DNA of 35,858 nucleotides from an uncultured bacterium (GTDB lineage: Bacteria; Krumholzibacteriota; Krumholzibacteriia; Krumholzibacteriales; Krumholzibacteriaceae), in NCBI GenBank assembly GCA_965371515.1, contig CBDUYR010000026.1, positions 1-35,858 of the forward strand, written 5' to 3'. How positions within the stretch are numbered: position 1 is the stretch's first letter; each line of letters opens with the position of its first letter. The notes below the pieces were generated by a model, which did not search any database, had not been told where the DNA came from, and worked only from the letters and a program-made list of their open reading frames with translations. Positions 1 to 35,858 of the stretch are shown here, piece after piece. A program made the position numbers and the translations under genes.

Positions 1-637
1 CAGGGGTCTCCTCAGCGGGAGCCTCTTTTACCGGTACTTCTTCTTCGGTCTTTTCGGGCTTTGCTTCTTCTTCGGTCTTTTCAGGCTTTGCTTCTTCTTC
101 GACAGCTTTCGCTTCCTCGACAGCCTTCGCTTCCTCGACAGGCTTCGCTTCCTCGACAGCTTTCGCTTCCTCGACAGCCTTCGCTTCCTCGACAGCCTTC
201 GCTTCCTCGACAGGCTTCGCTTCCTCTTCAACAGGTTTCGCCGCCTCTTCCTCGGCCGCCTTCGCGGCTGCTATCGCCTTCTTCGAAAGCTTCTTCTTAT
301 CCTTCTGCTGGGCCTTGGGCTGCTTCAACCTTCTCTCCGCGATCTTTGCGTCGAGCTCGGCGATCTTCACGCCTGACTTGAAAAGCTCCCATCTCTCGAG
401 GATGCCTTGCGCCTTGAGCAGGTTTGCCGCGCTGACCGTCGGCTGCGCACCATTGCCGAGCCACTTGTAGACCTTGTCCTCGTCGATCTTGATCTCGACC
501 GGCTCAACCATGGGATTGTAATGACCAAGGTTCTCGAGGAACCTTCCGTCACGCGGTGAGCGCGAATCAGCCGCTATGAGCCTGTAGAACGGTCTCTTTT
601 TCGAACCCATCCTCTTCAGTCTGATCTTGACTGCCAA
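1..637 (-). CDS. rpsP: 30S ribosomal protein S16 with long C-terminal low-complexity extension (3' end runs off the window)
   Basis: Not in the ORF track because it has no stop in the window. Manual translation from TTG at 635-637 (GGAGG SD just upstream) gives [42 protein letters not shown]...WLGNGAQPT, a classic S16. It lies downstream of ffh as usual, and the frame is open to position 2. Confidence 0.96.
38..241. repeat. Coding tandem repeats in the S16 tail: 2 x 27 bp (38-91), 7 x 18 bp (95-220), plus a degenerate 18-bp unit (224-241)
   Basis: The 18-bp unit TTCCTCGACAG(C/G)(C/T)TTCGC encodes AK(A/P)VEE on the minus strand. The 27-bp unit TTCTTCTTCGGTCTTTTC(G/A)GGCTTTGC encodes AKPEKTEEE. 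Confidence 0.95.
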
Positions 638-667
638 TTTGACCTCCGTATCAGGTATCCCTCTCGA

Positions 668-1990
668 TCATGAGAAGGGAAATCCCGCGGGCATCCTGCC
701 CGACAGTTTGGAAAAACGCTTCATCATCTTGCGCATCTGCTGAAACTGGTTGAGCAGTTTGTTGACGTCCTGGACGCTCGTTCCACTCCCTTTCGCGATA
801 CGCTTCCTCCTCGACCCGTCGATGAGCTGCGAGGAACGCCTCTCATCGGGAGTCATGGAGCGAATGATCGCCTCCAGTTTCTTCATCTCGGTCTCACCGA
901 CGCCGGACGCCAGGGCTTTGTCGACCTTCATCCCGGGTATCATCCCGAGGAGCTGGTCCACAGGCCCCATCTTCTTCAGCCGCTGAAGCTGGTCGAGGAA
1001 GTCTTCGAGGGTGAAAGACTCCTTTAGAATCCTGCGCTCGAGCTCCCTGGCTTCCTTCTCGTCGATCGTTTCCTGGGCCTTCTCGACGAGGGACATCACA
1101 TCCCCCATTCCCAGTATCCTTCCCGCCATTCTGTCGGGATGAAAGGCTTCCAGGTCTGATGCCTTCTCCCCGACACAGGCGAACTTTATCGGCACGCCCG
1201 TTACCGCACGAACCGACAGCGCCGCGCCGCCCCGTGAATCACCATCGAGCTTAGTGAGGACGACGCCGGTAAATTCTATTTCTTTCTTGAACTCCGCGGC
1301 GACACTGACGGCCTCCTGGCCCGTCATAGAGTCGAGAACGAGGAGTATTTCTTCAGGGTCGAGTATCTCTCTTATCGTTGAGAGCTCGTCCATCATCTCA
1401 CGGTCGATATGCAGCCGTCCCGCCGTATCGACTATGATGGTATCCTTCAGTGTCTTTCTCGCCTCCACGGCCGCGCCGCGGACAATATCATCCACCGGCA
1501 CCTGGTCACCCGGAGCGTAGACGGGAACGTCTATCTCCCCGGCCAGCACCTTGAGCTGCTCGATCGCAGCCGGACGGTAGACATCGGCCGCGACAAGCAA
1601 CGGTTTCCTTCCCCTCTTCATGAGGGAAACGGCAAGCTTGGCGCAAAAGCTCGTTTTCCCGGCGCCCTGAAGACCACACACCAGAACACTTGCCGGTGAT
1701 GCCGAAAGATCGAATCCGGCCGGTGTGCCGCCGAGAAGATCAACGAGTTCCTCGTTGACGATCTTTATGACCTGCTGGTCGGGCGACAGGCTGTCGAGCA
1801 CCTTGCGGCCGACCGCCCTCTCGCCGACCCGGCCGACGAACTCCTTTACTACCTTGTAGTTAACGTCAGCCTCGAGGAGGGCCCTGCGGACCTCCTTCAT
1901 GGCGGCCTGGATGTGGCTCTCGCGAACCTTCCCATGCCCGCGCAGCTCCTTGAAGACGCGCGCGAACTTATTTCCGAGGTCCTGGAACAA
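668..1990 (-). CDS. ffh: Signal recognition particle protein Ffh
   Basis: ALLEADV, GLQGAGKT, DTAGR and TKLDGD motifs plus a Met-rich M domain (SRRKRIAKGSG). Start placed at TTG 1988-1990 (MFQDL...) rather than 2047. Confidence 0.97.
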   Translation of the reverse strand: MFQDLGNKFARVFKELRGHGKVRESHIQAAMKEVRRALLEADVNYKVVKEFVGRVGERAVGRKVLDSLSPDQQVIKIVNEELVDLLGGTPAGFDLSASPASVLVCGLQGAGKTSFCAKLAVSLMKRGRKPLLVAADVYRPAAIEQLKVLAGEIDVPVYAPGDQVPVDDIVRGAAVEARKTLKDTIIVDTAGRLHIDREMMDELSTIREILDPEEILLVLDSMTGQEAVSVAAEFKKEIEFTGVVLTKLDGDSRGGAALSVRAVTGVPIKFACVGEKASDLEAFHPDRMAGRILGMGDVMSLVEKAQETIDEKEARELERRILKESFTLEDFLDQLQRLKKMGPVDQLLGMIPGMKVDKALASGVGETEMKKLEAIIRSMTPDERRSSQLIDGSRRKRIAKGSGTSVQDVNKLLNQFQQMRKMMKRFSKLSGRMPAGFPFS

Positions 1991-2018
1991 AGGGACACAT
2001 CCCGCCCGTAAAAGACAT

Positions 2019-2047
2019 AAAATAACACGGTTCCCCATGACAGGCAA
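2019..2047 (-). promoter_or_regulatory. Putative sigma70 promoter for ffh-rpsP
   Basis: TTGCCT-17 bp-TATTTT with an extended -10 TG, about 30 nt upstream of the ffh start. Confidence 0.6.
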
Positions 2048-2087
2048 GGGAAAACGGGGAGAGCCGATTTATAGTGAAAAAGCCCTG

Positions 2088-2780
2088 TCAGCCCCTTATA
2101 GCCTTTATGGCAGTGGCGTAATCGCCGCTTCTGTATACCGCGGTCCCAGCCACGAGACACTCGCCGCCCGCTTCCCTGACCGCCCCGGCGTTGTCAGGCT
2201 TTATCCCGCCGTCGACCTCGATGACAAAATCATACCCTTCCTCGTCCCTGACTGTGGCAGCCTTACGGATCTTGTCAAGGACCTCGACGATGAACTCCTG
2301 CCCCCCGAACCCGGGGAAGACCGTCATGATCAGCAGCAGGTCGATATCACCGAGCAGTTGCTTCACGCCGTCGAGTGGCGTATCGGGATTGATTGCCAGT
2401 CCGGCCGCGCTCCCCGCCTCGCGGATCGTGTGAACGATCTCGAGGTGACCTTCTTCGACCGCCTCGTAATGGAAGGAAACGACGTCGCTGCCGGCTTTGA
2501 CGAAGGCGCCGGCATACTTCGCCGGATCGCTGATCATCAGGTGGGTGATCAGCGGTCGGGTCGCGACGCTCGAGATCACCTCGACGATCATCGGCCCGAA
2601 TGTGATATTGGGCACGAAATGGCCGTCCATGACGTCGAGATGATGAAAATCGGCTCCGGCCTTCTCGACCGCCCGGATCTCATCGGCGAGCCTGGTAAAA
2701 TCTGCAGAGAGGACCGACGGCGCAACTGCCGCCCGGCCCTTCTCAATCGACCGTAGAAACGACGAGCTCAATCGTCCCAC
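2088..2780 (-). CDS. rpe: Ribulose-phosphate 3-epimerase
   Basis: APSVLSADF, HLDVMDGHFVPNITFG, MTVFPGFGGQ and EVDGGI motifs. Exact start is uncertain (GTG 2780, TTG 2771 or ATT 2747). Confidence 0.96.
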   Translation of the reverse strand: MGRLSSSFLRSIEKGRAAVAPSVLSADFTRLADEIRAVEKAGADFHHLDVMDGHFVPNITFGPMIVEVISSVATRPLITHLMISDPAKYAGAFVKAGSDVVSFHYEAVEEGHLEIVHTIREAGSAAGLAINPDTPLDGVKQLLGDIDLLLIMTVFPGFGGQEFIVEVLDKIRKAATVRDEEGYDFVIEVDGGIKPDNAGAVREAGGECLVAGTAVYRSGDYATAIKAIRG

Positions 2781-3486
2781 CTTCCTTTATCGAGTATCCC
2801 ACGGGAGGGTTCTGCGAGAGTATCGTTCCCGGGAACCGGCTCTCGTCCCTCCTGCTCACGACCCGTGTAATGTGGAATCCGCCCCTCTCGAGACGCTCCC
2901 TGACAAAAAGGAGGTCTTTACCGGTCAGGTCGGGCATGAGAAAAACGGCAGGCTCACCCGTCATGTAGAGGAGCATGTCGACCGATGATCCTGTCGGTAC
3001 GCTAGACCCGCCCTCGGGGCTCGAAGCGGCCACACTGTTCGGCCCGGTATCGGCCGTGAATACACGGGAGAGCTTTCCGCGCCTCAGGTGCGCGCCCTCG
3101 AGGTCGAGCTCGGCCTCCCTCAGCGACTTCCCTGCCAGATCGGGCACTTCCTCCATCTGTATCCCGGAACTCGCGATCACTTTGACCGTCCTCCTGCCCT
3201 TGAGCCCCTCCCCCGGGGAAGGATCCTGGTCGAGGACGTACCCGGCAGGAGCGCTGCCGGAATAGCGTTCGCCGGTGACCATGAGATTCAGGCCCCTCTC
3301 CCTGCACGCTTCTTCCGCAGCCTCCAGGGGGATGCCCTTCAGCTCCGGCACCATTACGATGTCGCTGCGGCCGGTGAGAAGGGGAAGTATCACGAGGTTG
3401 AACGCGACCATCCCGAGTATGAAAATACCCGCAATAGCGGCCGCGTAGATCAAAAACGGATGATAACCCCTTTTCCCCTCACTCAT
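2743..3486 (-). CDS. Membrane-anchored PASTA-domain protein (3 PASTA repeats, no kinase domain)
   Basis: N-terminal TM helix, then three repeats starting VPELKG, VPDLAG and MPDLTG and ending with Q.P..G......V.L.VS-like motifs. Confidence 0.88.
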   Translation of the reverse strand: MSEGKRGYHPFLIYAAAIAGIFILGMVAFNLVILPLLTGRSDIVMVPELKGIPLEAAEEACRERGLNLMVTGERYSGSAPAGYVLDQDPSPGEGLKGRRTVKVIASSGIQMEEVPDLAGKSLREAELDLEGAHLRRGKLSRVFTADTGPNSVAASSPEGGSSVPTGSSVDMLLYMTGEPAVFLMPDLTGKDLLFVRERLERGGFHITRVVSRRDESRFPGTILSQNPPVGYSIKEGGTIELVVSTVD

Positions 3487-4429
3487 CTCCTTCTCCTCCC
3501 AGAACCGATCCCGCCTGAAGTCCCGATCCCCTCAGAAATTCCTCTGCCGGCAGTACTTTTCTCCCTTCGGCCTGCAGCATCGTCAGTCTCACGGCTCCCG
3601 AAGCGCAGGCAATCTCGATGATCCCGTCCGATGCCTTCATGACCTTTCCAGATCGGGCGTCGCCGGTCTCCCGATCGCAGGGTTCGGACCGGTGGACCTT
3701 GATCAGCGTCCTCCCCGCCCTAGTATGGCTGCCGGGCCACGGATTCATACCTCTTATCTGATTATGCACCGAACCGGCGTCTTTGTTCCAGTCTATCAGC
3801 CCGTCGCTCTTCTTCAGGAGCGGCGCGAATGTCACGCCTTCCCCGGACTGTTCCTCCGGCTCGAGCCCCTCTCCCGTTATCCTCTCGAGCGTTTCGACGA
3901 GAAATGCAGCGCCTTCGCCGGAAAGGATCTCGAAGAGATCGCCGGCCGTTTCCATCGGTCCGATCGGCACCGACCTCTGAGCATAGACGGGGCCTGCATC
4001 GAGAGCCTTGACCATCCTCATGATCGACACACCCGTGAACCTGTCGCCGGCCGCGACCGCCATGTTTACAGGACTCGCCCCCCTCCATCTCGGGAGAAGC
4101 GAGGCATGAACGTTGATGCAGGATACCGCCGGGAGCTCGAGCGCCTTCTTCGGAAATATCAGTCCGAACGCGGCGACGATGAAGAAATCAGGCTCCAGTC
4201 CGGCCAGCCTCCCGTACGCAGCCTCGTCCTTGAAATTCTCCAGGACCATCACGGGGAGCCCAAGTTCTTCGGCTGCCTTTCTCACGGCGGTAGGCGCAGT
4301 TTTTCGCCCTCTTCCGGCAGGGCGGTCGGGCTGCGTCACAACGAGATCCGGCCGGTACGCCGACCCGAACAGGGCCTTCAGCGATGGAACTGCGAAATCG
4401 GGGGAACCGAAGAAGATGATCCGCGGCAT
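3479..4429 (-). CDS. fmt: Methionyl-tRNA formyltransferase
   Basis: FFGSPDFA, VVTQPDRPAGRG, NVHASLLPRWRGASP and LDAG motifs. Adjacent to def. Confidence 0.97.
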   Translation of the reverse strand: MPRIIFFGSPDFAVPSLKALFGSAYRPDLVVTQPDRPAGRGRKTAPTAVRKAAEELGLPVMVLENFKDEAAYGRLAGLEPDFFIVAAFGLIFPKKALELPAVSCINVHASLLPRWRGASPVNMAVAAGDRFTGVSIMRMVKALDAGPVYAQRSVPIGPMETAGDLFEILSGEGAAFLVETLERITGEGLEPEEQSGEGVTFAPLLKKSDGLIDWNKDAGSVHNQIRGMNPWPGSHTRAGRTLIKVHRSEPCDRETGDARSGKVMKASDGIIEIACASGAVRLTMLQAEGRKVLPAEEFLRGSGLQAGSVLGGEGDE

Positions 4430-4436
4430 TGCTCAA

Positions 4437-4952
4437 TCACTCCCGCTTTCCCTTTCGAACCAGATCCCTGAGCCTTCCCTTCAGCAGTGTCTTCCTGCCG
4501 AAGGAAAGATGGTCGACGAACAGTACGCCGTTGAGATGGTCGACCTCATGCTGTATGATCCTCGACACGAGCCCGTCGAAATTGACACAGTGCTTTCCGC
4601 CGTGCCTGTCCTGATACTCGACCTCTGTGGCGATCGACCTTTCGACCTTGCCCCTGATGCCGGGCACACTGAGACAGCCTTCCTCGACGCTGTCTGTCTC
4701 GTCGCTGCACGAGAGGATCCGCGGGTTGACGAGAGTCAGCAGCGTGTCGGGATTCTGCGGGTCGGGATTGACCACGGCGACGCGGCGCGAGACACCGACC
4801 TGGGGCGCGGCCAGCCCCACACCCTCCTCGATGATCATCGTCTCGAGCATCTTCTCGATCAGCTCTTCGAGCCCGTCGTCGAACTCCTCGACCTCCGTGC
4901 TCTTCGCGCGAAGTATTTCGTCGCCGTATATCCTTATCCCGAACGATCTCAT
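4437..4952 (-). CDS. def: Peptide deformylase
   Basis: GVGLAAPQ, EGCLS and QHEVDHLNG motifs. Confidence 0.97.
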   Translation of the reverse strand: MRSFGIRIYGDEILRAKSTEVEEFDDGLEELIEKMLETMIIEEGVGLAAPQVGVSRRVAVVNPDPQNPDTLLTLVNPRILSCSDETDSVEEGCLSVPGIRGKVERSIATEVEYQDRHGGKHCVNFDGLVSRIIQHEVDHLNGVLFVDHLSFGRKTLLKGRLRDLVRKGKRE

Positions 4953-4959
4953 GAATGGA

Positions 4960-5277
4960 CTATTCTTTCTTTCTCTCGATTACCGTAGCGATCGCGCTCT
5001 TGACTACCTCGACCTTGACATTCTCCGCTATCTTGAGGATCACGACGTGGTCCTTGGCATCGGAAATAGTGCCGTACATACCGCCATTGGTAACGACCTT
5101 GTCACCCTTGGACAGCTCGGAGAGGAGTTGCTGATGCGCCTTCTGCTTCTTCTGCTGGGGCCTGATAAGAAGAAGGTAGAAGACGATGAACACCATTATA
5201 ATCGGGACAAACATCGTGAGGGGATTACCGCCGCCCTCAGCGCCGCCTGCGGACATTGCAAAGATAAGTGCCGACAT
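4960..5277 (-). CDS. yajC: Preprotein translocase subunit YajC
   Basis: TM helix followed by FYLLLIRPQQKK and GDKVVTNGGMYG. Follows tgt. Confidence 0.95.
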   Translation of the reverse strand: MSALIFAMSAGGAEGGGNPLTMFVPIIMVFIVFYLLLIRPQQKKQKAHQQLLSELSKGDKVVTNGGMYGTISDAKDHVVILKIAENVKVEVVKSAIATVIERKKE

Positions 5278-5334
5278 GATTCCTCCTGGGTAAAATGGAA
5301 AACTGTACTGTCTCCGCGGAAATCGTGCCGGCCG

Positions 5335-6477
<1,143 letters not shown>

Positions 6478-6485
6478 TCACTCTG

Positions 6486-7541
6486 TCAACGGATTAACAT
6501 GACGTCACCGTAGCTGAAGAACCGGAACCTTCGCTCCACGGCCCAGCGGTATGCGTTGAGGATCCTCTCCCTGCCGGCATAGGCCGATACGAGCACGAGA
6601 AGGCTCGATTTCGGAAGGTGCATGTTCGTCAGCAGCGAGCCGACGACCCTGAACTCGAAGCCGGGGTATATGAAGAGATCGGTCCACCCGGTGAGGTATT
6701 CCTCACCTTCGGAAACGATCGTCCCAGCGCCGTCCAGAGCTCCCGAAGCAGCGGCTTCGAGCGCGCGCGTCACGGTCGTGCCGACCGCGACCACGTTTCT
6801 CCCGATCTTCCTCGCGGACAATATCTCTTCGAGATAGTCTTTCCTTATCGAGACGTGCTCTGCGGAAAGGACGTTATCCTCGACCACCTCCATACTGAGC
6901 GGCCTGAAGGTACCGGGGCCGACGTGCAGGGTAACGGGCATCACAGTGATCCCCTTCCGGCGCAGGCCTTCGAGAACCTCTCCCGTGAAATGCAGCCCGG
7001 CGGTCGGAGCCGCGACAGAGCCCTCGACCCTCGCGTAGACCGTCTGGTAACGTCCCCTGTCGATCTCCTCGTCTCCGCGCCTGATGTACGGCGGCAGGGG
7101 CATGTGCCCGAACTTCTCGATGAATCCTGCCTCCGGTATATCTTCGGGCATCGAGACGACCCATTCGCCGCCTCCGATCTCCTCGCCGATAGTGAGCGCG
7201 TGTCCCACCTCGCCGACCAAGACCCTCTCCCCCGGCCTGAGCCTTCGCGAAGGGCGACAGAGAGCCCGCCACCTCCCTTCTCCGAGGCGCCGCACGAGAA
7301 ACACCTCCACCTCGGCCCCACTCTCCTTCCTGCCGAGAAGACGGGCGGGAATTACCTTCGAGTCGTTGACGACGACGATATCGCCCTCACGGAGATACCT
7401 CGGAAAGTTCGCGAACTTCGTCTCGCGGACCTCATTCCTCGAGCGGTCGAGCAGGAGCATCCTGCTCTCGTCGCGCCGTCCGGCCGGATATTGCGCGATG
7501 AGTTCCTCGGGGAGTTCGTAATCAAAATCGCTTATTCTCAT
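6486..7541 (-). CDS. queA: S-adenosylmethionine:tRNA ribosyltransferase-isomerase
   Basis: FDYELPEELIAQYP, PLPPYI, AAPTAGLHFT, LHVGPGTF and FFSYGD motifs. Start at ATG 7541 (MRISDF). Confidence 0.97.
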   Translation of the reverse strand: MRISDFDYELPEELIAQYPAGRRDESRMLLLDRSRNEVRETKFANFPRYLREGDIVVVNDSKVIPARLLGRKESGAEVEVFLVRRLGEGRWRALCRPSRRLRPGERVLVGEVGHALTIGEEIGGGEWVVSMPEDIPEAGFIEKFGHMPLPPYIRRGDEEIDRGRYQTVYARVEGSVAAPTAGLHFTGEVLEGLRRKGITVMPVTLHVGPGTFRPLSMEVVEDNVLSAEHVSIRKDYLEEILSARKIGRNVVAVGTTVTRALEAAASGALDGAGTIVSEGEEYLTGWTDLFIYPGFEFRVVGSLLTNMHLPKSSLLVLVSAYAGRERILNAYRWAVERRFRFFSYGDVMLIR

Positions 7542-7579
7542 GAGACTTTCCGTTACCGGGGGAATATGCCGCACGGGTC

Positions 7580-8608
7580 CTAGAGGATCCTGCCCTGCCT
7601 TCCGTCGCCCGCGGGCGGCTCGGCGCCGAGATGCCTGTAGCCGGCCTCGGTGACGATCCTCCCCCGCTGGGTCCTCTGGAGCAGACCTTGCTGTATGAGG
7701 AACGGCTCGTATACATCCTCTATAGTGTCGCTCTCCTCGGAAACCGCCACGGCGAGCGAGCCGACCCCCACCGGGCCCCCCGAGAATTTTTCAATAATGG
7801 CGGAGAGGATCCGCCTGTCCATTTCGTTGAGACCCCGTTCATCGACCTCGAGTTTCTCGAGGGCGTATTTCGCCATCTCGAGATCTATGGTTCCATCGCC
7901 CTTTATCTGCGCAAAATCCCGTACCCGGCGGAGCAGCCTGTTGACGATCCTAGGCGTGCCCCTCGACCGGCTCGCGATCTCCGCGGCCCCATCGTCGTCG
8001 ATCCGGGCTCCCAGAAGACCGGCTGAGCGCTTTACTATGCTGTAGAGGTCGTCCGGCGAGTAGAAATCGAGCCTCGCCACCACGCCGAACCTGCTTCTCA
8101 TCGGCGGAGTGATCATCCCCGCCCTCGTTGTCGCGCCGATAAGGGTAAAGGGCTCTATCTGAAGCGAGTAATGCCTCGCGTGCGGGCCCTTGTCGACTAT
8201 CAGCTCGCACCTGAATTCCTCCATAGCGGGATAGAGGCGCTCCTCGACGATGTGGCTGAGCCTGTGGATCTCGTCTATGAATACGACGTCCCTGGTCTCG
8301 AGCTGGGTGAGGATGCCGAGAAGCTCTACCGCGCTCTGGAATACGGGGCCCGAAGTACTCCTTATGTTGACGCCGAGCTCTGAGGCGATGATATGCGCCA
8401 GCGTCGTCTTGCCCAGCCCCGGAGGGCCGTAGAGCAGCACGTGGTCGAGCTGCTCGCCCCGCCTGCTGGCCGCTTCGATGAATACCGAGAGGTTCTCCTT
8501 CACCTTGTTCTGGCCGACGAACTCGGCGAGAGAGGAAGGCCGCAGCGTCGACTCTGAAATCATCTCGTCGGACGTCGCCTTCGGATCGGTTATCATCTTC
8601 TCCTGCAT
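7580..8608 (-). CDS. ruvB: Holliday junction branch migration helicase RuvB
   Basis: LRP...[32 protein letters not shown] and EPFL motifs. Confidence 0.97.
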
Positions 8609-8623
8609 CGGATCCTTCCGTAC

Positions 8624-9223
8624 CTAGAGAGGGACCTTCCTCAGCGCCATCTTCACGATGTCCTCGACCTGGTACCCCGAGGCGTCGCCTTCGAGATCTA
8701 TCCGCTCGAGGGCCTTCTCGGCATTGTTCCTCGTGAGGCCGAGCGACATCAGCGCCGCCACCACTTCTTCGAGTGTCTCGGAATGGGCCGCAGGCCCGGC
8801 CGGACTCGCGGCGCCTCCCTCGACCTCGATCCTGTCCTTCAGCTCGAGGACTATCCTCTCGGCAGTCTTCTTCCCGATCCCCGGGATCTGGACCAGGGCG
8901 CGGACGTTCTCGTCCCGGATTATCCCTGCCAGGACAGCGGCGCTGTCCTTAGACATCATCGTGAGCGCCGCCTTCGGCCCGACGCCGCTCACGCCGAGAA
9001 GGGCGGTGAAAACACTGCGGTCGTAATCCGTCGCGAATCCATAGAGGGTCAGCGCATCTTCACGGACGTGAAGGTAGGTGCTGAGCCTCACCTTCTCGCC
9101 GACATTTCCCAGTACGGCGAGGGCGGGCGCCGGAACGTGCATCTCGAGGCCAAAACCGCCCGTTTCCACGACAACGCTTGTTTCCTTCCTCGATGCGAGG
9201 ATTCCTTCCACCGACGATATCAT
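8624..9223 (-). CDS. ruvA: Holliday junction DNA-binding protein RuvA
   Basis: HVRED..LYGF, HhH motifs GVSGVGPK and PGIGKKTAERIVLEL, and ALMSLG. Confidence 0.96.
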   Translation of the reverse strand: MISSVEGILASRKETSVVVETGGFGLEMHVPAPALAVLGNVGEKVRLSTYLHVREDALTLYGFATDYDRSVFTALLGVSGVGPKAALTMMSKDSAAVLAGIIRDENVRALVQIPGIGKKTAERIVLELKDRIEVEGGAASPAGPAAHSETLEEVVAALMSLGLTRNNAEKALERIDLEGDASGYQVEDIVKMALRKVPL

Positions 9224-9714
9224 ACGGTCCTCCCCACCGGCGATCCGGCCCTGAGCGCGTGACAGAAAGCAACGGCGAGGGCATCGGTCTCATCCTCGCA
9301 GGCCGGCTCGTGATCGGTGCGCAGAAGCCGGATGATCATCGCACCCACCTGGCTCTTGTGCGCCGAGCCGGTACCGGTCACGCTCCCCTTTACCTCGCGT
9401 GGTGCGTATTCGAATACCTCGATCCCCGCCTCGGCGGCTGCCAGGATGACCACTCCGCGTGCCTGTCCGAGTTTCAGTGCGCTCCTCGGGTTCTTCGAAA
9501 CGAATATATCCTCAACGGCCATCGCGGCCGGCCGATACTCCCTGAGTACTTCGTCGATCCCGCGTTTTATCGACGCAAGCCTCTCGGGCATCGGGTCCGA
9601 AGCCCTGAGCCTGATCACTCCCGATCCTATATAGACGATCCCGGAACCCCGCTTCTCTACCAGGCCGTAACCGGTGACGCGGCTTCCGGGATCTATACCG
9701 ATGATGACAGGCAA
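9220..9714 (-). CDS. ruvC: Crossover junction endodeoxyribonuclease RuvC
   Basis: IIGIDPG, AVEDIF, LGQARGV and DETDALAVA motifs. 4-bp ATGA overlap with ruvA. Confidence 0.96.
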   Translation of the reverse strand: MPVIIGIDPGSRVTGYGLVEKRGSGIVYIGSGVIRLRASDPMPERLASIKRGIDEVLREYRPAAMAVEDIFVSKNPRSALKLGQARGVVILAAAEAGIEVFEYAPREVKGSVTGTGSAHKSQVGAMIIRLLRTDHEPACEDETDALAVAFCHALRAGSPVGRTV

Positions 9715-9732
9715 TGCTCCCTCCGCAGGGCG

Positions 9733-10488
9733 CTATATCTGGTCCTCTATCTCCCCGAGGATCTCGTCGGAGATATCGAAATTCGCGCTTACCCTCTGTA
9801 CGTCATCGTTGTCCTCGAGCGCGGCGACGAGCTTGAGGACCTTGACCGCCTTTTCGCTGTCGACTCCGACGGTCGTCTTGGGATGCAGGGATACCTCGGC
9901 GACCTGGTACTCGATACCGGCCGTCTTTATCCCCTCCCTGACTCGCTCGAAGGCCTCGGGCGGACAGATGACCTCGAAATGGTCGTCCTCGGACCTGATA
10001 TCCTCGGCGCCGTTCTCCAGCGCTATTTCGTATACCTTGTTCTCTTCGGCGGCAGCCTGGTCGATAACGATCAGTCCCTTACTCTCGAACATGTACGCGA
10101 CCGAACCGGGCTCGCCGAGATGCCCGCCGTGCTTGGTGAAGATGTGGCGGACCTCCGCGGTCGTCCTGTTCCTGTTGTCAGTCAGTGATTCGACCAGCAC
10201 CGCCACTCCCCCCAGGGCATATCCCTCGAATGTCGCCGCCTCGTAGACCACGCCGGGCAGTTCGCCGGTGCCGCGCTGAATCGCCTTGTCCATGTTCGTC
10301 GCGGGCATGTTGGCGTCGCGCGCGGCCTGTATGGCAGTCCTCAGCCTCGGATTTGTGTCCGGGTCGCCTCCGCCCTCGCGGGCCGCCACGACGATCTCCT
10401 TTATCAGCTTGGTGAAGATCTTGCCTCTCTCGGCGTCGGCCTTCCCCTTCTTACGTTTTATCGTGCTCCACTTGGAATGTCCTGACAA
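9733..10488 (-). CDS. yebC: YebC/PmpR (TACO1) family protein
   Basis: MSGHSKWSTIKRKK, NPRLR, TDNRNRT and LEDNDDVQ motifs. Typical position upstream of ruvC. Confidence 0.96.
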   Translation of the reverse strand: MSGHSKWSTIKRKKGKADAERGKIFTKLIKEIVVAAREGGGDPDTNPRLRTAIQAARDANMPATNMDKAIQRGTGELPGVVYEAATFEGYALGGVAVLVESLTDNRNRTTAEVRHIFTKHGGHLGEPGSVAYMFESKGLIVIDQAAAEENKVYEIALENGAEDIRSEDDHFEVICPPEAFERVREGIKTAGIEYQVAEVSLHPKTTVGVDSEKAVKVLKLVAALEDNDDVQRVSANFDISDEILGEIEDQI

Positions 10489-10510
10489 CGGCTGCCTCCA
10501 AATGCTGCTG

Positions 10511-12592
10511 TTACTTCTCCTCTTCCTTATCCGTCTTTGCCTCGGCTATCAATCTCTGTACTATGTCGTGAGGTACGACCTCGTAGTGGGAGAACTCCCT
10601 CGTGTGCGCGGCCTTGCCCTGGGTCATCGACCGCAGCGAGGTGGCGTAGCGGTGCAGGTCGCCCAGCGGCACCTGGGCCTTGATCTTCTGCAGGCTTCCT
10701 TCCTGCTCGGTGCCCTGGATCTTGCCGCGACGTCCCGACAGGTCGCCCATGATGTCTCCCATGAATTCCTCGGGAACGAGCACTTCGACGTCATAGACCG
10801 GCTCGAGGATCACCGGCTTGGCGTTCTGCACCGCGGCCTTGAATCCCTTCGAACCGGCCATTTTGAAAGCGGCATCGGACGAATCGACTGTGTGGAAGGA
10901 GCCGTCGTATAGTGTGACCTTGACGTCCTGGAACTTGTATCCGGCCACGACGCCGTTTTCCATCGCGGTCCTGACGCCCTTCTCCACCGCCGGGATGAAC
11001 TTTCCTGGAATAACCCCGCCAACGATGGCGTTTACGAACTCGAATCCGCCGCCTCGCGGCAGGGGCTCGAGCCTCAACCAGACGTCGCCGTACTGCCCGC
11101 GGCCGCCGCTCTGCTTCTTGTGCTTGCCCTGGGCCTCTGCCATCGCCGCGATCGTCTCCCTGTAGGGGATCTTCGGGGCGATCATATCGACCTCTACACT
11201 GTACTTCCTCTTCAGGCGACCGAGGATCACGTCGAGATGAAGCTCGCCCTGGCCCGACAGGATCGTCTGTCTCAGCTCGGCGTTGTTTTCCACCGTGAAT
11301 GTGAGGTCCTCATCGGACAGCCTGGTCAGTCCTACACTGACCTTGTCCATCTCGCCCTTGGCCTTTGCCTCTATCGCCGTGTGTAGCGAGGGCTTCGGGA
11401 ATTCGATCGGGGCGATCACAATCTGCTTCGACTTGGGACAGAGCGTATTGCCCACCTTCGCCGATTTCAGTTTGACTGCAGCTCCGATGTCGCCGGCGGG
11501 AATCGAATCTGTGTCCACCCTATCCTTCCCCTGAACGAAATAGAGCTGGCCGATCCTTTCCGACGACTCGAGGGAGGAATTAAAGAGATCGTCTCCGACC
11601 TTCATGTCTCCCGAGTACGTCCTGATAAACGAAAGGTCCCCGAGATGCTTCTCGGAAAGCGCCTTGAACACGAAGGCGGCGGTGGGCTCGCCCGGTCCGA
11701 TCTTTGTCTTCCCGGTCTCTTCCGACCCGGAAACGGTATCAATCTCTGTCAGCCATTCGGGCGAGGGAAGCATCGATACGACGATATCCATGAGCTGGCG
11801 GACACCGATGTTCTTTGTCGCCGATACGGCAACGAGGGGAACGAACGTCCCCGCCAGGCAACCTGCGGACAGCCCCTGGGCGAGTTCCTGATCGTTCAGT
11901 TCACCGCTCTCGAAGAACTTTTCGAGAAGGGAATCGTCCGATTCAGCGGCGAAATCCATCAGCTTCTTCCGCCTCTCGTTGACATCATCCTCCATCTCCG
12001 CGGGAATATCCTCCTCGGCAAACTTGCCGCCGCCGGAGTAGACAAAAGCCTTGTTCTTCAGTATGTCGACTACGCCCTTGAACGAATCGCCCTGGCCGAT
12101 CGGAAGCGTCAGGGGCATGACCTTCGCACCGAGATAATTCTGCGCGTCCGAGAGACACTTGTCGAAATCGGCGTGCTCCTTGTCCATCTTGTTGACGCAT
12201 ACGATTCTCGGAAGCCCCCTCGCGTCGAGGTATTTCCACGTTTTCTCTGTGCCGAGCTCGACCCCCGATTCAGCGCTGATGACCACCACACCACCCTCAG
12301 TAACCGCCATCGAGGATATGACCTCGCCGACGAAATCCTCGTACCCCGGGGTATCGAAAACATTGATCTTGGTCTTGTTGTGCTCGAGACAGGCCAGTCC
12401 GGCGTTGATCGAGATCTGTCTTTCAATCTCGTCAGGGGCTGAGTCGAATACGGTGTTTCCGTCCTCGATCTTCCCGATCCTGTTCGTGACACCCGCGTCA
12501 AAGAGCATCGCCTCGCCGAGGATCGTCTTCCCCGACGACTGGTGCCCAACCAAGACTGTGTTCCTTATCATGTCGATCGGAAATTTCTTCAA
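10511..12592 (-). CDS. fusA: Elongation factor G paralogue (EF-G2 type)
   Basis: 693 aa with five-domain EF-G architecture (GQGELHL, HKKQSGGRGQYG, GSFHTVDSS, LRSMTQG). Divergent G motifs GHQSSGKT / ERQISI / DTPGYEDF / NKMD. Not in an rpsL-rpsG-tuf operon. Confidence 0.92.
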   Translation of the reverse strand: MKKFPIDMIRNTVLVGHQSSGKTILGEAMLFDAGVTNRIGKIEDGNTVFDSAPDEIERQISINAGLACLEHNKTKINVFDTPGYEDFVGEVISSMAVTEGGVVVISAESGVELGTEKTWKYLDARGLPRIVCVNKMDKEHADFDKCLSDAQNYLGAKVMPLTLPIGQGDSFKGVVDILKNKAFVYSGGGKFAEEDIPAEMEDDVNERRKKLMDFAAESDDSLLEKFFESGELNDQELAQGLSAGCLAGTFVPLVAVSATKNIGVRQLMDIVVSMLPSPEWLTEIDTVSGSEETGKTKIGPGEPTAAFVFKALSEKHLGDLSFIRTYSGDMKVGDDLFNSSLESSERIGQLYFVQGKDRVDTDSIPAGDIGAAVKLKSAKVGNTLCPKSKQIVIAPIEFPKPSLHTAIEAKAKGEMDKVSVGLTRLSDEDLTFTVENNAELRQTILSGQGELHLDVILGRLKRKYSVEVDMIAPKIPYRETIAAMAEAQGKHKKQSGGRGQYGDVWLRLEPLPRGGGFEFVNAIVGGVIPGKFIPAVEKGVRTAMENGVVAGYKFQDVKVTLYDGSFHTVDSSDAAFKMAGSKGFKAAVQNAKPVILEPVYDVEVLVPEEFMGDIMGDLSGRRGKIQGTEQEGSLQKIKAQVPLGDLHRYATSLRSMTQGKAAHTREFSHYEVVPHDIVQRLIAEAKTDKEEEK

Positions 12593-12654
12593 GACAACCT
12601 CCAGTTCTTTTTTTTGTCGTTAGTTTGATCCACCCGAGACGGGAAAACTCGAAA

Positions 12655-13395
12655 TCAAACTCCGCCGCCCAGACCCTGCAGCATGATCATAAGTACACCC
12701 AGGACCCACACGACGATCGTCGGGGCAAGTGCAGCCTTTCGGCTTATTTCATATGTGACCGAAACTCCGATAGTGAACAGTATCAGGAACCAGATCTGGA
12801 ACAGGCTGAAACTCTCCAGCACCGCACGGAGAAAACCATCAGATTCGACAAACCTGGTAAGCGAGAAAGAGACCGAATAGAGTTCGTCGCGCGAGGTGAT
12901 CTCCTCTATGCCTCTCTTGTGTATTATAAGCATGCGAAGCGCCTGCTCGATGATACCGACAAAAGCGGTGAAGTTGAGCAGGCAGAGCATCTTTTTGAAG
13001 TTCGACTTGCCGCTGACGAGGTTCACCGCGACGTTGCAGAGGGCGGCCAGGACCAGGTAGATGATCAGGACGGCTATCGGCGCCAATATCAGTCCCACGA
13101 AGCCGAATTTGTCCATCGCGTCACCCTGAGCCTGAAGCTGCTCCTCCGACATGCCTCCCTCGTTCAGCATGAAGAGCTGCTTGATGATCGGCTGCTGAAA
13201 ATGCGCGATCACCGAAGATGCTATCGCTATAACGATGAACGGTTGCCACCACGGGAGACCCGAACCTATTCTTTTGAAGACCTTGACCGGATCGATGAAT
13301 ATGTCGATCAGTGATGCCCAGAATCCGCCCTCTACCTCTCCGGATGGCGATATCTCTTCAATCCCCTCGGGAACGCTGCCCGGGTTCTCGTTCAT
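12655..13395 (-). CDS. Yip1-family integral membrane protein
   Basis: IFIDPVKVFKRI...WWQP N-terminal signature and about 5 TM segments. ATG 13395 has an AAGGAG SD. Confidence 0.8.
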   Translation of the reverse strand: MNENPGSVPEGIEEISPSGEVEGGFWASLIDIFIDPVKVFKRIGSGLPWWQPFIVIAIASSVIAHFQQPIIKQLFMLNEGGMSEEQLQAQGDAMDKFGFVGLILAPIAVLIIYLVLAALCNVAVNLVSGKSNFKKMLCLLNFTAFVGIIEQALRMLIIHKRGIEEITSRDELYSVSFSLTRFVESDGFLRAVLESFSLFQIWFLILFTIGVSVTYEISRKAALAPTIVVWVLGVLMIMLQGLGGGV

Positions 13396-13472
13396 CTCTG
13401 TACTCCTTTTACCCGTGAATAGACTTCGACGATCACCCATACGGGCGTCGCCCCAGGAAAGGAACATCAAAT

Positions 13473-13501
13473 AAAATAGACTACTTTGCCCCTCCTGTCA
13501 A
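13473..13501 (-). promoter_or_regulatory. Putative sigma70 promoter for the yip1-fusA2-yebC-ruv... string
   Basis: TTGACA (13496-13501)-17 bp-TATTTT (13473-13478). Confidence 0.75.
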
Positions 13502-13511
13502 CATCCCGCTT

Positions 13512-13551
13512 GAGAAAGAGAGGAGCCGGCCCCCCGAAGGCAGCCGGCTCC
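13512..13551 (-). terminator. Probable intrinsic terminator after the PDZ gene
   Basis: 9-bp stem GGAGCCGGC/GCCGGCTCC (13522-13530/13543-13551) capped by a CTTCGG loop and followed by a weak U tract (TCTCTTTCTC). Confidence 0.6.
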
Positions 13552-13577
13552 CCGATACGCTGGTATGCTGCTGGTTT

Positions 13578-14660
13578 TCAATCGGTTTTATCGATTTCCT
13601 CGAGCTTTTTCTCGAGCTTTTTCATCTCCTTCTCGAGAGCCTTCATCTTGGCCTCGAGTTTCTCCTGCTCAACCCCGTGAAGCCTGTACGCCTTGACCCG
13701 AGGCTCGTACATCATCTCTATACGCTTCATTTCATCGATGTGGGAACCTTTTATCATGATCTTCCTGTGCATGGAGAAGTCGTCCTCGAGCTCTACCTCG
13801 AAGACCTTCGTCTTGCCCATCCGGACAACGGTGACGGCTACATTCAGTTCAATGGTCACGTCAATCCTGGATTCTTCGCCATCCTCCTCGACCTCGACAT
13901 GAACATCGTTGAGCGCCTCGTAGATGTCTTCGATCTCCTCGATCTCCTCATCGTTGATCTTCACGATCACGTCGCCGGATTTCATCCCGGCTTCTTCGGC
14001 GGGAGAGTCCTCGAGGACCTTCACCACGAGAACCCCTTCGCCTTCCTTGACCTTGAAGTATGGCGCCAGATCGGCGTCGAGCTCGAGCAGTTGTATGCCC
14101 ATCCTGCCGCGGCCGCCGAATACGGAGACCCTGTCGCCGCCGGAATACATCCAGATGTTGGCTCCCTTGCCTAGAGTCCTTATACAGGCTTTCTGTGCAA
14201 TATCGCCGTAATCATCTATATCGATGGTGACGTAGGCGGTTTTCTTCTCGCCAAGGGCGAGATTGAACGTCTTCTTCCTGCCATCGCGGTAGGCTACGAC
14301 CTTGACCTTGTCCCCGGGCTCTTTCGAACCTATGAGTTTTCCGAGTCCCTTGGAATCCTTTACCTTGTCGCCCGCTATCGAATAGATAACATCATGTTTC
14401 TCGAGTCCCGCTTCTTCGGCTGGACTGTCGTCGATGATTCCGGTGATGAGGACCCCCGTCGATTTGGGATAATCGAGCTTCTTGATCATTACCTTGTCGA
14501 GATCTTCCATGTAGATACCAAGGAAGGCTCCCTTTTCCTCGATCTTCTTGACCTTCTTTTCTTCGACCACGATTGTCTTCTTCTCCGCGAACGCGAATGC
14601 GGTCATGGAGAGGAAGACGGCGACGAAAACGACCAGTGACAGTATTGCCAGTTTCCTCAT
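13578..14660 (-). CDS. Exported tandem-PDZ domain protein with C-terminal coiled coil and no protease domain
   Basis: Signal peptide MRKLAIL...AFA. Two PDZ domains (AFLGIY...DSPAEEAGLEKHDVI and RMGIQL...DSPAEEAGMKSGDVI) and a K/E-rich heptad tail. Alternative GTG start at 14693. Confidence 0.85.
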   Translation of the reverse strand: MRKLAILSLVVFVAVFLSMTAFAFAEKKTIVVEEKKVKKIEEKGAFLGIYMEDLDKVMIKKLDYPKSTGVLITGIIDDSPAEEAGLEKHDVIYSIAGDKVKDSKGLGKLIGSKEPGDKVKVVAYRDGRKKTFNLALGEKKTAYVTIDIDDYGDIAQKACIRTLGKGANIWMYSGGDRVSVFGGRGRMGIQLLELDADLAPYFKVKEGEGVLVVKVLEDSPAEEAGMKSGDVIVKINDEEIEEIEDIYEALNDVHVEVEEDGEESRIDVTIELNVAVTVVRMGKTKVFEVELEDDFSMHRKIMIKGSHIDEMKRIEMMYEPRVKAYRLHGVEQEKLEAKMKALEKEMKKLEKKLEEIDKTD

Positions 14661-14786
14661 CTCTTCCGGCCGCTTTTTCCAGCGGCCGTTCACCTCCTCA
14701 GGGGCATAGTGGAAAGGCCTGTGGCTCTCTTCTTCCTCATATATCCCGGAGCGGATAAAAAGTTTCAGTTTATTACGGGAAGTCTT

Positions 14787-15980
14787 TCAGGATGAACGAT
14801 GCCCGGCCAGATCGATCAAATCTTCGTAGACCTCGACGGTCCGGTTTCCCCAAATCTCCAGGTCGAAATACTCCATCGCCCTGATCCTGGCGCGTCTTCC
14901 CAGGTCGGAGCGCAGGGCAGAGTCGGCAGCAAGCCTTCCAAGTACTTCGATGAGGGCTTCGGTGTCGCCGGAATCGAATGTGATCCCGCAGTCTCCCAGC
15001 AGGTCCGGTATTCCGCCGACCCGGCTGGCCACGCAGGCAAGGCCGCATGACATCGCCTCGAGCAGGGCTATGGGAACGCCTTCCGACCGCGACGGAAGTA
15101 CGAAGGCATCGAACAGGGGAAGGTACTCCTCGGGTCTGTCGCTGTAACCCGGAAATGACACCTTCCTCTCCAGCCCGAGCCCTTCGACGAGTCTCTCGAG
15201 TTCTTCTCTCGATGGCCCTTCCCCGACTATGATCAGCCTCGCTCCTTCGTTCACGACAGCCGGAGATGATTCGAATGCGGCGAATGCCTCTATCAGCATG
15301 GATAGATTCTTGACCGGTTTGAGGCCACTCACAGATCCGATCAGGAAGCAGCCCGGATCGCAGTCGGCCGGGAACTGTTCCCTGATAAATTCCTCTCTCT
15401 CGCTCCCCCGCAAATCGGATTCGAGGGGCCTGAACCTCGACGTGTCGACGCCGTTCGGTATTGTAACTATCGAATCCCTGGCCGCCCCGATCTTTAACGC
15501 CTCCTTCGCAGCCTCTTCGCTGACGGTGATCACGCGTTTTGTCTTCCGGCCAGCGATCGCCGCGACTATCCTGCGCAGGCCGTTGAACTCGAGGCCCGAG
15601 CTGTGCCTCGTCACCACAAGCGGCACACCCGACATCGACGACGCCGCGGCGGCGACGATCTCGGCATGATACATATGAGCATGAAGGATATCCGGATCAG
15701 CGGCGGCGAGGATCTCCCGTATCCTCATCCTCACCGGCGGCTTCGCAAGATCGGCGAGCGACCCGATCGGAAGTTCATGGACCGGGATTCCGAGATTATC
15801 GAACCTCGCCTTGAGGGCCTCGTCACGCTTGAACGAGCAGACTGCCACATTCATCCCGCGACCGGCGAGATAGCCGCACAGATTGAGCACATGCAATTCC
15901 GCACCGCCGACTTCGAGCGATGAGACAAAGAAAAGGATATTGCGGGATATCATGCTGGAATCGTTACGTGATCCGTTCAT
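14787..15980 (-). CDS. Glycosyltransferase family 4 (GT-B)
   Basis: LEVGGAE, PNGVD, VKN, IVGEG and PSRSEGVPIALLEAMSCG (EX7E) motifs. Confidence 0.93.
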   Translation of the reverse strand: MNGSRNDSSMISRNILFFVSSLEVGGAELHVLNLCGYLAGRGMNVAVCSFKRDEALKARFDNLGIPVHELPIGSLADLAKPPVRMRIREILAAADPDILHAHMYHAEIVAAAASSMSGVPLVVTRHSSGLEFNGLRRIVAAIAGRKTKRVITVSEEAAKEALKIGAARDSIVTIPNGVDTSRFRPLESDLRGSEREEFIREQFPADCDPGCFLIGSVSGLKPVKNLSMLIEAFAAFESSPAVVNEGARLIIVGEGPSREELERLVEGLGLERKVSFPGYSDRPEEYLPLFDAFVLPSRSEGVPIALLEAMSCGLACVASRVGGIPDLLGDCGITFDSGDTEALIEVLGRLAADSALRSDLGRRARIRAMEYFDLEIWGNRTVEVYEDLIDLAGHRSS

Positions 15981-17205
15981 ACTTTTCGACCGGATCGGTA
16001 ATCTTCTTTCTTCCCTCTATGACCTTCAGAGCCGGCTCGACGAATAGATGTTCCTCCACATGCCTCGTCGTCTCCGCCTTCTCCCACGAGGAGAGCCTCC
16101 CGCCTGTCAGGTAGGTGAATATAGCCGTCATGGCCGCGGCGTTCACCATCACGAAGTAGAAAGGCACGAAGAAGATCCTGGTCCTGACCCTGCCCCGTCT
16201 CAGCAGGGCACCAATCGCGGCAAAGATGTAAAAGATGTTCTGGAGAACGAAGAAAACGGTGAAAAACGGTTCATCGAGCAGGAACATGCTGGCAACGTAG
16301 ACGATGGGGAGTACCATCCCCACGCCCCATCGCAGCAGTTTGCGCGAGACGAACTGGAACGACCTGAACGTTCCTCCGAAATCGTGCCGCAAGTGACTGT
16401 ACCCGGTCAGTCCCCTGACGACGATCCTCCTCTTGCGGCTGAATTCCTCCCTGAAGAAATATGTCGAACGCTCGAACGCGACCGCCTCAGGATCATAGAC
16501 CACCGCGTACCCCTGCGATGCGACCTCGGCGGTAAGCTGGAAATCGTTGGCCACATCCTTCATGACCGGTCTGAACAATTCCCTGCGGATCGCGAAGATA
16601 GTCCCGGTCGCTACCAGGACCGAGCCGAGCCTGCTCTCGAGCCCGTTGAGCAGCCCCTCGTAGCGCCAGTAGAGACTCTCACCCTTGCCGACATACGATT
16701 CGTTGTCGAGATATTCGAGTCTGCCAACGACGCATCCAGTCTCCTCGACATCGAAATTCCTGACGAGCTTGAGCAGAGCATCTTCCTTGTAGAACGCGTT
16801 TGCGTCGGAAAACACGAGTATCTGTTCTTCGATTCCCAGAACCGTCTTGTTCAGCGTCGCGCTCTTTCCCTCGCGGCGGTCGAAAGCCTTGAGAACGACA
16901 CCTCGGCCTTCGTATTCGCGAACGATGTCATTCGTCTCGTCCACAGACCCGTCGCTCGAAATCACGATCTTCAGCCTGTCACGGGGATAATCGAGCTTCA
17001 GGCAGTTTTCAATCTTTTCCCGGATTATCATTTCTTCGTTATGAGCGGAGACGATAAGCGTGATCGTCGGCAGCTGTTCCCCTCCATGTCCGCGACGTCG
17101 GCGCGCGAAGATGCCGAGGAAAGCCAGAATGAGGGGATATCCGGCGTAGATATAGGCAACGAGCCCTATGATAGACAATATGAGAATCTTGAGAACGATA
17201 TCCAT
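15964..17205 (-). CDS. Membrane glycosyltransferase family 2
   Basis: N-terminal TM (YIYAGYP), SAHNEE, LDYP, SDGSVD, GKSATLN, FSDAN and C-terminal TMs. Start at ATG 17205. Confidence 0.92.
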   Translation of the reverse strand: MDIVLKILILSIIGLVAYIYAGYPLILAFLGIFARRRRGHGGEQLPTITLIVSAHNEEMIIREKIENCLKLDYPRDRLKIVISSDGSVDETNDIVREYEGRGVVLKAFDRREGKSATLNKTVLGIEEQILVFSDANAFYKEDALLKLVRNFDVEETGCVVGRLEYLDNESYVGKGESLYWRYEGLLNGLESRLGSVLVATGTIFAIRRELFRPVMKDVANDFQLTAEVASQGYAVVYDPEAVAFERSTYFFREEFSRKRRIVVRGLTGYSHLRHDFGGTFRSFQFVSRKLLRWGVGMVLPIVYVASMFLLDEPFFTVFFVLQNIFYIFAAIGALLRRGRVRTRIFFVPFYFVMVNAAAMTAIFTYLTGGRLSSWEKAETTRHVEEHLFVEPALKVIEGRKKITDPVEKYERIT

Positions 17206-17414
17206 TTCCCCTATTCCCCCGTATAAGCGAAGCCATGTATTGATAACATATAAAGGGAAATCTTCAAATAAAAATCTCCCTGAAAAACAAAAACGCGTCA
17301 CCCGTTCTTCCGCATAGCCAGGCCGCGTTCATCATCACAGATACGGAAAAACAGTAACGCTAGTTCTATATGACTCCTTTTTCACTATCAATATACGATA
17401 TCCGGCCAACGCTG

Positions 17415-19430
17415 TCAATAACGACCGGCTCTGTATCTGGTGACGCCGCCGTATCTTGTTCCTATCCATACCGTACCGGAAGGGTCCTCCTCTATCGAAA
17501 GTACGTTATCATCCCCGAGACCGCTCGTGCTGTCGATATGAAGCCATTTGCCGCCGGTCAGCATGTACGCCCCGCCTCCTTCGGTCCCCAGCCATATGCT
17601 CCCATCTGCCGTTCCCTTCAGCGCGGTCGGCCGTGGGCCGGACCTGTGCAGTGGGGTTTCTATGAGCCTCCATCCAGCCTCCGACTGGAAGAATATTCCA
17701 TCCTCCGTGCAGAACATGCACCTTCCCGAGCCATCCAGCCCGATGACGGGAGCAAACGACTCGTCCAGGTCTCCCCAAGAAGAGGGGAGTATCCTGACGG
17801 CGGGATCACCGAGATAAAGCGAATCGGCCGGCATCCCTGTCGAACCGGACCCCGGAGAGGCTCCTGGAATATCGAACGTCTCCCACTCGTCGCCCGTGAA
17901 TCTTGCGATCATGCCGGAAAGCGTGGATACCCATGCCGTTCCAGATCTGTCGACCATCAGGGAAGAGACCTGCTCGTCCGGCAGACCGTGCCTGCGCGTG
18001 TAATGGACCCATCCTCCCGAGGTCAGCCGGAGCACCCCGCTGTCGAACGAGCCGAACCACAGTTCGCCGTCGCGCCCTGCCGCAGCGGCAGTGAAATGCT
18101 CGGTAGGCAGTCCCTGCCTGCGATCGAACACCTCCCATGAGCTTCCTGTCTGGTGCAGTATGCCGAACCTCGTCGAGAGCCACAGCCTGCCGCCCGGTTC
18201 CGGCACGATCCCGGTCACAGTCCCCTCGAACCATTTTCCGGGCAACACGATCGGCGTGAATCCACCGTCGAACCTGTACACGGCCTTTCTTCCCGCCAGA
18301 AGCAGCGTCCTGCCCGAGCTGACGATAGACCCGATCGTTACCTCGGGACCGTATCCGGGCAGCACTGTCTCGCGATAGAGATCCCGAGCTATCGAGACCA
18401 AGATCCCCCTGGAGGTGCCGAGGTAGGTGCTTCCCTCCAGATCGTGGCCGATCGAGAGAAAATCATGCGTGCCGAGCGAGACCCCTGGAAGCCTCAGCGG
18501 CGTCCAACCCGATCCATCCCAGGTGCTGACGCCGTATCGGCCGGCCGCCCAGACTGTCGCTTCGGCGTCGAGGCTGAACCGGTAGATGTCCCTGTCCGGA
18601 AGCCCCTGTCCCGGTCCATACCTTTTGATCCTGCCGAGACTGTACCTGGCCACACCCTGCCTGGCCACGGAAACGAAGAGATATCCTTCCTCGGCGAGGA
18701 TGATGTCGCGGACTCTGCCGATGGGGATCCGGCTTCCGTACCTCATCGAAGTCCAGCGGAAGCTGTCCGCCCTGCAGACACCGCTCTCAGTCCCGATCCA
18801 GATCGTATTGTCGTTCTGTTCGACGACGCACGTGACCCTGTCGTCGAGAAGAGAATCGGCCCTTGTCAGGATCGTCAACGTGTCTCCGCGAATGTGCCCG
18901 CAGCCCTGTCCCCAGGTGGATATCCACATCCTCCCCTCACCGTGCCTTATATCGGTTATGCGGGAGAAGAAAGGGTGCTCCCGAGCGTTATAGCGGTCCC
19001 AGCCCCAGTTGTACCTTATGCTCAGGCCGGCCTCTCCCCCTACCCAGATCTCCCCACCCTCGCCCACCGCGAGGCTCGTCACCGAAGCAAGACGGCAGCC
19101 CCTTTCAGCCAGTACGGTGTCGGCTCCGGGTACCCATATGAACAGGCCGCCCTCGGTGCCGACCCATACCGAATCGCCCGCGGCAAGGACCGCCCTTATG
19201 CCGCCGACCGGCTTGAGGATCTCGAAACTCCCCGCCGGCGATTCTTCCTGCCTGTGGGTCAGCCTTCCTATAGATACCTTTTTACCGGACTGGAGCCATC
19301 CCCTCGTCTCTTCGACATTCACCCTTCCCGCGGACCGTGCAGCGGAATAACCGGCAACGGCCGCAAGAACAAGAATCGTCAGGGCGGTTCCGGAAACCTT
19401 AGTCATGTGCCTTTCAATGCATGATTTCAT
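17415..19430 (-). CDS. Exported beta-propeller repeat protein (two-component regulator propeller-like), stand-alone
   Basis: Signal peptide and repeated GLP/GLxD..V..I..D..G.(I/V)W.GT..GG(V/L) blades. No TM or kinase output. Start may be 19406. Confidence 0.8.
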   Translation of the reverse strand: MKSCIERHMTKVSGTALTILVLAAVAGYSAARSAGRVNVEETRGWLQSGKKVSIGRLTHRQEESPAGSFEILKPVGGIRAVLAAGDSVWVGTEGGLFIWVPGADTVLAERGCRLASVTSLAVGEGGEIWVGGEAGLSIRYNWGWDRYNAREHPFFSRITDIRHGEGRMWISTWGQGCGHIRGDTLTILTRADSLLDDRVTCVVEQNDNTIWIGTESGVCRADSFRWTSMRYGSRIPIGRVRDIILAEEGYLFVSVARQGVARYSLGRIKRYGPGQGLPDRDIYRFSLDAEATVWAAGRYGVSTWDGSGWTPLRLPGVSLGTHDFLSIGHDLEGSTYLGTSRGILVSIARDLYRETVLPGYGPEVTIGSIVSSGRTLLLAGRKAVYRFDGGFTPIVLPGKWFEGTVTGIVPEPGGRLWLSTRFGILHQTGSSWEVFDRRQGLPTEHFTAAAAGRDGELWFGSFDSGVLRLTSGGWVHYTRRHGLPDEQVSSLMVDRSGTAWVSTLSGMIARFTGDEWETFDIPGASPGSGSTGMPADSLYLGDPAVRILPSSWGDLDESFAPVIGLDGSGRCMFCTEDGIFFQSEAGWRLIETPLHRSGPRPTALKGTADGSIWLGTEGGGAYMLTGGKWLHIDSTSGLGDDNVLSIEEDPSGTVWIGTRYGGVTRYRAGRY

Positions 19431-19438
19431 GGAAAGAG

Positions 19439-19467
19439 ACTTTATTACAGCAGGCTGTGTAAATCAA
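19439..19467 (-). promoter_or_regulatory. Possible sigma70 promoter for the propeller gene, overlapping the peptidase stop codon
   Basis: TTGATT-17 bp-TAAAGT, ending 8 nt before ATG 19430. Confidence 0.4.
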
Positions 19468-20858
19468 GAAGATACATCGGCGGGCGAGACAGGCAGAGGA
19501 TCGGCGAGGAGTTCCTCGATGAAGACGGACAGGTCGGCGCCGGTCTCGGCGAGAATGGCCGCGTTCAGATCGCCGACTCCGATCTCCCTCCCGTCCGGAT
19601 CCTCCTGGTAGAGCCTCCTGATCACGTCGATCAGACCGGAACCTCCGCCCGTAAGCGAGGAGATCCTCTCGTCGATCGCGCGTGCGGCGAGGAAACCCCC
19701 GTCGTACAGGAGGTTGACCATCTTCTTGTTCGAAAGGTCACTGTTGCCCGCCATGGTGAGATGGACCGAGCCGCGAAGCGCATTCTCCCTGTACCTGCCG
19801 GTTATCGCGGACTCCGCTGCGTCGTACTGCAGGTCATTGATGATTCGAGCTTTCAGCAGCACCCGGTAGGAGAAATATACCGTGGCCCCCTCGGTGAACC
19901 ACATGAAAGAATCGTCGGCAGGCCGCAGAGTTTCCCCGTTCCAGTTGTGGAAGAACTCGTGCGCGATTATCGACATCGGCACTCCGTAGAGTTCACTCCT
20001 GTCGATGGCGGGATTGAGAAACAGGAGGACCGTCCCTCCGAAATGCACCCCGTAGTAATCGAATCCCCTTCCACCCTTGACCGGGTTGTAATCGCAGATC
20101 ACGAGGTGCCTGTCCCTTGGCGACGAGCCGAACATGGCGATCTCCTCCGAGACGATGGAGCGTACGGTCTCGAACAGCTCATCGTCCTCGAAGCTCCACT
20201 CCCCCCCGACGGCCAGGACGAGGCTGACACCCGATACGGACATCTCGAAAAATCGGTAACCTCCCGCCGCGACGAGCGTCATCGGGAGCTCGGATACCGA
20301 GGGCACTATCATCCTGGTGCCGACCGTTTCCCATGGAGATCCGATCCTGTCGCCCTCGTGAAGGTCGATGTCGACCAGGACCCCCTCCGCCACCAGATGC
20401 ACCGGCTGGACGAAGAGGTCCCTCCCCATGAGCCTGGACCTGCCTGGTCCCAGATGGCTCAGCATCCCCCTCACTTCGGGGGAGTACCTGTCCTCGATCG
20501 TCATGACCGCATCGTAACTGATCGTGAAGTCGTCCTCGTCGCATGCGATTTCCCAGCCCTCCGGAGTGGCCGTGATCCCGAGCGGACAGCCGTCCGGGGC
20601 GAAGGCCTCCATCCCTATCGGCTCGAGCCTTCCGCCCGACTCCGTCTCCACGGCGTAGAACGTGAATTTTCTGCCGGTGCGACCGAAAACCTTGCCTTCC
20701 ACGGTGACAACGTTCAAGCCGGCGTCCTTCAGGCGAACCGACCACGCCAGGGTAGGATCGGGCGTACCGGACTTCGGAACCGCCATTGACACAACTACCA
20801 GACTCGCTGCAAACAAAGCAATTGCGACGATTCTGGATATGCTTTTATACAGTTCCAT
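19464..20858 (-). CDS. Exported zinc metallopeptidase (M61 glycyl aminopeptidase-like gluzincin)
   Basis: AHEFFHNWN (HEXXH) with downstream WFTEGATVY and LLYDGG. Hydrophobic N-terminal signal. ATG 20858 with GGAGG SD. Confidence 0.8.
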   Translation of the reverse strand: MELYKSISRIVAIALFAASLVVVSMAVPKSGTPDPTLAWSVRLKDAGLNVVTVEGKVFGRTGRKFTFYAVETESGGRLEPIGMEAFAPDGCPLGITATPEGWEIACDEDDFTISYDAVMTIEDRYSPEVRGMLSHLGPGRSRLMGRDLFVQPVHLVAEGVLVDIDLHEGDRIGSPWETVGTRMIVPSVSELPMTLVAAGGYRFFEMSVSGVSLVLAVGGEWSFEDDELFETVRSIVSEEIAMFGSSPRDRHLVICDYNPVKGGRGFDYYGVHFGGTVLLFLNPAIDRSELYGVPMSIIAHEFFHNWNGETLRPADDSFMWFTEGATVYFSYRVLLKARIINDLQYDAAESAITGRYRENALRGSVHLTMAGNSDLSNKKMVNLLYDGGFLAARAIDERISSLTGGGSGLIDVIRRLYQEDPDGREIGVGDLNAAILAETGADLSVFIEELLADPLPVSPADVSS

Positions 20859-20943
20859 CTGTCGATGCCTCCACTGGATGGTACCCGGACCGGACCGCGA
20901 CGCGGCCGACCCTCCCGGCTTGTTATTCACCGCATGAGACGGT

Positions 20944-20959
20944 TGCAAGGTACATTCCA
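20944..20959 (-). promoter_or_regulatory. Putative sigma54 (-24/-12) promoter for the peptidase gene
   Basis: Minus strand TGGAATGTACCTTGCA has GG-N10-GC with TTGCA, matching the TGGCAC-N5-TTGCW spacing. Confidence 0.5.
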
Positions 20960-20964
20960 GCGCC

Positions 20965-20994
20965 TTGACCATCTGAGGCCAGAAGTCATACAAT
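20965..20994 (+). promoter_or_regulatory. sigma70 promoter giving a probably leaderless cobB mRNA
   Basis: TTGACC-18 bp-TACAAT ending 6 nt before ATG 21001. No SD is present. Confidence 0.65.
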
Positions 20995-21000
20995 TACGCC

Positions 21001-21756
21001 ATGAACGGAGAATTCGACAGGGCGGCATCGATACTGGCCCGCTCGATGAGGACGGCGGCTCTTACCGGCGCCGGGATTTCCAGGGAGAGCGGGATCCCGA
21101 CCTTCAGGGACAGCGACGGGATCTGGGGCAAATACAGGCCCGAGGACCTCGCCACGCTCGAGGGATTCCTCGCCGATCCCGGCCTCGTCTGGCGATGGTA
21201 TATGGAGAGGCTCTTCACAGCCCGGACGAAAAAGCCCAATCCCGGCCACTACGCACTGGCAAGGCTCGAGCGGATCCTGCCCCGGTTCGTCCTGATCACG
21301 CAGAACATCGACGATCTTCACCGGAAGGCGGGAAGCGCCGACCTGATAGAACTGCACGGCAATATCGAGAGGTTCAGGTGCCTCGATGCAGCCCATCCTG
21401 CCGAATACGACCCCGAATGGGGAGACGAGCCGCCGCTCTGCAGCTGCGGATCCATCATCAGGCCCGGCGTCGTCTGGTTCGGCGAGCCGATGCCGGAAAA
21501 GGAGATCGATCGGGCCTTCGTCGAGTCCGCAAAGTGCGACGTGATGCTCGTAGTCGGAACGTCCGGCCTGGTTTCACCCGCCTCTCAACTGCCCCTCGCT
21601 GCGAAGGGCGCCGGAGCCGCTGTAATAGAGGTGAACACGGCAAGGTCGGCGATCACGCCGCTGGCTGATGTTTTTCTGGAGGGTCCGTCCGGAGAGGTTC
21701 TGCCAGGCCTCGTCTCGAGGACTGAAGAGATCATGAACGATATCCAGGGGAGTTGA
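21001..21756 (+). CDS. cobB: NAD-dependent protein deacylase (class III sirtuin)
   Basis: TGAGISRESGIPTFR, PNPGH, TQNIDDLH, ELHGN, RPGVVWFGE and VVGTS motifs. Confidence 0.95.
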   Translation: MNGEFDRAASILARSMRTAALTGAGISRESGIPTFRDSDGIWGKYRPEDLATLEGFLADPGLVWRWYMERLFTARTKKPNPGHYALARLERILPRFVLITQNIDDLHRKAGSADLIELHGNIERFRCLDAAHPAEYDPEWGDEPPLCSCGSIIRPGVVWFGEPMPEKEIDRAFVESAKCDVMLVVGTSGLVSPASQLPLAAKGAGAAVIEVNTARSAITPLADVFLEGPSGEVLPGLVSRTEEIMNDIQGS

Positions 21757-21760
21757 CCGG

Positions 21761-22939
21761 TCAGATCCGGAGTCTTCTGCGAATTTCGGAGAGATCGCTT
21801 TTCACCTGGTCGACGACGCTGCGGAACGCCTCATCCTCTTCACCCGTTCTCTCCTTCATGCTGGTCCAGCACCACCACGCCAGGACGAGGGACATCCATA
21901 CGCCTCCGGCGGCGAACGCGATCAGGACCACAGTCCACCGCGGGATGCCGGCCCTCTTCCCGGGAATCCCCGGTGAATCGACTACCTGAACTGACGAAGT
22001 GGTTCGCGCCAGGTCGATGCCGCTCTCCTCGTGTTTCTGCAGAAGGAAGGAGTATACCCGCTCGTTGACCTCGAGGTCTCTCTGAAGCGCGGCATATTCC
22101 TGTTGGAGCGCGGGGAGCTTCTCGAGAGATACGAAGACCGTTATCGAGGTATCGCCTTTTACAATATTCTCGAGCTGGCTGTTGATGTTTCTCAGCTCGA
22201 GCTCCTTCTTGTTCAGTTCGACGGCATTATCCCTCGAAAACTCGCGCAGGATGTCTATCTGTACAGCTGTTATGGCCGCCCTGATCTTGAGGGCGATCGC
22301 CACGTCTATCGCGCCGCGGACCTGCTCCTCGAAACTGATTATCCCGTGTTCCTCCTGGAATGCCGCTATCCTGGTCCTCGACTCCTCGAGACGGTACCTG
22401 TACGACTCTATCTGCTTTCTCGTGAATTCCAGGATACCCTCGGCCCGCTCGTAAAGCAGGCTGCGATTGATCGAGTCGAGGCTGGCTATGTGATGCCTGG
22501 CAATATTCATCGCCATCACGGGATCCCTGTCGCGAGCCTTCAGAGTGATAATCCCTACCTGGGACGATCCTGCGGACACCGATCCCCTCAATCTGCTGAC
22601 GGCGTCGTCCATCTTATTGGCCTTGTACCATTCCATGAGTCCGAGGTCGGACACTACCTTCTCCGCCATCCCTCTGCTGCCCAGGATGTTCACCATCACA
22701 GCAGCCGACATCGATCCACCCGTCATCGGGGCGATCATCGAAGGCAGGCTCATCGAGGCCATCCAGGCGGAGAGAAGCCCGTCGCCTCCCTCCTCCATCG
22801 GAGGCATCAACATCGCCCGCGATTCGTACGCCGGGTCGGCGATCAGGACGTACAGCAGCACCGCGACAGCAAACACCACCGCGGAAGCGAGTATTGTCCG
22901 TCTTCTCTTTATCAGGTAATCGAAAAGCCTGAATCCCAT
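21761..22939 (-). CDS. Polysaccharide chain-length determinant / co-polymerase (Wzz/GumC-like, no kinase domain)
   Basis: Two TMs flanking a coiled-coil periplasmic region, with P.YES.A..M, ILGSR, Y..LQRDLEV...VY.FL and VQVVDSP..P motifs. Confidence 0.82.
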   Translation of the reverse strand: MGFRLFDYLIKRRRTILASAVVFAVAVLLYVLIADPAYESRAMLMPPMEEGGDGLLSAWMASMSLPSMIAPMTGGSMSAAVMVNILGSRGMAEKVVSDLGLMEWYKANKMDDAVSRLRGSVSAGSSQVGIITLKARDRDPVMAMNIARHHIASLDSINRSLLYERAEGILEFTRKQIESYRYRLEESRTRIAAFQEEHGIISFEEQVRGAIDVAIALKIRAAITAVQIDILREFSRDNAVELNKKELELRNINSQLENIVKGDTSITVFVSLEKLPALQQEYAALQRDLEVNERVYSFLLQKHEESGIDLARTTSSVQVVDSPGIPGKRAGIPRWTVVLIAFAAGGVWMSLVLAWWCWTSMKERTGEEDEAFRSVVDQVKSDLSEIRRRLRI

Positions 22940-22966
22940 CGGGACACCTCTCGTACGGCGGAAGGA

Positions 22967-23314
22967 TCACCCGCCGAAAAGTTTTTCCATCCTGTCGGCG
23001 GCGCGCCTCAGATGCGGAATCACGATCGAACCGCCGACGACGAGCGCCACATTGAAAGCCTCGTAGAACTGCTCCTTCGTGACCCCCTCCTCGAAACATC
23101 TCACTACGTGATAATCGATGCAGTCTTCGCACCTCAGCACCATCGACGACGCCAGCCCCATCAGCTCCTTGGTTCTCACATCGAGCGCACCGTCGGTATA
23201 TGCCTGGGTGTCGAGGGCGAAGAACCTCTTTATGCCGAGGTGATCGGACGAGAGGACCGTCTTGTTGAGCCGGTCTCTCTCCTCGTCGAAATCTTTTCTC
23301 CAGTCTTCAGACAT
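22967..23314 (-). CDS. Carboxymuconolactone decarboxylase / AhpD-like protein
   Basis: GALDVRTKELMGL and RCEDCIDYH (CxxC..H). Confidence 0.88.
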   Translation of the reverse strand: MSEDWRKDFDEERDRLNKTVLSSDHLGIKRFFALDTQAYTDGALDVRTKELMGLASSMVLRCEDCIDYHVVRCFEEGVTKEQFYEAFNVALVVGGSIVIPHLRRAADRMEKLFGG

Positions 23315-23339
23315 CGTCTTTGACCTCCCCGGAACCCGG

Positions 23340-24596
23340 TCACTCCACCGGGAGGAGCCTCATGTATTTCTTCTTTCCGGCCCTGAGAAGAACACAGCCA
23401 TCCTCGATATCATCCGCCGTGATATTCTCGTCGAAATGCTCGATCCTCCGCCCGTTCACGTACGCGCCTCCCTGCTGAACGAGGCGCCTCGCCTCTCCGC
23501 GCGATTTAGTCAGGCCGGATTCGGCGAACAGCACGAAGGCCGGTATACCCTCCCGGAGCTTCACAACGGGGAATTCTATCATCGGACCAGTCTTTAACGT
23601 CGGATTCGTTACATCCGTGCCAGCCGTGGCAGGATCAGGGGTGACAAACAGAGCCTTCGATGCTTCCTTCGCCTCCGCGGCGGCAGCCTCTCCATGCAGG
23701 ATGTCGGTGCATTCGGTCGCGAGTACTTCCTTCGCTTCCCTTATCTCCGCTCCCTCGAGTGACGAGAGGCGCCGCACCTCGTCCATCGGCAGGAATGTGA
23801 ACAGCGCGAGGAACTTTCCCACATCCATGTCATCGGTGTTGATCCAGTACTGGTAGTAGTCGTACGGCGAGGTGCGCTGCGGATCGAGCCAGATCGCACC
23901 CTTCTCAGTCTTGCCCATCTTGCTGCCTGACGCCGTGGTAAGCAGCGGGAAAGTAAGCGCCTCGGCGTCGCCCCCTTCCACCCTTCTTATCAGGTCGGTA
24001 CCGGCAAGGATATTGCCCCACTGGTCGTTGCCCCCCATCTGCAGCGTGCAGTCGTATTCCCTGTACAGGTGGAGAAAATCGTATGCCTGCAGGAGCATGT
24101 AATTAAATTCGATGAAGTTGAGGCCTGTCTCGAGCCTCATCCGGTAGCTCTCGGCGGCGAGCATCTTGTTGACGCTGAAATGGCGTCCGATATCTCGCAA
24201 AAACTCGATGAAGTTCAGAGGCATCAACCATTCGGCATTGTTGAGCATAAGAACCCTGTCGCCGGAGAAATCCATGAAGTGGGCGAGCTGCTTCTTCAGC
24301 CCTTCGGCGTTCGCCTCGATCTGCTCGGACGTCATCAACTGCCGAAGTTCGGTCTTCCCGCTCGGGTCGCCTATCATCGACGTACCCCCACCCACGAGCG
24401 TGATAACCCGGTGACCGGCCCGCTGCATGTGGGCAAGCGCCATGATGGGGACCAGGCTCCCGCAATGGAAGCTGTCCGACGTCGGATCGAAGCCTATATA
24501 GCACGTGAGCGGGTTTTCGAGCATGTTCTTCACGCGGTCCGTGTCGGTGCACTGCTCGATGAATCCCCTCTCCTCTAATATTTCGTATACGTTCAT
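23340..24596 (-). CDS. tyrS: Tyrosine--tRNA ligase
   Basis: YIGFDPT, HCGS (HIGH), IGDPSGK, YMLLQAYDF, QMGGNDQWGN, KMGKT and a C-terminal S4 domain. Start at ATG 24596. Confidence 0.97.
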   Translation of the reverse strand: MNVYEILEERGFIEQCTDTDRVKNMLENPLTCYIGFDPTSDSFHCGSLVPIMALAHMQRAGHRVITLVGGGTSMIGDPSGKTELRQLMTSEQIEANAEGLKKQLAHFMDFSGDRVLMLNNAEWLMPLNFIEFLRDIGRHFSVNKMLAAESYRMRLETGLNFIEFNYMLLQAYDFLHLYREYDCTLQMGGNDQWGNILAGTDLIRRVEGGDAEALTFPLLTTASGSKMGKTEKGAIWLDPQRTSPYDYYQYWINTDDMDVGKFLALFTFLPMDEVRRLSSLEGAEIREAKEVLATECTDILHGEAAAAEAKEASKALFVTPDPATAGTDVTNPTLKTGPMIEFPVVKLREGIPAFVLFAESGLTKSRGEARRLVQQGGAYVNGRRIEHFDENITADDIEDGCVLLRAGKKKYMRLLPVE

Positions 24597-24712
24597 CCTC
24601 TCTTCTCCGTTCAGCTCGGCCATCAGGACAAGCCGGGGAATAATAACACGGTAAAGAAAGGTCCGACACAGGTTTTTTGTTCCAACACCGCGGCCCGGCC
24701 ACCGAATAGAGC

Positions 24713-24740
24713 TTGAACTGGCCGACCTCTTCAATATACT
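24713..24740 (+). promoter_or_regulatory. Possible sigma70 promoter for the aminotransferase
   Basis: TTGAAC-16 bp-TATACT in the divergent tyrS/aminotransferase intergenic region. Confidence 0.5.
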
Positions 24741-24792
24741 GGCGGAATACCCATTGTACGGGGCCGAGCGGATTCACCGAAAGGAATGACCG

Positions 24793-25647
24793 ATGAACGG
24801 ATCGATGGACGTCTATCTCGACGGCAGTTTCGTTCCGCAGGGAGAGGCATCCATATCGCCTCTCGACCGCGGGTTCATGTTCGCCGACGGCGTCTACGAG
24901 GTGCTCCGCTCTTACCGGGGTTCGCTCTTCGAACTGACCGCTCATATCGAGCGGCTGCGCCGCAGCCTCAGTGAGATCCGGATCGATCGGACCGCGACGA
25001 ACGGGCTCGAAGAGATCTTTCCCGAGCTCCTCGAGCGAAGCGGTCTCGCTGGATCGGACGCGCTGATCTACGTCCAGATCACGAGGGGCGCCGCGCCGCG
25101 CGAGCACCAGTTCCCCGGGGAGAAAACAACGCCGACTATCTACGCCCATGCCGTCCCCTTCGATCCACCACGGGAGGAACGCGACAGGGGTATCCCGGTT
25201 ATTCTCGTCCCCGACACGAGATGGAACAGGTGCGACATCAAATCGATCGCGCTTCTTCCGAACGTCCTCGCAAGGCAGATGGCCGATGACGCCGGCGCCG
25301 GAGAGGCAGTGTTCGTGCGCGACGGCGTGGTGACGGAAGGGTCGGCATCCACGTTCGCCGCCGTATTCAGCGGGACCGTCGTGATGCATCCCGAGTCGAA
25401 CGTGGTCCTTCCGGGAATAACGAAGAGAGTCGTAATGGATATCTGCTCGCGGACGGGGATCCCCGTAGCTGAGAGGCCGTTCAGGGAGGAAGAGCTCTCC
25501 CGTGCGGCTGAGATGATGCTGTTCAGCACGACGAGAGAGGTCATGCCGGTCGTGTCGGTGGACGGGATGAAGGTCGGAAGCGGCGCTCCCGGCCCCCTGA
25601 CGCGGAAACTTCAGGCGGCATTCTCGGAGATCATCCGCTCCGCCTGA
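24793..25647 (+). CDS. dat: PLP-dependent class IV aminotransferase, D-amino-acid transaminase-like
   Basis: DRGFMFADGVYE, YVQITRG...R.H, RW.RCDIKS, VTEG, LPGIT and STTRE motifs. Confidence 0.85.
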   Translation: MNGSMDVYLDGSFVPQGEASISPLDRGFMFADGVYEVLRSYRGSLFELTAHIERLRRSLSEIRIDRTATNGLEEIFPELLERSGLAGSDALIYVQITRGAAPREHQFPGEKTTPTIYAHAVPFDPPREERDRGIPVILVPDTRWNRCDIKSIALLPNVLARQMADDAGAGEAVFVRDGVVTEGSASTFAAVFSGTVVMHPESNVVLPGITKRVVMDICSRTGIPVAERPFREEELSRAAEMMLFSTTREVMPVVSVDGMKVGSGAPGPLTRKLQAAFSEIIRSA

Positions 25648-26122
25648 CGGCGACTGACCTCATAACCCCACCACCGGCGAGCCGGCTGAAAATATCGAAG
25701 ATATCAGTCCTGTCCGTGCGGAAGAGATGGGAGGCACAGCCGCAGTCGGAGGAACCGAACCCCGGCGCCCCTTCCACCACACCTTCGATGCCGGCGAGTA
25801 TGCCGGCCCACACGTGCTCGAGCCTCTCGTCTGATACGACGTACCACACCTCCATGGGAGACGCAGCGAACCTGAGATAATCGATGTGCCATTTCGGCAG
25901 CCCGGGGAACCGGGCGTGATGGGCGATCCTCGCGGCGAGACCTCCCGGCCCCAGCGCACTCCCACAGTAGAGACAGGTCCCTGCGGGAAAGGTGAGCTCA
26001 CCTAGCCCGCCGACGTCGATCACGCTCTCCCAGTGGAGCTTCAGGACGAGGACATATGTGCCCGGAGACGGGGGCATATCGAATGTTATCGGGGAATCGC
26101 TACCGGAATGACGGGCGTTCAT
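25631..26122 (-). CDS. DUF123 / Uri-superfamily GIY-YIG-like nuclease
   Basis: [26 protein letters not shown] and [14 protein letters not shown] motifs. ATGA overlap with the kinase gene. Confidence 0.85.
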
Positions 26123-28803
26123 CGGTTCTCCAGGGCCTCCCTTATCTTGTCGGCAAGCTCCCTGACTGTAAACGGCTTCTGCAGGAACTTGACGCCATCG
26201 TCGACGAAACCCTTGTGGATGATCACGTTGTCGGTGTAGCCGGACATGAAGAGGACCATCACCTTCGGGCAGAATTCCGTGACCCGGCGGTGGAGCTCTC
26301 TGCCGTTCATCCCCGGCATCACGACATCGGTGACGAGAATATCGAGCCCTTCGCCGATCTTCTTCGCTATCTCCAGCGCCTCCTCTCCGTCAGAGGCGCT
26401 GTGGACGTCGTATCCTTGCTCTTTCAGAATCCTCTCGACCAGGTTGAGGACGATCCTGTCGTCCTCAACGACAAGCACCGTCTCGCTGCCACCGGTGGCG
26501 TTCTCTCCCGGCCTGGCGGATTCCTCTCTCACGATCGCCTCACCGGTCGGCGGGAAGAGAAGCTTGAAGCTCGAGCCCTCGCCCGGCTCGCTGTAGACGT
26601 ATATGTATCCGCCGTGCTGTTTGACGATCCCGTAGACGACCGCAAGCCCGAGGCCAGTACCTTTTCCCCTCTCTTTCGTCGTGAAGAAGGGATCGAAGAT
26701 CTTGTCTACAATACTCTGGTCCATGCCGGTCCCCGTATCGGATACCGATATCTGCACGTAGTTGCCCGGCTCGATTATGAAGTGAGGTTTTACCAGCCTC
26801 TCCTCAAGCTCGACGAATCCGGTCTCGATGATCAGCTTGCCGCCGTCCGGCATCGCGTCCACGGCGTTTATCGATAGATTGATCAGCATCATCTCGAGCT
26901 GTGTCGGGTCGGCCTTGATCTTCTTCTCGCCGGGGCCGAGGTGCATGGTCATCTCGACGTCCTCCCTCAGAAGCCTCTCGAGCAGTGGCTGGAGCTCCTC
27001 TATGACCTCGTTGACGTCGACTACGCTCGCCTCGAAGACCTGCTTCCTGCTGAAGGCGAGGAGCTGCCTCGTCAGCCGCGAGGCCTTGATCCCCGTCCTG
27101 TGTATATCGTGAACGGTCGGATATACCGGATCGTCCTCGCCGATCAGACTAAGTATCAGGTCGGTGCCTCCGATGATCGTCGTAAGGATATTATTGAAAT
27201 CGTGGGCTATCCCTCCCGCCAGCGTTCCGACCGCCTCCATCTTCTGTGCCTGCTGCAGCTGTTCCTGCAGTCTCCTGCTCTCCGTGATGTCCCGCATCGA
27301 ACCCACGATCCTCGGCAAATCGTCCCCCTCCACGGGAATGAGTGTCGCCGTGATAGAAATGGGATGCGCCACCCCCTCGCTGTCGACCATGTCGACGATG
27401 TAGTTTGTCACCGAGCCCTGGGCGCGCAGCGTTTCTATGTATTTCTTCCTCACTTCGGGATCGGCGTATATAAAGACGGCGTTCTTCTCCAGGACATCCT
27501 TTCTCCTGACCTTCAGGATATCCTCGACTGACGGGCTGACTTCGATGACCTCCCCGGCGAGGGTCGACTCGAAGTATATCTCCCTTACGTTCTCGAAGAT
27601 CCGCCTGTATCTGCTCTCGCTCTCGCGCAGCGCATTCTCGGTCCTCTTTCTCTCTGTCACGTCCTGGAACATCGCGGCCATCTTCCCCGGAGCGGTCTGG
27701 AAGGCGTAGACCTCGTACGCACCGCGTATCCCCTCGAAATCGTAATCGATCTGCTCGGTCTGCCACGGCTTCCCGTTGCGTGCCACTTCCCTGTACTTGA
27801 CTGATACCTCCGACTCGGCCAGCGGGGGGAACGCTTCCTCTAAGGTCTTCCCCATGAAGAGACTGTTGTCGATGCCGAGTATCGTGTCGGCGGCAGGGTT
27901 CGCACCGATAAATATGAACTTACCGTCGTCCTTGAGCTGATAGAGATGCATGCCCATAGGCGAGGCCTCGACTATATTCCGGAACTTCTCCTCCGACTCC
28001 TTGCGCTTCGTGATATCCCTCACTATCGCCTGGATGAACAATCCGTCGGCCAACTCGAGGCTGTTGAGGCTGACCTCGGCGTCGAACGGGGTCCCGTCGG
28101 CGCGTATGTGCTTCCACTCGAAGAGCTGGTACCTGCCTTCGATGGCTGCATTGATCTTTTCCAGCGCTTTCTCCATCGAGTCCCTCCCGTCGGGCTGCTT
28201 CGGAGGCGAAAACTCGTACGGAGGGTGCCCGATGATCTGGTCGCGGGTGCATCCGAACATCTCGAGGGTCTTGGGATTGCAGTCAACGAACATGTCTTCC
28301 TTCATCAGGAAGATCGCGTCATTCGCAAGCTCGAAGAGCAGCCTGTATCTCGTCTCGCTCTCTCTGAGCTCACGTTCCGTTTCCTTTGCCCGTGTGATAT
28401 CGCGAGCCACGGCGAATACAAGCTCGACCTCGGGAAGGGGAAAGGAGTTCCATTCGATCCATCTGTACGAGCCATCGCTGCACATGTACCTGTTTTCGAA
28501 CCCGAGGATCTCCTCGCCGGCGGCAAGCCTCTTCCGGGCCTTGAGCGTCCCTTCGTGGTCGTCGGGATGTACGAATTCGAGGGGCGCCCTGTCTAGCAAG
28601 TCCTTCTCGTCCCACCCGAGCATCCTCTTCCATGACGGGCTCAGATGGAGGAAGCGACCATCCATGTCGATAACGCACAGCATGTCGATCGAGAGATCGA
28701 AGAAGAGGTCGCGCCACGCAGAAGTGGAACCGGCATCACCAGCCCGCCCTTTCAGCTCCTTTATCCTTGCAAGAAGATCATTGCTGGAAGGTATCTCCGG
28801 CAT
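26119..28803 (-). CDS. Soluble multi-PAS hybrid histidine kinase/response regulator (CckA-like output)
   Basis: Four PAS/PAC units, H-box [36 protein letters not shown], and a receiver with VVEDD...[10 protein letters not shown]...KPF. No TM. Confidence 0.94.
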
Positions 28804-28815
28804 CGCTCACTCCCG

Positions 28816-29739
28816 TCAGAACGAGAAAAGAAGTTCGATTATCGATTCATATCCGCGGAACCTGTTCCTGGCAACAAACTGGGCGTATCCGCGCCATTTC
28901 AGCGCCACTCCCCTGTCCGGCACTATCAGCGCGATCTCGGGGCCGGCTGCCATAACACTGCTCTTCTCACCCTCATCCTCCGGCAGCACGCCACTGCCCG
29001 AGATATCGGTAACCTGCCAGACGCCGTACCCGACCGCTCCGATATCCAGCATCTCCCACAGCCGTTTCCCGAGCGCGGCCTCCACGATCATATTGTCGCC
29101 CGGCTTGAGGTCTCTGTCTACGATCTTCGAGTTTATCTCGTATCTCGCGATCAGCGTGCCCGACCACGTGCTGTCCATTCCCGCGTATCCGGTTCCTCCC
29201 AGCGAGAAGAGGTGGCTCCAGTGCCCCTTTCCCACATTGTCGACAGCGTCCTCATCGTATCTGCCGAGCGGAACGAAGAAGCTGTATTTAAACATCCAGC
29301 GGACGAAGCTCGATTCCCAGCCGAGTATAAGCGGCGCAACCTCGGGATCGCCTACGCCCACCGGTCCCTCCTGGATATCAGGGTTCGTTACATTATAGTC
29401 CGCCTCGGCGAGGAAAAAGTTGAACGCGAACCCGTAATTACCGCCGAGAAAACGCCCCCCGGTGAGGAACTGGTATTCGGCGGTCTGGAAGAAAACGTCG
29501 AGGTTTCCTTTGACGTCGATCTCGCTACCGTCATCCCGGACGTACTTCGATGAGTAATACAATCCAGTCAGCGTCTTGACTCTGTGCTCCTTCACCTGCG
29601 ACAGGGCCGCCGAATTCATTCCGCTGCTCCCGGCGAGGTAATGCCCCGAGGACTGCGCCCGGGCCGCACCGGTTGCGGCGAGCAGAACGGCGAGCGCGCA
29701 TGCCGTCGCCCTTAAGACATGTTTTAGATCATCTGTCAT
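28816..29739 (-). CDS. Outer-membrane beta-barrel of the phenol-degradation MetA / SphA (COG4313) type
   Basis: Signal peptide (ARA), HY..G..G start, GVGD...PLILGW, PLGRYD....NVGKGHW, amphipathic strands and C-terminal Phe. Confidence 0.75.
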   Translation of the reverse strand: MTDDLKHVLRATACALAVLLAATGAARAQSSGHYLAGSSGMNSAALSQVKEHRVKTLTGLYYSSKYVRDDGSEIDVKGNLDVFFQTAEYQFLTGGRFLGGNYGFAFNFFLAEADYNVTNPDIQEGPVGVGDPEVAPLILGWESSFVRWMFKYSFFVPLGRYDEDAVDNVGKGHWSHLFSLGGTGYAGMDSTWSGTLIARYEINSKIVDRDLKPGDNMIVEAALGKRLWEMLDIGAVGYGVWQVTDISGSGVLPEDEGEKSSVMAAGPEIALIVPDRGVALKWRGYAQFVARNRFRGYESIIELLFSF

Positions 29740-29784
29740 ATTCCCGTTATCCTTTTCGATAGAATCCGACGGACCGTTCTTATG

Positions 29785-29812
29785 ATTATATCCAGTAACA
29801 ATCTCCGGTAAA
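29785..29812 (-). promoter_or_regulatory. Putative sigma70 promoter for the channel-kinase-nuclease genes
   Basis: TTTACC-16 bp-TATAAT, lying between the upstream terminator and ATG 29739. Confidence 0.55.
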
Positions 29813-29827
29813 GGAAAATCAGGATAC

Positions 29828-29858
29828 AAAAAAGGCCGCGTTATGGATAAACGCGGCC
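29828..29858 (-). terminator. Rho-independent terminator after the DUF4136 gene
   Basis: Minus strand GGCCGCGTT-7 nt loop-AACGCGGCC followed by TTTTTT. Confidence 0.85.
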
Positions 29859-29885
29859 CTCGAGTTTCTCCATATCCCTGCCGGT

Positions 29886-30434
29886 CTACTGAGGCGGGAA
29901 TTTAGCGAGAAGCTGGTCAACGGCTTTCTGGATATTCGCGTCGGCCTTTTCAGGGTTGACTTCACCCGAGAGAGCCTTCTGGGCGGTGCCTCTCCACATG
30001 ATGTTCTTCGTATCGTAGTCGATGAAATCGATTATCAGCGTCGCTTCGGTGTACTGATGGACGTCGACCGACTCGCCCCAGGGCCCCCAGTACGGCCCGT
30101 AGGTGTAACCCCAGTTCGTCACGTTGATCTTGTCCTGCACCCCGGTGTGATATACGACGACGAAATCGGGTTCCGATGTATCGATCGAGTATCCCTTGGC
30201 TTCGAGGTTACTGTTGACGGCATTCTTGAGCCTGTTCGTAAAGAGGCTGTTATCCTCTTGGGCCCGAATGACATTGCCGCCGACACCAGTATTGTTTTCA
30301 CGCGGCATCCAGGCAAATGTCTGAAGTCTTGAAAAATCCGCCTGGTTGTCGTAATCGAAGGTCGTGTTGACCGAGGAACATCCCGACGCCACCAGGACCG
30401 CCATGCCGAGCAGAATGACTACCGTCCTTTTCAC
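29886..30434 (-). CDS. DUF4136-family lipoprotein
   Basis: GTG 30434 with GGGAGG SD, lipobox ASGC, DYD..ADFS..QTFAW, L..KGY......PDF.V.Y and YTEATLIIDFID......WRG motifs. Confidence 0.85.
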   Translation of the reverse strand: MKRTVVILLGMAVLVASGCSSVNTTFDYDNQADFSRLQTFAWMPRENNTGVGGNVIRAQEDNSLFTNRLKNAVNSNLEAKGYSIDTSEPDFVVVYHTGVQDKINVTNWGYTYGPYWGPWGESVDVHQYTEATLIIDFIDYDTKNIMWRGTAQKALSGEVNPEKADANIQKAVDQLLAKFPPQ

Positions 30435-30545
30435 TTCTGCACCTCCCGCAGATAATGTCCAGTCCATCCCGGCACCCCTTTGCCGCAGTATATCCACGGA
30501 AATAGGAGCCCGGTGATGTTCTATCTGAATATCATTGTTATTAGT

Positions 30546-30574
30546 AACTTATTATTATAGAAATAGGGTGTCAA
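30546..30574 (-). promoter_or_regulatory. Putative sigma70 promoter for the DUF4136 gene in an AT-rich divergent region
   Basis: TTGACA (30569-30574)-17 bp-TAAGTT (30546-30551). Confidence 0.6.
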
Positions 30575-30615
30575 TGTATATCCAAGGATGACCGGATTTA
30601 ACAGGGCCGTAGAAG

Positions 30616-31467
30616 ATGAAGAGACTGCCGATATACGTATTCGTGCTCGCGCTCATGGCCTTGTCGTGCGGCTCGATCAACAATTACCTCGATCCCGAGG
30701 GGCCGAGACTCGAAGGGGACTACACCTGCAGCGATCCTCAGGAGACCGCCCCCGACACGGTCAAGGTCATCTCCTACAACGTCAAGTTCGGCAAGAAGGT
30801 ATCCACGGCGATCGATGAGCTCAGGACGGTCCCCTACCTGAGACTTGCCGATATCATACTTCTCCAGGAGATGGACGGCGAGGGAGTCCGGATCATCGCC
30901 GACAGTCTCGACCTCGAATACGTCTACTACCCCGCGTCCGTTCACAAGGCTCACGGCAGGGACTTCGGAAACGCCGTCCTCTCGAGATGGCCGATCGAGA
31001 ATTTCAGAAAGATCATCCTTCCGCACTCGAAGCCTACCGACGACCAGAGGAGGATCGCCGTAGGCGCCACCGTCGTCGCGTGCAACCTGAGGATCAGGGT
31101 GTTCAGCGTCCACACAGAGACATTCTGGATGAACTATGACAAAAGGCTCGAGCAGGCCGACTCGCTCGTGCGCGCTGTCTCTAAGGACTACTCGCACATC
31201 ATCATCGCGGGGGATTTCAACACTCCCTTCGGGAGAAACGTGAAGGATATCGAAAAGTCTTTCGCCGCTCACGGATTCGTCAGAGCGAATTCGGGGGTGG
31301 GCTGGACGGCGAGGGTCCTGCCGTTCGGGCTGTGGAAGATGGAGCTGGATCATATCTTCACGAAAGGTTTCGAAGTGATCGCCGCGGGCAAGTTCGAGGA
31401 AGGGCAGGCAAGCGATCATGTCCCGCTCTGGACGATCCTGAGAACCCTACCCGTAGATTCGCTGTAG
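30616..31467 (+). CDS. Endonuclease/exonuclease/phosphatase (EEP) family lipoprotein
   Basis: Lipobox ALSC and the complete catalytic motif set SYNV, LLQE, GNAVLSRWP, SVH, AGDFN, LDHIF, SDHVP. Confidence 0.9.
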   Translation: MKRLPIYVFVLALMALSCGSINNYLDPEGPRLEGDYTCSDPQETAPDTVKVISYNVKFGKKVSTAIDELRTVPYLRLADIILLQEMDGEGVRIIADSLDLEYVYYPASVHKAHGRDFGNAVLSRWPIENFRKIILPHSKPTDDQRRIAVGATVVACNLRIRVFSVHTETFWMNYDKRLEQADSLVRAVSKDYSHIIIAGDFNTPFGRNVKDIEKSFAAHGFVRANSGVGWTARVLPFGLWKMELDHIFTKGFEVIAAGKFEEGQASDHVPLWTILRTLPVDSL

Positions 31468-31474
31468 AACGATC

Positions 31475-32776
31475 CTACCTGACTCTCTCCCTTTGCCGTT
31501 TGGCTTTTTCGCCCGTGGCGAGATGGAAGATCATCCACGGATCGCCGTCTCCGTATCCGAAATCGCACCTCACAAGGCCTACATAAGGGACTATGAGCCG
31601 GAACCCGGCTCCACCACCCCAGAGCATATTGGGGCTGAACTCAGCCCTCGTATTCCATGCGGAACCGAAGTCGGTGAATAAGGCGAGCTGCATCCCGATC
31701 GAGGCGGTGACCCCGAAGAATGCGAACGGCCTCGGCTGCATGAAGTTCCAGCGGTATTCGATCGTACTGATGAACTGGTTCTTGCCGATCTTCGTACCGA
31801 CGTCATAGCCCCGGATCGTATTGCTCCCCCCGAGGCCGTATGTCTGCCAGTCGGCCACCTCGGCGCCGACCTTTCCGCTTGTGGCAGTGTAGAGAGAGAA
31901 CAGGCCGAGGGTGTGGTCACGCCCCAGGGGATGGAAACGCCTCAGATCGAAGTTGCCCTGCAAGAAATCGCTGTCTGTGCTGAACAGTCCCGACTTGACG
32001 ACATCTATGCTGGACCACCAGCCCTCGTGCGGATTCGAATGGAAGTCCCTGCTGTCATACGCGACTATCAATCTCCCGTAGATGACGTGATCGATGTTGT
32101 CCGGGGTAAGGGTCTTCCCGTCGCGGTCGCTCTGGATCCCCTGATAGAACATCTGCGCTCCCACCCTGCCGTGTTCCCCGACGTAGCCCCTTCCCAGCAG
32201 ATAGGCCTCATTGGCGGTCTCGTGGAATCCGTGGATCACATTGTCCCTGTTGCGGTGATAGTATTCCGCGGTATATCCGATGTGGTTCCCCATCACCCAC
32301 GGATCGGTCAGTTCGAGCTCCACGGTGAGCTCCCCCCCGAACCTGGCGACCCCGGAGAAATAGATCGCCTGCCCGAGCAGGTTGACCGACTTGAACCCGC
32401 CGCCGATCGACAGGCCGTTCTCGTCGCTGATGGCAAGGCTTACGACAGGCATGTAGGCAAAGGTCTCCTTCACCTCGATAAAGACGACCAGGCCGCCGTC
32501 ATCGAGGGCGGTGTATATCTTTACTTCGCTGAAGATCTGCAGGCGGTCGAGCCGCTCGTAATCCGTCTTCTCGCTTTCCTTCGTGAACGGTTCGCCGACC
32601 TTCGTGGCAAGCTCGCGCTCGACGATGTACGGCTTCGTAGTCTTGAGGCCGATGATCCTGATGTCGTTCACGATCTGTCCGTAGACGTGGGAATCGTCCG
32701 CCTGGGCGATGAGTGATGAAGCAGAGCACAGCAGGATGAGAACCGCAGAAAGGTGCGCTACAGCCGATTTGCTCAA
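31475..32776 (-). CDS. Omp85 (BamA/TamA superfamily) protein with a single POTRA domain
   Basis: Signal peptide, POTRA (I.IIGLKTTK.YIVEREL..KVGE....DYERL.RLQIF...VKE), barrel with NLLG, YDSRD...PHEG, LGG.NTIRGY (loop 6), EYR, F.D.G.AW and G.GFR. Confidence 0.88.
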   Translation of the reverse strand: MSKSAVAHLSAVLILLCSASSLIAQADDSHVYGQIVNDIRIIGLKTTKPYIVERELATKVGEPFTKESEKTDYERLDRLQIFSEVKIYTALDDGGLVVFIEVKETFAYMPVVSLAISDENGLSIGGGFKSVNLLGQAIYFSGVARFGGELTVELELTDPWVMGNHIGYTAEYYHRNRDNVIHGFHETANEAYLLGRGYVGEHGRVGAQMFYQGIQSDRDGKTLTPDNIDHVIYGRLIVAYDSRDFHSNPHEGWWSSIDVVKSGLFSTDSDFLQGNFDLRRFHPLGRDHTLGLFSLYTATSGKVGAEVADWQTYGLGGSNTIRGYDVGTKIGKNQFISTIEYRWNFMQPRPFAFFGVTASIGMQLALFTDFGSAWNTRAEFSPNMLWGGGAGFRLIVPYVGLVRCDFGYGDGDPWMIFHLATGEKAKRQRERVR

Positions 32777-32792
32777 CAGATGCCTTCCCGCG

Positions 32793-35700
32793 CTAAAGCG
32801 CCAGCTTGATGTACCTGCTGAATTTATACTTGAACCCCTTGTAGGGCGGCATCAGTTCGTCGAGAGTCTCCAGGTCATCGATCCAGGTCGACACGAGCAT
32901 CAGTTCCATCATGTCGAGAAAAGCAACCCCGGCCCTCAACCTGGAAGTGACAAGCAGGACCTCACCGTCCATGATCTTTCCCCGGTAGTCCTGGTTCTGT
33001 GAACCTACTGTGAGGAACATCGCGAGCCGCTCCTTGTCTTCGGCACTTATCGTCTCCACCCATTCCCGCACGAGTCGGCGGGTCCTGCGTGAAAGCTCTT
33101 CCCGGAGTTCCTTGACACTTATATATCTGTCCTCGTGAGCGGTCTGCTTTGCCCTGGCGATAATATAGTCCCTGAAGAGAGGGCCCCACCCTTCAAGGGG
33201 CATGAGGGTCCTGTTCACCGCTTCAGTGGAAAAGAACTGCGCCTTGAGGTGGATCTTCGGCTTCCTGGCGACGGCATCAGCGGTAAGATGGGTCGACCTG
33301 TATTCTTCCTCCCTCAGGATATCGATTGCTTCCTCCATATATCCCCTTACCGACTCGTGCGAGGGAAATACCTCGTCGATCCAGTCGTATTCATCCATAT
33401 GCCTGAGCATTGCCTCTGTACGTCCGATCTGGTCCTGGACGTCGCCATCGTAGTTGTACACGCCGACCCTGAACCGTCCTCCCACATACTCGAGTTCTTC
33501 ACTGAACTCGCTCTTCAGGAGGATAAACCGCGTGAAGAGCTCGTTCGCCCTTGCCATCTGCGGAAGGCCGTCGCTGGGCGCGTTGGCGAGCGAAGGCGCG
33601 ATGACATGGATCCTGCATCCCCTCATCGCCGAGCCGAAGAGCATCGATCCCCAGAATGTGCTGTTCCAGAGAGAATCGGGGATCAGCATGAACGAACCGG
33701 AGGGCATCAGGTTGTACAATACCCCCTTGACCACATTGTCCCATTTCTGTCCGAAACCGGTACGATTGTGAAGCTGCATGGAGGTTCCGGTCCATCCCTT
33801 CTCCACGAGCATTTCAACCTTTTCGTCATAATCATCGGGCTTCGCCAGGGGTCGAAGGGGCGCGGGGATCTCATCGTCCCTGAATCCCTGGGAGAGCAGA
33901 AGTAACCGTGCCTCCGTCTTCAGACCGAGGACGGCGGGGCCCCTGGCAAGGATCGCCCTGTCGTCCCACGTGGCGCCGGCGTAATGCTCACCCACACCCA
34001 TCCCCGTGAACATCCCCTCACCCCTGCCGGGATCGAGTTCGGTCAGGTCGTAAAAGCTTATCTTCCGGTGGTCCCTGAAAAGTATGTCTGGAACGAACCA
34101 GAGGTACTTGAACATGTTGGAGCTTCTGAACGAGAAATCGGCGGGATTGGTGATATTGATGTGTACCTTTACCAGATTCTTCAGCCACTTCTCGCCGTAC
34201 TCCTCGCAGCCCGCGCTCAGGGCCTCGGACGAATCGACGGCGGCCCGGAGCTCTGCCTGGAGGCTCAGTATGTTCTCTTCCCACTCCTCGAACCCCTTGG
34301 GAAGATCGATCTTCCTGTCGAGAGGATCCTCGAGGAATTCCAGCCAGAACCTCCCGTTTCCAGCCTCGAAGTAGAACTGGTCGAGCATGACCATGAAAAC
34401 GGGCATCTTTCCAGTCTGATCGTACTTGCGCACATTGTTGATGATCGCCTTGAGGTAACCGCCCGTCGACATCCTGTAACCGACCAGATCAGGATCGCCG
34501 AGATTGTTCGTCCCCCTGTAGTCGTGGATCCAGAGGACATGATAATCCTCAGCCACATGGATCATCCTGCCCAGCTCCCACTGGAACTGTTCGTTGATAA
34601 CGTAGTGGATGTCGTTTCCAGTTGTGAATTCCTTGCCGACCGCCCTCTCTACGATCGCGTTCAGCTCATCCTGCGTGTCGTGCTGGTCCGTATCAAACGC
34701 ATAGTGAAGTGGCAGCCAGACGAGCCTCGAATCCTGCCAGTCATCCTTGAGTTCCTCACGGTTCATCTCCACGATGTCGATCAGTTTTGCGAAAAGATAG
34801 TTCAATGCCTCGTACTCATCGGCATTGACAGAGATATCGGATTGTATCCCCTCAGCAAACTTCTTCTTCGCCTCGACGGCCAGACCGAGGATCGTCTCTT
34901 CCTTCTTCCTCTGCCCCAGCAGCCTGTTGTACGGGAAGAGTATCTCGTCGAGGAGCACTTCTCTCGCCAGATCGGCCGTCCTCGCACCGAGCTGCCTGTC
35001 GCCCCCTGATGCGAGCAGGAAGGCCCCTTCGAGGTGAATATGGTAAGCGTTCACAACCGCATTGAACGTGTATCCCTCCGGATGAAATTCGTCGGTCTTG
35101 TGGAAGGCCTCTTTAAACTCGATGACGCCGCCCGCGATCTTCTCGAGATCATCTTCTTTATCCAGGGAGAATTCCTCGTCGGAGAAGAAGGTCGTGTACG
35201 TCTGAATATGGAAAGCCGATTCCTCGAGTTGCGATATGACTGCATCAAGATCGCCGGAAGGCTCGAACTCCGGATCCTTGCTTTTACTCCTTCTCGGAAG
35301 TGTCACGTGAGCGTGCTTCGGCCGCGTCTTGCCCTTGTAAGGCTGTCCTATCGGCACGTTGAGCCCGAAATTAATTGTATTCCCGCGCCCGGGGAGCCAG
35401 TCTATCCGGATGTCCCCTCCGAGACCGAAGAGCCCTCCGCGCCTTATCGGGAACTGGAACGACCAGATGGAGCTCCAGTGGTCATCTGTGATCGAGTAGT
35501 CCGCTCCACCGGCGAACATGAAGAATTTCAGCGCCCCCATCGCTCTCAGGCCCGCGCGTGAATCGCCGCCCGCCTGACCGCCGTACGCCTCGAAAAAAGC
35601 TCCGAATATGCCCAGGTTCGGATTGAGGAGATCCCTGTATACAGAGAGGTTCAGCTCCATTCCATTCTGGTTTTCCGCCCCCGACTTGTCGAGGACATAT

Positions 35701-35855
35701 GTCACTCCCAGTCTCGGCATCCATTTTTTCGGGAAGCTCATCGACTTGACCATCTCGCCCTCAGCGGGAATCTTCACCGTCTCTGCAAACGAAAGACCGG
35801 TCAGGGCGGCAAGGACAAGGCTACCCGTTACTGCTGTAATGAATCGGGTTCGCAT
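32793..35855 (-). CDS. Large exported phospholipase D-superfamily protein with predicted N-terminal beta-barrel
   Basis: Signal peptide ending SFA, amphipathic beta strands at about aa 45-170, HRKISFYD (HxKxxxxD, H596), a second HLK (H869) and a distal GSQN (aa 951). Cardiolipin-synthase-like segments include AMRGCRIHVIAP. The ORF itself is solid; the function is inferred. Confidence 0.7.
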   Translation of the reverse strand: MRTRFITAVTGSLVLAALTGLSFAETVKIPAEGEMVKSMSFPKKWMPRLGVTYVLDKSGAENQNGMELNLSVYRDLLNPNLGIFGAFFEAYGGQAGGDSRAGLRAMGALKFFMFAGGADYSITDDHWSSIWSFQFPIRRGGLFGLGGDIRIDWLPGRGNTINFGLNVPIGQPYKGKTRPKHAHVTLPRRSKSKDPEFEPSGDLDAVISQLEESAFHIQTYTTFFSDEEFSLDKEDDLEKIAGGVIEFKEAFHKTDEFHPEGYTFNAVVNAYHIHLEGAFLLASGGDRQLGARTADLAREVLLDEILFPYNRLLGQRKKEETILGLAVEAKKKFAEGIQSDISVNADEYEALNYLFAKLIDIVEMNREELKDDWQDSRLVWLPLHYAFDTDQHDTQDELNAIVERAVGKEFTTGNDIHYVINEQFQWELGRMIHVAEDYHVLWIHDYRGTNNLGDPDLVGYRMSTGGYLKAIINNVRKYDQTGKMPVFMVMLDQFYFEAGNGRFWLEFLEDPLDRKIDLPKGFEEWEENILSLQAELRAAVDSSEALSAGCEEYGEKWLKNLVKVHINITNPADFSFRSSNMFKYLWFVPDILFRDHRKISFYDLTELDPGRGEGMFTGMGVGEHYAGATWDDRAILARGPAVLGLKTEARLLLLSQGFRDDEIPAPLRPLAKPDDYDEKVEMLVEKGWTGTSMQLHNRTGFGQKWDNVVKGVLYNLMPSGSFMLIPDSLWNSTFWGSMLFGSAMRGCRIHVIAPSLANAPSDGLPQMARANELFTRFILLKSEFSEELEYVGGRFRVGVYNYDGDVQDQIGRTEAMLRHMDEYDWIDEVFPSHESVRGYMEEAIDILREEEYRSTHLTADAVARKPKIHLKAQFFSTEAVNRTLMPLEGWGPLFRDYIIARAKQTAHEDRYISVKELREELSRRTRRLVREWVETISAEDKERLAMFLTVGSQNQDYRGKIMDGEVLLVTSRLRAGVAFLDMMELMLVSTWIDDLETLDELMPPYKGFKYKFSRYIKLAL

Positions 35856-35858
35856 TCC

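Follow-up and report, generated by a model that had tools for sequence, protein, structure and literature searches.

A predicted outer-membrane-type barrel joined to a two-motif phospholipase D-superfamily domain in Krumholzibacteriota and other diderm phyla

Closest described systems

ClsO from Acinetobacter baumannii is a cardiolipin synthase that is an outer-membrane lipoprotein and works on the cell surface (PMC12846801). The view of the preliminary description of this locus, that bacterial phospholipase D (PLD) proteins are only inner-membrane, soluble or T6SS proteins, is thus outdated. A gene in the window (the whole analyzed stretch of 35,858 nucleotides) encodes a protein designated here as the barrel-PLD protein (Table 1). 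Like ClsO and E. coli ClsC, it is predicted to be an exported two-motif PLD at the outer membrane, and its occurrence is patchy. ClsO is a lipoprotein without a barrel, whereas a cleavable signal, an integral barrel and a periplasmic location are predicted for the barrel-PLD protein; this protein also differs from ClsO and ClsC in its helical domain of ~190 aa, the absence of the second motif Asp, and Gly in place of the first Asn. ClsO was likened by description, and the sequence comparison was made with ClsC.

PlpD from Pseudomonas aeruginosa is a barrel-tethered periplasmic lipase with a proposed action on the inner leaflet (PMC11116518). It resembles the predicted arrangement here in carrying a lipid-acting domain on an outer-membrane barrel, kept periplasmic, but its enzyme is a patatin phospholipase A1 and its barrel a C-terminal Omp85 barrel of 16 strands, so that enzyme, barrel and order all differ.

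The top fold match of the catalytic domain is the type I PssA (8yr5, 3hsi; PMC11654701). Common to both are the His/Lys pairs, the His-orienting Asp and Glu, the Asn and Tyr, the D-x-E ending, the loss of the first Asn, and a basic C-terminal helix with a terminal Leu; a basic helix with a hydrophobic end is also present in ClsA and ClsC. PssA is a cytoplasmic peripheral protein using CDP-diacylglycerol, whereas the barrel-PLD protein has a signal peptide and Trp at the position of R167, and sequence similarity between the two is undetectable.

The predicted barrel shares its fold, strand order and in/out pattern with OmpA, OprF, NspA, OmpW and PagL, and the C-terminal domain follows the barrel as in OmpA. 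Very short loops opposite the termini and an appended enzyme of ~850 aa set it apart. In PagL and PagP, catalysis is carried out by the barrel.

In the E. coli ybhP-clsB-ybhN operon, as here, a PLD-fold lipid enzyme adjoins a gene of the exonuclease/endonuclease/phosphatase (EEP) family. YbhP, 25% identical to the EEP protein of the source locus (E 3e-9), has no signal peptide at its start and is of unknown function (10.1101/2022.03.11.483950). The EEP protein here, in contrast, is predicted to be a lipoprotein and sometimes occurs as a fusion. Precedents such as ClsO and PlpD are known, but no paper describing a barrel-first PLD architecture with an eight-stranded barrel was found in the literature.

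The gene, its family and the N-terminal barrel

The contig ends just 3 nt from the start of the ORF. The called start is right, because close homologues are also 1020 aa long and the ribosome-binding site AAGGAG directly precedes the same ATG in three relatives. Promoter and terminator scans at the gene gave no useful result. The full-length predicted model (pLDDT 92) has eight strands at aa 45–168, helices at aa 201–406, which bear out the long helical region proposed earlier, and an alpha/beta region at aa 411–1020.

Homologues made up 559 of 8000 scored candidates, and the family comprises 926 clusters at 50% identity, hosted by Krumholzibacteriota, Gemmatimonadota and further diderm phyla. 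Profiles of the barrel and the PLD domain, made from 79 family members, were both matched by all 181 stored homologues of at least 940 aa. Conservation was assessed in 79 diverse homologues (25–46% identity), and H596, K598, H869, K871 and N954 are invariant in all 79. The number of homologues and clusters and these five invariant motif residues indicate that the ORF is not a chance one.

The architecture had been suspected to lack a characterised match, and the database searches agree. PDB sequences gave no useful match to the protein, the family profile or the barrel profile, including no sequence match between the barrel and known eight-stranded barrels there or in Pfam. Pfam had no match for the protein family, and its PLD profiles were unmatched in 44 members. 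In NCBIfam, no Cls match was found, and the sole match was a spurious enoyl-CoA hydratase (E 0.006). The ESM Atlas, searched with the whole protein, returned only unnamed Gemmatimonadota clusters, and no relative was found among plasmids and viral contigs. A search for free-standing barrels recovered 13 short proteins (81–296 aa), which were rejected because, by eye, they are members of this family with truncations or frameshifts; one of them is chimeric with an unrelated domain.

A small N-terminal barrel of roughly eight strands had been proposed from the sequence, and the predicted models contain a closed meander barrel of eight strands. Structural comparison placed outer-membrane-type barrels on top (the designed transmembrane barrel 6x9z, Z 14.6; PagL, 14.3; OmpA, 14.0): eight transmembrane barrels match at Z 13.7–14.6, with designed soluble barrels nearly equal at Z 12–13 and YceI-type barrels at Z 10–11. 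The strands pair one to one with those of OmpA-type barrels; strands 5 and 7 are short in the model. The nearest named ESM Atlas clusters for the barrel are outer-membrane barrels (0.88–0.89, a lead only). With strand registers assigned by inspection, one face of the eight strands is 78% hydrophobic and 3% charged, whereas on the other 29% of residues are charged and 19% are Gly. The noise in plain mutual information was too high for the coupling analysis; the top couplings run across strands on the polar face (Y91-D119, Y91-G102 and Y73-G85). Y91-G102 with Y91-D119 corresponds to the Tyr-Gly-acidic motif described for the core of transmembrane barrels (10.1101/2020.10.22.346965; PMC5542473), and the interior of eight-stranded barrels is the Gly-rich face (10.1101/2020.10.22.346965). 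The Tyr-Gly-Asp covariation and the hydrophobic-out, polar-in pattern favor a membrane barrel, for which an outer-membrane location is predicted.

The loop pattern is reversed relative to OmpA-like barrels. In usual outer-membrane barrels the periplasmic turns are short. Here, the termini-side loops are long (medians 8, 4 and 12 aa), conserved and basic, and those at the opposite end are short (7, 4, 4 and 6 aa) and polar. Of the topologies proposed in the preliminary description, the OmpA-like layout is retained on the eight-stranded model, and the inverse-autotransporter-like one is not. Inverse autotransporters (type Ve) have a 12-stranded N-terminal barrel with a linker in the lumen; this candidate is not supported, given the eight strands, a lumen in which Gly and charged residues are conserved, and termini on the same side. 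The barrels of intimin and invasin match poorly (TM 0.25–0.27).

The Sec signal peptide proposed earlier is retained as a prediction. The only strongly hydrophobic 19-residue stretch of the protein lies within aa 3–31, and crude hydropathy scoring found a hydrophobic N-terminal stretch in 140 of the 144 homologues that could be assessed. The tally began from 191 full-length proteins, leaving out 39 without the anchor motif and 8 with short starts; a lipobox-like pattern was seen in just 4 of the 144. Between the signal peptide and strand 1, F41 of the conserved arm covaries with E509 (z 14.3), F496 (z 13.6) and E506 (z 7.0) of the catalytic lobe. This covariation places both barrel termini on one side, that of the enzyme, and an OmpA-like periplasmic topology is therefore likely by analogy. 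When the barrel end touching the enzyme was examined, F41 dominated, and other barrel-enzyme couplings were at noise level.

Table 1. Features of the barrel-PLD gene and adjacent genes, with positions in the window.
Feature	Residues or motif	Positions	Strand	Size or basis
Whole gene: signal peptide, 8-stranded barrel, helical domain, two-lobed PLD domain		32793..35855	-	1020 aa
Predicted cleavable Sec signal peptide without lipobox	aa 1-24	35784..35855	-	sequence, hydropathy, family tally
Conserved N-terminal arm, predicted docking on PLD lobe 1	aa 34-44, S-M-G-x-P consensus	35724..35756	-	conservation, covariation
Predicted 8-stranded transmembrane beta-barrel	aa 45-169	35349..35723	-	models, fold matches, face composition, couplings
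All-helical domain	about aa 195-385	34701..35273	-	model
Two-lobed PLD-superfamily domain	aa 389-1020	32796..34691	-	Foldseek, VIA structural comparison
Loop before motif 1, then hydrophobic; predicted membrane-facing lid	aa 570-590, N-P-x-D-x-S-F-R	34086..34148	-	hhalign
First motif	H596-x-K598-x4-D603	34047..34070	-	79/79 each
Remaining residues of first half-site	aa 617-632: G620 (Asn in Cls), Y625, W630, D632	33960..34007	-	conservation
Second motif, motif Asp absent	H869-x-K871	33243..33251	-	79/79 each
Helical insertion inside second-motif hairpin	about aa 877-945	33021..33227	-	model
Rest of second half-site	G951-S-x-N954-x-D-x-R958 ... D963-G-E965	32961..33005	-	conservation
Basic amphipathic C-terminal helix, hydrophobic last residue		32796..32834	-	conservation, structural alignment
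Single-POTRA Omp85-family gene, co-oriented, 16 nt downstream		31475..32776	-	Pfam Omp85 + POTRA
EEP-family predicted lipoprotein		30616..31467	+	Pfam PF03372

The PLD domain and its catalytic residues

Fold matches barely cover the helical domain. For the PLD domain, Foldseek identified PssA with the E-value 1.6e-9, and the structural comparison of the model (aa 389–1020) with PssA (7–451) gave Z 21.7 and rmsd 2.9 over 367 residues, covering both lobes. Vaccinia F13 is within 1 Z of PssA and PLD3/4 are close at Z 19–20; the fold matches included no Cls structure. Couplings across the lobes were observed (A637-L968, G459-S728, A770-D956 and F494-D956); together with the rmsd over both lobes, they imply that H596 and H869 may share one active site. 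S876-M946 and A879-R943 flank the helical insertion. Membership in the PLD superfamily is supported by the modelled two-lobed fold and by the two conserved His/Lys pairs, with an Asn and acidic residues to orient the His. The two-motif PLD assignment of the preliminary description thus stands, and both motifs lie exactly where it had placed them.

At the first half-site, W630 is conserved in all 79 homologues and D632 in 77; by the register of the motif, Y625 and D632 are equivalent to Y159 and D169 of PssA (residues from PMC11654701). The rest of the second half-site, which the preliminary description overlooked, comes after the helical insertion of ~70 aa. G951 and N954 are conserved in 79 of 79 homologues and E965 in 78, with the spacing found in PssA, ClsA, ClsB and ClsC. 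Position 876, the site of the second motif Asp, is A, G, V, I or S and never mainly Asp, and two complete HxKxxxxD motifs are absent. In PssA, the motif Asp is far from the active site, and R167 binds the alpha-phosphate of CDP (PMC11654701). The loss of the second motif Asp may thus be tolerable. The register of R167 is occupied by the invariant W630, a point in favor of a Cls-like enzyme. Judged from sequence, the pocket would not be a canonical Cls one, with Gly for the first-half Asn and a PssA-like D963.

Of the four E. coli lipid enzymes with a PLD fold that were compared, ClsC gives the highest-scoring match, a weak one near motif 1 and the G-S-x-N segment, and the loop at aa 570–590 resembles its ClsC counterpart (hhalign E 0.026, probability 1.9%). 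Profile comparison with PssA, ClsB and ClsA was not significant. The motifs thus appear, weakly, nearest to cardiolipin synthases. The last residue is L, I, F, V or M in 75 of 79 homologues, and the structural alignment with PssA extends to the final PssA residue, whereas those with PLD3/4 and F13 end at about aa 994–1006. The conserved C-terminal helix and its terminal hydrophobic residue, absent from the latter alignments, point to a lipid rather than a nucleic-acid substrate.

Distribution, neighbouring genes and proposed function

The distribution of the PLD gene is patchy, with a real match in 30 of 151 genomes of the phylum and 16 of 151 in Gemmatimonadota. No canonical Cls was found above the cut-off in the 151 genomes of the phylum. 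The source genome is 99.6% complete and has LpxA; tblastn with ClsA/B/C and PssA found no match in it, and its one PLDc_2 match is a polyphosphate-kinase-like ORF by reading of the ORF. Strict replacement of Cls was rejected: the gene is patchy, and of the 27 genomes from the source organism's own family, 19 show no match to either the gene or Cls, which means that the gene is not needed as a stand-in.

An EEP gene lies within 1.6 kb of the PLD gene in 16 of 81 loci, and the source genome has one EEP gene in all. The same EEP subfamily is fused N-terminally in three clusters (P0140, P0287 and P0288), with a lipobox-like Cys in the fusions, and the catalytic residues of the adjacent or fused EEP are intact. 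On these sequence grounds, the EEP lipoprotein is likely a functional partner. A metagenome scan with the fusion found six EEP-like loci only, and complex prediction of the PLD domain with EEP scored 0.00, which counts neither way. In genome G022, the PLD and EEP genes have decayed together, but this was rejected as a specific link, since the DUF4136 and MetA-type neighbours are also truncated.

The Omp85-POTRA gene is a facultative neighbour: 15 of 81 loci have it no more than 300 nt away, 65 of 81 (many on short contigs) lack it within 6 kb, and it is intact in G022 and G006, although the PLD gene has been deleted or is absent there. An M1-peptidase neighbour considered as an Omp85 fusion was unsupported by profile comparison, and its 9 loci are outside the Omp85 count. 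A 470-aa neighbour was likewise unsupported as FadL (E 0.12). The recurrent neighbours are mostly outer-membrane channels and lipoproteins, and nucleic-acid uptake genes were not found among them.

Considering the models, an outer-membrane-anchored, periplasm-facing location with lipid-acting PLD chemistry is reasonably probable; cardiolipin as the main product is a more tentative proposal. Export would proceed through Sec and membrane insertion through the eight-stranded barrel, as suggested by signal peptide, fold and residue patterning. Both termini would be periplasmic as in OmpA, with the helical and PLD domains remaining there, and the barrel would hold the enzyme, docked on the N-terminal arm as the covariation supports, at the outer membrane's inner leaflet, where it would swap head groups as a phospholipid transphosphatidylase, with cardiolipin the likeliest candidate product. 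The basic C-terminal helix and the 570–590 loop may touch the leaflet, by comparison with PssA and ClsC. The PLD superfamily uses phosphohistidine chemistry. One His, H596 by analogy with PssA, would attack the lipid phosphorus to form phosphatidyl-histidine, and a second lipid or alcohol would resolve this intermediate. Given their conservation and PLD chemistry, K598, K871 and N954 would hold the phosphate, and D632 and E965 would orient the histidines. The EEP lipoprotein, from its adjacency and fusion, may act at the same face on a product or by-product, for example phosphatidic acid or a phosphorylated head group.

At the same location, the protein could be mainly a hydrolase, with PLD producing phosphatidic acid and EEP removing the phosphate, in lipid turnover or phosphate scavenging from outer-membrane or imported phospholipids. 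Such a role, which is unlikely, would suit the intact catalytic residues of the adjacent or fused EEP, the patchy, accessory distribution, the channels and lipoproteins among the neighbours, and the precedent of PlpD as a periplasmic barrel-tethered lipase; however, the motifs are synthase-like, the EEP subfamily is absent (at E 1e-30) from 14 of 30 carriers of the PLD gene, and the profile does not show the 470-aa neighbour to be a fatty-acid channel. The nucleolytic members of the EEP family, the PLD3/4 matches at Z 19–20, and a pocket possibly enlarged by the loss of the first-half Asn would fit a periplasmic phosphodiesterase or nuclease paired with EEP nuclease and acting on non-lipids (DNA, RNA, nucleotides or glycan phosphodiesters). 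This is very improbable, as the C-terminal helix, the last residue and the D-x-R-S segment are as in lipid enzymes, the tether is predicted at the membrane surface, and the recurrent neighbours lack nucleic-acid uptake genes.

The location itself has alternatives. If the barrel were inverted or the enzyme exported, PLD would be on the cell surface like ClsO, which acts there, aided by the single-POTRA Omp85. The longer, conserved, basic loops at the termini side and the close Omp85-POTRA gene in some loci are in its favor, yet the strands match OmpA-type barrels one to one, ~850 residues plus the N-terminal arm would need crossing, and the Omp85 gene is missing nearby in most loci and persists intact without the PLD gene; the chance is small. 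That an upside-down barrel displays the ~850-residue enzyme, plus EEP in fusions, with the Omp85 as its dedicated assembler is equally a long shot; if true, it would be a new surface-display route combined with a station of two lipid-remodelling enzymes, in phyla that have no canonical cardiolipin synthase. A soluble lipid-binding barrel on a free periplasmic or secreted PLD is extremely unlikely: the designed soluble and YceI-type matches and the short strands 5 and 7 agree with it, but the cross-strand couplings and the charged residues are found on the Gly-rich interior face, the opposite face is hydrophobic throughout, and the nearest named Atlas clusters, as a lead, are outer-membrane barrels.

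Before ClsO was described in 2026, glycerophospholipid synthesis was believed to occur only at the inner membrane. The periplasm-facing reading, if true, would be a second independent solution, in which a PLD-type enzyme is fixed to the outer membrane by an integral barrel, probably at the inner leaflet, in phyla whose searched genomes showed no canonical cardiolipin synthase. Hundreds of clusters of this family escape Pfam, NCBIfam and PDB sequence searches, although the model is confident and the catalytic residues can be named. The barrel is near the minimal size of designed ones and is relevant to outer-membrane protein folding, and the EEP fusion provides a lead to the role of EEP genes adjoining cardiolipin synthases, such as ybhP.

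Distribution and conservation of the gene

The ORF of the 1020-aa protein is complete, as shown by homologues of equal length and by ribosome-binding sites that precede the same ATG in three relatives. The nucleotide positions that the preliminary description gave for its HxK motifs were exact on recheck.

Features of the window and of related loci
Feature	Coordinates	Strand	Description
Gene of the 1020-aa protein	32793-35855	-	1020 aa, at the end of contig C26
Ordinary genes	668-28803		ffh, rpe, PASTA protein, fmt, tgt, queA, ruvB, yebC, EF-G
Ordinary genes, rest	668-28803		Yip1, PDZ protein, glycosyltransferases, peptidase, Wzz, tyrS, DUF123, PAS hybrid kinase
Locus L052	4748-10832		Two divergent, adjoining copies of the gene
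Locus L090 (same-genus genome G022)	3782-6592		Gene reduced to a remnant, aa 83-127 abutting 989-1020; EEP gene split; DUF4136 and MetA-type genes truncated; Omp85 gene intact
Locus L111	839-5930		Two EEP lipoproteins of the same subfamily amid outer-membrane genes; no PLD gene on the contig

Among 8000 candidates scored, 559 homologues were found (best 120 of 559 listed), and the family comprises 926 clusters at 50% identity (best 150 of 926 listed). Of 414 candidate stretches in GTDB, 359 code for a relative, and the best 80 belong to Krumholzibacteriota, Gemmatimonadota, Eisenbacteria, Zixibacteria, Aminicenantes, Desulfobacterota and others. The gene is accessory: it was found in 30 of 151 genomes of its own phylum (32 matched, with one trivial match and one remnant dropped) and in 16 of 151 Gemmatimonadota genomes. 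Several genomes carry two or three paralogues. In seven assemblies (L003, L004, L012, L021, L023, L032 and L050) the gene is split into two ORFs, probably by sequencing frameshifts.

Profiles of the barrel and of the PLD part, both made from 79 family members, match all 181 stored proteins of at least 940 aa. The architecture had been described as unlike any recognized characterized protein, and searches of Pfam, NCBIfam and PDB sequences indeed returned no match for the family. Both the separate parts and the concept of a lipid enzyme tethered to a barrel or located at the outer membrane are already known. None of the barrel-PLD fusion, the divergent active site or the fusion to EEP is described in the full-text literature searched, which covers a minority of subscription papers and no supplements; the ClsO homologue list, which could bear on the novelty of the fusion, belongs to the latter (Dataset S1).

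Predicted barrel and its orientation

The full-length model (pLDDT 92.2, pTM 0.91) predicts eight strands (aa 45-168), then helices (201-406) and an alpha/beta region that extends to the C-terminus. Modelled alone (pLDDT 83), the N-terminal domain is closest to a designed transmembrane barrel (Z 14.6), PagL (14.3) and OmpA (14.0), followed by OprF, NspA and OmpW (13.9), and the ranking is unchanged when the domain is taken from the full-length model. Designed soluble barrels also match at Z 12-13. A soluble N-terminal barrel is very improbable. Across 79 sequences of 25-46% identity, with strand registers assigned by inspection, the residues on one face, over all eight strands, are 78% hydrophobic and 3% charged, against 29% charged and 19% Gly on the opposite face. 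The strongest couplings join the polar face, non-adjacent strands included (Y91-D119, z 10.2; also S132-D152, Y73-G85, Y91-G102 and R48-F87); the polar face is therefore the barrel interior. Transmembrane barrels have a core motif of Tyr over Gly bonded to an acidic residue, and 8-stranded barrels have core-facing Gly kinks (10.1101/2020.10.22.346965; PMC5542473). The domain is best read as a transmembrane barrel, as had been proposed; its placement in the outer membrane is inferred.

In any even-stranded barrel both termini lie at one end, which under established outer-membrane protein topology is the periplasmic side. F41, in the arm preceding strand 1, shows strong covariation with three residues of the catalytic lobe (E509, F496 and E506), so the arm lies on the enzyme's side; no further coupling between barrel and enzyme rises above noise. 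The earlier option of an inverse-autotransporter topology finds no support. The helical and PLD parts would thus lie on the periplasmic side, by analogy with PlpD of Pseudomonas aeruginosa, whose lipase domain is periplasmic (PMC11116518). The longer, conserved, basic turns of the barrel are on the termini side and count against this placement; we read them as a docking surface for the enzyme. A PLD displayed on the cell surface is improbable.

Predicted PLD fold and active site

As the preliminary description had held, the protein appears to be a PLD-superfamily enzyme. The model of aa 389-1020 matches PssA (Foldseek E 1.6e-9; Z 21.7, with 367 residues superposed at rmsd 2.9). The next matches, to F13, bacterial PLDs and PLD3/4, score Z 17-21, so the fold does not single out a substrate. 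A non-lipid phosphodiesterase is given little chance. The two-lobe superposition and cross-lobe couplings suggest that the two catalytic histidines share one active site. H596, K598, D603, H869, K871, G951 and N954 are present in all 79 family sequences, E965 in 78, D632 in 77 and R958 in 76. An insertion of about 70 helical residues in the hairpin accounts for the missing Asp of the second motif.

In PssA, the histidines are oriented by D169 and E385, whereas the Asp residues of the motifs are far from the site; N374 contacts the phosphate, R167 the alpha-phosphate of CDP, and L451, the last residue, reaches into the lipid site (PMC11654701). By motif register, D632, E965, N954 and Y625 are counterparts of PssA site residues, whereas R167 is replaced by W630, and the first Asn of Cls by G620 (Ser in PssA). 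At its C-terminus the family has a basic amphipathic helix, whose last residue is hydrophobic in 75 of 79 sequences; PssA, ClsA and ClsC end in a similar way. ClsC scores best, weakly, among four E. coli enzymes compared (profile comparison, E 0.026). ClsO of Acinetobacter baumannii, most like ClsC, is reported to be an outer-membrane surface lipoprotein that makes cardiolipin (PMC12846801; commentary PMC12933096). Membership in Cls, ClsO, PssA and inverse autotransporters was tested and rejected for each.

Genomic neighbourhood and putative function

The only EEP gene of the genome lies 1.3 kb from the gene. Of 81 loci, 16 have an EEP gene no more than 1.6 kb away; its orientation varies, and several phyla are represented. 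Related loci do not count as independent cases, and short contigs are numerous; the chance expectation from the gene count of this genome is <1%. In three clusters, which are 60-63% alike, the EEP lipoprotein subfamily is fused ahead of the barrel. The subfamily occurs in 16 of 30 genomes carrying the gene versus 26 of 121 others. The link is therefore real but optional. A hydrolase coupled to EEP is an unlikely alternative. E. coli clsB also has an EEP neighbour, reported as a gene of unknown function (10.1101/2022.03.11.483950).

In 15 of 81 loci, a POTRA-Omp85 gene is found no more than 300 nt away. It persists without the PLD gene in two relatives, and a dedicated translocon is therefore unlikely; an accessory class of BamA-like proteins, with 1-3 POTRA domains, is known (PMC4104836). 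The 3.1-Mb genome has eight Omp85-type matches (contigs C26, C73, C79, C2, C54, C105 and C72) to a profile made from neighbours of the gene. A shuffled envelope-gene cassette of DUF4136 lipoproteins, unannotated barrel-like proteins of 204 aa and 470 aa, a MetA-type channel, Omp85 and EEP recurs at L005, L007, L008, L029, L031, L105 and L106. In nine of 81 loci (L050-L054, L056, L060, L070 and L078), a convergent gene encodes a ~1000-aa protein that combines an M1 peptidase domain with a barrel-like C-terminus outside any Pfam family.

The genome has a completeness of 99.6% and includes LpxA. Whole-genome tblastn found no match to ClsA/B/C or PssA, and the single PLDc_2 match is presumably polyphosphate kinase. 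The cardiolipin-synthase profile TIGR04265 has no match above the cut-off in this genome and 150 others of its phylum (0 of 151); weak matches below it occur in 79 of the 151, and in none of 27 genomes of its own family. One of the four CDP-alcohol phosphatidyltransferases of this genome could be a CDP-type cardiolipin synthase.

The protein may be likened to ClsO in its putative chemistry, carried on a PlpD-type tether. It is probably, with modest confidence, a PLD-type enzyme that is anchored in the outer membrane, faces the periplasm, and would act on inner-leaflet phospholipids through a phosphatidyl-histidine intermediate. Cardiolipin would be the single most likely product, as a tentative assignment overall.
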